Assembly (NCBI GenBank): GCA_963708295.1
Contig: CAVPSJ010000004.1
Span: forward strand, 576,001 to 640,000
Direction of reading: 5' to 3'
Origin: an uncultured delta proteobacterium
GTDB taxonomy: Bacteria; Desulfobacterota; BSN033; UBA1163
Length of the DNA: 64,000 bases
Positions within the stretch are counted from its first letter, which is position 1; each line of letters opens with the position of its first letter. Shown here piece by piece: positions 1-64,000 of the stretch. The notes beneath the pieces are model-generated. The model was not told where the DNA came from. It did no database searches and worked only from the letters and a program-made list of their open reading frames with translations. The translations under genes were made by a program, and so were the position numbers.

Positions 1-59
1 CAGGGAGTATTTTCTTATTCTTTATATTTCTGAGCTGGTATTTTATTGATAAGAATTCA

Positions 60-492
60 TTGCAGACACATATGTGTTTTTTTCTGCGGGATAAATCCGT
101 GAGTGTAGGATTTGTTACTATTATTCTTTATCTCGTATTTGGGTATCTTATGGGGCTTATGGTAATGGAATTTGGGGACTGTTTTAATTGGATCATTAAG
201 AAGAAGGAAACTTTTAAGGACGAAATAAGACTTGCCAACACTTCGGCTTTTGTTTGGACAAATTACATTGAGAGATACAACTTGCTCTTTTATACAAAAA
301 GAAACCTTGCTGCTGTGTTCTTCCTTATTGGATTGGTTTCAGTTATTTTATTTTTTTCATTTGAAAGGAATCCGTTTTTCAATTTATGCCATAATTGCTT
401 CAGCAATTGTTTGTATTTTTTCCGATAATTTTTGCTTATCGTGCATTCAAGGATTTTAGCAAACGGCTAAGAACCGCTTTGGAAAACACTTG
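60..492 (+). pseudogene. Hydrophobic membrane protein fragment, probably 5'-truncated by the window, with apparent frameshifts in T-runs
   Basis: Hydrophobic segments continue across frames (..SVILF / FHLKGIRFSIYAIIASAIV / FPIIFAYRAFKDFSKRLRTALENT*), switching at poly-T runs near 350 and 420. Confidence 0.35.
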
Positions 493-504
493 ATCTGAAG
501 GAAA

Positions 505-958
505 ATGATATATTTCGCATACGGGTCAAATCTGAATCTCAGCCAAATGAAAGCGAGATGTCCAGGGGGAAAAAAGATTGGAATCGGGCGTCTCAATGGT
601 TATGAAATGTGTTTCCCAAGAAAAAGCTCCTCGCGACAAGGGAAAGGAGTCGCCAGCATTTGTGACAAGCCAGGTGCTTTTGTTGAAGGAGTCTTGTTTC
701 AACTTACAAATTCCGATTGGGATAGGCTTGACGAGTGTGAGGGAGTTCCAAGTTCTTATACTCGGAAGTTAGTTATGATATCAATGAATGACGGTACAGA
801 GTACCGCTGCGGAGACTTACATTGCTAACACAATGGAAGGGGGCCCCTTCAAACCCTCAAAGGCATACATCGACCTCATAATTCATGGAGCAACGGAAAA
901 TGGGCTATCAGTAGATTACATTGAAAAATTAAGAAAAGTCGAATGTGAAGAGGAATGA
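505..958 (+). pseudogene. Gamma-glutamylcyclotransferase (AIG2-like) family protein, frameshifted near 800
   Basis: N-terminal YFAYGSNL motif and LDECEG; C-terminal half (AETYIAN..KPSKAYIDLIIHGATENGLSVDYIEKL) lies in another frame ending at TGA 956-958. Confidence 0.75.
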
Positions 959-964
959 AAATAT

Positions 965-1186
965 TTAGAACTCTAATTCCCCGGACACTTCGGATTCGGA
1001 AAGAGTTATAGATTTCCCGGTCGCTTTAGCCCTACTTATTGATTTAGAAAACGCAATGTGAACACCCTCTATTGCAGTGGATGAACATACTGCTGCATGA
1101 AGCAAAGCTCGGCGTTTTAAGGGATTTTTCAGATATGGGTTAGTTTCGACCAGTGGCTTATGATTCACAATAAAAGGATAATACAA
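965..1186 (-). CDS. Small hypothetical protein with a Fic-antitoxin-like (S/T)xxxE(G/N) motif; start uncertain
   Basis: ETNPYLKNP...SSTAIEG. Confidence 0.4.
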   Translation of the reverse strand: MYYPFIVNHKPLVETNPYLKNPLKRRALLHAAVCSSTAIEGVHIAFSKSISRAKATGKSITLSESEVSGELEF

Positions 1187-1325
1187 CTCACTATAAAAGT
1201 AAATTTATAAACTTTTGCCTCAAGACCTTAGTCCGTATTACGGCTTGCGGATTTTTCCTTTACATATTCAAGGAGGACTGAAAATAGGGCGGTTGTTCTA
1301 TTTGTTAAGAGATTACGACGGTGGC

Positions 1326-1805
1326 TCAGCATTTTCCTCGACGATGGATATCCTTCATTTCCTTCTGAGTACACTCTTCACAAAAGTATTGGTCTCCTTT
1401 GATTGAGTGGCCATCATAACCTAAAGAGATTACGACGCCGCATTTTGCACATTTGGTGGGTAAGTAGGCAGGTGGATTTTCAAGTTTTTGGAAGTTAAAT
1501 TCATTCGTCCCATAAAAGACATATATCTCTGTTTCAAAGGAATCCCTGCATTTCGGGCAATCTTTCCAGTGGCCCGAATGTTCTTCAGTATGATGGTATG
1601 CGCAAAGGGTGTAGCGGCTGTGATTTCTATGGCAGCTATTTCTTGCATAGGAAAAGGGAACGTACTTGTCTTCATCATCACAGATCCACTGATTGCAGCA
1701 TTCCGTCTTCGTCAGTTTCTTTGTTTTCCCGCAAAGTCCGCACCTTGGCTTGCTTTCATTTTTGCTCCTTTTTCCTGTCGTCCTGGGTTTTGCTTTAGTG
1801 GCCAT
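1326..1805 (-). CDS. Cys/His-rich putative zinc-binding hypothetical protein
   Basis: CGLC, CC, CPKC, CAKC, CEEC motifs; follows the PIN gene on the same strand. Confidence 0.7.
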   Translation of the reverse strand: MATKAKPRTTGKRSKNESKPRCGLCGKTKKLTKTECCNQWICDDEDKYVPFSYARNSCHRNHSRYTLCAYHHTEEHSGHWKDCPKCRDSFETEIYVFYGTNEFNFQKLENPPAYLPTKCAKCGVVISLGYDGHSIKGDQYFCEECTQKEMKDIHRRGKC

Positions 1806-1832
1806 ATTCTTTATGAGCAATAAACGTTGCAG

Positions 1833-2261
1833 TTATAAGAACAAGAGTCTTAGAAACTCGGAGGGGGATAGTATCTTTGTCCCTTCGTATTCTTTCAAAG
1901 GCAGGAGATGCTTTCTGTCACCAGAAATCAGGTATTGAACTCTTCCTTCAATGGCACATTCTAAAATGCGATTATCATCTTCCTTTCCTTTAATTACCGA
2001 GACTTTGTTCTTCGGTTGGATCAGGATTGTCTTGGCTTTGATTTTTTCCATCGCGTGCTTAATTTGATCTCTGTCCCAACTGAAATCCTTCTTAAGCGTC
2101 TCTTCTAACTCTTTTAAAATAAAAGAAGAGATACAGGCCTCAATATCCCCTCTCCAGATCAAATCTAAGACCTCTCTGGGTTTACCTTTGAAGGTTAATC
2201 CAGAAACAAAAACATTGGTGTCTATGACCACCTTTAATTTTGATTTACTTTCGGCGGGCAT
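1833..2261 (-). CDS. PIN-domain toxin (VapC-like)
   Basis: VVIDTNVFVSG, DDNRILECA, YLISGDRKHLL motifs; overlaps the upstream antitoxin. Confidence 0.9.
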   Translation of the reverse strand: MPAESKSKLKVVIDTNVFVSGLTFKGKPREVLDLIWRGDIEACISSFILKELEETLKKDFSWDRDQIKHAMEKIKAKTILIQPKNKVSVIKGKEDDNRILECAIEGRVQYLISGDRKHLLPLKEYEGTKILSPSEFLRLLFL

Positions 2262-2481
2262 CGATAATTTCTTCTATTTTATCTTCGGTAATTCCCTTTT
2301 CCCTGGCCTTCATCTCTGCATAACGGTAGATTTTTTTCCATTCCTGTTCCTCAGCATATCTCCGGAGGGCTTCTCTCAAGAGCTCGCTCCTTGTTCTACC
2401 TTCTTCTTTCATTAGCTCCTCAATTTTATCTACCATCTCGGGAGGTAAAGATAGGGTTATCGTTTTTGTGACCCTCGCCAT
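2245..2481 (-). CDS. CopG/ribbon-helix-helix antitoxin
   Basis: TITLSLPPEM..RSELLREALRRY RHH pattern; coupled to PIN gene. Confidence 0.88.
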   Translation of the reverse strand: MARVTKTITLSLPPEMVDKIEELMKEEGRTRSELLREALRRYAEEQEWKKIYRYAEMKAREKGITEDKIEEIIDARRK

Positions 2482-2689
2482 AGCTCGACTCCTTTGTTGT
2501 TACTTAGTGTTACTGGATAAATTATAGCAAATATGGATTTGCTGTCAAGGGATTATGAGTAATCCCAGGAATTCGAGTGCCGATTTGATCTGAGCGAAAA
2601 TATATGCTATTGGGAAGGCTAGTTAACCGAGTCTACACTCTGCATAGGGGTTAGGCCGTGACAAAACTAAGTGAAAAGGCCAAACGAGC

Positions 2690-3349
2690 ATGAATAATCC
2701 TGGACATCTCAAATGGATCGGTTTCGGCGTATTGGTCGGTTTTGGGGCTTCTTTTGTTTTTGGCGATTTGATTACCCTGCCCCCGGACCTCTATTACCTC
2801 ATCTACTTCGGGATCATCATAAGTTTCTTCACGATCTACATCAAAAAGACTCAATTGAATCTGAAGGAATGGGTTTCCAGAAGATTGGTTTGGGGAATCT
2901 TGCTTGGGGTGATCTTTGGAGCTTTGATGGTTCAGAACGTCCTGTCAAGGCCGGCGACTGAGAAATTCACAGGGCCTTATTTGGCCTGGCTTATATTTTG
3001 GAGGGGATTGATTTACGGAGCGATCGATGGGTTGCTTCTGTCAGCATTTCCATGGATCGTGACCTGGCGGGCTTTTGATGTCGAGAAGAAACCATTCGGG
3101 AAGAAAATAGCATTTGGATTTCTGGCCTGGCTTTTCATCCTCGCATTGACGACGGCTTATCATCTGGGCTACTCCGATTTCCGGTCGAAGAAGATCATCC
3201 AGCCGAATATAGGAAATACCATTATTTCCGTTCCGACATTGGTCTCTGGAAATCCCATCGGCTCGCCAATCGTTCACGCAATCATGCACATTACGGCTAT
3301 TATCCACTCCCCCAAAACCGACCTTTTTCTACCCCCCCACCGGGAATGA
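2690..3349 (+). CDS. Multi-pass membrane protein, possibly CPBP/Abi-like
   Basis: 219 aa, about 5-6 TM segments, His motifs AYHLGY and HAIMH. Confidence 0.7.
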   Translation: MNNPGHLKWIGFGVLVGFGASFVFGDLITLPPDLYYLIYFGIIISFFTIYIKKTQLNLKEWVSRRLVWGILLGVIFGALMVQNVLSRPATEKFTGPYLAWLIFWRGLIYGAIDGLLLSAFPWIVTWRAFDVEKKPFGKKIAFGFLAWLFILALTTAYHLGYSDFRSKKIIQPNIGNTIISVPTLVSGNPIGSPIVHAIMHITAIIHSPKTDLFLPPHRE

Positions 3350-3434
3350 TAAGAAAGTGGAATCATGAAGGCTCTCTATCCTGCGAGGATAGAAAGGAAT
3401 CACCTTCGCGAGGACGAAAGAGGATTGCCACATC

Positions 3435-5072
3435 TCATTGCCGATACCCGAATCGTTCTTCGAAGATAAGCGCGATCAGGTTGTCCACCGGGACATAATC
3501 ATCCGTCAGGATCACAGAATAGCGCTCTTTTAAATATTCCTGCAATTGGTCCTGAGACATCACATAGGAGGTCATCTCTCCTCCCTTTCTTTTCACGGTC
3601 CTGACGAAATCATCCATATCCAACTTCTGCGGGCTCGCCACGACAACAAAGGTGCTGATCCCGATATGTTCATAATCCGAACTCAGGGTAATGAGATGGA
3701 CGTTCCCTTTCCCAAACACTTCTTCTAGCGTTCGAATATAGGAAGGCATGAAGGCCCCTTTTTTAAAACTATCGATCACATTGGCCATGAGCACCCCGTC
3801 CGGTTTGAGAAGGCCTTTCATCTGCGCGGCAAATTCCTTGGTCGTCAGGTGATAGGGGATCGAAAGGTCATTGAAGGCATCCCCAAAGATAAAATCGTAG
3901 CTCCCCTTCTCTTTACAATTCATTACAAACCAGCGGCCATCCTCGTTGAAGGAACGAATCTTCGTATTCTCTGGAACACCGAGATGTTTTTGGGCGACCC
4001 TGGTGATCTCCGGATCGATCTCCACCACGTGGGTCTCGGCTTTGGGATACTTTGCTTCGATAAAACGAGGGAAGGTATATCCTCCGCCTCCCAGAAAGAG
4101 GCTCCGGAAAGCCCCCCGTTTCATCGCCTGCCATCTCACCATCTCCTCATAGATCCGGATATATTCATACTCGAGATACGAGGGATCGTTTAAGTCCGTA
4201 TAAGAATGAACCAGATGATCAAGGACGAGAGACTCCAGGGGCTTTCCATTGTTTCCGCTGGCACTTTTCTTTACTTTAATCGTATAGTAATCGCTCTCCT
4301 TGAAAAAACGAGTCTCCTCTTCAAAAGGATATTTGAAAGCATGCTCGTAAAATGCCTTTACGGATTCAATGGGGGAGGACGGAAAGGAAAACTCGTCCGG
4401 GTAGGTGATGGCATAAACGCGCAATCCTATGATGGGAAGGGAAAATGAAAGGAACAGAAAAAGAAGAAGGAGCGCAAGGGCTTTCTTGCTCCTGAAGAAG
4501 CCCCCGAAGACCATAGCAGAAATGACGAGAATGATTCCCATGGTCAAAAGGATGGAGCGGGTCCCCATCCAGGAGATGAGATAGAATCCCGTCGCAAAGG
4601 TCCCGAGAATGGAGCCAAGGGTGGAGAAGGCATAAATCTTTCCGACGACGTTGCCTGCTTTCTCAAGATTGTTGAGGGTCAATTTGACGACGACAGGAGA
4701 GATCATTCCAAGAAGACAGGAAGGAACGAAAAAGATGAGGGCGGTGATCAGCAAGATCCGTGTCATCAAACTCGTGTGAAATTGGGCTCCCCCGGCCAAA
4801 TTGGTCAACGGGGAAATGGAGAATGCCCCCAGACCGGAAAGAAAAAGAAGCCACCCCAGTGTGGAGGAGCTGGGATATCGGTCGGCGATCCGGCCTCCCA
4901 GATAGGCTCCGATGCTGATGCCGGCAAGGACCACCCCGATGATGCTGGTCCAGGTGTAGAGAGAAACACCAACATACGGGGCCATGATTCTTCCTGCCAC
5001 CAGCTCAATGACCAGCGTGCAGAAACTTGCAATAAAGACGACCATATTTGCTTTAATCACTTGTCTTTGCAT
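3435..5072 (-). CDS. Fused membrane (MFS-like)/spermidine synthase-like SAM-dependent protein
   Basis: N-terminal TM domain (ELVAGRIMAPYVGVSLYTW, GKIYAFSTLGSILG); C-terminal LGGGG, VEIDP, DGR, DAF, LTDDYVP motifs. Confidence 0.9.
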   Translation of the reverse strand: MQRQVIKANMVVFIASFCTLVIELVAGRIMAPYVGVSLYTWTSIIGVVLAGISIGAYLGGRIADRYPSSSTLGWLLFLSGLGAFSISPLTNLAGGAQFHTSLMTRILLITALIFFVPSCLLGMISPVVVKLTLNNLEKAGNVVGKIYAFSTLGSILGTFATGFYLISWMGTRSILLTMGIILVISAMVFGGFFRSKKALALLLLFLFLSFSLPIIGLRVYAITYPDEFSFPSSPIESVKAFYEHAFKYPFEEETRFFKESDYYTIKVKKSASGNNGKPLESLVLDHLVHSYTDLNDPSYLEYEYIRIYEEMVRWQAMKRGAFRSLFLGGGGYTFPRFIEAKYPKAETHVVEIDPEITRVAQKHLGVPENTKIRSFNEDGRWFVMNCKEKGSYDFIFGDAFNDLSIPYHLTTKEFAAQMKGLLKPDGVLMANVIDSFKKGAFMPSYIRTLEEVFGKGNVHLITLSSDYEHIGISTFVVVASPQKLDMDDFVRTVKRKGGEMTSYVMSQDQLQEYLKERYSVILTDDYVPVDNLIALIFEERFGYRQ

Positions 5073-5183
5073 AGGTTATCCTCTTCTTCCAAAGGGTAAG
5101 CGCTGTATACGAGGTCTCCGATATCCCCGCCATGCTGAAATTTTTTCAGCATCTTTGTCTTTGAAAACCCGTAGATCTGGCAC

Positions 5184-5422
5184 GAAGTGATGAACGAATG
5201 TGAATCAACAAGCTCGGGATGGCGACTACGGATTACGGAAAGATCGTGGCAGCCTCCTTGTCACGGCCCGTACCAACTCCGTCGGTTTGGAAGCGGACCC
5301 AGCCGATTTTTCGACCCACCCTTGAACTGAACCGTTTGACTGCCGGGTTTGTCCCTGACTCCGCTCAGGATGATGATCTCGGCGAGCCAAAGGCCGGGGC
5401 CTGCCCAACGTTCACACACTTC
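5184..5422. other. Structured non-coding element with paired ends; candidate IS110-derived non-coding end or 6S-like RNA
   Basis: GAAGTGATGAACG (5184-5196) is complementary to CGTTCACACACTTC (5409-5422); no convincing ORF inside. Confidence 0.35.
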
Positions 5423-5517
5423 GATAAATTCGGTGTCCTGAGCCCTTCGATATACTCACGACCTTGAGTTTATCGAAAGGCTTGCCTATGGAAGCCGAGC
5501 CGTTTTTCCCTGACGAA

Positions 5518-5805
5518 TTATTCTTTTATCCTTCGGAGTTCCATCACCACGGGATTGAGTGGATCAGAACAGGCAACGGTGGTCTTGTCTCGATCTTCTT
5601 CCCATGGATATCCTCCCCCATGCCGGAGCACTCGCCACGATGGAAAGGCAGCGTTAAACGCAGATGGACAAATCGCTCGTGGGTCTCCTGACATCCCTAA
5701 GAGAAAATCCTTACTCAGGTCAAACTCCTGGCCTACAAAATGTTTGGCTGCGCAGGTCCCTTTAACCGAAATAATTTTCAAGATCACCTTCTCCGGATTT
5801 GCCAT
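5518..5805 (-). CDS. TIGR04076-like small Cys-containing protein
   Basis: VKGTC..H..GQEF, ICPSAF, ACSDP.NPVVMEL pattern; GGAG RBS. Confidence 0.8.
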   Translation of the reverse strand: MANPEKVILKIISVKGTCAAKHFVGQEFDLSKDFLLGMSGDPRAICPSAFNAAFPSWRVLRHGGGYPWEEDRDKTTVACSDPLNPVVMELRRIKE

Positions 5806-6155
5806 GAATCAATCTCCTCCAGTCCGTTATTTTTGTCTTTCCAATGGATTATCAATTAGAAATCGTTTGGTTGTCAACCCTTCGACCCACGCTTGCCCTC
5901 CCTGAGCGATGAAGCCTAGGAGGGGATTTACCGTGGTCGCGGAGACGCAAAAAATTGGGGAGGGGAGGCCAAAGGATGGTATTTGTCCCGCCGGGGGTAT
6001 CACAGGGCTATGCCTCGAAGAAAATTCTAAAACCCTTTACAAGAAAGAGTCAATGAAATTAAAATAGTCACAAGACGAGATCCGGCAAAGCGAAAGATAA
6101 TGGCCCGGCATTATCCCTGTTTCGTTGCCCAATTTTCATTCCCTAAGGAGAGAAA

Positions 6156-6246
6156 ACCCCGTTAGAAAGTCTTCAACGGGGTTCGCCGAAAAAGGAATTG
6201 TTTTCATCCCCGCGGCAGGAGAGCGGAAAATTCTTTCTAACGGGGT
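6156..6246. mobile_element. MITE-like element with 14-bp terminal inverted repeats
   Basis: ACCCCGTTAGAAAG (6156-6169) and CTTTCTAACGGGGT (6233-6246). Confidence 0.6.
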
Positions 6247-6254
6247 AAATCGAT

Positions 6255-6605
6255 ATGCCAATTCACGAATACCGGTGTGAAGATTGTGGGAAGATCTCCG
6301 AATTTCTCTTAATCAAAAGCGAGGACGCTTTTATCCCCCAATGCAAAAGATGTAAAAGTAAGAAGATGTCTCGTGTCCTCTCGAAGGTAAGAGTGATCCG
6401 TTCGGAGGAGAGCAGAATGGAGAGCTTGGCCGACCCATCGAAGTGGAGCGGCCTGAACGAGAAGGATCCGAAGAGTATGGCAAAATGGATGAAAAAGATG
6501 GGCAAAGAGATGGGAGAGGACATGGGTGAAGACGTAGACCAGATGGTGGATGAGGCGATGGAAGAAGAGGGGGGTTCGGAGTCAGGCAAAGAAGCAGAAG
6601 ACTAA
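6255..6605 (+). CDS. FmdB-family zinc ribbon protein
   Basis: MPIHEYRCEDC...CKRCKS motif with acidic C-terminus. Confidence 0.88.
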   Translation: MPIHEYRCEDCGKISEFLLIKSEDAFIPQCKRCKSKKMSRVLSKVRVIRSEESRMESLADPSKWSGLNEKDPKSMAKWMKKMGKEMGEDMGEDVDQMVDEAMEEEGGSESGKEAED

Positions 6606-6841
6606 AACCAAATGTCAAAGTTCAAATATGAAGCTCTCCACCCACAGGGCGGGGGCTTCCCGAAAAGGAAGTTTCGTTCGTATTGTGCCCCTTGACCCCG
6701 CCTATCAGGCGGGGCTTGCGGGGCACGTCCCGGCCAAATGAATACCAAATGACTCAATGTCAAATTTTTGAAAGCTGGAAATTAAGCTCCATTTGAAATA
6801 GAATCCCCTTCAGTTCATCGCTGCGTATGAGGTTTGCCATT

Positions 6842-8170
6842 TCACAGCTTTTGGATGGGTCCGTTTAAGAACTCCAGGGCACTGGCGGCGTAGATTTTCG
6901 CCGTAAGCTCAAGATCCTCGACAGAAACCCATTCGTCCTTCTGATGGGGAATCATCCATTTCCCGGCACCGATCGTCACAATCGGAATTCCCGCCCAGGC
7001 AGAGAGAAAGGTGCCGTCCGTCGCTCCCGGCACACCTCCGTAAGTCGGTTCCTTTCCCGTGACGGATTGGATCGCTTTCGAAACGGCCTGGACAATTCGT
7101 TCCTCCCGAGACGTCTTCGTCCAAGGCCGATCTTCAAACACATTAAGTTTTGACTGAAACGATATTCCTTTGGAAAGGCTCGTCTCAAGTGTCTCTCTGA
7201 TCTCTCTTAAAGGGCCGGAATCGAGACTGGCATTGACGGATTTCTCTTCCTCTTTGACAATTTCTTCCAACTGTTTCTTCAGGGCCTCATGAGGCTGACC
7301 CGGAACGGTCCGGATGTCAAGGAGCGCCCTGCACTGGGACGGGAGGACGTTAAGCTGCGGCTCTCCCTTCACAGGTGCCTGAAGCACAGTGGGTGTGATG
7401 CTGGGGTATCCTAGAAAGGCATCCTTTCCCAACCTTTCAATCTCCTCTTCCTCTAATAACCTCATTCTTTCCAGGATCGATATCATGGGAGGAATGGGAT
7501 TGAGACCGGTTAAAGGCATGGCCCCGTGGCTCATCTTTCCAACCGTGACCAATTCAGCCCGTAGGGCCCCTTTCTGCGTAATGCAGAGTTGATTGTCCAC
7601 GGGTTCGCAGATGATGGCCGCACTGACGCCGTTGGCCCATCCCTGACGGATAAAATGCTTTACCCCGCTCATCATCCCTTCTTCATCGACGAGGATCCCC
7701 AAAAGAATTCTGCCCTTGAAAGGAATGCCGGATTGACTGATCGCATGGACAGCCCTGACGGCAGCTGCCAGGTTTCCTTTGGTGTCACAGGCCCCTCTCC
7801 CGTAGATTCGATTCCCCGCGAATTTCCCTTCAAACGGGCCATATTTCCACTCGGAGGCATCGCCTTCGGTGACCACGTCGGTGTGACATTCAAACATCAG
7901 ACAGGGCCCGTCACTTTCACCTTGAAGGACAGCGATGACATTGGGAGAGCCCGGTTCCACTTCTTCGACCACCACGTCGAGCCCCATCTCCTCCAGAAAA
8001 TGGGAGAGGAAAAAGGCAACCTTCTCCTCATTGCCGCCTTCTTTCTGGCTTCTCACACTCGGAATTCGGATCAAATCCTGCGTGAGTTTGATCAACTCCT
8101 CTCTCTTAATCTCCCTCAACAATCGTTCAATCTTCAAGGGTCTCTCCTTTTCAATAATAAGAGGAATCAA
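6842..8170 (-). CDS. M20 family metallo-hydrolase (ArgE/DapE-like)
   Basis: HTDVV, GRGACDTKG, DEEG, GATDG, HQKDE motifs. Confidence 0.92.
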   Translation of the reverse strand: MIPLIIEKERPLKIERLLREIKREELIKLTQDLIRIPSVRSQKEGGNEEKVAFFLSHFLEEMGLDVVVEEVEPGSPNVIAVLQGESDGPCLMFECHTDVVTEGDASEWKYGPFEGKFAGNRIYGRGACDTKGNLAAAVRAVHAISQSGIPFKGRILLGILVDEEGMMSGVKHFIRQGWANGVSAAIICEPVDNQLCITQKGALRAELVTVGKMSHGAMPLTGLNPIPPMISILERMRLLEEEEIERLGKDAFLGYPSITPTVLQAPVKGEPQLNVLPSQCRALLDIRTVPGQPHEALKKQLEEIVKEEEKSVNASLDSGPLREIRETLETSLSKGISFQSKLNVFEDRPWTKTSREERIVQAVSKAIQSVTGKEPTYGGVPGATDGTFLSAWAGIPIVTIGAGKWMIPHQKDEWVSVEDLELTAKIYAASALEFLNGPIQKL

Positions 8171-8340
8171 GGATTCTAGGGTTTATGGGTTCGAGGAATT
8201 CCCCCTCTTTGATATTCTTTTCCTGTCCTTGGACAAGCAAAGAGGGGTTCGGGGAGATTTTCAGAACAACTTATCTGCTCAGTTATGGACTCCTTAATAA
8301 CTTGGCCACGAGAATCCTATCCCCATCGAACCCTATGGCG

Positions 8341-9636
8341 TCAACCTGTACGAGTCGCTCGTATTTTTCCAAACGCTCGATCCAAGATCTGAACAGCCCG
8401 ATCAATATCCGCCTTCCCAATCGTTAACGGAGGGGTGATCCGGATGACATTTCCATAGAGACCGCCTTTTCCAATCAGGAGTCCCTGCTCCCTTGTGCTT
8501 TCGAAAATCTCCAAGACGGAATCCGGTGCGGGCTCCTTCTCCCCCTTTACGATCTCCATCCCTTGAATCAATCCCATCCCGCGAACCTCACCGATGATTT
8601 GATATTTTTCCTTCAGCTCGTTTAACCGATCTCTCAAATACAGACCCATCTTTTCGGCGTTCTGGGCGAGTTTTCTCTTCTCGATAGCCTCGATGGTAGC
8701 AAGGATAGCTGCCGCCGTAACCGGGTTCCCACCGAACGTGGAAAGGTGCGATCCCTTCAAAGAATCCCCCGCGTCCGGTGTTGCAATCGTGATACCCACC
8801 GGGGCACCGTTGGCTGCTCCTTTGGCCATTACCATGATGTCGGGCTCCACTTCCCAATGTTCGATCCCGAACATCTTTCCTCCTGTCCTTCCCCAGCCGG
8901 TTTGAACCTCATCACAGATAAAGAGCCCCCCATATTCTCTTACGATGGAAACGACTTCTCTGAAGTATTCTTTCGGCGGGGTGATGAATCCTCCGACTCC
9001 CTGAATGGGCTCCGCAATAAAGGCAGCGGGATGTCTGGAGGTCGTGGTCTCAATCAATTCTCTCACATCCTTCGCACAATCGAGATCGCAGTTTGGGTAT
9101 TCCTTTCCAAAGGCGCATCGAAAACAGTAGGCATTATGGGCGTGTTTGATACCGGGAACGAGACTTTCCAGTAGACGATAATTGCCGTGAGCTGTGATAT
9201 TCATCGTCAGGAGGGTTGCTCCGCTATAACCATGGCGAAGGGCGATGATCTCATGGCTTCCCGTATAAAGCTGTGCCAAAAGAATAGCCGTTTCGACGGC
9301 TTCCGATCCGCTACTCGTGAAGAAAGATTTCTGTAACTTGCCGGGGGTGATCTGGGCTAGCTTTTCAGCAAGAGAAACCACCGGAACATTGGGGTAGAGC
9401 GTCGAAGTATGCTGGAGCTTTTTTATCTGTTCACAAATCTTTGAAGTAACTTCATCGTCGCAGTGACCTAGACTAATGGTGACAATCCCTCCAAAAAAGT
9501 CGAGATATTCCTTCCCATCAATATCATAGACATACTTCCCCTTCCCACGGTCGAGAATGAGAGGTTCCTTATAATAAGTGGCCACACAAGGCACGAGGTA
9601 TTTCTTATGTTTCTCATAAATTTCATCCTTTTTCAT
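8341..9636 (-). CDS. Class III PLP aminotransferase (alanine-glyoxylate/GABA aminotransferase-like)
   Basis: SGSEA, AEPIQGVGG, DEVQTGWGRTG, MAKG, STFGGNP motifs. Confidence 0.93.
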   Translation of the reverse strand: MKKDEIYEKHKKYLVPCVATYYKEPLILDRGKGKYVYDIDGKEYLDFFGGIVTISLGHCDDEVTSKICEQIKKLQHTSTLYPNVPVVSLAEKLAQITPGKLQKSFFTSSGSEAVETAILLAQLYTGSHEIIALRHGYSGATLLTMNITAHGNYRLLESLVPGIKHAHNAYCFRCAFGKEYPNCDLDCAKDVRELIETTTSRHPAAFIAEPIQGVGGFITPPKEYFREVVSIVREYGGLFICDEVQTGWGRTGGKMFGIEHWEVEPDIMVMAKGAANGAPVGITIATPDAGDSLKGSHLSTFGGNPVTAAAILATIEAIEKRKLAQNAEKMGLYLRDRLNELKEKYQIIGEVRGMGLIQGMEIVKGEKEPAPDSVLEIFESTREQGLLIGKGGLYGNVIRITPPLTIGKADIDRAVQILDRAFGKIRATRTG

Positions 9637-9818
9637 CGAGATTTCCTCCGATCATAATGGGTGCGCCCTCATTTATCGGGCGCGATATGAGAATCGTTCC
9701 GGTTACCATCGGAACGCTATTCTAATAGGAAAATTAATGGAAATTATATCCGATGCCTTGGGATTAATAAAGGGTTTCCGGGTGGGACAATTAGAAGATT
9801 TGGCAAAAAATATCCTTT

Positions 9819-10096
9819 CAGGTCGATCAAAAAATGTCCAGATGCAAGTCGAGTCTGCGAAATCCCGTTTACGGGGGCGCCCGCAAGCCTTTCACCTGCC
9901 GTTCAGGCAGGCAATCCTTTGTAGGGAACGGTTTCAAACCGTTCCCTACGACGTACGCCGCAACAAGCCTGCCCCGTGCTTAACACGGGGAAAGATGAGG
10001 GGTGCCGTTGCGACGAATAAGGAGCAACTCTTGGCACGCCCGCGAGACGGTGAGGGGGCCGGACAACGCCGCGGGTGGGCATTTTTCATCGACCTG
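9819..10096. mobile_element. Composite MITE-like repeat with nested REP hairpins
   Basis: Ends CAGGTCGATCAAAAAATGTCCA / TGGGCATTTTTCATCGACCTG; related sequences at 53214-53330 and 54431-54660; internal GTAGGGAACG..CGTTCCCTAC palindrome at 9921-9949. Confidence 0.7.
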
Positions 10097-10888
10097 TCAG
10101 AGGACAGCGAGTTCTTCATTAAGCAGATCGGAGATAAACATGTGGCCGGGTACGTGGGTAATACACAGGTCAGGCTTGGTTTTCATCACGACAGCTTGCG
10201 GTGTTACACCGCAGGCCCAGAATACCGGGACCTCTCTCTTTTTGATGGATACGGGGTCTCCGAAATCAGGTTTTCTGAGATCTTTAATTCCAATCGTTGA
10301 GGGATCACCGATGTGAACGGGTGCGCCATGCACCGATGCATAGCGCGAAGTGACTTGAACAGCCTGCGTCACTTTGTCTGAAGGAATGGGCCTCATTGTA
10401 ACGACCAGCGGCCCATGAAAGACCCCCGCAGGTTTGCAAGGAACCGAGGTGATGAACATCGGGACATTTTTATTTTCTTCGATATGGCGGACTGGAATAC
10501 CGGCCCGAAGCATTGCTTCTTCAAAGGAAAAGCTACAGCCCAGGAGAAAGCTGACAAAGTCAGATTTCCAAAAACTCGTAATCTTCATGACGGTTTTAAG
10601 GAGTTTCCCTTTTTGGTAAATGTGATAACGGGGAATATCCGTTCGGATATCGGCATCCAAGGACAAAAACCTCGTCCTGAATTCTCCTGGCTCTAAAACT
10701 TCGAGCAGCGGGCAGGGTTTCGGATTTCTCTGACAGAAGAGAAGGAAGTCAAAGGCATATTTCTGCGGGAGGATGACCAGGTTGGCCTGAGCATACCCCA
10801 TGGCCAGGCCGGCGGTGGGTTTATCCCATTTCCCCTTCCGGATAAGATTGCGTATTTGTCTGGGAGCGAGGTGTTCGATGTTTTTCAT
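10097..10888 (-). CDS. DUF1445 / D-glutamate cyclase-like putative hydro-lyase
   Basis: QANLVILP, FCQRNPKPCPLL, LGCSFSFE, VFWACGVTPQ, PGHMF motifs. Confidence 0.92.
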   Translation of the reverse strand: MKNIEHLAPRQIRNLIRKGKWDKPTAGLAMGYAQANLVILPQKYAFDFLLFCQRNPKPCPLLEVLEPGEFRTRFLSLDADIRTDIPRYHIYQKGKLLKTVMKITSFWKSDFVSFLLGCSFSFEEAMLRAGIPVRHIEENKNVPMFITSVPCKPAGVFHGPLVVTMRPIPSDKVTQAVQVTSRYASVHGAPVHIGDPSTIGIKDLRKPDFGDPVSIKKREVPVFWACGVTPQAVVMKTKPDLCITHVPGHMFISDLLNEELAVL

Positions 10889-11018
10889 GATCGTTCGGTT
10901 TTTTTCTAGGTTGCCTCCCTTTACCTCTCTCTATCCCCCCTTAAGTTAAGGGGGGATGAAGGGGAGTTAGGGGAGACGCTACCCACATGAATGCCGGAAG
11001 AGGCTTTTCGCAAAATCA

Positions 11019-11507
11019 TCAGAGCACAAGCTCGAACTTCTGCTCCGTGACGGCTTTTCCCCACTGCTCACCTTCGTGTTCCTCGCAGAGTTTGAATCCA
11101 AATTTCTCATAAAGATGACGAGCTGGATCAAGGCCTGCAAAGGTCCAAAGATAGATTCGGCGATACTTATTCTTTCGGCAAAATTCGACGGCTTCCCTCA
11201 GCAGCCTGTTTCCAATGCCATGCCCTTGGATCTCGGGGGCCAGGATGAACCATCTCAAGTGGGCGCCCTGGCCATCGTGATGGATTCCATCGATGGCAAT
11301 GGAGCCTACAATCTTATTTTCAACACTTGCTACCCAAAACCCATCGCGGGCTTCATTAAAACGCCGCAGAAACTCTGAAAGCTCGATGGCCACCTTCGAT
11401 TCGAAAAAAAGGTGAAACCCCCAGTGTTTGTAGTAATACGTACCATGCAGTTCAGCAACTCGACCGATGGCACCCGGGATATAACCGGATAATCTCACAT
11501 CGCCCAT
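11019..11507 (-). CDS. GNAT N-acetyltransferase
   Basis: AHLRWFIL, QGHGIG, ARHLYEKFGF motifs. Confidence 0.9.
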   Translation of the reverse strand: MGDVRLSGYIPGAIGRVAELHGTYYYKHWGFHLFFESKVAIELSEFLRRFNEARDGFWVASVENKIVGSIAIDGIHHDGQGAHLRWFILAPEIQGHGIGNRLLREAVEFCRKNKYRRIYLWTFAGLDPARHLYEKFGFKLCEEHEGEQWGKAVTEQKFELVL

Positions 11508-11753
11508 AGCGTTTAAGAAATACCCTCATTTGATTTTTGAATGGGGTAGTTGTTACCTATCATATAATGAACTATTTTTCAAAACAATCTCATTTTAACA
11601 AAGGCCGCAGAATTCTGATAGAATCGGATGTCTTCCTAGCCCCTTACCATATTGTCCTCGCTCGCTTCCTTTCTGTAGTCCGCATCTGGGCATTTTATCA
11701 AAGTATCCATGATTTCAATTCCTAATCATTGGTGCTGTCTTAATAAGAAAGTG

Positions 11754-11771
11754 TTGTTAAATGTTTCACAC
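11754..11771. promoter_or_regulatory. Candidate Rex (or CRP/FNR-like) operator
   Basis: TTGTTAAATGTTTCACAC, 15/18 match to TTGTGAAATATTTCACAA. Confidence 0.4.
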
Positions 11772-11894
11772 TGGTTGATTTTTTAGGAAAGAATAAGCAA
11801 ATTTTTAAAAGAGGGTTTAATAAGAAATCAAGTCGCCCTTTTGAGCGGTATGCTCTTGGAAGAATGAAGACCCTTTCCTGAAAGGAGTGGAGGA

Positions 11895-12083
11895 ATGAAT
11901 GAGAAGAGTAGTTTTCCTTACCGCAAGTATGATCGGAAGTACAATCCCAATATCGTCAAGCAAATCATACACGATAGCGAATCGATTGAGCTGATGAAAG
12001 GAATGCTTATCCAGGAGGGGAGAGTCTGTCCCTTTTGTCGTCGCAAATTGAAGGAAGAATCTCAGGTAAAGGAAATCCGGTAA
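11895..12083 (+). CDS. Small hypothetical protein with CPFC motif
   Basis: Strong RBS (AAGGAGTGGAGGA) before the ATG; 62 aa. Confidence 0.6.
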   Translation: MNEKSSFPYRKYDRKYNPNIVKQIIHDSESIELMKGMLIQEGRVCPFCRRKLKEESQVKEIR

Positions 12084-12354
12084 GAGGTGAGGACGAAAGG
12101 AGATGATTCACGACAAAGAGCCGCTAAACCCTTCGCTTTTTCGTTATTCTCACTTTCAACCCGTAATCTTTAACTCCTGAGTATGGCTCTCAGCAATGAG
12201 CTGTAGCCGTGACAACCAGCCCACTTCTTTGACTCTTTCCTTCTGAAAGTCTCGGTTGACCAATTTTTATAAATTAGATATATTTCAATCAAGAACCAGC
12301 AGGGTGGCGGCGGGTGGCTCAGTGTTCACAGAGAAAAGGGAAGGGTAAGAACAT

Positions 12355-12690
12355 ATGAAAGGTTTATATCCGCCGAAGGTCCAAAAGGCAGTCGACGCAC
12401 TGTTGACCAGCCCCGCTGTCTGCACGCCAATACTTCGCCAGGCGGTCGAGGCATATTCAGCAAGGCTCTGGGGTGGCAATAGAGAGGCCCAGGAAATACC
12501 GGCCGACCTAGTGGATTACGTCAGTAAAGTGGCCTTGTACGCCTACAAGACAACGGACGAGGATATTCAGCGACTCAAGGAAGCCGGATACTCCGAGGAC
12601 GCGATCTTTGAAATTACTTTATGTGCCAGCATGGGGGCAGGCCTCGCCCGTCTAGAGCATGGTCTCACGGCTTTGAAAGGAGGCCGGTAG
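12355..12690 (+). CDS. AhpD/carboxymuconolactone decarboxylase-like protein lacking CxxC
   Basis: YVSKVALYAYKTTDEDIQRLKEAGYSEDAIFEIT pattern; its stop overlaps the next start. Confidence 0.75.
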   Translation: MKGLYPPKVQKAVDALLTSPAVCTPILRQAVEAYSARLWGGNREAQEIPADLVDYVSKVALYAYKTTDEDIQRLKEAGYSEDAIFEITLCASMGAGLARLEHGLTALKGGR

Positions 12691-13292
12691 TGCGTCTGCG
12701 AATTCTTGAGAAAGGGTTCAGACCGCTGCAGGAGGCCATCCTGTATATTCTTAGGGCCGTCTCAGGCGGAAAAGTGCCCGGGCCTATCCTGGTCTTATCC
12801 TATCACCGCGAGTTATGCGGCAGATACCTTGCCCCCTGCTATCAGGAAGGGATGCGTAAAGCGACCGAGTGGTCTTTGGGAGAAGCGGAGCTCTTTGCCG
12901 CCTTTGTATCTAAGCTCAATGAGTGCACGTATTGAATGAATGCCCACGCCGCAGTTGCGGTTCTCGGCACGGGCGATGATGAATTGGTGGCGGCGGTCTT
13001 GGAGAACTGGCGAACGGCTCCAGTCAATGAAAAGCTGCGGAGGACACTAGGCTTCTTGGAGAAACTGACCGTTTCACCGAGTGAAGTGAGCCCGGAGGAT
13101 ATCGAATCCGTGCGGTCTGTGGGGGTGAGTGACAAGGCCATCGAAGAGGTGATATATGTCTGCTTTCTGTTTAGCGTGATGGACCGCCTCGCGGATGCGT
13201 TTGGATTCGATATGCCTTCAGCAAAGGACTTTCAACGAGGTGGGCGCGTGCTTTATTCCTTCGGTTACGGGGCGCTTAGTATCCCTGGTTGA
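12690..13292 (+). CDS. AhpD-like peroxidase-related selenoprotein (CxxU; Sec at UGA 12933-12935)
   Basis: GGAGG RBS and GTG 12690; ELFAAFVSKLNECTY-UGA-MNAH stays in frame with ORF 12936-13292; hairpin at 12942-12974. Confidence 0.85.
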
Positions 13293-13694
13293 AGACTGGC
13301 CGTTATCCTCTCCTCCAATCAAAAATCGACGGCCCTAGCGTAGACTGATCTCCAAACTTTGTAGGTTGAAGAGACAGCCCCTTTCTTAACTCTTTCTTCC
13401 AGTGATCGATGGGTGGTCATTATCTTCTGACTTCAAGTTCGGATGTCTTTCAAATCCAAACCTTTGGCTGGTGCGGATGGGAGCAACATATCCGCGCATC
13501 TAGCGCTTCCGATAGATTGAGCTTTTCCATATGAACGTCTTTCTCCTGAAAAAGTGGTTTCTGAATTTCCACCCTGTAACGCGATTCTTGAACAATGAAC
13601 AAGGTACGGAGGATTGAAAACTCGGTCTTCACAGGATAAAATGAAAAAGATCTCGCAAAATGAACTATCGTCACCTTTGACTTCAAGACCGAAT

Positions 13695-13778
13695 AATAGG
13701 CATCTGAGGTCAAAGATGGGCTCCGCGTCGAAGTTAATCAAAAACGTCTATGGTGTGGGGTACAAGCTGGAAAAATGA
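13695..13778 (+). pseudogene. 3' remnant of an OmpR/PhoB-family response regulator
   Basis: RHLRSKMGSASKLIKNVYGVGYKLEK* winged-helix C-terminus; TGA overlaps the phoR ATG (ATGA). Confidence 0.7.
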
Positions 13779-15514
13779 AAAGGTCCTTTTTTAGTAAGAT
13801 CTTCATCGGCTATCTTCTTATTATTTTCGCTCTATCGTCCCTGGTCCTTGTCCTGTCCTTGAATACAATACGAGAGTTCTACCGGGACACGCTTACAGAC
13901 CACTTGAAGACTCTTGCCTATACGCTGAACTCAGAGGTGGAACATTTGCTAGACACGGGTCGTGCTAACCAACTTGATGGATTTATAAAAACCTTAGGAA
14001 ATAAAATTCACACACGTGTTACTGTCATCGCCATGGATGGTAAAGTCCTGGCAGATTCTGAAGAAAATATCCAATCGATGGAAAATCATAGCCACAGGCC
14101 TGAAGTGGTCGAAGCGCTTCAAGGCAAAACAGGCAAGTCGATTCGCTTCAGCAGCACGACCGACGGAGACAGGCTCTATGTCGCGGTTCCAATCGAAAAG
14201 GATGGGAAAATTATTGGAGTCATTCGAACGAGCCTTTTCCTAAGGGACATCGACAACCTGCTCACCAAGCTCAACTATCATGTGGCCGGGATCAGCCTGG
14301 GTATTGTCTTTATTGCACTCATCGGGGCATTCCTCATTTCAAACAGTGTTGTACGACCGATCAAAAATCTGACATGGGCAGCCAGGAAGGTCGCTTCAGG
14401 AGACTTCAGTGTGCGTGTTTTTCTGAAGACCAAGGACGAATTGAGGGTACTGGCTGACAGTTTCAACCTCATGAATGAGGAAATGGAAAAAATGTTTTCG
14501 GAGCTCGGCCAACAGAAAGAAGAACTGAAGAGCATTATTGACTCTCTCCAGGAAGGCCTCCTCGTTTTGGACAAGCAGGGCAAGGTCATCCGTAGTAACG
14601 AGAGCTTCCGGAAGATCATAGGGAACCAGGCCGCGGAAGGGAAGTTTTACTGGGAGATCATGAGAAATCCTAGATTCCCAGAATTGATGGAAAAAGCAGG
14701 CCTGGAGAAAAAGAAATTCACGGAGGATCTCATATTGGCAGATAGAGTCTTCATGTGCAGTGTTACTCCTCTTGAGGGAGGAGAAGGTGTCGTCTCCATT
14801 TTCCACGACATTACCGAGATCAAAAATGTGGAAAAGATCAAGAAGGACTTTGTGATCAATGTTTCCCATGAACTGCGAACCCCTCTGGCCGCCATCAAGG
14901 GCTACACTGAGACGCTACGCGATGAGGCCGACGCTGGGCCAAGCAAAAAATATGTTGAGATCATCGAGAGGAACACCGACAGGCTCATCAATATTGTCAA
15001 CGATCTTCTGCTGCTTTCCAGCCTGGAAGAAAAACCCGCCCTTGAACTGGAGGATATCGATTTAGAAGATTTTCTTGAGGATGTCATAAAAATATTCGAC
15101 CGGAGGCTGAAGGACAAGGAACTTTCCTTGGTATTGCATGTGAACGAGAATCTGCCAACAATTAAAGCTGATCTCTTCAAGTTAGAGCAAATGTTGATAA
15201 ACCTTCTCGATAATGCAGTGAAGTATACCGATCGCGGAAAAATCACCGTATCCCTGGATGTTCAGGATAAAAGAGTACGCATCCGGGTGGCGGATACGGG
15301 CATCGGGATACCCAAAGATGATATTCCTCGCATCTTCGAACGATTTTATGTGGTCGACAAGTCGCGATCGAGAAAGTATGGCGGCACGGGGCTCGGCCTT
15401 TCCATCGTGAAACATATCGTGCTCCTTCATCATGGAGCAATCGATATCGAAAGCGATCTCGGCAAGGGTACCAAAGTGACTGTTACCATCCCTACCCATC
15501 TATCTGCATCGTGA
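13775..15514 (+). CDS. phoR: Phosphate regulon sensor histidine kinase (HAMP-PAS-HisKA-HATPase)
   Basis: MENHSHRPEV, NVSHELRTPL, NLLDNAVKY, FERFYVVDKSRSR, GTGLGLSIVKH; pst operon nearby. Confidence 0.9.
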   Translation: MKRSFFSKIFIGYLLIIFALSSLVLVLSLNTIREFYRDTLTDHLKTLAYTLNSEVEHLLDTGRANQLDGFIKTLGNKIHTRVTVIAMDGKVLADSEENIQSMENHSHRPEVVEALQGKTGKSIRFSSTTDGDRLYVAVPIEKDGKIIGVIRTSLFLRDIDNLLTKLNYHVAGISLGIVFIALIGAFLISNSVVRPIKNLTWAARKVASGDFSVRVFLKTKDELRVLADSFNLMNEEMEKMFSELGQQKEELKSIIDSLQEGLLVLDKQGKVIRSNESFRKIIGNQAAEGKFYWEIMRNPRFPELMEKAGLEKKKFTEDLILADRVFMCSVTPLEGGEGVVSIFHDITEIKNVEKIKKDFVINVSHELRTPLAAIKGYTETLRDEADAGPSKKYVEIIERNTDRLINIVNDLLLLSSLEEKPALELEDIDLEDFLEDVIKIFDRRLKDKELSLVLHVNENLPTIKADLFKLEQMLINLLDNAVKYTDRGKITVSLDVQDKRVRIRVADTGIGIPKDDIPRIFERFYVVDKSRSRKYGGTGLGLSIVKHIVLLHHGAIDIESDLGKGTKVTVTIPTHLSAS

Positions 15515-15583
15515 CATCGTCTTTGTTTCCTCGTTCCTGCCTGGACCAACGTGCCCTGATAATGTGCCCTCAACATTTTAGAA

Positions 15584-15611
15584 TTGACAATGGATTAACA
15601 AATTATTAATC
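15584..15611 (+). promoter_or_regulatory. Candidate Pho box upstream of phoB
   Basis: TTGACA/TTAACA/TTAATC at an 11-bp period. Confidence 0.4.
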
Positions 15612-15667
15612 TTAATTGGATTATCAAAGGATATGATTAGTTTTATTATTCAAATGTTTAACAGGAG

Positions 15668-16363
15668 GTGTTGCCAATAGAAAGTATACTGGTTGTAGAG
15701 GACGAAAAGGACATTGTTGATCTGATAGAGTATCACCTTAAGCAGTCCGGCTTTTCTGTGATCACCGCTCTGGATGGTCCCACGGGGTTGGAACGGGCTA
15801 GAAAGGAACACCCAAGCCTCATTATTCTGGATTTAATGCTTCCAGAAATAGACGGGAAGGATATCTGCAGAGCCCTCAAATCCAACCCATTAACCCAATC
15901 AATTCCTGTCCTCATGCTGACCGCAAAGGCAGAAGAGGTGGACCGTATTGTCGGGTTCGAATTAGGTGCGGAAGATTACGTAACAAAACCCTTCAGCCCC
16001 AAAGAACTGGTTCTGAGGGTGAAGGCCATCCTGCGGAGGAAAGAAGTCCCGCAAGAGGGCGAGAAAACAATTCAGATTGGTGATCTCTTGATTGATATCG
16101 ATCGGCATCACGTCTCCGTTAAGAAGAGTCCTGTCCGATTGACCTCGACGGAATTCAAACTCCTGGTTGAGCTCGCTTCAAAAAAGGGACGAGTCCTAAC
16201 CCGTGAGCACCTTCTCGATAAAGTCTGGGGTTATACCTACGAAGGATATGCCAGGACAGTAGACACCCATATTCGGCGATTGAGGGAAAAACTCGGAAGT
16301 TTGGGCGAATATATAGAAACGCTCAGAGGAGTAGGATACCGATTCCGAGCAGAAAACGAATGA
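15668..16363 (+). CDS. phoB: PhoB/PhoP-like OmpR-family response regulator
   Basis: REC domain (ILDLMLP, KPFSP) plus winged helix (RTVDTHIRRLREKL, RGVGYRF). Confidence 0.88.
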   Translation: MLPIESILVVEDEKDIVDLIEYHLKQSGFSVITALDGPTGLERARKEHPSLIILDLMLPEIDGKDICRALKSNPLTQSIPVLMLTAKAEEVDRIVGFELGAEDYVTKPFSPKELVLRVKAILRRKEVPQEGEKTIQIGDLLIDIDRHHVSVKKSPVRLTSTEFKLLVELASKKGRVLTREHLLDKVWGYTYEGYARTVDTHIRRLREKLGSLGEYIETLRGVGYRFRAENE

Positions 16364-16501
16364 AATTGTTTTGTGTTTAACCCTCCCTTCCCTTTGGCAC
16401 CAAAATCTTTCCTTTCCTCCTTGGCTCACACCTCTTTTGACTTTTTATGCAAATTTCACTTGTTTGACATCTTTCTGTAACATTTGAAAGTTAATCTATA
16501 G

Positions 16502-18400
16502 TTGATGAATGAGTGGTTACTGACCGATCTCCACATCCATACCACACTGAGCGATGGAACCGTGCCTTTAGAAGAGGTTGTAAAGATTTACGGGGAAGCA
16601 CGCTTTGATGCCATCGCTATCACAGACCATCTATTCGATACTCAGTCTCCGAGAGGCCTCGAACTTTACGATGAAGGGAAGTCGATCAAGGATCTGACGG
16701 ACTATTTCCAGAAGATTGAAGAGGTTTCTCGCTGGGCCAAAGACACCTATAACCTCTTGGTTATCCCGGGCTTGGAGATCTGTAATCTGCTCGAGGATTA
16801 CCATATCCTTGGCATCGATTTGAAGGAGGCGGTCAATCCAAATCAGAACGCAGAGGGCGTGATCAAAGAGATCCATCGCCAAGGTGGACTTGCCATTGCC
16901 TCTCATCCTCATTTGAAACTCTCGTACTTCATGCAGGGGGATAATACTTCAATTCAGAGGCACCCTCTTCACTTGTGGAAGCATAGGGAGAGGTATGCAG
17001 ATAAACTCGATGCATGGGAGATCGCCAATCGTGAAGACCTCTTTACGGCCGTAAGCTTGGAGCACCTTCCATTTGTGGCTAATTCCGATTTTCACGAGCG
17101 CCATCACCTCACTTCATGGAAGTCGCTCATCCATGCCGAAAAGGAGAAGGAAGCCTTGAAGCAGTCGATTCTTCAAAGGAAGCTATCTCTCTTCTTTTTT
17201 AATGAGAACGGTTCCAAGGGAAAGCAAGAACAGGCGAAAGTATTTCATGAAGAGACAAAGCAGGCTGAACAGACAGGAGGGGGAGAGAAAGGAAAAGTAT
17301 TAATTGCGGATGACGAGAGAGACCTCGTCACGATGCTTGCTTACAACATTGGAAAGAAGGGATATCAGATTTCAACTGCCTATAATGGCTTTGAAGCTTG
17401 GGAGAAAATCGAATCAGAAAAACCGGACCTTTTGATCCTCGATCTGATGATGCCGGATCTCGATGGTTGGGAACTCTGCCGTCTAGTCCGCCGGAGTCAA
17501 ACAAAAGAGATCAACGATATGGGAATATTAATGCTTACCGCCAGGGCCATGCCGGAAGACAGAGTTTACGGTCTTGAAATCGGAGCGGATGATTACCTTA
17601 CCAAGCCGTTTTCTCTCAACGAATTGGTTCTACGGGTAGAAAAGCTGGCCGTGAAGAGAAAGTCCGCATATCAACTAGAAGAAGAAATGGAGTCCCTCCG
17701 TTCTTCAATGCACAGGAAAGAAACGGACCTCAAGAGAGTCGTCCATGACCTGAGAAACCCTCTCCTCTCCATTGGAGCCTCTGCCAAGAGAATGCTTCGT
17801 AGGAGTCAGAACGAGGAAGAGCTAAAGATGCTTGGGATGATTTATGACAGTAGCGTCCGGTTGACCGGATGGGTTGACGACACCCTTTCTTCCAGTAAAC
17901 TGGAGGCTGAAATAAAGGAGGTTGATATCCAGCAACTGATTCAGCAAGTGGTCCATTTGCTGAGGGAGACAAGCGAGGAGAAGAATATCGAAATTTGCTT
18001 TGATTCTTCGGTTTCCATTCCACATCTATTCTGCCACGAACAAATGATTTTCCGGACAATCGAGAACCTCTTGAGCAATGCTCTTAAGTATAACCCGCAC
18101 GGAGGAAAAGTAGATGTCACCATCACGCCGTATCTTCAATGGAAAGAAGGAGGTTTTGTTGAGATATCTATTAGAGATACAGGGATAGGAATTTTGGAAG
18201 ATGAAATCGACAGAATTTTCGAACCTTTCTACCGGGGGAGGAATAGCTCCACACAAGCGGGAGTTGGGTTAGGTCTTTCTTTTGCCAAGCAAGCAGTGGA
18301 TTTCCATGAGGGTAAAATATTAGTTCAAAGCGAACCTCTCAAAGGCAGCATTTTTTCCATCCTGTTGCCCATTAAGTCAAGAATTAAATTGCCAAAGTAA
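16502..18400 (+). CDS. PHP phosphoesterase - receiver - histidine kinase fusion
   Basis: PHP motifs DLHIHT, AITDH, SHPH, ANSDFH; REC ADDE, LDLMMP, KPF; HisKA VHDLRNPL; HATPase NLLSNALKY, DTGIG, GVGLGLS; no TM segment. Confidence 0.88.
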   Translation: MMNEWLLTDLHIHTTLSDGTVPLEEVVKIYGEARFDAIAITDHLFDTQSPRGLELYDEGKSIKDLTDYFQKIEEVSRWAKDTYNLLVIPGLEICNLLEDYHILGIDLKEAVNPNQNAEGVIKEIHRQGGLAIASHPHLKLSYFMQGDNTSIQRHPLHLWKHRERYADKLDAWEIANREDLFTAVSLEHLPFVANSDFHERHHLTSWKSLIHAEKEKEALKQSILQRKLSLFFFNENGSKGKQEQAKVFHEETKQAEQTGGGEKGKVLIADDERDLVTMLAYNIGKKGYQISTAYNGFEAWEKIESEKPDLLILDLMMPDLDGWELCRLVRRSQTKEINDMGILMLTARAMPEDRVYGLEIGADDYLTKPFSLNELVLRVEKLAVKRKSAYQLEEEMESLRSSMHRKETDLKRVVHDLRNPLLSIGASAKRMLRRSQNEEELKMLGMIYDSSVRLTGWVDDTLSSSKLEAEIKEVDIQQLIQQVVHLLRETSEEKNIEICFDSSVSIPHLFCHEQMIFRTIENLLSNALKYNPHGGKVDVTITPYLQWKEGGFVEISIRDTGIGILEDEIDRIFEPFYRGRNSSTQAGVGLGLSFAKQAVDFHEGKILVQSEPLKGSIFSILLPIKSRIKLPK

Positions 18401-18448
18401 CGGATAATTAACACTCTTAAGAAGGCCCTGGATTGGCCATCGCTCCCC

Positions 18449-18487
18449 TTCATAGAAATTTAACATCCCTGTCATAAAATCGTGACA
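18449..18487 (+). promoter_or_regulatory. Pho box (four 11-bp-periodic repeats)
   Basis: TTCATA 18449, TTAACA 18460, (CT)GTCATA 18471, GTGACA 18482. Confidence 0.7.
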
Positions 18488-18532
18488 TCGATTTGTTTGA
18501 ATGAGGTCAATCGATTAAATAAGGAGGTTCAT

Positions 18533-18781
18533 ATGAATTGTCAACGCTCCATGAATTGTCCTCGGTGTGGCAATACGATGACCTTTAGAAAGTTCTTTGA
18601 CTATGGCGGGCATTCTTGGGGATGGGAATGTATTTTTTGTAAAGAGATTATTGACCAGATCCCCAACAATCGGCAATGGCCCAAAGAGGGCAGGAATGAA
18701 AAAAAAGAAAGTGACGTAGCAGTCTGTGATGACATCCAAGGGAAAGGCAAAGTCGGTCTCCATATAAAGGAGGGTTTGTGA
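18533..18781 (+). CDS. Small zinc-finger protein (CPRC...CIFC); 3' part may be a degraded second gene
   Basis: AAGGAGG RBS; CPRCG and WGWECIFCKEIID. Confidence 0.65.
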   Translation: MNCQRSMNCPRCGNTMTFRKFFDYGGHSWGWECIFCKEIIDQIPNNRQWPKEGRNEKKESDVAVCDDIQGKGKVGLHIKEGL

Positions 18782-18890
18782 GCGGGAGGAATAGGGGAGG
18801 TCTTCACATCAAAGGGCAAACTGATTCGGCTATCGGAAAAGAAAATGCGTCCCAAGCCTTATTTTTGAAGATCAAGGAGGGAGGATTGAG

Positions 18891-19082
18891 ATGGATAAAA
18901 ACTTTGCTCCGAGAAAATACGGGATGGTGATCTGTCCACTCTGCGATGGAAAAGGGGTTCTGATCAAAGACTCTGAGGGGACGGGGGTTTCTGTTAGAAA
19001 GGTTTGCATCAAATGTGGCGGATTTGGTGCGATCAAGGGGGAAGAAAAAGTTTTTAGAAGTCTGGGAATTAAATCCAATTGA
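18891..19082 (+). CDS. Small DnaJ-type zinc-finger protein (two CxxCxGxG)
   Basis: CPLCDGKG and CIKCGGFG; GGAGG RBS. Confidence 0.75.
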   Translation: MDKNFAPRKYGMVICPLCDGKGVLIKDSEGTGVSVRKVCIKCGGFGAIKGEEKVFRSLGIKSN

Positions 19083-19379
19083 GTGAAGGAGATTGGCTTG
19101 AGCTGTCAGAAACGGTTTGCGAAAGGAGGTCATCAGGCGATGATGCGGAGGAGAGTAAATTCCCTTTTATTGAGATTGCGATATTTAAAACTGCTGGCGG
19201 AAATAAAGGTCTTGATTGGTCTTAGCGGAATCGGAGGAAATCCGGGTTTCAGAAGGGCAAAACCTTAATACCCATTAAAGACATCACATTTTCCTTCCTG
19301 TCATCTGCGAGGGGAAACCTCGAAGCAATGGAGATCGGAAGAGGCTATGGAATTATCTGAATCAAGAGGAAGATCCATC

Positions 19380-19736
19380 ATGAATTATGAATTTGTACAT
19401 GAAGACGATTTCTTGGTTATCAAACTATCAGGTTCCACGGAGGTGAACGAGCGTTTATCGGTAAAGCGACATCTTGTCCCTTATCTTCAAGGATCAAGCC
19501 AAAAGGTCATTCTAGACCTGGAGGACCTGGATGAACCCGAAGGGGTGTATATCCTAGGCGTCTTGAATACAATAAAGAAAGAATTCCAGCTCCTGGATGG
19601 TGAAGTGAAGCTCTGCTCACTGAAGCCTGAGCTTCATCGTTATTTTGAGGAGAATCGTTTAGACCAAATCTTTGATATTGGCCTATCGGTAAAATCAACC
19701 AAGCAAAGTTTTAAGGAGAGAAACAATGATGGGTAA
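19380..19736 (+). CDS. STAS domain / anti-sigma-factor antagonist-like protein
   Basis: LVIKLSG, KVILDLEDL, GEVKLCSL, RLDQIFDI pattern. Confidence 0.75.
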   Translation: MNYEFVHEDDFLVIKLSGSTEVNERLSVKRHLVPYLQGSSQKVILDLEDLDEPEGVYILGVLNTIKKEFQLLDGEVKLCSLKPELHRYFEENRLDQIFDIGLSVKSTKQSFKERNNDG

Positions 19737-20457
19737 AATAGAAGAGATTCAGCAATGCATCTATCTTTTAGAAGGGAAAGGGAAGGGAAGTCATCATTAT
19801 TTAATTCGTGCTGCCTATCGGAATGTTCTGATCGATTCAGGTCTGGACCAGGATTTTCTCTGTCTTGAGGAACAGCTCCTCCGTTTGGGACTGAAAGTGA
19901 GGGACGTCGACTTAGTAATCAATACTCACGAGCATTTGGACCACATCGGCGCCAATCGATATTTCCAGGAAACTTCCTTTATCGCTGCCCATCGTTTTGC
20001 GGCAACCAAAATCACTTTGGAAGACCACTACGTCACCCTCTACCGTTCGGGAGACAGGAATGAGGTGCCGCTCCGCGTCCACCTCTGGCTGGAAAACAGA
20101 TCTCTTTTCGACCTTGGGAGCCATACGCTTGAAGTCATCCACACGCCGGGCCACACATCAGGCTCCATATGCATCTATGAGTTTAAGACAAAAGCCCTTT
20201 TTTCAGGAGACACCGTATTTGCCGGAGGCACGCTCTCTTACATCGCGGAGTCCGGGAGCGTTGGGGATTACATTAATTCCATCACACGTCTAGAAGGCCG
20301 GAAGATATTGAAGATCTTTCCCGGTCATGGGGATGTTTCTCAGGATCCTGAACAAGATTTATCTGAGGCAATTATCAATGCCAAGAAACTATTGCGGAGA
20401 GAGGGAAGTATTTCAAACAGCCCTTATCGACCCCCGATACCTCTGACCGTGTCATAA
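19726..20457 (+). CDS. MBL-fold metallo-hydrolase (glyoxalase II-like)
   Basis: THEHLDHIG, HTPGHTSGS, FSGD, PGHG motifs. Confidence 0.92.
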   Translation: MMGKIEEIQQCIYLLEGKGKGSHHYLIRAAYRNVLIDSGLDQDFLCLEEQLLRLGLKVRDVDLVINTHEHLDHIGANRYFQETSFIAAHRFAATKITLEDHYVTLYRSGDRNEVPLRVHLWLENRSLFDLGSHTLEVIHTPGHTSGSICIYEFKTKALFSGDTVFAGGTLSYIAESGSVGDYINSITRLEGRKILKIFPGHGDVSQDPEQDLSEAIINAKKLLRREGSISNSPYRPPIPLTVS

Positions 20458-20599
20458 AGCTGGAAATTCTTGGAGTTGAGTATCACTTGATCAATCTACT
20501 TTTTCGATGAAATTACACTCCAAAGGGTTATTTAAGCTCCCCGATCAAGGCGGCGCAAAGGAGGTGACAAAAGTGGTTGTATGAAAATGTAAGAAAAGC

Positions 20600-20627
20600 T
20601 TAACACGTTTGTAACATAACTGTAACA
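20600..20627 (+). promoter_or_regulatory. Pho box upstream of pstS
   Basis: TTAACA 20600, GTAACA 20611, GTAACA 20622 (11-bp period). Confidence 0.75.
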
Positions 20628-20676
20628 AAAAACAATTAACATGGAAAAGATAAGAGGACAAAAGGAGGTAGTAAAA

Positions 20677-21756
20677 ATGGATAGTTTTAGAAAAAGCTTG
20701 TTGGGATTAGGAAGGAAGAAGATTTTGGGTTTGATTACAATCCTCGTAGTTTCAGCAATTATCGGCGGGACCGGCTATGCAAAAGACGTCGAACTCATAG
20801 GAGCGGGTGCTACGTTTCCTTATCCGCTTTATTCCAAAATGTTTGACGTGTACAGCAAGGAGTATGGTGTAAAGGTGAACTACCAGGCGATCGGTTCCGG
20901 GGGAGGGATACGGCAGCTGATCAGCAAAACGGTGGACTTCGGAGGATCGGATGCGATTATGAGCGACAAAGACTTGACGGAAGCATCAGCGCCGGTCCTT
21001 CACATCCCGACCTGCGCGGGGGCCGTCGTTATAACTTATAATCTCCCAGGGAATCCCCAATTGAAATTCACACCGGATATCATCGCTGACATCTTCCTCG
21101 GAAAGATAAGCAAATGGAACGATGGTCGCATCTCCGAAATCAATCCTGGAGTGAAGCTTCCTGATACGAACATTACGGTGGTGCATCGATCGGACGGGAG
21201 CGGCACAACCTTTATCTTCAGCGACTACCTGAGCAAGGTAAGCAAGGAGTGGAAGGAGAAGGTCGGGACAGGTCCTTCTTTAAACTGGCCAGCGGGGTTG
21301 GGTGGAAAAGGCAATCCCGGCGTTGCAGGTCTGGTCCAACAAACACCCGGAAGCATCGGCTATGTTGAGCTTATCTACGCCTTTCAAAACAAGATGCCCT
21401 TTGGTATGGTGAAAAACAAAAAGGGTAATTTTGTCACGGCCACCCTCGCCGCTACAAGTAAGGCTGCGGATATCAATTTGCCTGATGATATGAAAGTAAG
21501 CCTCACAGATACGGACGCTCCGGAGGGTTACCCAATCAGCGGCTTCACCTGGGTCCTCGTTTACAAAGACCAAAGTTACGGAGACAAGACCGAAGAAAAA
21601 GCAAAGGGACTGGTTAAGCTGCTCTGGTGGATGACCCATCAAGGGCAGAAATATGCGGAGCCCCTGGAATATGCTCCTCTTTCAAAAAAGGCCGTGGAAA
21701 AGGCTGAAAAACTTATAAAATCAATCTCCTACAAGTCGAGCATCGTCATGAAATGA
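20677..21756 (+). CDS. pstS: Phosphate ABC transporter substrate-binding protein
   Basis: GAGATFPYPLY, YQAIGSGGGI, HRSDGSGTT, YPISGFTW. Confidence 0.97.
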   Translation: MDSFRKSLLGLGRKKILGLITILVVSAIIGGTGYAKDVELIGAGATFPYPLYSKMFDVYSKEYGVKVNYQAIGSGGGIRQLISKTVDFGGSDAIMSDKDLTEASAPVLHIPTCAGAVVITYNLPGNPQLKFTPDIIADIFLGKISKWNDGRISEINPGVKLPDTNITVVHRSDGSGTTFIFSDYLSKVSKEWKEKVGTGPSLNWPAGLGGKGNPGVAGLVQQTPGSIGYVELIYAFQNKMPFGMVKNKKGNFVTATLAATSKAADINLPDDMKVSLTDTDAPEGYPISGFTWVLVYKDQSYGDKTEEKAKGLVKLLWWMTHQGQKYAEPLEYAPLSKKAVEKAEKLIKSISYKSSIVMK

Positions 21757-21772
21757 TGTGAAGAGATGTGAA

Positions 21773-21802
21773 GAGTGGGGCGGAATTCATTCCACCCCAC
21801 TC
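21773..21802 (+). terminator. Stem-loop between pstS and pstC (attenuator or mRNA stabiliser)
   Basis: GAGTGGGGCGGAA / TTCCACCCCACTC. Confidence 0.6.
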
Positions 21803-21899
21803 AGGGTTTTTCCAGAAGGCCTTTTAGTTGTTATCTCATGTGGTTTGGTTTTCCACCCGAGGTCATGCGCTTTATGATAAAATAGATGGGACATGAAAA

Positions 21900-22838
21900 A
21901 TGAACCAAAGCAGAGCCGAAGCTCTGGTGCTTGAGGCTAAAACAGAGACGATGCGCTGGCGAAAACCCGCACTCTCGGAATCTTCCTTTCGCAAAATACT
22001 GTCCGCTGCGGGAGTTTTTGTCCTGCTCCTCCTGCTGGCCATCTTCCTTTCTCTGATTATTGCCTCGTTGCCTGCCATTCGGAGTTTTGGAATCGGGTTT
22101 CTCTCCAGTGCCACATGGGATCCGGTCAGGAGTGAATTTGGGGCATTTCCCTTTATTGTGGGAACTCTTGCCACTTCCGTTGTCGCCCTCGTCATCTCAA
22201 TTATCTTCTCCATACCCATCTCCATCTTTCTAGGGGAATATTCTGCCCAAGGATCAACGGCTGCCTTCGTCAAGAGCATGATCGAACTGCTGGCGGGGGT
22301 CCCTTCGGTGATTTATGGATTCTGCGGACTATTCCTCCTTGCCCCGTTGGTAAGAACGTTGGAGACGAAGATGGGTGTGGCCCCCTATGGAGTAGGAATA
22401 TTCACGGCTTCGCTCGTTCTTTCGATCATGATCATACCCTATTCAGCCTCCATCGGACGAGAAGTGATCAGCCTCGTTCCTTCCGATCTCAAAGAGGCGG
22501 CCCTCTCGCTCGGGGCAACGCGCTTCGAGGTGATACGAAAGATCATTCTTCCCTATGCGGGGTCGGGAATCGTTGCAGGAATTCTTCTCTCACTCGGAAG
22601 GGCCCTCGGAGAGACCATGGCTGTAACCATGGTCATCGGAAACTCAAATTTCATTCCGAAGAGTATTTTTAGCCCTGGCAACACCCTGGCCAGTGTCATT
22701 GCTAACGAATTCACGGAAGCGACAGGGAGTCTCTATCTGGCAAGTCTGATTAAACTGGGGCTTGTGCTCTTCATCGTCACGACCCTCATTAACCTCGTAG
22801 GTAAGTTGATCATCCGCCGGATGGGTGTGGGAGAATGA
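21900..22838 (+). CDS. pstC: Phosphate ABC transporter permease
   Basis: ELLAGVPSVIYG, EAALSLGATRFE, GRALGETMAV. Confidence 0.96.
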   Translation: MNQSRAEALVLEAKTETMRWRKPALSESSFRKILSAAGVFVLLLLLAIFLSLIIASLPAIRSFGIGFLSSATWDPVRSEFGAFPFIVGTLATSVVALVISIIFSIPISIFLGEYSAQGSTAAFVKSMIELLAGVPSVIYGFCGLFLLAPLVRTLETKMGVAPYGVGIFTASLVLSIMIIPYSASIGREVISLVPSDLKEAALSLGATRFEVIRKIILPYAGSGIVAGILLSLGRALGETMAVTMVIGNSNFIPKSIFSPGNTLASVIANEFTEATGSLYLASLIKLGLVLFIVTTLINLVGKLIIRRMGVGE

Positions 22839-22839
22839 C

Positions 22840-23688
22840 ATGAAAGCACCCTCGATCAGAAGAAGAATTTTGTATGACCGGTTATTCAAGATGATCATTT
22901 TTGTTCTGGCCTTTTGTTCCATCCTTCCGATGCTTTTCATCCTCTTTTTCATCACCAGCAAGGGAATTTCTGCTATCAACTGGAGATTTCTGACTCAGCT
23001 TCCCAAGCCTGTAGGTGAGATAGGCGGTGGAATTTCAAACGCCATCATCGGAACCCTTATGTTGATCGGCATCGCGACGGTCTTTTCCGTGCCCGTTGGC
23101 ATCCTTGCCGGGATTTTCCTTTCGGAAAATAGGAAGAGAAGCCTCGCATCCCTTATAAGATTGTCTGTCGAGACACTTCAAGGGGTTCCTTCCATTGTGA
23201 TAGGAATCGTTGCCTATCTCTGGCTGGTTGTTTCTATGGGATCGTTCTCAGCCCTCTCAGGAGGAGTGGCTCTCGGTCTGATGATGCTGCCGGTCATCAT
23301 TACCGCGACAGAAGAGACTTTGAAACTCATTCCGGAGAACTTAAGAGAAGCATCCCTGGCATTGGGAGTCTCCTACCCCAGGACGATTCTGAAAGTGATC
23401 GTCCCGGCAGGTGTGAGCGGTATCGTGACTGGAATCCTCCTGAGCATAGCAAGGGTCGCCGGCGAGACAGCGCCCCTGCTCTTTACGGCGTTCGGGAGTC
23501 CTTTTATGAACCTCAATATTCTGAAGCCCATGAATAATCTCCCTCTGATGATTTTTAACTATGCCACGAGTCCTTATCCCGAATGGCATACGCTCGCCTG
23601 GGGAGCCTCTTTTATACTGATCGTGTTTGTCCTGGGTTTAAATATTTTCACCAAGGTTGTGACAAGAAGATGGAAAGTACAATTCTAA
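22840..23688 (+). CDS. pstA: Phosphate ABC transporter permease
   Basis: [29 protein letters not shown]. Confidence 0.96.
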
Positions 23689-24428
23689 GAATAGAGCAGT
23701 TTAGCGCTTTTTTCGGCGCAACGGGGGTTCTGAAGGATATCAAACTTTCAATCCCTGATAAGAGAATAACAGCTATTATGGGCCCTTCAGGATGCGGTAA
23801 AACAACGCTCATTCGCTGTATCAATCGGATGCATGAGTTGAACCCGGGCGCCACAGTCTCTGGAAGGATTCTTTTGGACGGTGAAGACATCTATGCGACG
23901 GATCCCATTATCGTACGGAGGCAAGTTGGGATGGTTTTCCAGAAGCCCAATCCATTTCCCATGATGAGCATCTATAATAATGTGATTGCTGGGTATAACC
24001 TGAACGGAATCCGCCTGCCTAACAATGAGAAGGACAGAGTTGTCGAAGAGTCGCTGCGGAAGGCGGGCCTTTGGGATGAGGTCAAGGGAGCTCTCCATAG
24101 GAGGGGAACTTTTCTTTCCGGAGGGCAGCAACAGCGGCTCTGCATCGCTCGTGCCCTTGCCATGCAGCCTGAGGTTCTTCTCCTTGACGAGCCGACCTCC
24201 GCGTTGGATCCAAAGGCAACTTCACATATTGAAGAGTTGCTTGTCCAACTCAAGGATACCGTGACAATCATCCTCGTTACCCACAACATGGCTCAGGCTG
24301 CTCGCGTCTCCGATTACACAGCCTTTCTGTACCTGGGTGAGCTCATCGAGTTTGGACCCAGTGGAAGAATGTTTACCGCTCCGAAGGAGAAAATGACGGA
24401 AGAATATTTGACCGGAAAATTTGGATAA
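23670..24428 (+). CDS. pstB: Phosphate ABC transporter ATPase
   Basis: [43 protein letters not shown]. Confidence 0.97.
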
Positions 24429-24460
24429 AGATCTGGCAAATCATTGGACAGGGAGAAGCC

Positions 24461-25147
24461 ATGATAGAAACCCATTTACAAAAGGAGTTGCAGGAGCTGA
24501 AGGAAAACCTTTTAAAGATGGCGGCTCTTGTGGAAGAAGCGATCCGTGATGCCGTGCAATCTTTAGTTAAAAGAGATTCTGATCTTGCCGAGAAGACGTT
24601 TGGGTTTGAAGATCGAATTAACAAATTGGAAATCGCCATCGATGAAATGTGTCTGAAGTTTTTGGCTTTAAGACAACCAATGGCCGCCGACCTCCGATTC
24701 ATTACGTCTGCTATGAAGATCGTTACGGATCTTGAGCGAATGGGTGACCAGGCGGTAAATATCGCCGAACGGGCGATCTCCTTGAACCAGGAACCTCAGC
24801 TCAAGCGCTACATCGATATTCCTAAGATGGCTGAGATCGCTCAATCGATGGTCAAAGACGTCCTCGACGCCTTTGTGAACCACGACTCCAAACTGGCCCG
24901 TTCTGTATGCCAGAGAGATGATGTGGTCGACGGGTTAAACGATCAGGTGGTGAGGGAACTCCTCACCTACATGATGTCCGATCCGAAGACCATTACCCGA
25001 GCGGTCCATCTCATGATTGTGTGCCGATGTCTGGAACGAATCGCTGACCACGCCACTAATATTGCGGAGGATGTGATCTTTATGCTGGACGCCCTTGTGA
25101 TCAAGCATCACGCGGATGCTACAGAAGAGGAAAGAAATATTTCATGA
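24461..25147 (+). CDS. phoU: Phosphate signalling protein PhoU
   Basis: [29 protein letters not shown]. Confidence 0.97.
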
Positions 25148-25575
25148 GCAAAGCAAGGGTTCTATTTCTTTGCACAGGCAATTCCGCTCGCAGCCAGATG
25201 GCCGAAGCATTCCTGAGAAAATACGGCGGAGATGAATTTGAAGCATATAGTGCTGGACTTGAGCCGAAAGGCATCGCTCCATACGCTGAACGTGTCATGA
25301 AAGAGATAGGAATAAGCCTCGGCGGTCAGCGCTCCAAACACATCAAGGAATATATGGGTAAGGCACACTTCGGATACTTGATTACCATGTGCGACGAAGC
25401 TGAAGCAAGCTGTCCCACTACATTTCCTGGAATTGGACAAAGACTACGCTGGGTGTTTGAAGATCCTTCAGCCTTTAGGGGGTCGGAGGATGAAAAATTG
25501 GCAAAGTTTCGGGAAGTGAGGGATCGAATAGAACGACGAATCAAAGAATGGTTGATAGGACAGCAAGGGAAATAA
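25144..25575 (+). CDS. arsC: Thioredoxin-coupled arsenate reductase (LMW-PTP fold)
   Basis: [30 protein letters not shown]; ATGA-coupled to phoU. Confidence 0.88.
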
Positions 25576-25623
25576 TAAATTACCTATTCTACCCATATGA
25601 TTCCTATATAAGATAGACCGACA

Positions 25624-25905
25624 GTGAAGGAAGCTTTCAGCGAGATTGAAATCCAGGCACCAGCCGAGCGTGTATGGCAAATGTTAACCGATGTTGCCAG
25701 CTATCCGGAGTGGAATCCTTTCATCTGCAGAATATACTGCACTGGCAATTGCAGAAACTAAGAAAAGCGGAGCCTTTGTACTCCCCGGCATCGGCAAATC
25801 CGTCCTCGTCAAAAGAAAGGCTCGGATAGCCGGAACCCGGCTAAAGGTGAAACGCTTAAGGTTCCCGCTAAGACTATTGTGAAAATCAGACCTGCCAAAG
25901 CAAGA
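25624..25905 (+). pseudogene. Chimeric remnant: SRPBCC N-terminus joined to an HU-family C-terminus
   Basis: EIEIQAPAERVWQMLTDVASYPEWNPFI, then FVLPGIGKSVLVKRKAR and (after a frameshift) RNPAKGETLKVPAKTIVKIRPAKA. Confidence 0.7.
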
Positions 25906-26029
25906 AGTCATTGTCCCATAAAAAGCATGGCGGGGATCGATACAAGGTCCTAGAACACCAAGGGGATGCCGTTACTCCTCAAATTTTTATACAATTACAT
26001 CGTCCGTGATTACTCTATTTGAGGGTGAT

Positions 26030-27025
26030 ATGAGTTTATTGTTTATCATTCTTATCATATCCATAGCCTTGGTTTTTGATTTTACGAACGGGATGCATGA
26101 TGCCGCGAACTCAATTGCTACGATTGTCTCCACAAGGGTTTTATCTCCTATACAAGCGGTCATCTGGGCGGCTTTTTTTAATTTTGCCGCATTTTTCATA
26201 TTTAGTACAACGGTGGCCGAGACAATCGGCAAGGGAATGATTGATATTAAAACAGTGACTCCAACCGTAATTCTTGCAGGGCTTGGTGGCGCTATTTTAT
26301 GGAATATGACTACTTGGTATTTTGGGTTGCCAAGTAGTTCCTCCCATGCACTGATTGGCGGATATGCAGGAGCAGCCATCGTAAAAAACGGCTTGGGTGT
26401 GATTATCGTAAGTGGTTGGTACAAAACGTTGATTTTTATTGCCTTGGCGCCGGCGATTGGTTTATGTTTAGGTTTTATATTAAAGATCATAACGAATTGG
26501 ATCACCTATAAACAAAGGCCGGCTGTAGTGAATAAGTGGTCGCGGATTTTGCAACTGTTCTCTGCAGCCCTTTATAGTCTTGGCCACGGTGGCAATGACG
26601 CGCAAAAAACGATGGGGATCGTCGCCAGTCTTCTTTTTGCCGGGGGCTTGATCCAGGAATTTGAAGTGCCTCTCTGGGTTATTCTGAGCGCATACGCGGC
26701 TATGGGATTGGGCACCTTGAGTGGCGGTTGGCGAATTGTTAAAACGATAGGGCAGAAAATTACGAAATTAGAACCGATTGACGGTTTTTGTGCCGAGACA
26801 TCCGCTGCTTTTAGCATTCTTTTAGCCACCCATTTGGGGGCTCCAGTGAGCACAACCCATGTGATCACAGGCGCCATATCTGCCCTGGGTTCTGCGAAAC
26901 GGTCTACTGCTGTGCGCTGGAATGTGACTATTCGTATTGTCTGGGCCTGGATTTTTACAATTCCGGCAGCTGCTTCATTGGGTGGCCTCATTTATTTGTT
27001 ATGTGGAATAATCGGTTTGAACTGA
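26030..27025 (+). CDS. pit: Inorganic phosphate transporter (PiT family)
   Basis: GMHDAANSIAT, GLPSSSSHALIG, HGGNDAQKTMG, PVSTTH. Confidence 0.95.
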   Translation: MSLLFIILIISIALVFDFTNGMHDAANSIATIVSTRVLSPIQAVIWAAFFNFAAFFIFSTTVAETIGKGMIDIKTVTPTVILAGLGGAILWNMTTWYFGLPSSSSHALIGGYAGAAIVKNGLGVIIVSGWYKTLIFIALAPAIGLCLGFILKIITNWITYKQRPAVVNKWSRILQLFSAALYSLGHGGNDAQKTMGIVASLLFAGGLIQEFEVPLWVILSAYAAMGLGTLSGGWRIVKTIGQKITKLEPIDGFCAETSAAFSILLATHLGAPVSTTHVITGAISALGSAKRSTAVRWNVTIRIVWAWIFTIPAAASLGGLIYLLCGIIGLN

Positions 27026-27393
27026 TTCGATGCTCAGAAATGGTTATTGCCTCCTTTTCTAATTCAGCCTATATTGGTATTTTGTGGCCTACGAACATCG
27101 AGTGTGCTACTGAACCGGGCTACTCATATCTGCGAACGCGTGGTGTTCACGGTAGCGGGAAAGATGGAGGAAATAAGGCTTCGAGGTACTCGCTTGAATC
27201 AGAAATGGCTCTGCCGCGTTTTATGTTAACTTCAATCATATATCTTCATTAAACTTAACCTGAGATTTCCGATGATCGATAGGTGAAAGCGGAGTTGTTG
27301 AATTCTTCAACGAAATAGACCTCTGTTTCGAATGATATCTTCATCTATCAAAATGTGATTGAACGAGGTTCTTGCTGCGCATACCCTGGGCAA

Positions 27394-28098
27394 TTACAAT
27401 CCGAGAAAGGCTTTTTGGATGACTTCGGCGTTGAGGAGCTCTTTGCCTGTCCCCTGGTGGATGGTCCGTCCGGTTTGAAGCACGTAGCCGCGGTCGGATA
27501 GTTCGAGCGACTCTCGAACATTCTGTTCAACGAGGAGGATGGTCTTTCCGGATCCTTTCAATTTGGCCACAGCCTCTAGCATCTCATCCACCAGTTTTGG
27601 CATCAGCCCCAGGGAGGGCTCGTCGAGCATGAGAACTTTCGGGCTGGACATCAATCCTCTTCCAATGGCGAGCATCTGTTGCTCCCCGCCGCTGAGGGTC
27701 CCTCCGAGCTGAAGGCGTCTTTCAGCCAGTCGGGGGAAGAGATGATAGACGTATTCCAGATTTTTTTTGATCGCTCCGTCATCGTTCAGAATATAAGCTC
27801 CCAATTCAAGATTTTCATGAACCGTGAGGGGGCCAAAGATCAACCGTGCCTCCGGGACATAAGTGATTCCTTTCCGGACAATGTCGGCTGTAGGAAGGTG
27901 AGAGATCGCTTGATCCTCAAACTGGATCGAACCCCTGGAAGGATGGAGGGCGCCTGCAATGGCTTTGAGAAGCGTTGACTTTCCTGCACCGTTTGCGCCG
28001 ACCACGGAAACGAGCTCTCCCTGGTTCACTTCCAGGGAGACATTGTGAATGACGGGGACGCCACCGTACCGGACTTCGATCTCAGTGACCTTTAGCAT
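27394..28098 (-). CDS. livF: Branched-chain amino acid-type ABC transporter ATPase (LivF-like)
   Basis: GANGAGKST, LSGGEQQMLAIGR, DEPSLGL. Confidence 0.92.
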   Translation of the reverse strand: MLKVTEIEVRYGGVPVIHNVSLEVNQGELVSVVGANGAGKSTLLKAIAGALHPSRGSIQFEDQAISHLPTADIVRKGITYVPEARLIFGPLTVHENLELGAYILNDDGAIKKNLEYVYHLFPRLAERRLQLGGTLSGGEQQMLAIGRGLMSSPKVLMLDEPSLGLMPKLVDEMLEAVAKLKGSGKTILLVEQNVRESLELSDRGYVLQTGRTIHQGTGKELLNAEVIQKAFLGL

Positions 28099-28813
28099 AT
28101 TTTTCCCCCAGATAGGCTTTAATCACCCGTTCCTCCTTTATAATATCCTTCGGCAACCCCTCCGCAATTTTCTCGCCGCCATCGAGAACGATGACCCGTT
28201 GGGAGATGGGCATGACCACCTCCATGACATGTTCGATGAGAAAGAGTGCGATCTTCTTTTCCTGATGGATCTTTTTCAAAAGATCCACCATCTCTTCAGT
28301 CTCTTTGGGGGTGAGGCCGGAGGCAACTTCATCGAGCATCAAGAGTTCCGGCTGGGTTGCGATGGCCCTGGCCAGGCCTATCTTCTTCTGACCGGCAATG
28401 GGTAATTCATTAAGGTAGTAATTCTTCAACCCCTCCAGTCCCATGAAGCCCAAGAGTGCAGCCGCTTCAACTTTTGCGAGATGACGATCATCGGTCCTGC
28501 AAAAGGCACCGACCATCACATTTTCGAGGACCGTCATTCCTGCGGTGACCTTGGTAAGCTGAAAGGTCCTGCCGATCCCCTCCCGATTGGTCATGAAGGG
28601 TTTGAATCCCGTGATTTCCTTCCCTTTGAAAATCACCTTCCCGGAATCGGGCTTATGAAAACCGACGACGCAGTTGAAAAGGGTTGTCTTGCCGGCGCCG
28701 TTCGGACCGATCAAACCAATGATTTCACCCTGCTCGATCTGGAAGGAAACATGGTTATTGGCCACTACGCCGCCAAAGTCTTTGACCAGATCGTTGACTT
28801 CAAGAAATGCCAA
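28082..28813 (-). CDS. livG: ABC transporter ATPase (LivG-like)
   Basis: GPNGAGKTT, RTFQ, IEH, VIKAYLG. Confidence 0.92.
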   Translation of the reverse strand: MAFLEVNDLVKDFGGVVANNHVSFQIEQGEIIGLIGPNGAGKTTLFNCVVGFHKPDSGKVIFKGKEITGFKPFMTNREGIGRTFQLTKVTAGMTVLENVMVGAFCRTDDRHLAKVEAAALLGFMGLEGLKNYYLNELPIAGQKKIGLARAIATQPELLMLDEVASGLTPKETEEMVDLLKKIHQEKKIALFLIEHVMEVVMPISQRVIVLDGGEKIAEGLPKDIIKEERVIKAYLGEKYAKGH

Positions 28814-28814
28814 G

Positions 28815-29813
28815 TTATCCGCCTCTCTTTCGAAACTGTTCGATGATGCCCCAGATTCCTCGCGGCTGATAGGCAGAAACGATCATAATCAGAGCCGAAT
28901 AGATCATAAAGTCAACTCCGATCAAACCCTTATGAGCACCCAGCCAACTTCCGAGAAAACGGTCAAGGGGGACTAAGAAACCTGAACCGATGATGGGTCC
29001 CCACATGGACCCCGCCCCTCCCAGCATCGACATCAGAGCAATCTTGATCGAAAGGTCTAGATCCATCACCGAATAAGGATCGATGTAAAGATTATAAACC
29101 GCCAGGAATCCACCTCCCACCGCCACAAAAGCGGAGGCAATGGAGTAGGCCTTGATCTTGCACCATCGGGCATCAATCCCCAGGCTCTCTGCCGCCTCTT
29201 CATCCTCTTTGATCATCCGGAGTTGATAACCTAATTTCGACTTTCGAAACCAGTTCATATAAAAAATGGCGACATAAAAGAGGCCCATGATAAAATAAAA
29301 ATAATACGTATCCGACTTAAACTGCATATAGAGGAAATCAGGGTGTTCATGGATGGGAAGTTCTATTCCCTTGGCTGCTCCGACCAGTTTCCAGTTGATA
29401 AAAATGTCCTGAAGCACCAATGACGTACAAATAGTCGCAATGGCAAAGTAATGCCCCTTCAGTCTGAAAAGGGGATACCCAATGATAAACGAGTATCCGA
29501 TCGCAACGAGGATGCCGATGGGCATGGACACCCAAAAAGGGATCTTCCACCAGACCATTGTCAAAGCGACCGTGTAGGCTCCAATCCCCACATATTGGGC
29601 TTTGCCCAGCTCCACCTGTCCCCCGTAACCACCGATGGTGTTCCATCCCATCCCGAAAAGGGAGAAAAGGAGGAACTGAATCGCCACCGCCTTGACAAAG
29701 GATCCAGCCCCGAGCCAGGGGAAGGCGAGAAGGAAAAGGGTGAAGAGGACAAAGCCCACCTTCTCCGGTTTTGAGAAGTCTCTGAAGTCGAAGGCGTCCT
29801 TTAGTGTTTCCAT
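28815..29813 (-). CDS. livM: ABC transporter permease (LivM-like)
   Basis: WNTIGGYGGQ, RLKGHYFAIAT, EDEEAAESLGI. Confidence 0.9.
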   Translation of the reverse strand: METLKDAFDFRDFSKPEKVGFVLFTLFLLAFPWLGAGSFVKAVAIQFLLFSLFGMGWNTIGGYGGQVELGKAQYVGIGAYTVALTMVWWKIPFWVSMPIGILVAIGYSFIIGYPLFRLKGHYFAIATICTSLVLQDIFINWKLVGAAKGIELPIHEHPDFLYMQFKSDTYYFYFIMGLFYVAIFYMNWFRKSKLGYQLRMIKEDEEAAESLGIDARWCKIKAYSIASAFVAVGGGFLAVYNLYIDPYSVMDLDLSIKIALMSMLGGAGSMWGPIIGSGFLVPLDRFLGSWLGAHKGLIGVDFMIYSALIMIVSAYQPRGIWGIIEQFRKRGG

Positions 29814-30688
29814 CCAAACAATCCCTGAGGTCTCAAAACGACGATGACGAAATAAGCAAAATAGACGACGGTGAATTTAAAATGGGGACCAAAAAAATCC
29901 CAGCCAGTCAGATGACCGATCATTGGGAATAACATTTCAATGATTCCGATCAGGATTCCTGCGAAGAAGGCTCCCTTAATACTTCCAAATCCACCCATGG
30001 CCACCGATGCGAAGGCGATCATCACAAAGAGAAGTCCTACGGTAGGATAGACATACCAGAAATTGACGATCAGACCACCCGCAATCCCAACAGTTCCCCC
30101 GCCGATCATCCAGGCCAGGGCATTCATCCGGTCGGTTCTAATCCCCATATAATTGGCCGCTTCCCTGTTCAGGGCAGTGGCACGGAGAGCTCTTCCCAGT
30201 TTCGTTCGATGAAGGAGGGTGTAGACGAAAAGAAATGCGATCAGACTGAGAATGGCCGCCGAGAGTTTCGTCCAATCAAATCGGAAGAGGCCTATGGAGA
30301 GGGTCTTTCCGACGAGCAGCCCTTTTTGAACGATCCGGTAATCGATGCCAAAAAGAAATTGGGCAAGGTATCTTAAAAAGAGCATGAGTCCGAAGGTCCC
30401 GAAAAGTTGCGCAATGATCGGGCCCCGGAGCAAGTATTTGACGAAACAGTAGTAGGATGCCAATCCAAGAAGCATTCCGACAATGGCAGAGGCGGGGAGG
30501 GCGATCAGGGGATCCACGTGGAGGAGGAGGCTCGTCCAGTACGCCGCGTACATCCCGATCATGAGAAACTCGCCGTGGGCAAAGTTGACGATGTCCATCA
30601 TGCCAAAGATAATGGTGAGACCGAGGGCCACCAGGGCAAAAAGAAGGCCCATCAGGATTCCCTGAAGGAGTGCATCGAGGACGATCAT
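29801..30688 (-). CDS. livH: ABC transporter permease (LivH-like)
   Basis: GLTIIFG..VNFAHGEF, GRALRA, MGGFGS, RPQGLFG. Confidence 0.92.
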   Translation of the reverse strand: MIVLDALLQGILMGLLFALVALGLTIIFGMMDIVNFAHGEFLMIGMYAAYWTSLLLHVDPLIALPASAIVGMLLGLASYYCFVKYLLRGPIIAQLFGTFGLMLFLRYLAQFLFGIDYRIVQKGLLVGKTLSIGLFRFDWTKLSAAILSLIAFLFVYTLLHRTKLGRALRATALNREAANYMGIRTDRMNALAWMIGGGTVGIAGGLIVNFWYVYPTVGLLFVMIAFASVAMGGFGSIKGAFFAGILIGIIEMLFPMIGHLTGWDFFGPHFKFTVVYFAYFVIVVLRPQGLFGWKH

Positions 30689-30709
30689 AAAAAGATACGT
30701 TAAGGATTT

Positions 30710-30785
30710 CGTAATCAGTGATCAGTAATCAGTTTTCAGATCTTTTTCTTACTCACTGACTACTGATCACTGGCAACTGATTACG
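30710..30785. repeat. Inverted array of 7-nt tandem repeats (TAATCAG / CTGATTA)
   Basis: CGTAATCAGTGATCAGTAATCAGT ... ACTGACTACTGATCACTGGCAACTGATTACG. Confidence 0.75.
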
Positions 30786-30791
30786 GATGTC

Positions 30792-32093
30792 TTATTTCCA
30801 TCCCGGGAAGGGATAGATCATATTGGCTGTGGCAAGATCAAAGGGATAGATGATTTCAAGATCGGCTTTCCCGTCTTTCCACTGATACTGTCCGATTAAG
30901 CCCCTGCCTTTGATATTCTGGCCCGTCGCATCAAATTTGATCCCCTCCCATGGCATGACCAACTCGTAACCTCGAATGTCGATCTCATTACACGACTTCT
31001 GAATGGCCTTGGGGTCGGTCGCTCCGGCTCGGTTCAGCACGTAGGCCCAGGTTTGAACCCCCACCACCGACCGAGCGGTGGCCCCGGTCAAATCATCACC
31101 ATATTTCTTCCTGTAAAGATCATTAATCTGTCCCGCAACTTGCTTTACTTTTGCTATTTTTGCGATGAAGACCGTCCGCGTCAGGACCCCGTTCGTGTCC
31201 GCCCCGAGCGTTTTGGTAAAGTCAGCCATCTCAAAACCCGCATCTTGCCCCCAGAAGAAACGGGGAGAAGCCTTCATCCCCTTCAGGGTTCGAATCATGA
31301 GGAGTGAATCCGAAAGATAGGAGGCAAAGAGCATGCAATCCGGTTTGGCCGCGATCAGGGCTTGTGCTTCGGACGTCAAATCAGGCGAGTTCGCATTGTA
31401 AAGGAGCGCTTTTGCAATATTGAATCCGTATTCCTTTGAAAACTTCTCGAGGTCCTTTGCAACACTCGATCCCCATTCCGTATTCTCGCAGGCATAGACT
31501 AAGTTCTTGAGTTGGTCCTTTGGAACGGCCCTTACCCCTTTGACTTTGCCCTCTGTTAATCCCTTCAAAAGCTCAAAGAGGTCTTTGTCAAAATACTCAT
31601 CATGCGGCGTGGTTCGCCAGAACCATTTAAAGCCCCTTCGCGTGAGGTCTGGAGAAGTCGACGAATCGTTGATCATCGGAATTCCATACCTTTCAGCCAC
31701 GGCACTGACTGTCTTGGTCACCGCGCTCTGGTAAGCTCCCATCAACCCAACGACTTTATCGTCGAGGATGAGGCGTTTGGCCAAATCAGCGCCACGGTCC
31801 GGCTCGCCGCGGGAGTCAGCGAAGATCAGTTTGATCTTGGCATTCCCTAAGCTTGGAATGCCTCCCCATTTCGACATGAGAACGTCGATATTAGGATTTT
31901 TATTGTTGACCAGGTTTTCCGCCGTGAATTCGGCAGCCTTCTGCAGGTCTCTCCCAATGGTTGCCAAGGCTCCGGAAAGCGGATAAATCACACCAATTTT
32001 GATCTCCTTTTCAGCAGCCCATAGAGGGAAGCAAACCATGATCGATAAGATCAATACAGAGAAAATAACGAAAAATCTATTATGTGTCTTCAT
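30792..32093 (-). CDS. LIV-family ABC transporter substrate-binding protein
   Basis: Signal peptide, IKIGVIYPLSG, GAYQSAVT, RGFKWFWRTTP; AAGGAGG RBS before ATG 32093. Confidence 0.92.
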   Translation of the reverse strand: MKTHNRFFVIFSVLILSIMVCFPLWAAEKEIKIGVIYPLSGALATIGRDLQKAAEFTAENLVNNKNPNIDVLMSKWGGIPSLGNAKIKLIFADSRGEPDRGADLAKRLILDDKVVGLMGAYQSAVTKTVSAVAERYGIPMINDSSTSPDLTRRGFKWFWRTTPHDEYFDKDLFELLKGLTEGKVKGVRAVPKDQLKNLVYACENTEWGSSVAKDLEKFSKEYGFNIAKALLYNANSPDLTSEAQALIAAKPDCMLFASYLSDSLLMIRTLKGMKASPRFFWGQDAGFEMADFTKTLGADTNGVLTRTVFIAKIAKVKQVAGQINDLYRKKYGDDLTGATARSVVGVQTWAYVLNRAGATDPKAIQKSCNEIDIRGYELVMPWEGIKFDATGQNIKGRGLIGQYQWKDGKADLEIIYPFDLATANMIYPFPGWK

Positions 32094-32448
32094 ACAGCCC
32101 TCCTTATGACAAAAAAATGGGATTCCCCCGAATTTTAAGGAAAATGTTTGTTTATCTTCACCTCCTTCTCTCTGAACTCGCCCTATTTCCCAATAGGCCG
32201 CCATTCTACCCATTCGCATCACGGATGTCAATAATTCAATTTGTCTCGGCCCAACTCCGGTTTTTCCTTGCCCGCGACCAGGGCAAATCCCCTCTGAAGG
32301 TTCATAAGGCCCGCAACCCGCCCCTCTGTGCCGACAACGATTCTCTCCGTAGAACAAAGAACTGGGGGTGGGCAAGCTCAATTTGGAGCTCTCAATTTGG
32401 AGTTGCCTTTATGCCCCATTCTTTATAAGATGAGTACGGGCGAAGGAT

Positions 32449-33636
32449 GTGATGATGAACTTACGTCGATTCATCAGAAAGAAAGAATTGGTCGATTTAA
32501 CCATCCGACTCGTTCAGACTCCCACGGAAAATCCGCCTGGAAACGAGAAGGGGGCTGCGCAGCTTCTGAAACCTTTCCTCTTAAGGATGGGTTTCAAAAT
32601 CAAAATCGTCCTTTCTCCCAAAGGGCGTTGGAACCTCTTGGCGGAGAAAAGATGGGGGAAAGGTGGGAGAACTCTTATCTTCAACGGCCACCTCGACGTT
32701 GTCCCTGCCGGGAAAGCCTCTCAATGGAGGTATCCCCCGTTTCAAGGGAAACTTGTCAGGGGAAAGATCTATGGCCGCGGGTCGTCCGATATGAAAAGTG
32801 GGATTGCCTCTTTCATTCATGCCCTCTCAACGATTGAACGTTCAAGGATCCCTCTTCATCAAGGCGCTGTCATTCTCCACCTGGTCTCTGATGAAGAATC
32901 CCATGGCCATCAGGGCACGGGATTCCTAACCCAACGGATAGGGATCCGGGGCGATGCCGCTCTCGTCGGAGAGCCCACGAGCCTCCAGCCTGTGATCGCT
33001 CAGAAAGGGGCTCTTTGGATCAGGATTCTTACTCTGGGCAAATCCGCTCACGGTTCAAAGCCCCATCTGGGCGTGAATGCCATTGAAAAAATGACGGAGC
33101 TCGTAAGGCAATTAAATTCCATTCCATTGGGGAAAGAACATCCTTTGCTTGGAAAACCGACGCTCAGCATCGGAACGATTCAAGGCGGAACGAAGATCAA
33201 TATCGTCCCCGATCGATGCGAGATTGAAGTGGATCGACGAATGGTGCCCGGTGAAAAGAAAGAGGAGGTGTTCGGAGAGGTAAAAGAAATCTTAGATTCA
33301 CTCCAATCCGAGGATCCTCTCTTTCGATACCGCATGGAGGAGATTGACTTTGCTGAACCCTCTGAGGTCGACCCTGACGAGGAGATCGTCAAAACAGGTG
33401 TGGAGGCCATTCAAAAGGTCACAGGGGAAAAGCCCCTGTTGAGAGGGTTCTCCGGGTTCACGGATTCCCGTTTTTATGTCAATCAGCGTGACATTCCGAC
33501 GCTCATCTTTGGGCCGGGAGGGGTCGATCAATCCCATACGACGGATGAGTCCGTGGAGGTGGATGCCCTGGTCCATGCGGCCCACATCTATGCCATGATC
33601 CTGATGGATTATCTATCGAGAAAAGATGAACCTTGA
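32449..33636 (+). CDS. M20 family metallo-hydrolase (ArgE/DapE-like)
   Basis: NGHLDVVP, GRGSSDMKSG, DEE, GEPT, GFTD, HTTDE. Confidence 0.92.
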   Translation: MMMNLRRFIRKKELVDLTIRLVQTPTENPPGNEKGAAQLLKPFLLRMGFKIKIVLSPKGRWNLLAEKRWGKGGRTLIFNGHLDVVPAGKASQWRYPPFQGKLVRGKIYGRGSSDMKSGIASFIHALSTIERSRIPLHQGAVILHLVSDEESHGHQGTGFLTQRIGIRGDAALVGEPTSLQPVIAQKGALWIRILTLGKSAHGSKPHLGVNAIEKMTELVRQLNSIPLGKEHPLLGKPTLSIGTIQGGTKINIVPDRCEIEVDRRMVPGEKKEEVFGEVKEILDSLQSEDPLFRYRMEEIDFAEPSEVDPDEEIVKTGVEAIQKVTGEKPLLRGFSGFTDSRFYVNQRDIPTLIFGPGGVDQSHTTDESVEVDALVHAAHIYAMILMDYLSRKDEP

Positions 33637-33647
33637 TCTCGAAAAGG

Positions 33648-35027
33648 TCATGAAGGAATAGAACCGGCGACCCGGGTTCTTGATGTCTCTCCTACCTTCT
33701 TCAACACCTCCTCGAATATCGTGAGCGCGGTGTCCGCCTCTTTCTTCGTGATGATCAGCGGGGGGCTGAACCGAATCACGTTCTCTCCCGCTCCCAAGAT
33801 GAGGAGCCCCCTTTCAAAACAGGCTCGAATGATTCTGCTCCTCTCTTCGATTGCCTTCTCTTTGGTCTGCCGGTCTCGAACCAGTTCAATCCCGATCATT
33901 AAACCCTTACCTCTCACATCGCCGATCAGATGAAAGCGTTTCTGGAGTTCTCTTAGTTTTCCGAGGAGATAGGTCCCCATGGTTGCGGCGTTTTCAATGA
34001 GTCCCTCCTCAAGAAGGTCAATGGTGGCCAGGGCCGCTCGGCAACTGATGGGGTTTCCGCCAAAGGTGCTGGCATGAGAACCGGGGACCCAATCCATGAC
34101 CTCGCTCTGTGAGACAGTCGCTCCCAGGGGCATCCCGGAGGCAATTCCCTTTGCCAACGCGATGATGTCCGGGATGATTCCCCAGTGTTCAATCGCCATC
34201 ATCTTTCCTGTCCTTCCCATGCCACTCTGAACCTCATCATCCACAAAGAGGATTCCAAACTCCTTTGCCAGTTCGTAGAGTTTTTGATGAAATTCCGGCG
34301 GGGGGACGACATATCCCCCTTCGCCCTGAATGGGTTCAACAAAAATCGCCGCCACTTCCTCAGGGGGGATACTCCTTTTAAAGAGATCTTCACGAATCCA
34401 ATCGACACAGGCAGCGCTGCACCCCGGGTATTGTCCGTGATGATAAGGACAGCGGTAACAATAGGCGTAAGGCACATGGGTTACCCCGGGGAGAAGCGGG
34501 GAGAACCCCTTTTCATGAATCGCTTTGCTGGCGGTTAAAGAAAGGGCACCCATCGTCCGCCCGTGAAAAGCGCCCAGGAAAGCCAGAATTTGAGGCCGTC
34601 TGGTATGGTAGTGTGCCAGCTTGAGAGCGGCTTCGATGGCTTCAGCGCCTGAATTACCGAAGAAGACCCTTTTTTCTCTTGAACCCGGAGTGATCTCGGA
34701 GAGCTTCGCAGCGAGGTTTGATTGGAGGCCATAATAGAAATCGCTGCCGGACATATGGATGAGGTCTTTTGCCTGGAGACGAATTGCCTTCACGACCCTC
34801 GGATGGCAATGCCCTGTATTGCAGACAGCAATTCCGGAAGTGAAATCGAGGAATCGATTCCCATCTTCATCCTCCACCCACATTCCCCTCGCCTTTTTGA
34901 CGACGAGTGGATAGACACGGGTGTAGGACTGAGAGACAAATCTCTGATCCTTCCCAAGGACCTTCCTGGCTTCAGGTCCCGGCAGTTTAGTCCTGATCGA
35001 AGGAGATGAGAATCTTTTCTTTTCCAT
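33648..35027 (-). CDS. Class III aminotransferase (4-aminobutyrate aminotransferase-like)
   Basis: NSGAEAIEAA, FHGRT, EPIQGEGGY, DEVQSGMGRTG, AKGIASGMP, STFGGNP. Confidence 0.93.
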   Translation of the reverse strand: MEKKRFSSPSIRTKLPGPEARKVLGKDQRFVSQSYTRVYPLVVKKARGMWVEDEDGNRFLDFTSGIAVCNTGHCHPRVVKAIRLQAKDLIHMSGSDFYYGLQSNLAAKLSEITPGSREKRVFFGNSGAEAIEAALKLAHYHTRRPQILAFLGAFHGRTMGALSLTASKAIHEKGFSPLLPGVTHVPYAYCYRCPYHHGQYPGCSAACVDWIREDLFKRSIPPEEVAAIFVEPIQGEGGYVVPPPEFHQKLYELAKEFGILFVDDEVQSGMGRTGKMMAIEHWGIIPDIIALAKGIASGMPLGATVSQSEVMDWVPGSHASTFGGNPISCRAALATIDLLEEGLIENAATMGTYLLGKLRELQKRFHLIGDVRGKGLMIGIELVRDRQTKEKAIEERSRIIRACFERGLLILGAGENVIRFSPPLIITKKEADTALTIFEEVLKKVGETSRTRVAGSIPS

Positions 35028-35338
35028 GGGATTCCCCCTGACTCTTTATGTCTCCCCCCGCCCTCTCTCGTGCCGAGACTCTGTCAAAATCGGGAAAGGT
35101 GCTAGAAACCCTAAGAACCGGGACAGACAGGCGGGTGAGAAAACTTTAGAGCGCAACCTTTAAACCATGAGACTCACGGGCCTCAACCCCATGGAGAAAT
35201 AACTTTCTTGCCTCAACGATCATGGCCTATCCCTTAAACGTGCGCATTCTAAAATTTTGGAACCCGCTTGTTTGTCCCGGTTCTCCCCCGCTCGTGGCCG
35301 ATGATGGTACAGTCTCTCCCGGGGGAGGGCGAAAAGGA

Positions 35339-36235
35339 TTATTTGGATTTGATTTCCACTTTTGCCATCTTTTCGAAAAAGGTGGCCAATGCCGAATGGT
35401 CCTCTTCCCCTCTTCCCTCGGTCATCAGAGAGAGAAAGACCTGCTGAATGAAACTGGAAAGCGGCAGCGGAACACCTAAGTCCTTTGCCGTGGAAAGAGC
35501 GTTCTGAAGGTCTTTATGGTGAAGTCTGATCTTGAAGCCCGGCTTAAAATTTCTTCCGAACATCATCGGCGCCTTCGTCTCTAAGACCGAGCTGCCCGCC
35601 AACCCCCCCCGGATGGCCTGGTGGATCACCTGAGGATCAAGACCCGCCTTTGCTCCGAGGGTAAAGGCCTCACCAACGGCGGCGATATTCGCGGCAACGA
35701 TGATCTGGTTCACCAGCTTAACGAACCCGCCTGCGCCGATCCCTCCGACTCGGACAATGTTCTTTCCTACGGCATTAAAAATGTCAACGCAATCTTTGAA
35801 AACCTTCTCCTCTCCTCCCACCATGATCGCCAGGGTCCCCTGGGTCGCACCGGTTTCACCTCCGCTGACCGGCGCATCCAGCATTTCCACGTTCTTCTTT
35901 CTTAATTCCTTCTCAATCTCCTGACTCACGAGGGGGTTGATGGAACTCATGTCGATGACAATCGCCCCTGGTTTGATTCCCTCCATGACCCCGTTCTTCC
36001 CCAGGATAACCTCTTTTACATCGGGGGAATCAGGCAGCATGGTGATGATCACGTCTGCCTTCCCTGCGGCTTCTTTAGAGGAAGATGCGGCCAGAGCCCC
36101 TGCTTTGACCACGTCGTCAACAGCATTTTTATTCAGGTCATAGGCGACGATAGAGAACCCGGCCTTCAAAAGATTCTTGGCCATGGGCTTCCCCATAATT
36201 CCTAATCCAATGAATCCTATTTTCTTCTTCATCAT
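35339..36235 (-). CDS. garR: 2-hydroxy-3-oxopropionate reductase (GarR/GlxR, beta-hydroxyacid dehydrogenase family)
   Basis: IGFIGLGIMGKPMAKNL, DAPVSGG, KLVNQ, FKPGFKIRLHHKDL. Confidence 0.85.
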   Translation of the reverse strand: MMKKKIGFIGLGIMGKPMAKNLLKAGFSIVAYDLNKNAVDDVVKAGALAASSSKEAAGKADVIITMLPDSPDVKEVILGKNGVMEGIKPGAIVIDMSSINPLVSQEIEKELRKKNVEMLDAPVSGGETGATQGTLAIMVGGEEKVFKDCVDIFNAVGKNIVRVGGIGAGGFVKLVNQIIVAANIAAVGEAFTLGAKAGLDPQVIHQAIRGGLAGSSVLETKAPMMFGRNFKPGFKIRLHHKDLQNALSTAKDLGVPLPLSSFIQQVFLSLMTEGRGEEDHSALATFFEKMAKVEIKSK

Positions 36236-36453
36236 CTTCCTCCTTAATGAATTTGATCACCCATGAATCATTCATTCTTTCTTAAGTTATTCTACTCTAT
36301 TTCTTGCTCCTGCGAAAGCTGGGAGACAATTCTTTCTTGGAATACTTGTATCTTGGTTTCCGTTTCCGCCGGGAAAGAGGCGGAAACGGCAGAGTGGATA
36401 CAAAGGATGGGGGAGATTGAAAATTCTATCTTCTGTCTATGGAGTATCTTGTC

Positions 36454-37092
36454 TCAGTTTGACAAGAGGTAAGCCAAATTGTCTAGGATCGTGGTGAAAA
36501 AGACATCCTTCACCATAAAGCCCTCGGGAACGGTGACCTGCGCCGGCGCAAAGTTAAGGATTCCTTTCACCTCCGCCTCCACCAGCATGTTAGCAACGCT
36601 TTGAGCCTCCGAGGGAGGAGTTGCGATGATTCCGATCTCGATCTTCCTTTCCTTCGCTACATCCCTGATACGGTTAATATGAAAGACCTCCACTGGCTTG
36701 CCCAATTTTTCAGAGACCCTTCCAATCACTTTCGGAGGATCGATATCAAAGGCCGCGACGATTTTATAATTCTGCTTCAGAAAATCCTTATAAGAGAGAA
36801 GGGCCGAGCCCAAATTCCCTACGCCAACAAGCCCCATCCGCCATTCTTTGTTCGATCCCAATATCTTCTTGATATTATTTAACAAATCTTTCACATAGTA
36901 ACCCACGCCTCGAATTCCAAATTCACCGAAATAGGCCAGGTCCTTTCTAACTTGAGCGGCATTGACCATGCACTGATTGGCCAGTTGGGCAGAGGAGACA
37001 ACCTTTTCTCCCTTTTCCTCCATCTCTTCTAAGCGCCTTGAATACCTCGATAACCTCCTGATGGTCGCCTCGGGTATTTTCTTATATTTCAA
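36454..37092 (-). CDS. rex: Redox-sensing transcriptional repressor Rex (probable TTG start at 37092)
   Basis: IPEATIRRLSRY, QVRKDLAYFGEFGIRGVGY, GVGNLG, ILNFAP. Confidence 0.96.
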   Translation of the reverse strand: MKYKKIPEATIRRLSRYSRRLEEMEEKGEKVVSSAQLANQCMVNAAQVRKDLAYFGEFGIRGVGYYVKDLLNNIKKILGSNKEWRMGLVGVGNLGSALLSYKDFLKQNYKIVAAFDIDPPKVIGRVSEKLGKPVEVFHINRIRDVAKERKIEIGIIATPPSEAQSVANMLVEAEVKGILNFAPAQVTVPEGFMVKDVFFTTILDNLAYLLSN

Positions 37093-37094
37093 TT

Positions 37095-37112
37095 TTGTGA
37101 CCCCTTTCACAA
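37095..37112. promoter_or_regulatory. Rex operator overlapping the rex ribosome-binding region (autoregulation)
   Basis: TTGTGACCCCTTTCACAA palindrome, Rex consensus TTGTGA-N6-TCACAA. Confidence 0.8.
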
Positions 37113-37263
37113 GTTTTCCCAAAAAAATATTAAATTCCTACATTTTTGTCAAGTATATCTTCATTCTTGCCGTCCCCGGTTTTTTCTTTCATGGGCAAGG
37201 AGGTCTTATGGGGGACTTCCCAGGTCGGATCAAGAAATGGGAGGAGAACATGCGGATCTTCTG

Positions 37264-39435
37264 TTACTTTATACTTATAATTCCCCCTTTCGCTATTTCT
37301 CCCTTTCTCCTGGCTATCTGTTTGATGGTCTCGTCCAGTCTGCGATTGGCGACTTCAAGTAATTCTTCAGTGTACTCCAAATTATGAACTCCCTTACCGT
37401 TCTTTGCCGAATAGTAATTGAATTCTGCCTCTCCATACAGTTTTCGAAAAACAAACGTATGGCCTCCGCTGAGATCTATCCGATCGATCTCATCCTTGAC
37501 TCTCGCCAATTTAGGTTCCAATTTTTTCAACAAGTCTTCAGACGTCGTCTTCCATCGGACCGCCATCTCACCGTAACTCTGGTCATGACACTCGATGCAA
37601 CGTTTCTTGATGGCCTCAAAGGTGTCCTTCTTCTTCGCCACGATGCCCCGATGACAATCAACGCATTCGACCACACCCAGCTTATTACTCGGTCTCTCCT
37701 TGACGCCAATCCCCCCTTTTCCTTGAACGAGCTTTTTGACTGCGGCATGACAATCATCACATTTCACTTTCTTAATCCCTTTCCCATGATGGCATTCCGC
37801 GCAATTTTTCATGATCGTTTTACCGTGATTTTCCCGTGGAGAATGGCAATCTGAGCACTTCTGCCCGTTACCCGCAATGTGGGTTTGATGGGAGAATTTG
37901 GTGTCATTAAACGAAACGGTACGCTTCTCGATTCCGACATGGCACAGCGTGGTACAGGTCATGCGGGTTTTAGACTCCTGGGGGGTATAGTCTTTATCGA
38001 TAATCGCCAGAACCCGCTCCGTTCTATTGTTCGCTGCATTGAGAAGTTTAAAAGCGTATTCAACATTGTGAACGCCCTGCCCCAAGAGGACAAAGCTGTA
38101 ATTGTGACGGGCTTCATTGAGGAGGTTTTGGGCCTTTTTGAACAGGGTTCCTCCCCCGCTGGTCTTTTCAAACTCAGATAATACTTTCTGGACATTGGAA
38201 ATTCTCTGATTCGTCTCATTTTCCGCCTTGGAAAGAAGCGATTTCCACTGTTTCAACGTATCATCAAATCCCTCCCCGTGGCAGTCGACGCAGGCTTCAC
38301 CGATCACCCGTTCCGCAAATCGAGTGGTGTGGAGTGCGGCCTGACTTTCTTCAGCTCTTCGATGGCAGGCGATACAGTCGACATTGGCCGTAAACATGAG
38401 ACTGGGAGAGTCCGGAACGCCGATCCCTCCCCTCCCCCGGTAAAAATCTCTGGGTCCCAAATGCATTTCCTTGCTGTGGCACCTATCACAATTGGATGGA
38501 GCGTGGGCAAGGGTAGGGATCTCGCCAATTTCATGCCGTAGGGGCGTGTGGCAACTGGAGCATTCGATCTTGTGGTCAGTCACATGTTTCTTATGCATGA
38601 GCTCAGATGTAAATTTCGTACTCAGAAGGACCGGTTCATTGTGACATTCCATGCACTTTCCCTCAGGGACATGGCCGTCTCCCTGTACAACGCTGAGATG
38701 GCACTTCTCGCAAGCGACCCCTCTGGCAATATATTTCTTGTGATTGAAGCTCCAACCCTTGACCCGGATATCCCCTTTCGGCTCCACGTGGCAGGAGGTA
38801 CATCCTCCGACGGCGCATGAAAGGCATTCATCCTCTCCCTTGGGACCGGCCTTGTAATAGTGGCAGATGAAGCAATTGATTTCATGAACCGTCAGGTGTT
38901 TCCCTTGAACGAGCTGAGCATGACAGCTGGCACAGCGGAGTTTCATTCCCCTTCTCAGCTCACCCAAATGTTTTCCGTGTGAGAAGGCCACGTTTTTGTA
39001 AATCATATTTCCCTTCAGATCATCAACCTGATGGCAGCCCTTCTGCAGACAGCTTGCATCGCTGATTTGGGCGTGAGGCGTACTCGGCCTTTTTCCCGAA
39101 AGGAAATAGGCCAGGGATACCTGGCCGTCGACCCACTTCCCCTTCATATGATTCAAAAACCCAGGCTCATAGTGGCATTTCGTGCAAGCGACTTGCTTGT
39201 GGCTGGAAGTCCTCCATGACTCCATATAGGCACTCATTTGATGACAAACTCCACAGAAGGTGGAGGACTCGGTAAATCTGAGAAGACCTCCCACGACGAT
39301 CAGAAAAACAACGATGCAAAATACCAGAAAGATCTTGATTGCCTTGAAGTGGGCTCGAGTGCCCCTCCTCGCCTCGTTGAAAAAATCGATCCAAAAGATC
39401 TTGACCAAATCGTAAAGATTCTTTATAGTTCCCAT
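37264..39435 (-). CDS. Large membrane-anchored multiheme cytochrome c with NapC/NirT-like N-terminus
   Basis: 16 CxxCH motifs plus CLQKGCH and CTTLCH; N-terminal TM helix followed by STFCGVCH..SWRTSSH. Confidence 0.92.
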   Translation of the reverse strand: MGTIKNLYDLVKIFWIDFFNEARRGTRAHFKAIKIFLVFCIVVFLIVVGGLLRFTESSTFCGVCHQMSAYMESWRTSSHKQVACTKCHYEPGFLNHMKGKWVDGQVSLAYFLSGKRPSTPHAQISDASCLQKGCHQVDDLKGNMIYKNVAFSHGKHLGELRRGMKLRCASCHAQLVQGKHLTVHEINCFICHYYKAGPKGEDECLSCAVGGCTSCHVEPKGDIRVKGWSFNHKKYIARGVACEKCHLSVVQGDGHVPEGKCMECHNEPVLLSTKFTSELMHKKHVTDHKIECSSCHTPLRHEIGEIPTLAHAPSNCDRCHSKEMHLGPRDFYRGRGGIGVPDSPSLMFTANVDCIACHRRAEESQAALHTTRFAERVIGEACVDCHGEGFDDTLKQWKSLLSKAENETNQRISNVQKVLSEFEKTSGGGTLFKKAQNLLNEARHNYSFVLLGQGVHNVEYAFKLLNAANNRTERVLAIIDKDYTPQESKTRMTCTTLCHVGIEKRTVSFNDTKFSHQTHIAGNGQKCSDCHSPRENHGKTIMKNCAECHHGKGIKKVKCDDCHAAVKKLVQGKGGIGVKERPSNKLGVVECVDCHRGIVAKKKDTFEAIKKRCIECHDQSYGEMAVRWKTTSEDLLKKLEPKLARVKDEIDRIDLSGGHTFVFRKLYGEAEFNYYSAKNGKGVHNLEYTEELLEVANRRLDETIKQIARRKGEIAKGGIISIK

Positions 39436-39615
39436 CGTAAGGCCTCCACCCAAAGCTCAATTTTACAACCTTTTAAAATTATTGCAAGGGTACCCCCCCT
39501 CTTCAAACTCTGTGATCGAGGAGAAGGAGGGGACCGAGAGAAGCGGGTCAGATTGCCCGGACGGATCTCACTCATCTGACCTCCGTCATCTTCTCGGAAA
39601 ATAGGAAACGGCTGA

Positions 39616-40263
39616 ATGCATCGATTGCGTACAGTGAACCGAAAATGGATCTTCCTCTCAATCGCCTCTTTATGTTTCCTTCTCTGGCTTGGAAAGCTCG
39701 ACTCCCTTCTGGCTCAAGTCGGAGAAAATCCCATGGACCGGAGAGAGGAGAAAATAAGGGATTTTCGAGAAAAGAGAGATCGGTTTTTCAGGGAAGACCC
39801 TCATTCCCCTTTGAGGGAGATTGACCGAAAAAAATTCAAAGGCCTTTCTTACTACCCGATCGATCTCAAATATGCCATGGTCGGGGCAATTGAAAGATAT
39901 CCTACCGAACCCAAACCCAGGTACGTCACGCTTGCCACGAATAAGGTGACGGGAAGAAAATATGTAGAATATGGCCGCTTTGTGTTTAAGTGGGAGGGGA
40001 AAGCATCCTCCCTCCAGATCTTTCGGCCTTTGGGGGGCGGGGAACTTTTTCTTCCTTTTAAAGATAAGACTTCGGAGACAGAGACCTATCCCGGAGGGCG
40101 CTATCTCTCGATCGAACCCATACCTGGAGGGAACGTACTGATCGATTTCAATCGGGCCTATAATCCGTTCTGCCAGTTCAATGAGAAATATATCTGCCCT
40201 TATGCCCCCGAGGAGAATTGGCTCGGCATCGACATTCGGGCAGGAGAGAAGAGATTTCGATGA
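39616..40263 (+). CDS. DUF1684 family protein with N-terminal signal/TM
   Basis: LFLPFKDKTS..TYPGGRYL, IDFNRAYNPFC..CP. Confidence 0.9.
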   Translation: MHRLRTVNRKWIFLSIASLCFLLWLGKLDSLLAQVGENPMDRREEKIRDFREKRDRFFREDPHSPLREIDRKKFKGLSYYPIDLKYAMVGAIERYPTEPKPRYVTLATNKVTGRKYVEYGRFVFKWEGKASSLQIFRPLGGGELFLPFKDKTSETETYPGGRYLSIEPIPGGNVLIDFNRAYNPFCQFNEKYICPYAPEENWLGIDIRAGEKRFR

Positions 40264-40288
40264 CGACGGCTGCACAAAGGAGATGAAT

Positions 40289-41881
40289 ATGATTCCATTG
40301 AAATTCGCAAGGGCCTTGATGCTTGGCGTTGCCAGTTTGATTTTTATTCTGTCTGTGCCTTCTCTCTCTTTCTCATCTCCGAGGGCTCAGTTAAGCATCC
40401 TCTATACGAATGATGTGATGGGTGAGGTCGAGCCCTGTGGGTGATTCCGAAACCCTCTTGGCGGTGTCGCCAAGAAAGCGACTCTGATCTCCCAGATCAA
40501 AATGACAGGAAGAAAAATACTCCTCCTCGACACCGGGAATCTTTTTTTTCGAAAACCTCCTCCAACGGAAACCAAGCGCAGGGAGGCCCTTCTCCGTGTC
40601 GATCTCCTCGTCCACTCCTACAACGAAATGGGATACGATGTGGTCAATGTGGGGGAGAAAGATCTGATGATGGGGGTGAAGTTTCTCACCGAAGTGAGGC
40701 CGAAGGCGAAGTTTTCTCTTGTTTCTACCAATCTTGTGGACAAAAAAACTGGAAAGTGTATCTTTAAACCTTATGTCATCAAAGAGGTCGTCGGCCTGAA
40801 GGTTGCAATATTCGGCTTGCTGGACGATCAATTCAATCCAACCCTCCAGGAGAACGACCCGGCGTTAACCATCATCGACCCCCTCCCCGCGCTCAGGGCG
40901 GCGATGAAGGGCCTGAGAGAATATTGCGACCTCATGATCGTCCTCTCTCAATTGGGCGAATCGAAAGACAAAAAGTTAGCCAGACAAAATCGCGATATCG
41001 ATTTGATTCTAGGAGGAGGAGGGGAATCGAAAAAAGTGGTGATGGAAAGAGAGAATGGGACCGCCATTTACCGATTGGAGCCGAGGGGAGGATATTTGGG
41101 CCGGGTGGATTACTCCTTCAGCGATACGAAGAGACCCATTCAATTTACGATTTCCAGTGAACGGGAAGAGCTCGAGAAGAGATTGGAAAGGCTGATCTCT
41201 CATTCCATGCAAATGAAGATGGAGATGTCAAAATCAGGGAAGCAGGACAATATCAAGGTAAAGGAGCTGAGGTTCCTGGAATCGAAGCAGAAGGAACTGG
41301 AGAAAACCCTGATTGCCTTTGAAGATAAAAATTCTTACAGGCACATTGCGATCCCTGTGCAACCGGCCGTCACCGATGATCCAAGAATCACTAAAGAACT
41401 GGAAACTTATCGGACGGAATCGGCAAAACTCTATAAGCCAAAAGTGGTCGTCGAAGTTGGAAAGGATTTGCCGGAGAAAGAAATGATCGCCCGAATTCCC
41501 AAGACAAGCCCTTTTGCCGGAGCGATCTCGTGTAAGAGATGCCATGCGGTAAATTATAGAAATTGGTCAAAGACCAAACATGCCCAGGCTTCCCAGACGA
41601 TTGCCGCCTCCCCCAAATATGCCCAGGAGGAGTGCCTCATGTGTCACTCCACGGGCTATGGGAAGATCGGAGAGTATGCCGTCGTTTCAGACATCCCATT
41701 CTACCTTCAGGGGGTCCAGTGTGAGGCCTGTCATGGAGAAGGGAAGGGGCATCCGCAAGGGGGAAGGGTGGAGAGGAAAGTGACCCTGGGAGTCTGCCGA
41801 AACTGCCACACCAAAGATCAAAGCCCCACCTTTAATTATATCGCTTATCTTGAAAAGATCGGCTGCAGGGTCTCCGACTGA
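40289..41881 (+). CDS. Secreted UshA/5'-nucleotidase-like selenoprotein (CGU; Sec at UGA 40442-40444) fused to a tetraheme cytochrome c domain
   Basis: AAGGAG RBS, signal peptide, ILYTNDVMGEVEPCG-UGA-FRNPLGGVAKK in frame with ORF 40502-41881; SECIS-like hairpin 40456-40475; CKRCH, CLMCH, CEACH, CRNCH. Confidence 0.88.
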
Positions 41882-41941
41882 AGTTCGGAGTTCGGAGTCT
41901 TGAAATTTAATGCTCCGAACTACGAACTCTTACTCCGAACT
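41881..41941. repeat. Inverted heptamer repeat array (AGTTCGG / CCGAACT) between convergent genes
   Basis: AAGTTCGGAGTTCGGAGT ... GCTCCGAACTACGAACTCTTACTCCGAACT. Confidence 0.7.
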
Positions 41942-43911
41942 TAAACCAGGAACTCCCATGCAATCAGGAAGACGCAGAAAAGCCCGACGGCCAGCATTGC
42001 AAATCCCACCGTCGTTGAGAAGAGGTCTGTTCCCACACTGGGGTACTTATCCCGATAGGTCTCCAACGTCTTCTCCGCCAGCAGGCGATCATACTGTTCC
42101 TGCCTTTCCTCCACCAGTTCGTATTTCGGGAACCTTCCTGTAAAGATCACGGTATCGATCGGGAATTTCGAAGGTCGAAAATGGGTGTTGAAGAAATGGA
42201 CGGTGAAGATGAAGCCGGAAGCCAAAAGCGCCTCATCCGAGTGGACGATCGTGGCAATGTTGAGAATCCATCCGGGTAAAAAGATCGTGAAGAATTCTGG
42301 AAACCAGAGCATCAATCCCGAGAATCCGATAGCAAACATCCCCCAGAAGACGGCCAGAAAATCGAATTTCTCCCAATAGGTCCATCGGTCAAACCGGGGT
42401 TTCGGCCCTTTGTTAAAGAACCAGCGGATCATTCCGATGATGTCCTGAATGTCTTTCCAGCGAGGGCAGAGTGAATCCGGGCCGAAAAGCCTCTGCAATG
42501 GGTTGGGGTTTCCACGGATCTTCTTGAAGAAGAGGAAATAAAAGATGTAAGCGATGGTCGTTCCAAAGTAAGCAAAAGTGATGGCAGCACAGATGCGATG
42601 AATCAAGCCGGCCATCCGAGCCCCTCCTAGAAAATGCATCAGACCGCTGGCCCAGGGGGCATGAGCGAATTTCAGCGGGAGCCCGGTCAGGACAAGGCCA
42701 AGGAAAGTCACCATCATCGTGAAATGGAGGACGATTTCAAAAAAGCTAAATCGGCGATAGATATGACCTGCCTCATCCGGTCTCACATGGAGCGAAAAGA
42801 AGACTCCCTTGGCCCTCAACTCCCGCTTTTCCCAGAAGTCTTTCCGCCACCAGAGAAAAGTGTGAAACCAGAACACTCCAAAGACAGAAACAAGGAGGCT
42901 TGTCATCAGGACAAAGGTTCCGTAGAGCACCGGCTCTCTTTCCGGATCTTTATGGGTCGCATGGGCAATCCATTGCACGAAGTTGGCATTGGCCCCTGTG
43001 TGGCATTTGCCGCAGGTCTCCACGCGCCGCTTCTCCGAGATGAGGGATTTCGGGTTATTCGGAGGCAGAATGTTGTGAAACCCGTGGCAGTCAGCACAAC
43101 CTGCCACCAATCTGGGGTAGCCCAGATGCTCCACTTTTCCATGATAGCTTTCGTAATAGGTCTGGGTAGCGATGAGGAAAACCTTGTTTCTCTTCATCAT
43201 CTCTTTGTCCGCGTGACACTTCTGGCAGACTTCCGTATGGAATTCCTTCCGGAATTCCACCGCTTTGGGTTCATCCCCCTTTAACAAAGGAATCTTATGG
43301 AGGCCGTGGCAATCGCTGCAGGCGGCTGAATCCGGATTTCCGTCGACGACAGCTTGTCCGTGAACGCTTTGAGAATAGCCATCATCCGAGTGGCAGGTCG
43401 TACATGTCTGGATCACTCGAACTTTGTCCCCCTTCCACGGGGTCAATTCATGGATGTCTTTATGGCAGTCTTTGCATTGAATGTCGTTGATGAAATGGGC
43501 GCTTGCATAATGTTCCACCCCTTCTCTTTTATGACATCGATGACAACTCACAGGTTCAGTATGGATTCTTCCCCCTTTCGCCTTCCCATGGGCTTTGACA
43601 TCCGTGATATCATAGTGGCAGCTGTTACAGGAGTTGGCCCCATGAACGGACTGGGCAAATTTCCTCTCGCTGATTTTACTGTGACAGCCCAAACATTCAG
43701 AATTGTCAATGCACTCGTAGCAATACTCCCGGCCCTTCGCGACAAACTTCTCCGCTTTCTTAGGCGGCTCAGAGGGTTTGGTCACCCCTGGGGGCTTAAC
43801 ACTCTCTTTATCGGGAGCAGGCGATGCCGCCCACGACACCCCGAAGCTCCAAAGGAACGAGGCAGAGAGAACGAGACAAACAAGGATTGATTTATTAACT
43901 TTGGATTCCAT
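41941..43911 (-). CDS. CbcL-like protein: periplasmic multiheme c domain fused to an integral-membrane cytochrome b (FdnI-like) domain
   Basis: Signal peptide, 9 CxxCH motifs, then TM domain with LHF..LTGLPLKF, HR, YWEKFDFLAVFWG, HSDEALLA..HFFNTH. Confidence 0.88.
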   Translation of the reverse strand: MESKVNKSILVCLVLSASFLWSFGVSWAASPAPDKESVKPPGVTKPSEPPKKAEKFVAKGREYCYECIDNSECLGCHSKISERKFAQSVHGANSCNSCHYDITDVKAHGKAKGGRIHTEPVSCHRCHKREGVEHYASAHFINDIQCKDCHKDIHELTPWKGDKVRVIQTCTTCHSDDGYSQSVHGQAVVDGNPDSAACSDCHGLHKIPLLKGDEPKAVEFRKEFHTEVCQKCHADKEMMKRNKVFLIATQTYYESYHGKVEHLGYPRLVAGCADCHGFHNILPPNNPKSLISEKRRVETCGKCHTGANANFVQWIAHATHKDPEREPVLYGTFVLMTSLLVSVFGVFWFHTFLWWRKDFWEKRELRAKGVFFSLHVRPDEAGHIYRRFSFFEIVLHFTMMVTFLGLVLTGLPLKFAHAPWASGLMHFLGGARMAGLIHRICAAITFAYFGTTIAYIFYFLFFKKIRGNPNPLQRLFGPDSLCPRWKDIQDIIGMIRWFFNKGPKPRFDRWTYWEKFDFLAVFWGMFAIGFSGLMLWFPEFFTIFLPGWILNIATIVHSDEALLASGFIFTVHFFNTHFRPSKFPIDTVIFTGRFPKYELVEERQEQYDRLLAEKTLETYRDKYPSVGTDLFSTTVGFAMLAVGLFCVFLIAWEFLV

Positions 43912-44024
43912 TAGCCCCCCAGAAACAGAAAGCCGAATCACCCGGCCCTTCAAGTAAGTACGAGGGTTATTCCGGCGAGACTCAAAGAAAATTCAATTTT
44001 TTTTGGATTCTAAACGAGGGTAAA

Positions 44025-44042
44025 TTGTGATTTTTCTAACAC
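44025..44042. promoter_or_regulatory. Candidate Rex operator upstream of the CbcL-like gene
   Basis: TTGTGATTTTTCTAACAC, downstream of a minus-strand TTGACT -35-like hexamer (44056-44061). Confidence 0.45.
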
Positions 44043-44076
44043 AATGAAAAATCTAAGTCAATAACATTCTGATTTT

Positions 44077-44318
44077 GGTAGTGGGTCAGTTTGGGTCGCG
44101 AATGCCCATACGGAGCCGAGGGGGGTCTGGTCCCCCGGAGCGGTTCAGGGGCGCTTCCTTCTTTGTTGAAAGACTTCTCACATCCTAAGTCATGAGATCG
44201 TCAGTGGAATGCACGAAGGACCATCCCCCGGACCTATGAATACAACCGCCCTTCTGAAACGCGTGGAGGAATAGGCCACCCTAGGCTCCTTTCTGCGGGC
44301 GGAAACTGACCCACTACC
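44077..44318. mobile_element. Non-autonomous MITE, 242 bp, 16-bp TIR, 8-bp target-site duplication
   Basis: GGTAGTGGGTCAGTTT (44077-44092) / AAACTGACCCACTACC (44303-44318), flanked by CTGATTTT on both sides. Confidence 0.9.
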
Positions 44319-44362
44319 CTGATTTTACTCTAGCGATGGATGAGGTTTGAATGGCTGTCACG

Positions 44363-45190
44363 TTACTTGACTCTTGGATTAAAACCAACCAGGGTTAACC
44401 AGTTTTTCTCTTGTAACCTCTCAACGATTTCAACAGGTTTTGGGATCAGCCGTCTCTCCATTTCTTCCGCATCTTTTTCAAAGATTCCTGAAAGAATGAA
44501 CCACCGTTTCTCGAAGAAGGCCCTTTTCTCGAGCAGGGACTCGATCACCTGAAGATGAATGTTCGCACAAACTAAATCTGCTTCTTCTTCTATAAAATCC
44601 TCCGCTTTTCCGAATCTCACTTCAATCCGTCGAGATTCTTCGTTGGACACCACATTTCGCAAGGCTGTCTCTGCGGCCAGTTCGTTGCAGTCAACGGCAA
44701 GCACCTTTTCGGCTCCCCATTTCGCAGCGGCCAGCGCAAGGATCCCCGAGCCTGTTCCCAGGTCGAGAACTCTTCTCGGCCTCTCCTTTTGATAAATTCC
44801 CCAAAGGGCTTTAAGGCAGGTTCGGGTCGTTGGATGATAACCCGTACCAAAGACGACGTTAGGATCTAAATGAACCAGGACCTCCCCTTCCTCGACCTTC
44901 GCATCTTCCCAGGGGGGAGAGATGATCAGATTGCCCGCCTTAAAAGGTTTCAATTCTTCACCGGCCTGCCAGGCCTTATAGTCCAGTACATTTCTGGAGA
45001 TAAGTGGGACTCCCCTCTTTTCCCTAAATAAATCCACTTCTTCATCGTGAGGCTGAGAAAAAAAGAGGAAGGAGGTCTCTCCTTCGTTCCAGCAGCCGAG
45101 GAAATCTTCCTTAAAAAACTTTTTTGAATCTGAGATCGCCCCGGAGATCTCGTAAATATAAAGGTTTTGGTAGGGAATCATCTTCTTCAT
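44363..45190 (-). CDS. PrmA-like (ribosomal protein L11) methyltransferase
   Basis: FGTGYHPTT, VLDLGTGSGILA, ANI, ILSGI. Confidence 0.85.
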   Translation of the reverse strand: MKKMIPYQNLYIYEISGAISDSKKFFKEDFLGCWNEGETSFLFFSQPHDEEVDLFREKRGVPLISRNVLDYKAWQAGEELKPFKAGNLIISPPWEDAKVEEGEVLVHLDPNVVFGTGYHPTTRTCLKALWGIYQKERPRRVLDLGTGSGILALAAAKWGAEKVLAVDCNELAAETALRNVVSNEESRRIEVRFGKAEDFIEEEADLVCANIHLQVIESLLEKRAFFEKRWFILSGIFEKDAEEMERRLIPKPVEIVERLQEKNWLTLVGFNPRVK

Positions 45191-45363
45191 TTATACCATA
45201 GGTCTTTCTCGCTTGACAATTTTGGAAGAAATATTAATTTATATTTTGAGTTTGTGGCAGATTTTGTTAAAGTCTTGTTAGCTTGTTAGATTCGGACACG
45301 GACCGTGCTTGCGCGCCGAAGCGCTATAACGAACTGGCACGGACACGAGACAGGGTTTCAATT

Positions 45364-45708
45364 ATGCCAACCTACGCGTACAGAGCGATTAATTCAGAAA
45401 AAAGCTGCCCTTATTGCAGGCCGGGTTTTGAGGTCATCCAGAGGATGACCGAGTCGGCCCTCACCGTCTGCCCCCGATGTAAGAATCCCATCTCCCGGGT
45501 CCTTTTCGCCCCCACCGTCGTCATCAAAGGACATCCACTCGCAGAGACGGATCGGAAGATCAAGGATTATGAAAAAGAGGGAAAATGGAGCCATGCCGCT
45601 GAGTTAGCGGATAAGGAAGCGGAGAAAACGAAGCGAGAGGATTTAAAGACCCGTGCCTTGGAGGATTACAAGAAAGCGGGTTATAATTTTGATAAATACG
45701 ATACCTAA
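45364..45708 (+). CDS. FmdB-like zinc ribbon protein
   Basis: MPTYAY..CPYC..FEVIQRM..CPRC. Confidence 0.8.
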   Translation: MPTYAYRAINSEKSCPYCRPGFEVIQRMTESALTVCPRCKNPISRVLFAPTVVIKGHPLAETDRKIKDYEKEGKWSHAAELADKEAEKTKREDLKTRALEDYKKAGYNFDKYDT

Positions 45709-45804
45709 ACCGCAACCCGAGCGTAATGCGAAGCTCCTCGCCTGTCCCGTCTTGTCGGGGTGGGCGGGGAGTTTCACATTTGGCATGGAAGGTTTAAAAC
45801 AAGA

Positions 45805-47811
45805 ATGATCACACTCAATCACGTTCAGAAACAGTTTGGAGGCAAGGTCCTTTTCAGGGACTGCTCGCTTCAGATTGGGGTGAGGGACCGGGTTGGCCTG
45901 ATCGGTCCGAATGGCGCCGGGAAGACATCTCTTTTCAGAATGATCCTGGGAGAGGAATCCATTGACGAAGGAGACATCCTCATCGCCAAAGGGGTAAAGA
46001 TAGGCTATCTCCCCCAGGAGGTTATTTCCTTCAAGGGCAACACGGTTCTGGATGAGGTTTTGAAAAGCCTGACCAGCATTACATCCCTCCAAGATAAGAT
46101 GAAGATTTTGGAAGAGGAACTTTCATCCATGGAGGATCCGAAGGAACAGGAGAGGCTGGCAAAGGAATATGGAAAACTTCAGGAGCGGTATACGCTCCTC
46201 GGGGGATACGGCCTGGAGGCTGAGGCAAAACGTATCCTTCAGGGATTGGGGTTTAAAGAAAGGGACTTCGATAGGCTCACCGACGAGCTCAGCGGCGGCT
46301 GGCGGATGCGAATTGCCCTGGCAAAAATCCTTCTTCAATCCCCCGACCTTCTTCTTCTCGACGAGCCGACCAACCACCTGGATCTGATCTCCCTGATCTG
46401 GCTGGAGGAATTCTTGATCAATTATCCGGGCGCCATGGTCATCGTCTCGCACGATCGAGTCTTCCTCAATCACCTGATCGGCTGGATTGCGGAGATTGAG
46501 GCTCAAAGGATCGACCTCTATTACGGTGACTATGACCACTATTTGGAGGAAAAGGAAGCCCGAAAGCAAATCCTCGAGGCGACTTATAAGACTCAGCAGA
46601 GAAAAATCGAGCAGACCGAAAGATTTATCGAGCGATTCCGGGCCAAAAACACCAAATCAAGCCAGGTACAAAGTCGAATCAAGATGCTGGAAAAAATCGA
46701 TCGGGTTGAACTTCCGGAGACAAAGAAGGACATTCGATTTCACTTCCCTGCCCCCAAACGGAGCGGCCACAAGGTTGCGGAGGTCAAAAATCTTTACAAA
46801 AGCTATGGCGGGACGGCGGTTTATCAAGGGATCAGTCTCCATCTCTACCGGGGAGAAAAAGTGGCTTTGGTGGGCCCCAACGGGGCGGGAAAGTCTACCC
46901 TTCTTAAGATTCTCGCCGGAGTCCTCGATTTTGAAAAAGGGGAGGTCATTTTTGGAAAGGATGTGACCCGTGCTTACTTTGCCCAGCACCAGTTTGATCT
47001 CCTTTGTCCGGAAAACACGGTTTTGGGAGAGCTCCTTTCCGTTGCCACCGATGAGAGCCAGACAGAGCTGCGAACCATCCTGGGGACTTTTCTTTTTAGC
47101 GGAGATGACATCGAGAAGAGAGTCTCCGTGTTGAGCGGTGGAGAGAAGAGCCGCCTGGTTTTGGCAAAGATGCTTCTCCGGCCCGCCAATTTTCTTCTTC
47201 TCGACGAGCCGACCAGTCATCTCGACATTTCCTCTCGAAATGTATTGGAGATGGCCCTGCAGCAGTTTCAGGGGACGATCTGCCTCATCACTCACGACCG
47301 TCACCTGATCAATCAGATTGCTAATAAAGTAGTCGAAATCGATCAAGGGATCCCCCATCTCTATCCGGGAAACTACGATTATTATCTCTACAAGAAACAG
47401 CAGATTGAAAAGGGGGAAGTCCAGAAAGAAACGGGGGCGGTTGTCGGAACGACGCTCGTGCCCACTCATCCATTGCCTCTGCAAAAAAAGAAACCCTCGT
47501 ACAAAGCGAAGGAAGAGAGGCGAAAAAGGGCTCAGGAAATGGATCAATTCAAAAGGCAGCTTTCCAGTCTCGAAAAGCGAGTGCAGGAAGTGGAAAAATC
47601 CCTACAGGAGGCCACCCAGAAACTGGATCATCTGAATCAAAAACTTTCTGACCCCAATCTGTACTTGAATCAGCAAGAGACTTACGAGACCGTTCAGACT
47701 CATCAGCAAGTCAAAGAACAGGTGAGAGAGCTTACCCAGCTCTGGGAATTCCTCGCCCTGGAGCTCGAAGAGCTCAAAATGACAAGCCTCGTGTCAAGCG
47801 CCGAAGACTAA
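45805..47811 (+). CDS. ABC-F family ATPase
   Basis: Two ABC domains (GPNGAGKT/S, LSGG, LDEPTNHLD) with linker and C-terminal coiled coil. Confidence 0.95.
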   Translation: MITLNHVQKQFGGKVLFRDCSLQIGVRDRVGLIGPNGAGKTSLFRMILGEESIDEGDILIAKGVKIGYLPQEVISFKGNTVLDEVLKSLTSITSLQDKMKILEEELSSMEDPKEQERLAKEYGKLQERYTLLGGYGLEAEAKRILQGLGFKERDFDRLTDELSGGWRMRIALAKILLQSPDLLLLDEPTNHLDLISLIWLEEFLINYPGAMVIVSHDRVFLNHLIGWIAEIEAQRIDLYYGDYDHYLEEKEARKQILEATYKTQQRKIEQTERFIERFRAKNTKSSQVQSRIKMLEKIDRVELPETKKDIRFHFPAPKRSGHKVAEVKNLYKSYGGTAVYQGISLHLYRGEKVALVGPNGAGKSTLLKILAGVLDFEKGEVIFGKDVTRAYFAQHQFDLLCPENTVLGELLSVATDESQTELRTILGTFLFSGDDIEKRVSVLSGGEKSRLVLAKMLLRPANFLLLDEPTSHLDISSRNVLEMALQQFQGTICLITHDRHLINQIANKVVEIDQGIPHLYPGNYDYYLYKKQQIEKGEVQKETGAVVGTTLVPTHPLPLQKKKPSYKAKEERRKRAQEMDQFKRQLSSLEKRVQEVEKSLQEATQKLDHLNQKLSDPNLYLNQQETYETVQTHQQVKEQVRELTQLWEFLALELEELKMTSLVSSAED

Positions 47812-48065
47812 CTTCCTGACAATCCCGCCCAGCCACGACCCGCCATCAAAATCCCGGAAATGTCATTTCTCTAAGAACACGGGAAAAGCCTACAGCCTCT
47901 GCAGGAAAAACCTTACACTGTTAAGAGTGTTAATTTTCCCTTTCTTAAATGATTTCAATTCATTAGGTTTAGAAAAACCGTTGGTATAAAAAGTGCATTT
48001 AGCTCTCCTCCTAAGAGAAATGATGCGCGCGTCATAACGTAGTCAATCGAAGGAGGAGGCATGTT

Positions 48066-49241
48066 ATGAAAAGAGACATCATCAAAAAAGGGATGTTTAT
48101 TATTCTTCTCCTCTTATCAGGCTCATTGGCCATCGCCGACACCTTTCCTGAAGATCCATCAAGAGGGAAGCAGCTTTTTGTAAAAAAAGGGTGTGTGAAA
48201 TGTCATGACGTGGAAGGGCGGGGAAGCAAAATCGGCCCTGATCTCGTTACGAAAGACATGGGCGGCACGCCCTTGGATCTGGCTGCAAGACTATGGAACC
48301 ATACGCCTTCCATGGTCTTGGGCATGGCGGGGACAAGCATGGTCAAACCTGCCTTGACGGGGCAGGAATTTAACGACCTTTCGGTTTACCTCTACCTCCT
48401 CAGATTCTCCGACGGGCCGGGGAATCCGGTGCGGGGAAGATCCATATTTACCGAAAAAGGTTGTCATTTGTGCCATCCTTTTGCAGGTAAAGGGAAACAG
48501 GATCAAATCGGATTCGACGAATTCCCGCGGAATATTTCTCCAATCTTCCTAAGCAAGGGGATCTGGAACCACAGTTTAGACATGATCGCCCGCATGGCTC
48601 AAATCGGAATGAAGTGGCCTAAGTTTAGAGAAACAGAGATGATCGACCTCTTAGCATACATTAAGGCCAAGGCAAAAGGAGCCGACGATCCATCTTTCTT
48701 TAAACCCGGCAACCCGAAAGAGGGAAAACAGCTCTTCAATGCAAAGGGGTGTGATAAATGCCATACCATCCGAGGCGAGGGGGGAGAGGGAGGAGTGGAC
48801 CTCGGCAGAGAGGCTCAAACTTTCCGCACCTCATTCACCGAGATCGCGTCGAGTATGTGGAATAAGGGGCCTGCGATTTTGGCCAAGATGGCTCAGGCGC
48901 AGTCGGGCATTCCCAAGCTGACCTCGAAAGAGACGGCAGACCTTTTCTCTTTTCTTTACTTCATCCCTTTCACCGACGAGCCGGGGAATATCACGAACGG
49001 AAAAATATTATTTTCGGAAATGAAATGTGCACAATGTCATGGGCAAGACCGGATGCGCCGCAAACTGTTATACATCGACCAGTCCAAATATCAGGCCACG
49101 TCCAAAACCAACCTCGTCGCCAGTATCTGGAATCACCGGCTGGTCATCATGAACGCCGCCAACGAAGAACAACTTCCATGGCCGCTCATGGACAATAGAG
49201 AGATGGCAGACCTCGTCGAATTTATTCTCGCTCCCCAATGA
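48066..49241 (+). CDS. Secreted cytochrome c with four monoheme-type repeats
   Basis: Signal peptide; CVKCH, CHLCH, CDKCH, CAQCH, each followed by a WNH/WNK repeat. Confidence 0.9.
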   Translation: MKRDIIKKGMFIILLLLSGSLAIADTFPEDPSRGKQLFVKKGCVKCHDVEGRGSKIGPDLVTKDMGGTPLDLAARLWNHTPSMVLGMAGTSMVKPALTGQEFNDLSVYLYLLRFSDGPGNPVRGRSIFTEKGCHLCHPFAGKGKQDQIGFDEFPRNISPIFLSKGIWNHSLDMIARMAQIGMKWPKFRETEMIDLLAYIKAKAKGADDPSFFKPGNPKEGKQLFNAKGCDKCHTIRGEGGEGGVDLGREAQTFRTSFTEIASSMWNKGPAILAKMAQAQSGIPKLTSKETADLFSFLYFIPFTDEPGNITNGKILFSEMKCAQCHGQDRMRRKLLYIDQSKYQATSKTNLVASIWNHRLVIMNAANEEQLPWPLMDNREMADLVEFILAPQ

Positions 49242-49274
49242 GGACCGGAATAGGATACCGATACAACGGTAACA

Positions 49275-51002
49275 TCATTTTCTGATCAGAAGTCCTTTCG
49301 CGAATCGGGGGTCGACCTTTTCGCCCGGAGGGACTTTTCCATACTGCACTTGAAATAGGTCAAGACAGAAATCCTGAAAAGCGAGAAGATGTTGCCGCTT
49401 CAGCTCCTCGCCTTCGACCGAACGAAGCCAGTCTCGCAATCCGTTTTTGACCTCCACCTGGATCACCCCCTTTCCCTGGGTATCTCTATCAAAAACCCGA
49501 GAGAGAAAATCTTTCACCTGGGCCTGTCCGATCGCTTCAAATTGAAACCTTCCTTTGAGAATTTGGTTCGCCAGAGAGGTGAGAAAGATCGTAGACAGGG
49601 TCATCTCCCGCCAATCATCGGGATAGCAACCGCTCAAATCCATTTCCTTCAAATAAAGAGGAGAAACTTTCAATTCATCTCCCAGAAAAGTGATCACGGT
49701 CTTGATCCATTCCAAAAAATCATCCGCTTCCTTTAAATCCTGCGGATTCTTGAAATCCTCATAAACCCAATTTCGATAGAGGGTGGGCCTTCTTCTCAAA
49801 ATCCCCTCAAATTTTTCGAAGTGAGGAGGATCCAACAATACCAGATTCTCCTGTTCATTCGAAAACCATGGCCCCTTTAAAAGGGCCTCTGCCTTTCTTC
49901 TCAGGAGCAGGGTGGTGCTCACCCCGTATTGAAATAGCTTTTGCACGGGAAGCGATGGAAGGATCTCGAGGGCCCTGATTTCGTCATCCTTGCTCAAGTA
50001 TTGAAGGCCAAGATTGAGAGCGTGATAGACCTTTTTTACCACCCTCTCCATGGCGGCAATATTGGAAAGGTCTATTGCCTCTGCCACGATGGCCTTATTA
50101 CACAGAGCGGCTATTTCTTGCTTGAGTCTATGTTGCTGTTGAGAACCGTCGATTTTAGAAAGGATGGAGGAAAAAAAAGGGCCTTCCTCTTGATGGGCGA
50201 GATAGAAGATTGATGAGCTGCCTTTCGCCTTCTCTTCCTGAGCCGCGGGCTCAAGAGGCCTTCCTCCTGAAATGGGAGAATCCGGGTTGATAAAATGGTA
50301 GATTTCTAAAGACTCTTCAAAATCGGGGAATCCATAGTCGCTCAGGCGGCTGTTTCGCAAGCGGTATCCTGTCTCTTCAAGCTCTGATTCGAATTCCACA
50401 ATGAGAGAATCCATCAATCTCTGATAACTGTTTTTGTCCGCCCGGTAAAGAATTTGCAGAAAGGGTTCGAAAACCTCTCGGGTCCTTTGCCCTCTGAAAT
50501 GAACGAAGTGGTACTGATCTAAAGTAAAGAGAGCGATTCTGTCCATCTCTTCGACGTGTTCTCCGTCGATCGCGGTGGCATGAATGAACTTTTTCAGAAG
50601 AAGGGCAATGAACTCAATATCGGTAGATTGAATGAATTGGGTGACTTTCTTTTCGCCCGATTCAAGGAGAATCTCCATCCAGTGAAGGACCTTCTCCGGG
50701 TCTAATTGATCCCTTTTCCAGAAATCGAGGTCGAGAAGAAATTGGAATTGTTCGGAAGTGGTGAGTGAGATCAAATCGAGACAATCCTTCTCTCCCGCTT
50801 CCTTTACGGTTAGGAAGACTTCTAATTCGGGGAGTTCTTGAACCAGCTGTTCCGGATGTTCGGAAAGGAATAAATACTGAATTCGGTCTTTGCCATGAGC
50901 CTGCAGGACCATGTCGAGCTGTTTTTCTACGGAGAGAGAATTGAAGACCCTTTGGGCTTCCTTGGTGTCCTCGGGTAAAGTCGCAGGCAGGTCGCTAGTC
51001 AT
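49275..51002 (-). CDS. DUF6178-like hypothetical protein
   Basis: 575 aa; EQFQFLLDLDFW, RLSDYGFPDFEES pattern. Confidence 0.65.
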   Translation of the reverse strand: MTSDLPATLPEDTKEAQRVFNSLSVEKQLDMVLQAHGKDRIQYLFLSEHPEQLVQELPELEVFLTVKEAGEKDCLDLISLTTSEQFQFLLDLDFWKRDQLDPEKVLHWMEILLESGEKKVTQFIQSTDIEFIALLLKKFIHATAIDGEHVEEMDRIALFTLDQYHFVHFRGQRTREVFEPFLQILYRADKNSYQRLMDSLIVEFESELEETGYRLRNSRLSDYGFPDFEESLEIYHFINPDSPISGGRPLEPAAQEEKAKGSSSIFYLAHQEEGPFFSSILSKIDGSQQQHRLKQEIAALCNKAIVAEAIDLSNIAAMERVVKKVYHALNLGLQYLSKDDEIRALEILPSLPVQKLFQYGVSTTLLLRRKAEALLKGPWFSNEQENLVLLDPPHFEKFEGILRRRPTLYRNWVYEDFKNPQDLKEADDFLEWIKTVITFLGDELKVSPLYLKEMDLSGCYPDDWREMTLSTIFLTSLANQILKGRFQFEAIGQAQVKDFLSRVFDRDTQGKGVIQVEVKNGLRDWLRSVEGEELKRQHLLAFQDFCLDLFQVQYGKVPPGEKVDPRFAKGLLIRK

Positions 51003-51074
51003 CGCGGAATCCCCCTCCCTTTCCCTGTGCCCGCAAGCAGGCGCAGGGAAACGGGAGTGAGTGACGGGTCTTCG

Positions 51075-52691
<1,617 letters not shown>

Positions 52692-52761
52692 CTAACTCCT
52701 CCTTTCCAGACATTCATTCATTATCCGATATTCATTATCCCCCTATATTCATTATCCATCA

Positions 52762-53049
52762 TTATCCAATGATGGCGAGGATATCCTCCTCTTTCATCAT
52801 GAGATATTCTTCCCCATCCATCTTGATCTCAGTTCCTCCATATTTTGTAAAGAGGACCCGGTCACCTTTCTTGATTTCAAGGGGCGCCTTGGTTCCATCC
52901 TTCTTGATCCTCCCTGCTCCGACGGCGATCACCTTTCCTTCAATTGGTTTTTCCTTCGCCGTATCAGGGATAATGATTCCTCCTTTTGTTTTCTCTTCCT
53001 CCTCCAATCTCTGAACGATAATTCTGTCATGAAGCGGCCTCACCTTCAT
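52762..53049 (-). CDS. groS: Co-chaperonin GroES
   Basis: [29 protein letters not shown]. Confidence 0.98.
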
Positions 53050-53152
53050 AAGCACAAACCTCCCTTCTCTAAGGTGCTGAATAGATAATCATCGCACCTT
53101 CAATTGTCAAGTTTTGCATCTCTAATCAGGGAGTTATTAAGTTTTCCCAATT

Positions 53153-53330
53153 TGTCCGCTGCGGGCAGACGAAATCCTTTGTAGGGAACGCATATATGCG
53201 TTCCCTACTTTGTCAGACCATCAAATTTGTGAGATGGCTGGGTGGCGTCGCGACGAATAAGGAGCGACTCATTGCCACGTCCCCGAAGGGGGCCGGATAG
53301 CGCCGCAGATGCGCGTTTCTCAACAGCCTG
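53153..53330. repeat. REP palindrome plus partial copy of the 9819-10096 MITE family
   Basis: GTAGGGAACG-CATATATG-CGTTCCCTAC (53181-53208); GCGACGAATAAGGAG core; end TCTCAACAGCCTG. Confidence 0.65.
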
Positions 53331-53376
53331 CGCAAATGCTCTTGACTTTTTATATAGAATGGCCTTATGAAAAGCC

Positions 53377-54417
53377 ATGGAGTTTCAATGCCCTTACATC
53401 GCAACGGGAATTGGATCCTTTCCCCATCCGAACGAGAGGGAAGTCTCCCGTCTCATTTTTCAAAGCTTTCCCGAAATCCCATTCTGGCCCCAGTTGCCGA
53501 AGCGGTCTTTCCTGGAAGGGATGGTCGTTCAATACTCTCAGGGATTCCCTTCACTAAGATGGAACGAAAAGGAACAAAGGGTTTGGGTGGATACCTCTCA
53601 TGGATTCGACAAAGAAATCGAAAGATTCTACCAGCATCTCGAGGGGAGCGACCTCAATCCTTTTGAAATCACAGAAGATTTTGCAATAGGACTTCGGATC
53701 CTGGAGGACCTCGCCTCAAAGGACCACCGAAAAGAAATAAAGTATATCAAGGGCCAGGTTACGGGGCCTATCACTTTTGGTCTCGCTCTAGCCGATCTTG
53801 AAGGAAAATCCATATTTTACGACCCTACCTTGAGGGATGTCCTTATCAAACACCTCGCCTTGAAGGCCCGATGGATGGAAAAGAGGTACAACGACCTTTT
53901 CCCTGGAATCCCAACCATCATCTTTTTCGACGAGCCTTCTCTCTCTTCATTCGGCTCTGCCTTTTCAGGCCTAAATCGGGAGGACGTCGTTCACTCCTTA
54001 AACGGATGCTTTGAGGCTGTGAAGGGGTTAAGTGGCGTCCACTGCTGTGGAAATACGGACTGGAGCGTGCTTCTCTCGACGAACCTCAGTATTCTCAGCT
54101 TTGATGCCTACGGCTATCTGGAAACCCTTTCCCTTTACCCAAAGGAACTAAAGGCATTCTTGGAACGAGGAGGGATCCTGGCTTGGGGCATCGTCCCGAC
54201 GAGTGAAGCGATTCTGAAGGAGGATCCAAAAAGTTTGGTCAAACGGTTCAAAGAAGGAGTGGAGACTCTCCATAAGAAAGCGATTGATCCCGTCCTTCTT
54301 CAGAGGGCAATGATCACCCCAAGCTGCGGAACTGCGTCACTTCCTGTTCCCCTGGCTGAAAGAGTTTGTGAGCTAACCGCGGAAGTGTCGAAAAGGTTGA
54401 GGGACTTTTTGCGGTAG
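53377..54417 (+). CDS. Cobalamin-independent methionine synthase (MetE catalytic domain)-like protein
   Basis: TGIGSFPH, WPQLP, KGQVTGP, FDEP, GVHCCGN, ITPSCG. Confidence 0.85.
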   Translation: MEFQCPYIATGIGSFPHPNEREVSRLIFQSFPEIPFWPQLPKRSFLEGMVVQYSQGFPSLRWNEKEQRVWVDTSHGFDKEIERFYQHLEGSDLNPFEITEDFAIGLRILEDLASKDHRKEIKYIKGQVTGPITFGLALADLEGKSIFYDPTLRDVLIKHLALKARWMEKRYNDLFPGIPTIIFFDEPSLSSFGSAFSGLNREDVVHSLNGCFEAVKGLSGVHCCGNTDWSVLLSTNLSILSFDAYGYLETLSLYPKELKAFLERGGILAWGIVPTSEAILKEDPKSLVKRFKEGVETLHKKAIDPVLLQRAMITPSCGTASLPVPLAERVCELTAEVSKRLRDFLR

Positions 54418-54430
54418 ATTTATTTATAGA

Positions 54431-54660
54431 CAGGCTGTTGAAAAACGCCCATCTGCGGCGTTCCCCCTGCCTATTGGTTGACAGGCAGGTCCTTCGTCGT
54501 TGCAACGTACATCCAAGTACGTCTCTGGCCGACTCACCGACTCGTCGGCGTGGCAAGAAGTCACTCCTTACTCGTCGTGACGCCACTCTCAGGATTTCGG
54601 GCGCCTTGCATCCGGGCATTTTTGATCAGCCTGAGAAAAATTGAGTCTTTCAACAGGCTC
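54431..54660. mobile_element. MITE-like element of the same family as 9819-10096, reverse orientation
   Basis: Ends CAGGCTGTTGAAAAA / TTTCAACAGGCT; internal CTCCTTACTCGTCG and TTGCATCCGGGCATTTTTGATCAGCCTG. Confidence 0.7.
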
Positions 54661-54699
54661 TAAAGATTCGATGCTAATCATCTGATCCAAGTTTCTCTT

Positions 54700-55071
54700 T
54701 TATGCGATATTATCGATTTTTCCTTTCACAAAGCTGTGAATCTGCGAAAAGATCTCAAACGCCGCCTTGTCACCCGGTTCAATAATCTCAGCACCGATGA
54801 CATAATTTCCCATTGGCTCTTCCTGAATACAATATTTAATCTTTCCTTTGAAAGGAATTTCTTTTGTAAAGGATTCAGCCGTCGAGACCAGGCAATCGAC
54901 GGTTGAATCGAAAGGCAGCTCGTATCGACTTCTTATCCTGATTCCATAGGGGCTGAAATTAAAGAGTTCGGCGTCTACAAAGCTGCCAGAAACTCCCCTG
55001 ACTTTGAATGTAATATGCTTCCTGTATGAGTCAGGAAAAACAAGCCTTTCTCCCTTGCGTCTCTCTTTCAT
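54700..55071 (-). CDS. PilZ domain protein
   Basis: ERRKGER and NFSPYG (RxxxR ... D/NxSxxG). Confidence 0.75.
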   Translation of the reverse strand: MKERRKGERLVFPDSYRKHITFKVRGVSGSFVDAELFNFSPYGIRIRSRYELPFDSTVDCLVSTAESFTKEIPFKGKIKYCIQEEPMGNYVIGAEIIEPGDKAAFEIFSQIHSFVKGKIDNIA

Positions 55072-55430
55072 TTACCAGCCTTCTCTCATTGCACGACATC
55101 TCACAGGTTTGCCAGATCCTTTCAATAAGCTCGACGAGAAAAGCCCTCAGGCTCCTCCACAAGAAACAATTTTATACCGTTTGGAGGCATGCTCGGGTCC
55201 GCGGCGATGCGGACGGTTCCTCCCTCTCGTTTTGCCTGCCCCCTGAAGGGTGAGTTGTACCGTAGGCAGGCCTGCCACAGCTTCAGCGCAGGCGGGCCTG
55301 CCCACCGGAGCTTCAGTGTAGGTGGGAGTTTCGAACTTTAACCCCTGAGCCTTGAGCATTCTCTAAATTTCGGAATCCGCGCTCCCTGCCTACCGGCAGG
55401 CGGGTGCAATCCGCATTTGGATAAGCCAGC

Positions 55431-55529
55431 TTACTTGTTCTTCTTCTCCTTCTTCAGCTTTCTTTTCTCTTTGAGACTCAACTGCGGCGCCTTCTTGCCT
55501 TCCTTCAGCCCTTTGCTTTTCTCTTTCAT
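55431..55529 (-). CDS. 32-aa Lys-rich small protein (not in the ORF track)
   Basis: GGAGGAGG RBS; MKEKSKGLKEGKKAPQLSLKEKRKLKKEKKNK*. Confidence 0.6.
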   Translation of the reverse strand: MKEKSKGLKEGKKAPQLSLKEKRKLKKEKKNK

Positions 55530-55584
55530 AGTATCCTCCTCCGTTGGACCTTTCTTTATCTCACAACGTCCGCTCGCTCGAATT

Positions 55585-55703
55585 TAGCTCAACATTTTTA
55601 TGAAATCTGGGGCAGGAATGATCCAATCCAACAATCCCCGACAGCTCTCCTTTGAAAAGCAATGCGGATATCAGGACATTCGTATCCAACACCACCCGTA
55701 CTA
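55585..55703 (-). pseudogene. PIN toxin remnant with a large internal deletion
   Basis: VRVVLDTNVLISALLFKG runs directly into a C-terminal-like IIPAPDFIK. Confidence 0.7.
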
Positions 55704-55940
55704 TCTTTTTCGGCTTCTTGCCCACTGGATTGCCTCGCCCACCTCTTTTTCAGTCAGGCCGAGCTTTTTCATTTTTTCCCTAACACGGTCAAGGGAGGAT
55801 GGAACAGGAGTCATCTTCACCGGCGTCAAACGGATCGTATTATCCCTGATGGTGACATCAAAATACTCGGCATCGGGGAAGACTTTCACAATCTCCTTGG
55901 GTAAGGTAATCTGGTTTTTGGACGTCTTCTTGGCAAGCAT
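55701..55940 (-). CDS. AbrB/MazE-like antitoxin
   Basis: KTSKNQITLPKEI motif; upstream of the PIN remnant. Confidence 0.82.
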   Translation of the reverse strand: MLAKKTSKNQITLPKEIVKVFPDAEYFDVTIRDNTIRLTPVKMTPVPSSLDRVREKMKKLGLTEKEVGEAIQWARSRKR

Positions 55941-56297
55941 GATTCCTTACTTCCTTGTTGTAAGGATACATTACTATCTCTATCCTTGTCAAGGACTCCC
56001 CGGCTTCACTCCTCCAGTGGAGTCACTTTGCTACCCAGGCGAGATACACGTATTCATATAGCTTTGTCTCAATCCTGACATGAGCGACATAAAAGAGTTC
56101 ACAGGAGCCATTGCCTGTGTCGGTCCTGGACAAGCTGGTATTCCAGGCGACCCCCTGGCCTTTTTGGGGTCCCTTTTAAATTGACCAGGAACCCTTTTAG
56201 AAGGATCCGGTCTTTTTTCTTGATGGTTTTGATCGCACGGCGGGGACTTGACAATATTATGAATCTCTGATATTCTGTAAATCAGAGGTGATCGAGG

Positions 56298-56594
56298 ATG
56301 GAAACAGAGACGACGAAAATCGGCAAGCGCGGGACGATCGTCATTCCGGCTGGTCTCCGCCGTAAGTACGGGTTCGAAGAAGGGTCCCTCGTGGTCGCAG
56401 AAGCTCAGGAGCAGGGCATCCTCTTACGACCGGCAGTGATGCTGCCACTCGAAAGGTATACTCCTCAACGAAAGGCCGAATTTCTCCTGAATAATGCGGT
56501 CACGCGTGAAGACTATGCCTGGGCCCTTAAAGAGGTTAAGAAGTTAGGAATTGATCCAAAAACCATTCCTCATGACAAGCCAAAGAGTCGATGA
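56298..56594 (+). CDS. AbrB/MazE-like antitoxin
   Basis: KIGKRGTIVIPAGLRRKYG; ATGA-coupled to a PIN gene. Confidence 0.88.
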   Translation: METETTKIGKRGTIVIPAGLRRKYGFEEGSLVVAEAQEQGILLRPAVMLPLERYTPQRKAEFLLNNAVTREDYAWALKEVKKLGIDPKTIPHDKPKSR

Positions 56595-57016
56595 CCGTTG
56601 ACCGGATCTTTCTCGATGCGAACATCTTATTCTCAGTCGCCTATGGAAGCCCGGGTCTGAGCCTTTTGTGGCAATCTGTCCGACAAAAAAGATGCATGCT
56701 CTTTGCCTCCAATTTTGTGGTTGAGGAAGCAAAGCGCAACCTCTCTGATCCCGAACAGAAGAAAAGGCTGGAGGAATATCTATCCGAGGTGCGGATCGTA
56801 CCCGAAGCCGATCCCACGCTCCCCTGCCCTATTGAATTGCCGGAGAAAGATCGACCCGTGCTAATGGCTGCCGTATTAAATAAAGCGGATTATCTGCTGA
56901 CAGGCGACTCGACCCATTTTGGAAAATATTTCGGACAAACGGTCAACGGCGTAAAGATCTGCCGCCCTCGAGACTACCTTTCTAAACCCCTTCGTAAGAA
57001 GAAATTTGTGTCCTGA
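56591..57016 (+). CDS. PIN-domain toxin
   Basis: IFLDANILFS, EEAKRNL, KDRPVL, LLTGD..HF. Confidence 0.88.
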   Translation: MTVDRIFLDANILFSVAYGSPGLSLLWQSVRQKRCMLFASNFVVEEAKRNLSDPEQKKRLEEYLSEVRIVPEADPTLPCPIELPEKDRPVLMAAVLNKADYLLTGDSTHFGKYFGQTVNGVKICRPRDYLSKPLRKKKFVS

Positions 57017-57197
57017 TTTTTTGAATAATTAGTTTGTATCTATTTGTTCTTCAAAGCGAATAAAAGAGTGAGTCGGCCTCAATTACATTTTCTCTTTCCT
57101 AGATTTTCAAAATCGTGTACATTACAATTTAAAGTATGCACAGTGAGACAAGAAATTCTTCCTGGGAGGTCGCCCGTGACTGATATCCTGCTGATTC

Positions 57198-58718
57198 ATG
57201 GCTGTCGTCCTGCTGATCGCCGCTGTGGTTCTCCTACTCATGCTCTTAAGGAAGGCATCACAAGTCGATGTGCTTGCTTCCCGGCTTGATGCCTTCGAAA
57301 AGGCACAGGAACGTACCGAGCGTGCGGTCAGAGAGGAAGTGGCCCAGAGCAGAGACGAACTGGGCAAGGCAGCGAGAGAGCAGCGGCAAGAACTCACCGA
57401 AGCCTTCAAGATCTTCGGCGATTCCGTGGTACAACGAATGATGGATGTTGCCGGCATGCAGAAGGGGCAACTCGATGCCTTCTCCAGTCAGCTTGCCTCT
57501 TTTGCAAAGGCGAGCGGTGAGCGGCTGGATGGGGTCCGCGCCGAGTCTGCCACCGGAGCCAAACAGTTAAGGGAAGAGGTGATCGCAGCACTCAAGGGGA
57601 TCACGGAAGCCACCACCAGGACCATGGGCGAGTTGGCCAATGTCCAAAAGGCACAGCTTGAAGCCATGTCATCTGCGATTGGGAAGCTTTCGGATTCAAA
57701 TGAGAAGAAGCTGGAGGCGGTCAGGGTCACGGTGGAAGGCAAACTCCAAAGCATGCAGATCGACAACGCCAAACAGCTTGACCAAATGCGGCAGACCGTG
57801 GACGAGAAACTCCAGGGGACGCTGGAAAAGCGTCTGGGTGAATCCTTCAAACAAGTCAGCGAACGTCTGGAGCAGGTGCACAAGGGGCTTGGGGAGATGC
57901 AGACGCTTGCCACGGGCGTCGGTGACCTTAAGAAGGTACTCACGAACGTCAAGACGCGTGGGACGTGGGGTGAAGTGCAGCTTGGGGCGCTGTTGGAGCA
58001 GGTGCTCAATCCCGATCAGTTCGCCACCAACGTGGCCACGAAGGATGGCGGCGAGCGGGTCGAGTTTGCGATCAAGTTGCCGGGGCAAGGTGCGGACAAG
58101 GATGAGACCGTCTGGCTCCCGATTGATGCCAAGTTCCCTGTCGAAGACTATCAACGTCTGATCGAGGCTCAAGAGAGGGCCGATGTCGAAGGGGTGGAGG
58201 CGGCAGGAAAGCAGCTTGAGAACCGTGTCAAGGCCTGTGCAGGGGACATCTGCGGGAAGTATTTAAACCCGCCCAAGACCACGGACTTCGGCATCTTGTT
58301 CTTGCCCATAGAGGGCCTCTTTGCCGAAGTCATCCGCAGGACGGGTTTGACCGAGGTCATCCAACGGGAGTGCCGTGTGGTTATCGCCGGCCCGACGACA
58401 CTGTGGTCGATTTTGAGCAGCCTTCAGATGGGCTTCCGTACGCTGGCCATCCAGAAGCGTTCCAGCGAGGTCTGGAACCTCCTTGCGGCGGTCAAGACCG
58501 AATGGACGAAGTATGGCGATGTTCTGGACGCAGTGCAGAAGAAGCTGCATCAGGCATCGGACACAATCGAGAAGGCCAAGGCGAGGTCAAGAGCCGTCGG
58601 GAGGAAACTCAAGGACGTGCAAGAGCTTCCAGTCGGTGAGGCTACCGGCTTGCTGCCTCCCAATGTGATGGAAGATGATGCAGAGACTGCTGAGGACGAT
58701 AGTGTCGGAGGCGATTGA
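57198..58718 (+). CDS. rmuC: DNA recombination protein RmuC
   Basis: N-terminal TM and coiled coil; KTRGTWGEVQL, PIDAKFP, FLPIEGLFAE, LQMGFRTLAI. Confidence 0.95.
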   Translation: MAVVLLIAAVVLLLMLLRKASQVDVLASRLDAFEKAQERTERAVREEVAQSRDELGKAAREQRQELTEAFKIFGDSVVQRMMDVAGMQKGQLDAFSSQLASFAKASGERLDGVRAESATGAKQLREEVIAALKGITEATTRTMGELANVQKAQLEAMSSAIGKLSDSNEKKLEAVRVTVEGKLQSMQIDNAKQLDQMRQTVDEKLQGTLEKRLGESFKQVSERLEQVHKGLGEMQTLATGVGDLKKVLTNVKTRGTWGEVQLGALLEQVLNPDQFATNVATKDGGERVEFAIKLPGQGADKDETVWLPIDAKFPVEDYQRLIEAQERADVEGVEAAGKQLENRVKACAGDICGKYLNPPKTTDFGILFLPIEGLFAEVIRRTGLTEVIQRECRVVIAGPTTLWSILSSLQMGFRTLAIQKRSSEVWNLLAAVKTEWTKYGDVLDAVQKKLHQASDTIEKAKARSRAVGRKLKDVQELPVGEATGLLPPNVMEDDAETAEDDSVGGD

Positions 58719-58839
58719 TATTCTAATACTTTTCAAAGATGACCACCGGCTCCGCAACCCTTTCTCCACCCCTGCCTGAGGCAGCGGAGGCGGCTAAAAC
58801 CTATCGTTCAAACCAACCCGCGCGATATGGGTCTGCAGG

Positions 58840-59076
58840 TTACCTCACTGCCTCGTCCATAGACCCGAGCCTCTCCATGAATTCTATCATTCGGGGTTGC
58901 TTTAAAAGAATCGCAATTCGTCTATTTAACTCTGCATTCTCCGGATCGCCTGCCTCCCCTTTCGATTTCGCTCCCGTCTCAGACTTCTCATTGACGCACC
59001 AGGCGCGATCTCCCGGGATGGGTCCTTCAGCAAGATCCAAATCCTTCTCATACAGGACAGACTTCCTATCCATCAT
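58840..59076 (-). CDS. Small hypothetical protein
   Basis: AAGGAG RBS; 78 aa. Confidence 0.5.
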   Translation of the reverse strand: MMDRKSVLYEKDLDLAEGPIPGDRAWCVNEKSETGAKSKGEAGDPENAELNRRIAILLKQPRMIEFMERLGSMDEAVR

Positions 59077-59316
59077 GTTCTCCTTTTTGTCGGCACCCTT
59101 CGAACTTTCTATTTTTTGGCTTTCTATTTTTTGTCGAATTTGTTTGAGGCGCAGACCCGTAGCTGTACGCGTTAGCCTGAGGTGTCAATTCAAAGTCTCT
59201 CTCAGATTAAGTTTTGCTTGGGAAAAGTTGAGTGGAAACGACCGGAGACCTTAAACCTATCCCAGGTCGTTTCCTTCGCAACCTTCGAAAACATTCTTTT
59301 GAAGAACAAAAAGATC

Positions 59317-59406
59317 TTACCGTTTCTTCGCTTTCGCTCTAACGGTCTTCCGCCCTTTCTTTGTAGCTTTAGCCTTCTTTACCGGTTTCTTTGCACTCTT
59401 TTTCAT
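59317..59406 (-). CDS. 29-aa histone H1-like Lys/Ala-rich peptide (not in the ORF track)
   Basis: GAGGAGG RBS; MKKSAKKPVKKAKATKKGRKTVRAKAKKR*. Confidence 0.55.
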   Translation of the reverse strand: MKKSAKKPVKKAKATKKGRKTVRAKAKKR

Positions 59407-59949
59407 CCTGTTTCCTCCTCAACGGAAATTCTACTTTTTTCTTCAGTGATGCGGAAAAGCAAACATTATGCCAAATTATTGTCCGCTCACTTGAGCTCGA
59501 GGGAGCCATGTCCGGCCTGGATCCGGCTTTTTAAAAACTCGTGCAATGTTAGGAAGTTGTAGGATTTTGGCTGGTGAATTGACGAAGAAAGTGCTTCTAA
59601 GACCTATTGTACGGTCTCATTAGAGTCTCAGGTACACTGGCTTAATTCTATCCAGCCTGCCGGGTTGTGTATCCTTTGGAGAAACGCGCAGGGGAAAAGT
59701 GACTGGCGTATCCTCTCCTCTGCATGAACATTCGGCTTGTCGTTTCCATAAAAAGAGAGGGGCTGCTGAATGTTGCGACTCCGGTTGCTTTCTCTGAATC
59801 TATAATGGGTTCGATACGGAGATTGACAGGGGGGCGAACCTACGATAGCCTTAACTGAGGAGGCTTGGCTGCTTGTCGCCCCGAAACAGGTTCCCCGAGG
59901 ATTGCATAGGAGCGGTTCAATCTTGCCACTCCGGAAGGAGAGGTATCTC

Positions 59950-60968
59950 ATGAGAAGAAATCTTCTGGTCATCTTCACAATCTTTTTCGCCCTGATGGGC
60001 CCGGCATACGGAGAGCAATCTGCGGAAGACATCCTGAAAGCGATTGTCAGGATAAAATCGGTTGTTCCCGAAAGCGCGTTCACCGCCCGCACGCTCGGGA
60101 CCGAACGGGAAGGAAATGGTGTGGTCATCGATTCGAAGGGGCATATCCTGACGATCGGCTATCTCATCGTCGAAGCCGAGACTTTGGAGGTCACGACCGG
60201 AGAAGGAAAAACGATCAGCGCCTCTTTTGTCGGCTACGACCATGACACGGGTTTTGGTCTCCTGAAGGCAAACAAGCCTCTTGGCATAACGCCGATGAAA
60301 CTGGGGAAGTCCTCAGAGGTAAAACAGGAGATCCCATTCTGATGGCGGGCCATGGTGGAACGGAATCCGTTCAGGCGGGCCGGGTCATCGCCCGCAAAGA
60401 ATTCGCAGGCTACTGGGAGTATCTTCTTGAGGACGCGATCTATACGGCGCCCGCTCATACAGGCTTTGGAGGGGCGGCGCTGATCGCCCCGGACGGAAAG
60501 CTCGTGGGAATCGGATCTCTCCTCACTCAGGTCGTCATTCCGGGATTCGGCTCTATTGCCTGTAACATTTCGGTCCCCATCGACCTTCTCCATCCGATTC
60601 TGGCAGACCTGATCGCCAAGGGACGAACGAGTGCAGCTCCCCGGCCCTGGCTGGGTCTCAATGTCGAAGAGGCCCACGGTCGCGTCTTCGTCGTCCGTGT
60701 CACCGCAGGGGGTCCTGCGGAGAAAGCCGAGTTGGAGGCGGGAGATATGGTTCTGACCGTGAAAGGAGAGGAGGTGAAAGGCCTCGCTGACTTTTACCGC
60801 AAGGTATGGGCCCTTGGCCATGCAGGAGTCGAGGTCCCCCTCGGTATTCTGAGAGGAACCAGGATCCGTGATATCCCCGTGAAGTCTATCGATCGCAATC
60901 AGCTGCTACGGCAGAAGCTTACGAAGAACTTATGGGATGCCCCGGGCGTTCTCCCTAACGCCCCGTAA
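59950..60968 (+). pseudogene. S1C (HtrA-like) protease-fold protein with PDZ domain, split by a 1-nt frameshift near 60327
   Basis: Signal peptide, GNGVVID..ILTIGYL, EFAGYWEYLL, RPWLGL, GPAEKA; adding one G gives VKQGDPILMAG. Confidence 0.75.
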
Positions 60969-61018
60969 CAAGTTAGGTCCGACTGGGATCAAGATCAATT
61001 TCAATCATAACGCGAACG

Positions 61019-61729
61019 CTATTCTGGGGTCCAGAAGGGACCCGCCTTGCCCAACTTTTTTAACGATAAGAACAGTTCGGATGCGTATTCCTTCACTCGG
61101 GAGAGATAGTCCGGCTCTAGACGATTCCTGAGCAGGGGTCCGCTGAAGACTTGCGCCCAGTTGGATAACGGCATGATGGACTCAGCTGAGACGGAATCAT
61201 AAAGCGACCAATTTTTCACATGTTCTTCCGACCGGAAGAGGTTCATGCGGCTTCAAGCCAAACCCCAGGATACTTCTCCCGTCAAAATCTTGGCGAACGG
61301 GATATTCATGTGTCCCACGGTCGTCGTTGGATTGACTTCCAGGATATCCTCGTCCCGCATGCGGACGAGGATGGGTTGCCCACAATCCAGGCAACGGGTG
61401 TCGATACGGATCTCAGTACCAGGGAAAAGCCAGCGCACGGCCAGCACTTCGAGTCCTCACTGGCCGTACCACTTTTGGTCCCCCTTTATAGTCACAAGAT
61501 AATGGGTCGGTACATTAGAAAACGGCGCCCAGGACTCGACGTAATCTGTGTCTTTAACAAACCAGCAGGCTATGGAGGAGTCGGCTGCCTTATGCTGTAG
61601 CTGCCTGGCCTCTTCGGGTCGCAACCCGAGAGTTGCTGCAAGTTCGGTATAGTGCGGTGCCCGCCCAGTCTTCACAAAATGCTCCACAACAGCAGTGTAA
61701 GCTCGTTGCACCAATGTGGTTTCTTCCAT
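61019..61729 (-). CDS. MerB (organomercurial lyase)-like protein with two predicted selenocysteines (UGA at 61457-61459 and 61253-61255)
   Basis: AAGGAGG RBS and ATG 61729; three track ORFs form one frame: APFSNVPT..WYGQ-U-GLE..RCLDCGQPI..LA-U-SRMNLFRSEEH; hairpin after each UGA. Confidence 0.85.
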
Positions 61730-61968
61730 ATCATTTCCTCCTTTCTGGTGTTCACCTATCGCCACTCCTATTTGCAATATACACCCTATAGAGACTCTTT
61801 GGAAGTGAAAGTTTTCAGGAAGGAGAATTTGGCCACCTCCTCTCAAGGGGTTGCCTTAAGCCACGTTCCGCAATTTGGATACGGTAACTTTTTTATAGAT
61901 GGCCTAAATCCCTTTTAGGATTCTTATAATTTTATGGATGTCCCCCTTTGAAAGGTTTCTCCACTTCT

Positions 61969-62392
61969 TCAGGAAATATGTTCTAAGAATTCTACAGGAG
62001 TGACCATCCGGCAGGAAATTCCATTTTCTTTAAGGTCCTCCTGAGAAATGCTTAGAAGATCTTTGTCCCCGGTAATCAAAAAATCCGCTTTCGCCTCCTT
62101 GCAGAGTGAAAGATAATGGTCATCCTTCGCATCCCTTGATAAAACCACCTGGGTCGATACAGAAATACGCATCGATAGACTTAACAATTGTTGGATTCTT
62201 CTCCTGTACAAATAGAATTTGTTCTTTTGTAAGTTTTTTCGAAAGTGCTGAAATAACTTCTTGAAGCTCTCTTTCGATGGGTTGGGAGAGATAGAATTCA
62301 TGGTCCTCCAGGGCTCGAACGACTGCTTCGAGAGGCTTTCCCCCGAAAGCAGCTGAAATGATCACGTTGGCGTCAACGACAATCTTAGCCAT
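61969..62392 (-). pseudogene. PIN-domain toxin with a 1-nt frameshift near 62200
   Basis: IVVDANVIISA in one frame; RDAKDDHYL, LITGDKDLL in another. Confidence 0.8.
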
Positions 62393-62618
62393 AGATCTTC
62401 TTTCTGGCTCGGTCGAGTGCCTTCAGTGCCTCTTTCTTTGAAACCCCTGCTTCGCTTAGAACCCTTCCAATTTCCAAAAGGATGATCTCCGGGCTGTTCT
62501 TCTCGACAGGGGTAAGACGGGCAATGGGTCTTTTCCGCTTCATCACCACGATCTCATTCCCTTCGTTCAAATACTTCACGACACCCTCTTTGAATTCCCT
62601 GACACCCACGAATTTCAT
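62385..62618 (-). CDS. Phd/YefM-family antitoxin
   Basis: MKFVGVREFK..GNEIVVMKRKRPIARL; GGAGG RBS. Confidence 0.85.
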   Translation of the reverse strand: MKFVGVREFKEGVVKYLNEGNEIVVMKRKRPIARLTPVEKNSPEIILLEIGRVLSEAGVSKKEALKALDRARKKIYG

Positions 62619-62848
62619 CTCACTCACCTCCGGAAATAATGTTACCACAAATGTGGGAATAATACAAAGGGTCTCCGAAGGGATCAACCCCACGACTCAA
62701 GGACTGAATAATCAGCCGACGTTTCTCCCATCCCCCGACTTTGTTGTGTTTCCAAACTCAAGGATAAAGATTTGGCCCCATTTCGCTTACGCCCCCCTGT
62801 TCTATTCCATGGAAGTAAAAATAGATCAGTGGGGCAATTCTTCAATCG

Positions 62849-63544
62849 TTACTTGTCAATCAGCTCATTAAAATAATGTGGCACTTTGGCTTCAAAAGTC
62901 ATCTGCTCGCCGCTGGTGGGGTGTTTGAAGGAAATCGATTTGGAATGCAGCGCTAAACGCCTGTACCCATCCTTGGTTTTACCATATTTACGATCGCCTA
63001 CGATCGGATGCCCCTTATCAGCCATATGTACACGTATCTGATTCTTCCTGCCGGTCAAAAGATTAATCTCCAGCAGACTGAACTGCTTGGTCTCTTTAAG
63101 CACCTTATAAGCAGTATGTGCCAGTTTTCCTTTTGTGACATCCTTGGTGGAATAGACGACATAAGCCTTGTTCTCAGACAGGTATGAGGTAATCATTCCC
63201 TCTTTTTGGGCCAAGTGACCATAAACCACCGCAACATATTTCTTTTCCGTGCCTTTCCACTGAGCCTGCAAATGGAGCTTAGCTTCTTCGCTTTTTGCAA
63301 ATATCAGTACGCCGGATGCCCCCTGGTCCAGCCTATGAACAATGAAAATTCGGTTTCGAGACTTTAGACACCCTTTGCGCACATAATCGGTTAGAATGTA
63401 GTACGCTGTTTTCACCTTGTTAGTCTCCGTCCCCACTGTCAATAGCCCCGCAGGCTTATCTACCACCAGGATATCTCTATCTTCGTAGAGTATTTCTAAC
63501 CCTCTTGGCAGATATTTGCCGGGCGAATGTTTTTTCTTTAGCAT
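62849..63544 (-). CDS. RluA-family pseudouridine synthase
   Basis: VVDKPAGL, VHRLD, TGRKNQIRVH, GHPIVGDRKYG, LALH. Confidence 0.93.
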   Translation of the reverse strand: MLKKKHSPGKYLPRGLEILYEDRDILVVDKPAGLLTVGTETNKVKTAYYILTDYVRKGCLKSRNRIFIVHRLDQGASGVLIFAKSEEAKLHLQAQWKGTEKKYVAVVYGHLAQKEGMITSYLSENKAYVVYSTKDVTKGKLAHTAYKVLKETKQFSLLEINLLTGRKNQIRVHMADKGHPIVGDRKYGKTKDGYRRLALHSKSISFKHPTSGEQMTFEAKVPHYFNELIDK

Positions 63545-63872
63545 ACGGAGTACTCTTCTATCTTGTGCAGGTTTACTTGTGCAGTTTATAGCTTATTGCC
63601 ACATTGCTATGAGTCACTGAGAGTAGCCCGGCGTGGTAGTAGCTGATGAATATTGACCGGCGTTGTGAATGGAATAGGGGGGTTCTTCAATCGTTACATT
63701 TTCCAAGAACCCGTTTGAATAAACCCTGAGCATTTCGATCATCGCTCAGCCGATCCCTCAATTTCTTTCACTACTGGCTCACCGATCTGTCACCCACATT
63801 CAGCATATTCTTAAATGGCTAATCAACGATAAGGAATTAACCCATTGCCCCACCCTACACGCTGTTTTCCGG

Positions 63873-64000
63873 TTAACGCATCCTTTTAAAAACGGAGTAG
63901 GCCTCCATAAAAGTCGGAAATCCGGCGGTCTGTATTAAGAGAAGAAGTGCATGCTTAATCTCATCATTGGAAAGCCCAGATTCCTTTCCCTTCAGGATAT
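63873..64000 (-). CDS. C-terminus of a carboxymuconolactone decarboxylase-family protein (runs off the window)
   Basis: GLSNDEIKHALLLLIQTAGFPTFMEAY*. Confidence 0.65.
   Translation of the reverse strand, partial: ILKGKESGLSNDEIKHALLLLIQTAGFPTFMEAYSVFKRMR

Follow-up and report, generated by a model that had tools for sequence, protein, structure and literature searches.

On the forward strand of the window, by which we mean the whole 64,000-nucleotide stretch of DNA that was analysed, lies a gene (40289..41881) for a UshA-like protein. It is flanked by rex, a 16-heme cytochrome gene, a DUF1684 gene and a gene for a CbcL-like 9-heme cytochrome fused to a cytochrome b domain. Its two nearest relatives are at loci L001 and L002. 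The features of the gene and its flanks are as follows.

37264-39453, reverse strand: membrane-anchored cytochrome with 16 CxxCH motifs, upstream of rex; also a conserved neighbour of the gene at L001 and L002
39616..40263, forward strand: DUF1684 gene, 25 nt upstream of the gene and probably co-transcribed with it; a position shared by the two nearest relatives only
40276..40282, forward strand: Shine-Dalgarno-like AAAGGAG, 6 nt before the ATG at 40289 (by eye)
40289..41881, forward strand: whole gene, UshA-like (seleno)protein of family NF041198, 530 aa with Sec52 (translation with TGA read as U; profile match)
40289..40375, forward strand: probable Sec-type signal peptide, aa 1-29 (by eye)
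40376..41443, forward strand: calcineurin-like domain of the 5'-nucleotidase/SoxB type with a degenerate dimetal site, up to the hinge helix, aa 30-385 (AlphaFold2 model, fold search, residue map)
40436..40444, forward strand: predicted redox motif C50-G51-U52, with the TGA at 40442-40444 (translation, alignment, loci)
40456..40475, forward strand: SECIS-like hairpin with an 8-bp stem and the loop GUGU (folding, locus comparison)
41153..41323, forward strand: two long helices inserted in the nucleotidase-like domain, aa about 289-345, which shorter members, for example protein P0127, lack (AlphaFold2 model, alignment)
41507..41869, forward strand: cytochrome c554-type tetraheme module, aa 407-527 (matches to PF13435, 1bvb and OcwA)
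41941-43953, reverse strand: cytochrome with 9 CxxCH motifs and a fused cytochrome b domain; likewise a conserved neighbour of the gene at L001 and L002

A Rex-box scan returned no site upstream of the gene, and promoter and terminator scans were near chance. The best match in the Rex-box scan was a near-palindromic site at 37095-37112, at the start of rex, with one mismatch to the consensus, which suggests that rex may regulate itself. A plasmid search with the gene gave 53 records, none of which covered 80% of the query.

With TGA translated as U, the frame from 40289 to 41881 contained a single internal UGA, codon 52 at 40442-40444, in the context EPCG-U-FRNPLGG, and the table-11 ORFs ending at 40444 and starting at 40502 lay in the same frame. 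The initial annotation had joined these two ORFs across the UGA into a 530-aa product with a signal peptide and four CxxCH motifs. Translation confirmed the joined product and its motifs (aa 415, 449, 478 and 503), and the first 29 residues, with a basic N-region, a hydrophobic core and no lipobox, look by eye like the proposed signal peptide; the N-termini at L001 and L002 are hydrophobic too. No Shine-Dalgarno-like sequence was seen by eye before 40502. The overall observation on 40289..41881 thus stood.

The gene is a member of an already catalogued family. Its product matches the NCBIfam equivalog NF041198 (UshA_like_PCGU) with 473.6 bits against a cut-off of 275, residues 18-517 aligning to positions 7-518 of the 519 in the profile, and carries, as EPCGU, the PCGU/PCGC motif near the N-terminus that is a trait of the family. 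The four-heme fusion, initially presented as an addition to the known UshA-like family, is not one, because the heme domain falls inside the NF041198 model. Among the matches listed, the family is spread over Myxococcota, Planctomycetota, Acidobacteriota, Nitrospinota and Gammaproteobacteria. The accessible text of PMC13188914, PMC9312934 and PMC2398784 tabulates UshA-like proteins as CxU selenoproteins with no function given and does not mention their hemes; that of PMC2398784 reports 76 sequences of them in ocean metagenomes, where they were one of the more abundant selenoprotein families, and sets them apart from families whose Cys-based redox motifs are recognised. The family goes unmentioned in PMC1976440. 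We found neither a functional or structural study of NF041198 nor a printed function for it in the open-access literature, in agreement with the earlier statement that no defined function is known for UshA-like CxU proteins.

GTDB genomes were scanned with a 21-sequence alignment as the query, a diverse alignment (A1) being too variable as a seed. The 80 relatives listed, of 359, form a sample biased to the heme-3 motif and comprise 71 readable loci, 7 stand-alone tetraheme cytochromes and 2 loci cut by contig ends. Among the readable loci of the matches listed, the position of codon 52 was TGA in 28 of 71 and Cys in 43, with nothing else found at this one site, which supports the proposed Sec read-through. 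Two cultured carriers, Myxococcus sp. CA023 and Nannocystis punicea FL3, have the Cys form. Homologues were also compared for CxC versus CxU: in an alignment of 115 rows (the window protein, 101 of 150 representatives and 13 of 120 close database proteins), the site is covered by 70 rows, of which 69 have C50 and all have C/U52. In the set used for the residue map, C50 and C52 are conserved in 149/149 by selection, which is not evidence. On a tree of the loci among the matches listed, built with FastTree only and with long branches, the Sec/Cys label changed twice versus 22 times in shuffles, and the window gene fell in an all-Sec group of 10 (support 95). Since the TGA genes occupy only about two lineages on this tree, they are not independent and reflect few independent events.

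A start of the homologues at the Met of 40502 had been named as a refutation of the initial reading, and in the database 119 of the 120 closest proteins do begin downstream of the UGA position, as judged from their protein entries. In L001 and L002, the two close relatives with readable DNA, the upstream coding region and the TGA are kept, with synonymous changes, and for this reason we read the downstream starts as a likely gene-calling artefact. The point matters for annotation, as nearly all close database entries are left without the signal peptide and the active site. A tRNA scan found no tRNA in the 64-kb window, nor did the 28 TGA loci yield a tRNA-Sec.

Two further sequences deserve mention. 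In P0056, a close full-length homologue (69%), EPCER replaces EPCGU and CEARH replaces the heme 3 motif, so that it is either a decayed copy or the product of a sequencing error. The window also holds a second in-frame TGA, at 12933-12935 in the frame 12621-13292 (forward strand), which would encode an AhpD/peroxidase-related protein with the motif CTYU (CxxU). The read-through product passes TIGR01926 (83.9 versus a cut-off of 81.8), and its true start is probably downstream of 12621. A hairpin after this TGA, with the loop AGUU, appeared in one of two folds only and was not above shuffles; we regard the protein as a candidate second selenoprotein of the window.

Eleven nucleotides after the UGA of the UshA-like gene, which is the spacing of the E. 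coli fdhF SECIS upper stem, begins the hairpin TCTTGGCG/GTGT/CGCCAAGA (-13.0 kcal/mol); its perfect 8-bp stem and GUGU loop, at 40456-40475, are as first described. It fits all four constraints of the bacterial SECIS model quoted in PMC13188914, which gives a loop of 3-9 nt with G in the first two loop positions, a stem of 4-16 bp, a spacing of 16-37 nt and an MFE of -7.5 or lower. Taken alone, the hairpin is modestly above chance (z of -1.4 to -2.2 versus dinucleotide shuffles; p about 0.046 versus synonymous-codon shuffles), a weak single-gene signal because the LGG-x-AK peptide itself favours such a stem. Across 29 TGA genes, the window gene included, the mean best stem was 7.2 bp versus 5.2 bp expected from shuffles, while 38 Cys genes gave 5.1 bp versus 4.9 bp; the pairing in L001 and L002 is kept through G-U changes. 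The loop lies 19 nt after the UGA in the window's clade. Outside it a second register is dominant, in which the loop falls on the GGLARR codons, 28 nt beyond the UGA (L030, L021, L012 and many other TGA loci) and the element 20-40 nt after the UGA. Rfam had no match in the window.

The mature protein was modelled confidently by AlphaFold2 (pLDDT 92.3, pTM 0.88), domain packing included. Fold searches, the listings of which were filled by matches to the N-terminal domain, retrieved E. coli 5'-nucleotidase (Z 33.6, rmsd 2.3 A, 280 residues) and SoxB (Z 31.8), confirming the calcineurin-like 5'-nucleotidase fold. In UshA, the dimetal ligands and catalytic His are supplied by DxH, GD, GNH, H and GHxH. 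Against three intact nucleotidase domains, only one of eight canonical residues is kept in the window protein (D42) and the other seven are replaced (H44>M, D84>N, N123>E, H124>K, H221>Q, H244>G and H246>E), as the initial annotation had mapped them. A C-terminal 5'-nucleotidase domain was absent among the four Pfam matches, the region being PF13435 instead, and with the site residues also gone, nucleotidase chemistry appears to be lost. Nucleotidase/SoxB-type models reached 55-60 bits against cut-offs of 550-600 (SoxB model TIGR04486, 59.6 versus 550). Across the family these site residues scatter, while C50 and C/U52 stay fixed. Among 149 members, none keeps more than 5 of the 8 and His is not among the seven commonest residues at position 124, and since D84, H221 and H244 are kept together in 50, some members may still be able to bind a single metal. 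The initial description of the domain as metal-site-less is therefore true of the window's clade but not of the family.

The C-terminal region matches PF13435 with 53.1 bits against a gathering cut-off of 20.8, 1bvb with an E-value of 3.7e-10 and OcwA (6i5b) with one of 1.6e-13. Its motifs and candidate ligands are listed here.

41531..41545, forward strand: heme 1 motif CKRCH, aa 415, invariant in 115 of 115 aligned rows
41579..41581, forward strand: H431, conserved candidate distal ligand (115 of 115), aligned to a His of c554
41633..41647, forward strand: heme 2 motif CLMCH, aa 449; predicted open, active-site heme contacted by C50 (alignment, model)
41720..41734, forward strand: heme 3 motif CEACH, aa 478 (translation, alignment)
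41750..41752, forward strand: H488, conserved candidate distal ligand (113 of 115)
41795..41809, forward strand: heme 4 motif CRNCH, aa 503, followed by the loop Q511-S512, the contact of U52 in the model (translation, model)
41864..41866, forward strand: C526, candidate axial ligand in the terminal position, where other members have His (alignment column)

Because there are three conserved candidate distal ligands (H431, H488, and C526 or His) for four hemes, heme 2 would probably be left open; ligand count and homology support this. The terminal ligand column contains Cys in 66 and His in 34 of 113 filled rows, usually 19 residues after the last CxxCH, and C526 probably makes a His/Cys heme in the window protein. 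A single-sequence fold of the heme domain had a pLDDT of 33.

The position of the CxU motif relative to the hemes was modelled with P0127, a natural Cys homologue (31% identical), the two domains of which were folded as separate chains together with four hemes. The complex scored 0.77 versus 0.01 for the best control; 116 of 157 solved pairs attain the score mark, as do 2 of 215 mismatched ones, although these counts are only rough for this job. Runs had at least 94% shared contacts and a partner pLDDT of at least 91. In the complex, C48 of P0127 (C50 in the window protein) touches C369 (C449, the heme-2 attachment Cys), and C50 (U52) touches residues 433-434 (Q511-S512) in the loop after heme 4; these are residue contacts, reported without an Fe-S distance, and the hemes were not scored. 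The model lends support to a possible position of CxU on heme 2. It also agrees with the initial proposal that Sec/Cys adjoins the heme chain. The modelled C50-G-U52/heme-2 site is similar to the arrangement of Cys, Sec and heme 2 in MccSep, although the scaffolds are unrelated. According to the accessible text of PMC13510729, which contains no mention of UshA or c554, heme 2 of MccSep is His/Cys-ligated, the Sec is 3.6 A from the ligating Cys, and both residues are needed for polysulfide reduction.

Gene context was compared across the family. Family genes often sit among housekeeping genes, most loci have no informative neighbour, and a family-wide conserved operon was looked for and not found among the matches listed. 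A DsbA gene lies directly downstream in L006, L007, L014 and L016, a thioredoxin-HEAT gene is adjacent in L033 and L063, and a TlpA-like gene is upstream in L075. In the 62 loci used from the matches listed (11 were dropped by the ORF caller and the 7 stand-alone tetrahemes excluded), DsbA/TlpA/Trx genes accounted for 7 of the 115 ORFs adjacent to the family gene and for 4 of the 605 remaining ORFs (p 4e-4 by Fisher's test, or 0.024 with the loci reduced to 4 lineages), a result obtained with already known matches as queries and resting on about 4 lineages. ResB/ResC and MauE genes occur near the family gene in several loci, with ResB at L007, L014, L021 and L030, and a CcdA/DsbD-type gene at L006. 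Fusions point in the same direction: 4 of 150 representatives, as well as L045, carry a DsbA/GILT-like domain in the same chain, with a full CxxC in two of these five (CPHC, CIHC) and a single Cys in the other three (CPYG/CPFG). Fusions to DUF1573 occur in 6 of 150.

A separate family, P0279-P0284, which matched through its duplicated heme domains and is without the UshA-like domain, combines a tandem TlpA-like thioredoxin (CPHC/CPRC) with two c554-type modules and has a further CxxC (CDSC/CNEC/CPEC) immediately ahead of the final heme. Its proteins were 6 of 6 long matches but count as one family; their Atlas clusters, of 460, 84 and 199 members, are mostly from Myxococcota. An earlier search for longer relatives was uninformative: of the 8 proteins found, most were nucleotidase fusions of the ordinary kind. 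Altogether, the family-wide gene context leans towards thioredoxin-fold protein partners at least as much as towards oxyanions, so that sulfur or selenium substrates, as suggested initially, stand as one option.

Other arrangements were also recorded. P0132, P0140 and P0189 are fusions of ~1200 aa in which two UshA-like domains (PCEC and CxC) flank DsbA-like domains, with a degenerate heme module. Long N-terminal extensions are fused to the UshA-like/tetraheme unit in L027 (8519-11311), L064 (7619-10516), L075 (8504-11320) and P0240, and a peptidase M61-like N-terminal domain was matched in L027 only. The L004 gene row reads DUF1573-rhodanese-MauE-UshA-like(Sec)-Fer4_5. L062 and L071 carry stand-alone c554-type tetrahemes beside DUF1573, with a rhodanese-like ORF in L062 (by eye). 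In the planctomycete locus L072 (3924-8619), DUF1573 and the Cys-type gene are immediately preceded by hydrazine synthase genes, a neighbourhood that is probably incidental since it is not repeated in the Scalindua locus L053.

A Sec or Cys at codon 52, Cys50, the loss of the hydrolytic site and the c554-type module in place of the substrate-binding domain are established at the level of sequence. Beyond these, we consider it probable that CxU acts at heme 2 in S-S redox chemistry; if it does, a protein partner seems the better guess. The reading that we prefer, at a little under an even chance, is a periplasmic tetraheme-c selenoenzyme that would serve as a cytochrome:thiol-disulfide oxidoreductase, with partners most likely of the DsbA/TlpA type. 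Such an enzyme would link one-electron heme chemistry to two-electron thiol/disulfide chemistry in the periplasm. As modelled, the dead nucleotidase domain would dock on the heme module and present C50-G-U52 at heme 2, where C50 would bind or approach the free axial site and U52 would be the nucleophile that attacks or resolves the S-S bond. The resulting C50-U52 selenenylsulfide could be cycled one electron at a time via hemes 1, 3 and 4 to the periplasmic cytochrome pool, in exchange with thioredoxin-fold envelope proteins of the DsbA/TlpA type. Direction is the weakest step: given a protein partner, we lean very slightly to oxidation, in which the enzyme would re-oxidise its partners as a soluble, heme-based stand-in for DsbB/VKOR.

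The same site could instead handle an inorganic substrate, as a periplasmic polysulfide (or selenite) reductase that is MccSep-like and fed by the neighbouring multiheme cytochromes, which we regard as the main rival, possible but on balance unlikely. MccSep is a direct precedent with all three elements (PMC13510729). This reading is best supported in the window gene's own clade: respiratory multiheme genes are neighbours in the window, L001 and L002, and L002 (73% identical) has a PhsA/PsrA-like Mo enzyme-NrfD-FeS operon next door, the PhsA/PsrA-like protein scoring 318.8 bits, under the 694 cut-off. Nearest labelled relatives on the tree are Thermodesulfobacteriota, and a rhodanese is encoded two genes before the family gene in L004 and about 1.8 kb before it in L075. 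Of the 10 members of the Sec clade that includes the window gene, 9 were checked (L056 was dropped), and none of these has an adjacent Trx-fold gene. Against it, the family has no conserved operon, PhsA and NrfD queries each found only themselves among the locus ORFs, and members are common in Myxococcus, Nannocystis and Nitrospina, which are aerobes not known to respire sulfur. The thiol-disulfide and polysulfide readings share an active-site model and differ in substrate, and clades may differ in role.

We consider it improbable that the open heme 2 binds a small ligand (peroxide, NO, hydroxylamine or sulfite), or that CxU binds a metal, in a detoxifying or sensing enzyme. Open hemes in c554-type scaffolds are substrate sites, OcwA reduces nitrite and hydroxylamine, and the 50 of 149 members noted above keep three residues able to hold one metal; however, the window's clade has lost those ligands, and the invariant Cys pair with Sec substitution and the repeated DsbA/TlpA links would go unexplained. 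A protein that is still a phosphoesterase or a SoxB-like thiosulfohydrolase, with Cys/Sec replacing the lost metal ligands and accessory hemes, is very improbable: the fold match to 5'-nucleotidases and SoxB is strong and the CGU loop comes after the first metal-binding motif, but the canonical residues are depleted as described in the window protein (1 of 8) and throughout the family (none above 5 of 8, position 124 included), model scores are about a tenth of their cut-offs, and a cytochrome stands in place of the nucleotide-binding domain. That the UGA is a true stop, leaving a pseudogene or two separate ORFs, is barely credible, for the late starts of 119 of 120 database proteins, the lack of a tRNA-Sec in the window or the 28 TGA loci, and P0056 with its EPCER and broken heme motif are set against a TGA exactly on the Cys column in 28 of 71 loci among the matches listed, a conserved upstream coding region with synonymous changes, a curated selenoprotein family and the AhpD-type CxxU frame in the same window.

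What is new here, namely the count of heme ligands, the model of the docked domains and the links to DsbA/TlpA, yields testable active-site and partner hypotheses for an unexplained family. If the preferred thiol-disulfide reading with protein partners is true, an unrecognised heme-based thiol-disulfide system would exist in many phyla. A bolder version, which we find distinctly doubtful, is that NF041198 provides a widespread third route of periplasmic disulfide formation, in which a soluble heme-c enzyme would re-oxidise DsbA-type proteins by means of a CxC/CxU pair bound at heme 2 and pass electrons to cytochromes rather than quinones. Bacteria would then have their own version of the Mia40/Erv1-to-cytochrome c logic, on the scaffold of a dead nucleotidase and with a site convergent with that of MccSep. 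If the polysulfide reductase reading is true instead, the catalytic design of MccSep would have arisen twice.

Compared with known systems, nothing sets the window protein apart from NF041198 at the family level, given its full-length match above the cut-off, its PCGU motif and the heme domain in the model; relative to NF041198 at large, the window's clade is without nearly all site residues, has the helical insertion and uses Cys rather than His as the terminal ligand. MccSep/ExtKL, the polysulfide reductase of Geobacter sulfurreducens, is likewise a periplasmic multiheme selenoprotein, and the Sec and Cys at heme 2 that its accessible description demonstrates are modelled in the window protein. 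Unlike the window protein, with its four hemes and N-terminal Sec, MccSep is described there as a tetramer with five hemes, a Sec in a C-terminal Ig-like domain and a ligating Cys far from the Sec. NF040886 (MccSep/ExtKL) was not among the 16 NCBIfam matches (E 0.01), and MccSep appears to be a convergent analogue, not a fellow member.

The c554-type module is common to the window protein, cytochrome c554 of Nitrosomonas and hemes 1-4 of OcwA; unlike in those proteins, it is here fused to a CxU-bearing domain and ends in a Cys ligand, and NF043010 scored 32.5 bits against a cut-off of 400. With UshA/CD73-type 5'-nucleotidases and SoxB the window protein shares the N-terminal fold and hinge helix (Z 31-34), whereas the dimetal and catalytic residues are lost and a cytochrome replaces the C-terminal substrate-binding domain. 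DsbB, VKOR, Erv1/Mia40 and ferredoxin:thioredoxin reductase couple dithiol/disulfide chemistry to a one-electron or quinone carrier. The window protein has no homology to them and is soluble and heme c-based; they would be functional analogues only. Ferredoxin-thioredoxin reductase exists in a CxU selenoprotein form too.

Follow-up and report, generated by a model that had tools for sequence, protein, structure and literature searches.

A MerB-like gene of an uncultured delta proteobacterium predicted to encode selenocysteine at both metal-ligand positions

We report a MerB-like gene whose two in-frame UGA codons are very probably both decoded as selenocysteine (Sec), so that its product would be a double selenoprotein with Sec at the positions of the two metal-binding cysteines of the organomercurial lyase MerB. 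The gene lies on the reverse strand of a 64,000-nucleotide stretch from an uncultured delta proteobacterium (contig CAVPSJ010000004.1, positions 576,001 to 640,000), referred to here as the window. The initial annotation of this DNA had proposed a di-selenocysteine enzyme, and the conservation of the TGA codons, the hairpins that follow them and the Sec machinery of the genome all support that proposal. The fuller reading, in which the double selenoprotein also works by an organomercurial-lyase-type mechanism, appears to us moderately likely.

A single reading frame spans three small ORFs

Three minus-strand ORFs (61457..61846, 61253..61447, and 61019..61246) had been joined into a single frame in the initial annotation, and the ORF list matches this exactly. 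As had also been claimed, the frame is interrupted solely by UGA at codons 91 and 159; translation with TGA as Sec (U) yields 236 residues and a stop, and contains both of the described contexts, WYGQ-U-GLE and WGLA-U-SRMNLFRSEEH. The AAGGAGG motif proposed as the ribosome-binding site is found ahead of the ATG (Table 1). Both gene boundaries are consistent with 26 aligned homologues. The analysis shows this frame to be one functional gene, predicted to encode a cytosolic protein of about 26 kDa with a complete MerB fold.

Table 1. Features of the MerB-like gene, in window coordinates
Feature	Position	Strand	Detail
MerB-like double selenoprotein CDS (predicted)	61019..61729	-	236 codons; ATG 61729-61727, TAG 61021-61019
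Shine-Dalgarno-like AAGGAGG	61737..61743	-	7 nt 5' of the ATG; read directly
UGA codon 91 (predicted Sec)	61457..61459	-	aligns with MerB Cys96
GAA codon 94 (Glu)	61448..61450	-	opposite Asp99, the proton donor of MerB
UGA codon 159 (predicted Sec)	61253..61255	-	aligns with MerB Cys159
MerB catalytic domain PF03243	61163..61522	-	residues 70-189, across both UGAs
C113-L-D-C116 motif	61382..61393	-	C113 aligns with MerB structural Cys117; C116 family-specific
SECIS-like hairpin 1	61424..61450	-	core GCUGGC-CGUGC-GCUGGC at 61445-61429 plus three outer pairs
SECIS-like hairpin 2	61219..61247	-	core 6-bp stem UCUUCC-GGUC-GGAAGA at 61239-61224

A hint of transcription comes from RNA-library contigs (4 runs) that belong to close relatives and bridge both UGA sites. 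Being contigs, they report cover and bridging rather than levels; differences are given for the 40 best-supported of 186, and variants at the TGA sites are possible. A scan for promoters and terminators returned one of each against 1.2 expected and flagged the stem of hairpin 1 as terminator-like.

The protein has the MerB fold and aligns its UGA codons with the catalytic cysteines

The window protein matches the Pfam MerB family PF03243 with 65.3 bits (gathering threshold 27), and its AF2 model reaches a pLDDT of 95.0 and a pTM of 0.89. With this model, Foldseek returned only MerB and MerB2 chains among its best 11 matches (E-values from 1e-10 to 3e-7), whereas the 12th match had an E-value of 0.2. 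VIA likewise placed MerB2 at Z 17.4 (rmsd 3.6 over 193 aligned residues) and MerB at Z 16.2, with 191-193 residues aligned in the two comparisons, whereas the highest-scoring unrelated chain reached only Z 4.4. The MerB relationship proposed from the letters alone was thus recovered by HMM and structure searches alike. HMMER alignment to the PDB chains pairs U91 with C96, E94 with D99, and U159 with C159, which bears out the earlier placement of the UGA codons at MerB Cys96 and Cys159 and of Glu in the place of Asp99. Instead of the MerB signature Cys96/Asp99/Cys159/Cys117, the window protein carries the aligned and chemically analogous residues Sec91/Glu94/Sec159/Cys113.

Glu94 is invariant in our alignment A1, and Glu occupies this position in 80 of 80 metagenome loci. 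C113 and C116 are each at least 90% conserved in the same alignment; the motif that they frame is missing in a small subclade, which reads DLATAE. Invariant residues encoded 3' of the TGA codons include M162, F165, S167, S196, R203, and S210, and both protein conservation and the MerB fold extend to about residue 210.

Both TGA codons are conserved and the first exchanges with cysteine

Among 174 homologous DNA loci at which both sites could be read, 165 have TGA at both sites and nine combine a Cys codon at site 1 with TGA at site 2; TGG accounts for none. In the larger set of 185 loci that bear the site 1 motif, site 1 is TGA in 175 and TGC or TGT in 10, these two being the only sense codons seen there. 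Site 2 is TGA in 174/174 loci with both sites readable, and the sole departure among all loci with a readable site 2 is a GTA (L025). TGG was found neither at site 1 (185 loci) nor at site 2 (29 + 78 + 74 readable loci). The two TGAs fall in the same alignment columns in 29 of 30 loci.

The same picture emerges from each sample. The 80 metagenome loci comprise 71 with TGA/TGA, five with a Cys codon and TGA, and four cut by contig ends; the 80 loci from named genomes comprise 70 with TGA/TGA, four with TGC/TGA, three with an unreadable second site, and three without the motif. A sample of 401 genomes of the phylum contained 44 close places, spread over 39 genomes; 42 of these places have two TGA codons, one has three, and one has a single TGA plus a TAA. 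On the tree, Cys at site 1 arose by at least six changes nested within Sec/Sec clades, and one database protein (P0014) is a Cys/Cys homologue. The homologues, whose codons the initial annotation had proposed to examine, either have TGA twice or replace the first one by a Cys codon, and TGG never occurs in their DNA. Sec/Sec is the rule in this family and Cys/Sec a rare alternative.

Conserved SECIS-like hairpins lie 3' of both UGA codons

A bacterial SECIS element is a stem-loop shortly 3' of the UGA with a conserved G/U in its loop; the spacing was judged by the general rule for such elements and by comparison with fdhF. The loop G-U of hairpin 1 lies +19/+20 nt past its UGA, and the hairpins of the genome's own selD show the same UGA spacing as those of the window gene. 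Pairing of hairpin 1 is complete in 29/29 aligned sequences, and the changes seen among homologues are one-sided only. The hairpin is intact at 175 of 175 UGA-type loci but at just 5 of 10 Cys-type loci. A hairpin behind the first UGA had been proposed and is indeed present; the span given for it, 61408-61456, however, is the minimum-energy fold of the single sequence, and the conserved element is smaller and in another register.

The second proposed hairpin, CAUG..UCUUCC-GGUC-GGAAGA..CAUG, was found as described. Its core is 97.5% paired with compensatory changes at two pairs, and its covariation score exceeds that of 500/500 shuffles. The family consensus has a seventh pair, whose place in the window (61240 with 61223) is taken by a C-A mismatch, and the outer CAUG/CAUG helix is weakly conserved (74% paired). 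Pairing survives changes that alter the protein, namely L to C plus E to A (L038, L042). The Arg-Ser encoded within the hairpin is CGG-UCG in 28 of 29 sequences, the remaining one (L035) having CAG, i.e., Gln.

Folding energies of the single sequences were no better than those of shuffles for either hairpin (z +0.70 for hairpin 1 and -0.82 for hairpin 2). Since single-sequence folding gave no signal above shuffles, we relied on comparative tests, and the evidence for the hairpins is comparative, not energetic. Rfam contains no family matching 60900-61900 at E <= 1. The alignments show for each UGA an in-frame, predicted bacterial SECIS hairpin of its own, roughly 20 nt 3' of the codon.

All four selA/selB/selC/selD functions were found in the genome: SelA (532 bits), SelB (73 bits), tRNA-Sec (81 bits), and two copies of SelD. 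These factors would insert Sec at UGA 91 and UGA 159. Elsewhere TGA is a normal stop, terminating 14 of the 27 long ORFs of the window.

Public entries are cut at the UGA codons or carry tryptophan

Public annotations of family members end at the UGAs, for example in 158-residue "organomercurial lyase" entries. In 12 database proteins, with identities of up to 89%, both sites are Trp (W/W). One further entry has S at site 1 and C at site 2 (P0003), and two have S at site 1 and W at site 2 after a 5-residue insertion (P0007, P0010). In a search for the DNA behind the W/W, S/C, and S/W entries, with TGA translated as W, none of 16 database proteins matched a collected DNA locus exactly. In the nearest DNA, at most 95.7% identical, TGA always stands opposite the W residues, and the source contigs are short metagenome pieces of 0.9-2.4 kb; for these two reasons the W/W entries are most likely gene-calling artefacts in which TGA was read as Trp. 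Tryptophan at the two sites, which the initial annotation had named as evidence against its own reading, is thus seen in database proteins, whereas the homologous DNA has no TGG. A systematic database artefact comes to light here, with entries either cut at UGA or bearing a probably mistranslated Trp at the catalytic sites.

The W/W proteins are what speaks for reading TGA as Trp or another standard residue, or for errors of assembly. We consider this extremely improbable, given the lack of TGG at every readable site, the use of TGA as a stop in the window, the TGA facing W in the nearest DNA of short contigs, the fact that the only sense codons at site 1 encode Cys, and the alignment of both sites with the catalytic cysteines of MerB. 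The split of the frame under genetic code table 11 would fit a pseudogene, or three small ORFs that have nothing to do with one another, but the identical two stops, and no others, recur across phyla at 41-92% identity, and a single Pfam domain runs across both; this reading, too, has next to nothing in its favour. Slightly less remote, though still very improbable, is that one UGA or none is recoded, that a truncated product of 90 or 158 residues is made, and that the downstream frame is conserved for some other reason. It would agree with the public annotations and with the cost of a double Sec insertion. However, the 90-residue product would have no catalytic domain and the 158-residue product no second ligand, conservation and fold continue far beyond either end, and a separate conserved hairpin accompanies either UGA, the first of the two decaying when UGA is replaced by Cys. 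The double selenoprotein remains the reading that we carry forward.

The family is large, spans several phyla, and has no conserved neighbourhood

Among 185,579 species, each represented by a single genome, we confirmed 443 stretches encoding relatives, and at least 583 more such stretches in metagenomes. The phyla represented include Thermodesulfobacteriota, Nitrospirota, Chloroflexota, Actinomycetota, and others. The window gene belongs to a large, multi-phylum family that had not been filed before and is not the oddity of one genome. No NCBIfam model (June 2026) accepts the window protein, and in the table of a 2026 inventory of 119 prokaryotic selenoprotein families, the MerB fold is represented by the single-Sec SaoL alone (PMC13188914 Table 1). 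The freely available full-text literature that we searched, at the level of main texts and with Haft and Gwadz as the preprint, describes no double-Sec MerB-like protein.

The window had been described as free of merA, merR, and merTP, and a Pfam sweep of its 62 ORFs agrees, with no MerA, MerR, MerT, or MerP. The best match to the MerA model in the whole genome reaches 323 bits, short of the cut-off of 454. Genes up to about 9 kb away encode RmuC, a PDZ protein, PIN toxins, a pseudouridine synthase, and hypothetical proteins. When the 685 ORFs that flank the gene in the window and its homologues at 77 loci were clustered, they revealed no functional partner; the recurrent clusters were generic ones only, i.e., histidine kinases (12/77 loci) and ABC ATPases (7 loci). 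The stand-alone form stressed in the initial annotation is real in that there is no mer operon, but it is not unusual for merB, as 906 of 1795 merB genomes are reported to be without MerA (PMC8261052).

HgcA is encoded in 19 of the 39 carriers and in 100 of the 362 non-carriers (odds ratio 2.5, Fisher p 0.009, with the genomes being related to one another). Because of this relatedness, and because half of the carriers have no HgcA, we take the co-occurrence as a modest, weak hint.

A putative organomercurial-lyase-type mechanism and its alternatives

By analogy with MerB, the two selenolates (U91 and U159) would act as ligands for the metal in an organometallic substrate, while Glu94 would protonate the leaving carbon, so that the carbon-metal bond is cleaved. 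The products would be a hydrocarbon and a metal held by two Se, and the gene would act outside a mer operon. Methyl- or another organomercury, cleaved by protonolysis, would be the most likely substrate, a tentative assignment that falls somewhat short of an even bet. The chemistry has a precedent in selone mimics of MerB, which are reported to cleave Hg-C bonds and to do so faster than their sulfur analogues (PMC11639659, PMC10114901). Against a lyase role, Hg(II) should be very tightly held by two Se, and the genome has no MerA above the cut-off to take it over. Asp is also replaced by Glu, and no gene neighbourhood hints at a substrate.

The same double selenoprotein might have another role, either on a different carbon-metal(loid) bond (Sn, Pb, As, Se, or Co) or as a chaperone, trap, or sensor that holds a soft metal (Hg, Cu, Cd, or Ag) in its bis-selenolate site. 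We judge this unlikely, though by far the weightiest of the competing readings. The missing mer genes, the MerA score under the cut-off, and the variable neighbourhood would all suit it, as would the absence of HgcA from half of the carriers, the constant use of Glu for Asp, and the additional conserved Cys116 beside Cys113. In the preprint of Haft and Gwadz, Sec in the metal site is held to make the organomercurial specificity of SaoL uncertain, and MerB is noted to bind other metals as well. Moreover, the Cu(I)-binding NosL is said to be the sole other protein structurally similar to MerB (PMC10114901). On the other hand, a purely binding role would leave the invariant proton-donor carboxylate needless, the entire MerB fold has been retained, and no neighbouring gene points to an alternative substrate. 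With these points weighed, we keep to the lyase-type reading at the strength given at the outset.

Implications for methylmercury turnover

It may be, though we rate it improbable, that this family, perhaps together with the second family described below, is the missing mer-independent enzyme of methylmercury (MeHg) degradation in microbes of anoxic peat, wetlands, and sediments. The routes and organisms of MeHg degradation in anoxic habitats are described as still being worked out (PMC10114901). If this proposal held, a Se-dependent C-Hg lyase would exist in syntrophs, metal reducers, Nitrospirota, Chloroflexota, and Actinomycetota, in many cases together with HgcA; one and the same cell could both produce and break down MeHg, and net MeHg would be governed by the supply of selenium. 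Mercury surveys would then have missed the family owing to the truncated or mistranslated state of its genes in databases. The signature filter of the merB survey of Christakis et al. consists of Cys96, Asp99, Cys159, and Cys117 (PMC8261052), and surveys that filter on Cys96/Cys159 or start from database proteins drop or mis-score double-Sec genes. This loss touches the very anoxic habitats in which MeHg arises. Irrespective of the substrate, a MerB-type site with two selenolate metal ligands would be a rare kind of catalytic centre. Desulforhabdus sp. TSK, whose locus (L137) has TGA at both sites, is a carrier not labelled as a MAG and makes the question accessible to experiment.

Comparison with known systems

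The closest described counterpart is SaoL (NF040728; bioRxiv 10.1101/2022.07.06.499078), which, according to that preprint, shares with the window protein the MerB fold PF03243 and a Sec at the equivalent of MerB Cys159, and likewise occurs in anaerobes, outside a mer operon, and in database copies truncated at UGA. SaoL is described there as having a single Sec, located in a CU dipeptide, with Cys99, Asp102, and Sec162 at the three positions, whereas in the window protein both ligand positions are predicted to be Sec (within QUG and AUS), the donor is Glu, and there is no CU. SaoL is further reported to mark a conserved nine-gene SAO neighbourhood; the window family has no conserved neighbours. 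The earlier claim that the two are distinct holds up: the window protein scores 40.8 bits with the SaoL model (cut-off 140), the best score in the genome scan is 34.7, and both the CU dipeptide and the SAO neighbourhood are absent. The Sao-specific NCBIfam models covered three ORFs adjacent to the gene and, from other loci, two neighbour proteins.

MbdU, known here from its listing (NF045648; PMC13188914 Table 1), similarly has two Sec residues proposed as metal ligands, but it is unrelated, has CU motifs, and is not matched by the window protein in NCBIfam at E <= 1. The genome of the window encodes a second MerB-like family, family B (G000:C16:8216-8698), which also has TGA at both ligand positions, is conserved in 26 of the 401 sampled genomes, and stays under every NCBIfam cut-off. 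It forms a separate lineage that P0001 does not retrieve at E <= 1e-5, and it keeps the Asp donor (YAAUAAD), with a third TGA in some members. In the genome of the window, a frame change in a run of T disrupts the copy.

With MerB and MerB2 (PDB 3F0P, 3F0O, 1S6L, 5C17) the window protein shares the whole fold including the N-terminal helical part, over 182-193 residues, and all three catalytic positions align at an overall identity of 16-20%. Its scores remain far below the cut-offs of the canonical MerB models of NCBIfam (21.6 bits versus 200 for NF033555 and 27.8 versus 193 for NF009710). The window protein differs from MerB in the absence of the neighbouring Cys160, in about 25 extra C-terminal residues, in the added Cys116, in having no mer operon, and above all in its predicted triad, which is Sec/Glu/Sec where MerB has Cys/Asp/Cys.

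Two in-frame TGA codons lie within a MerB fold

Translation of the minus strand revealed a single frame of 236 codons whose sole interruptions are TGA codons 91 and 159. Table 11 splits this frame into three ORFs, exactly those that the initial annotation had joined into one gene, and the UGA contexts it had read, WYGQ-U-GLE and WGLA-U-SRMNLFRSEEH (U, selenocysteine), recur in our translation. The Pfam MerB domain covers residues 70-189, including both TGAs (65.3 bits; cut-off 27). Aligning the protein with PDB chains by HMMER puts U91 at Cys96 of MerB, E94 at Asp99, U159 at Cys159 and C113 at Cys117, confirming that both UGAs fall at catalytic cysteines and that Glu takes the place of Asp99. 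An AlphaFold2 model from 27 family sequences (pLDDT 95.0, pTM 0.89) matched only MerB/MerB2 chains significantly in Foldseek (n = 11, E 1e-10 to 3e-7; next E 0.2). A second structural aligner agreed, with Z 17.4 against MerB2 over 193 aligned residues (rmsd 3.6) and Z 16.2 against MerB; the next unrelated chain reached Z 4.4. Since these alignments span model residues 1-210, the whole MerB fold is present, N-terminal helical part included, followed by a C-terminal extension of about 25 residues. The NCBIfam models for MerB (21.6 and 27.8 bits; cut-offs 200 and 193) and for SaoL, the single-Sec MerB-like protein of the SAO locus (40.8 bits; cut-off 140), reject the protein.

Features of the window (plain positions) and of other parts of its genome, G000 (contig:positions)
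Feature	Position	Strand	Remark
MerB-like gene	61019-61729	-	236 codons
Shine-Dalgarno-like AAGGAGG	61743-61737	-	ahead of the ATG start
Stop codon TAG		-	end of the 236-codon frame
Hairpin-1 stem, then UUUUCCC	61445-61429		terminator-like score
Hairpin regions of raised depth	61206-61269; 61430-61461
Neighbouring genes	within about 9 kb		RmuC; PDZ protein (convergent); two PIN toxins; pseudouridine synthase; hypotheticals
PIN-domain toxin genes	61969-62693		PIN toxin (TIGR00305) at 61969-62301, directly upstream of the MerB-like gene
PIN-domain toxin genes	56298-57016		overlapped by MazE/AbrB-type antitoxin
PIN-domain toxin genes	1836-2261
Multihaem c-type cytochrome cluster	37267-43953		729, 459 and 670 residues; one with cytochrome b561-like part
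Dihaem cytochrome c	48066-49238
selD (L013)	C17:66608-67531		one in-frame TGA
selD (L014)	C4:371872-372792		one in-frame TGA
HgcA gene (L206)	C4:16380-17369		full length
Family B copy (L002, L218)	C16:8216-8698		outside the window

Conservation of the TGA codons and selenocysteine machinery

TGA keeps its ordinary stop role, terminating 14 of the 27 window ORFs of at least 250 residues. All four of selA, selB, selC and selD are present in the genome, as SelA (532 bits), SelB (73 bits), tRNA-Sec (81 bits; gathering score 47) and two SelD genes, and in both selD genes a hairpin lies about 21 nt downstream of the TGA. Two TGA-bearing selD genes mark a selenoprotein-rich organism.

A search of 401 genomes of the phylum with the window protein (P0001) identified 39 genomes with a total of 44 close matches (E <= 5e-42), of which 42 have two TGAs, one has three, and one has a single TGA plus a TAA. 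Loci fetched from this search carry TGA in both alignment columns in 29 of 30 cases; the exception (L025) reads GTA at the second site, contains one more stop and is probably a broken copy. A metagenome scan matched at least 600 stretches, at least 583 of them confirmed relatives, and 80 of these loci read TGA/TGA (71) or TGC or TGT/TGA (5) or were cut by contig ends (4). A one-genome-per-species scan yielded 443 confirmed relatives; 80 of these read TGA/TGA (70) or TGC/TGA (4), had an unreadable second site (3) or lacked the motif (3). Because one of its two patterns required Cys at site 1, the species scan was not biased towards TGA. The 174 loci readable at both sites comprise 165 Sec/Sec and nine Cys/Sec forms, the phylum, metagenome and species sets sharing organisms and not being independent, and TGG was found at neither site among the DNA loci examined. 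The initial annotation had argued from one genome; its double-Sec reading holds, but for a widespread family rather than a singleton.

In a maximum-likelihood tree built quickly from 170 distinct rows, with SH-aLRT as its sole support measure, Cys at site 1 reflects at least six changes positioned inside Sec/Sec clades, the pattern expected of Sec/Cys interchange. One database protein, P0014, is a Cys/Cys homologue. Residues M162, F165, S167, S196, R203 and S210, downstream of both stops, are invariant, which argues that coding goes on past each TGA. We consider it very probable that the gene genuinely encodes a MerB-fold selenoprotein with two Sec residues.

In a small subclade (L019, L110, L191, L194), DLATAE stands in place of the CLDCG motif, so that neither Cys is present, and the second Sec is followed by E (N-U-ERMNLF); both TGAs are kept.

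SECIS-like hairpins follow both UGAs

A candidate SECIS follows each UGA, hairpin 1 after UGA-91 and hairpin 2 after UGA-159, with a loop-to-UGA distance of 19-22 nt, equal to the spacing in the genome's selD hairpins. Hairpin 2 is present as initially described. Its stem, CUCUUCC-GGUC-GGAAGAG, is 97.5% paired across 29 sequences, compared with only 38-57% in shifted registers, and compensatory double changes at two pairs give a covariation score above 500 of 500 shuffles. The compensatory changes in L038 and L042 are not silent (L to C with E to A), an indication of selection at the RNA level. CGG-UCG of this hairpin codes for Arg-Ser in 28 of the 29 sequences; L035 has CAG (Gln). The window copy has a C-A mismatch at the outermost core pair, leaving six pairs. 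For the outer CAUG/CAUG helix of the initial description, pairing is only 74%.

The hairpin-1 stem, GCUGGC-NGUNN-GCUGGC, is paired in 29/29 sequences, and RNAalifold recovers it independently. Its changes are one-sided only; L024 has G-C in place of two G-U pairs, which turns L into P and W into R. The span first assigned to it, 61408-61456, equals the single-sequence minimum-energy fold and includes the conserved element, but that element is narrower and in another register. Wherever site 1 is UGA (175 loci), the stem has 6/6 pairs and G-U at loop positions 2-3, whereas only five of the ten loci with Cys there retain six pairs, the rest having 5, 5, 4, 4 and 3. In one of the Cys loci, L190, pairing was lost by synonymous changes that leave the peptide unaltered. 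Such decay where the UGA is lost is what a SECIS predicts. In single-sequence folding neither hairpin was better than shuffles (z +0.70 and -0.82), and neither matched Rfam.

The hairpin-1 stem with its U-run scored as intrinsic-terminator-like inside the coding frame; the count of such sites is at chance level (1 found, 1.2 expected). Contig depth climbs several-fold at precisely these two hairpin segments, to 291-421 in metagenome set X1 (about 26-85 elsewhere) and about 1040-1100 in set X2, which fits contigs of many organisms stacking on nucleotide-conserved SECIS segments.

Tryptophan, serine and truncated database entries

Trp at these positions in homologues had been named initially as evidence against selenocysteine, and 12 database proteins, at most 89% identical to the window protein, do have W at both sites. 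Yet in code-4 tblastn against homologous loci every such W faces TGA in the nearest DNA (closest pair P0004 and L059, 95.7% identity). All these entries derive from 0.9-2.4 kb contigs of one metagenome source, and gene callers can pick a TGA=Trp model on short contigs. Given the short contigs, the W opposite TGA and a TGG count of zero in the DNA loci, the W/W entries are most likely gene-calling artefacts in which TGA was translated as Trp, judging from the DNA of their nearest relatives; none of 16 database proteins has an exact DNA match among the homologous loci. P0003 reads S/C; in P0007 and P0010 site 1 is S, and a 5-residue insertion precedes the W of site 2. Further entries, ending at residue 158 (some titled 'organomercurial lyase') or 90, are truncations at the UGAs. 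Some of the database proteins P0002-P0041 are fused to upstream ORFs.

Genomic context, distribution and mercury genes

The absence of mer genes was confirmed for the whole window, whose other contents include genes for phosphate transport, for amino-acid ABC transporters and for multihaem cytochromes. The stand-alone form, initially part of the claimed novelty, is real in this respect, but merB genes commonly stand alone. Among 77 homologous loci, the only flanking genes to recur are generic kinases and ABC ATPases. A 102-residue ORF ahead of the upstream TIGR00305 toxin may encode its antitoxin, and the cytochrome genes are in keeping with an anaerobe that respires metals or sulfur.

The contig also encodes, some 620 kb from the MerB-like gene, a full-length HgcA (454 bits; cut-off 275), so that the organism is putatively a mercury methylator. 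The matched part of HgcA contains no internal stop and accordingly showed no Sec at its N-terminal CU motif. Neither MerA nor SaoL scored above cut-off in the genome. In the phylum sample, HgcA occurs in 19 of 39 carriers of the MerB-like gene versus 100 of 362 non-carriers, a modest enrichment among genomes related to each other.

The closest homologues are from Syntrophobacter sp. SbD1 and a Syntrophobacteraceae MAG (92% identity), both Thermodesulfobacteriota, which makes Syntrophobacteraceae the probable family of the window's organism. Record titles name further Thermodesulfobacteriota (Syntrophales, Desulfobulbaceae, Geobacteraceae, Geomonas, Desulforhabdus sp. TSK, Syntrophorhabdus), Nitrospirota including Thermodesulfovibrionales, Chloroflexota (Anaerolineales, Dehalococcoidia), Actinomycetota (Acidimicrobiia, Gaiellaceae), Acidobacteria, Nitrospinota and two alphaproteobacterial MAGs. 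Five Nitrospirota copies (L129, L133, L135, L140, L145), 83-90% identical to the window protein, are nested among those of Thermodesulfobacteriota, which suggests either recent horizontal transfer or mis-binned MAG contigs. Near-identical sequence occurs in metagenome runs whose labels are wetland, peat, sediment, soil and groundwater. RNA-library contigs 88-96% like the window span UGA-91 (sets X15, records 11-14, and X17, record 18) and UGA-159 (X15, record 9), a hint of transcription in relatives, with the caveat that DNA can occur in RNA libraries.

Proposed mechanism

MerB is described as binding Hg through Cys96 and Cys159 and protonating the leaving carbon through Asp99 (bioRxiv 10.1101/2022.07.06.499078; PMC8261052). 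The corresponding triad is Sec/Glu/Sec and invariant in the family, and a conserved Cys116 is added beside the structural Cys113. By analogy, an organometal would have its metal bound by the two selenolates (U91, U159) and its leaving carbon protonated by Glu94. With mercury as the metal, Hg(II) would then have to leave both Se ligands in a genome where no MerA scores above cut-off. Selone mimics of MerB are reported to cleave Hg-C bonds faster than sulfur analogues (PMC11639659, PMC10114901), which makes bis-selenolate chemistry plausible. Haft and Gwadz doubted whether mercury is the physiological substrate of SaoL (bioRxiv 10.1101/2022.07.06.499078). For the double-Sec protein, organomercurial cleavage in vivo is a tentative assignment to which we give slightly less than even weight.

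Comparison with known systems

A second, unrelated double-TGA MerB-like family (family B), with 2-3 TGAs conserved, has members in 26 of the 401 genomes of the phylum and in the window's genome as well, so Sec doubling in the MerB fold arose or spread more than once. The latter copy reads YAAUAAD and NAFUNESLFFWSEEH, with Asp kept, and falls below all NCBIfam cut-offs; its N-terminal domain lies in another frame, the shift falling at a TTT run, which indicates a broken copy or an assembly indel.

A full-text search of openly readable main texts, with the SaoL paper in its preprint form, found SaoL as the sole MerB-fold selenoprotein in print. An inventory of prokaryotic selenoproteins published in May 2026, covering 119 families, enters in its Table 1 only SaoL for MerB, with one Sec (PMC13188914), and a 2022 review likewise gives single-Sec SaoL only. 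A large mer survey filters on Cys96, Asp99, Cys159 and Cys117, and its main text does not contain the word 'selenocysteine' (PMC8261052). A double-Sec MerB-like protein was thus not found in the literature covered, which is short of never described. SaoL differs in having a single Sec in a CU dipeptide, with Cys and Asp kept elsewhere, and in belonging to a nine-gene SAO locus, as set out by its authors (bioRxiv 10.1101/2022.07.06.499078). Fold, TGA conservation, hairpins and machinery support the original interpretation of a MerB-like enzyme with Sec at both catalytic Cys positions, and the family is a separate, widespread clade of the MerB superfamily with a bis-selenocysteine site.
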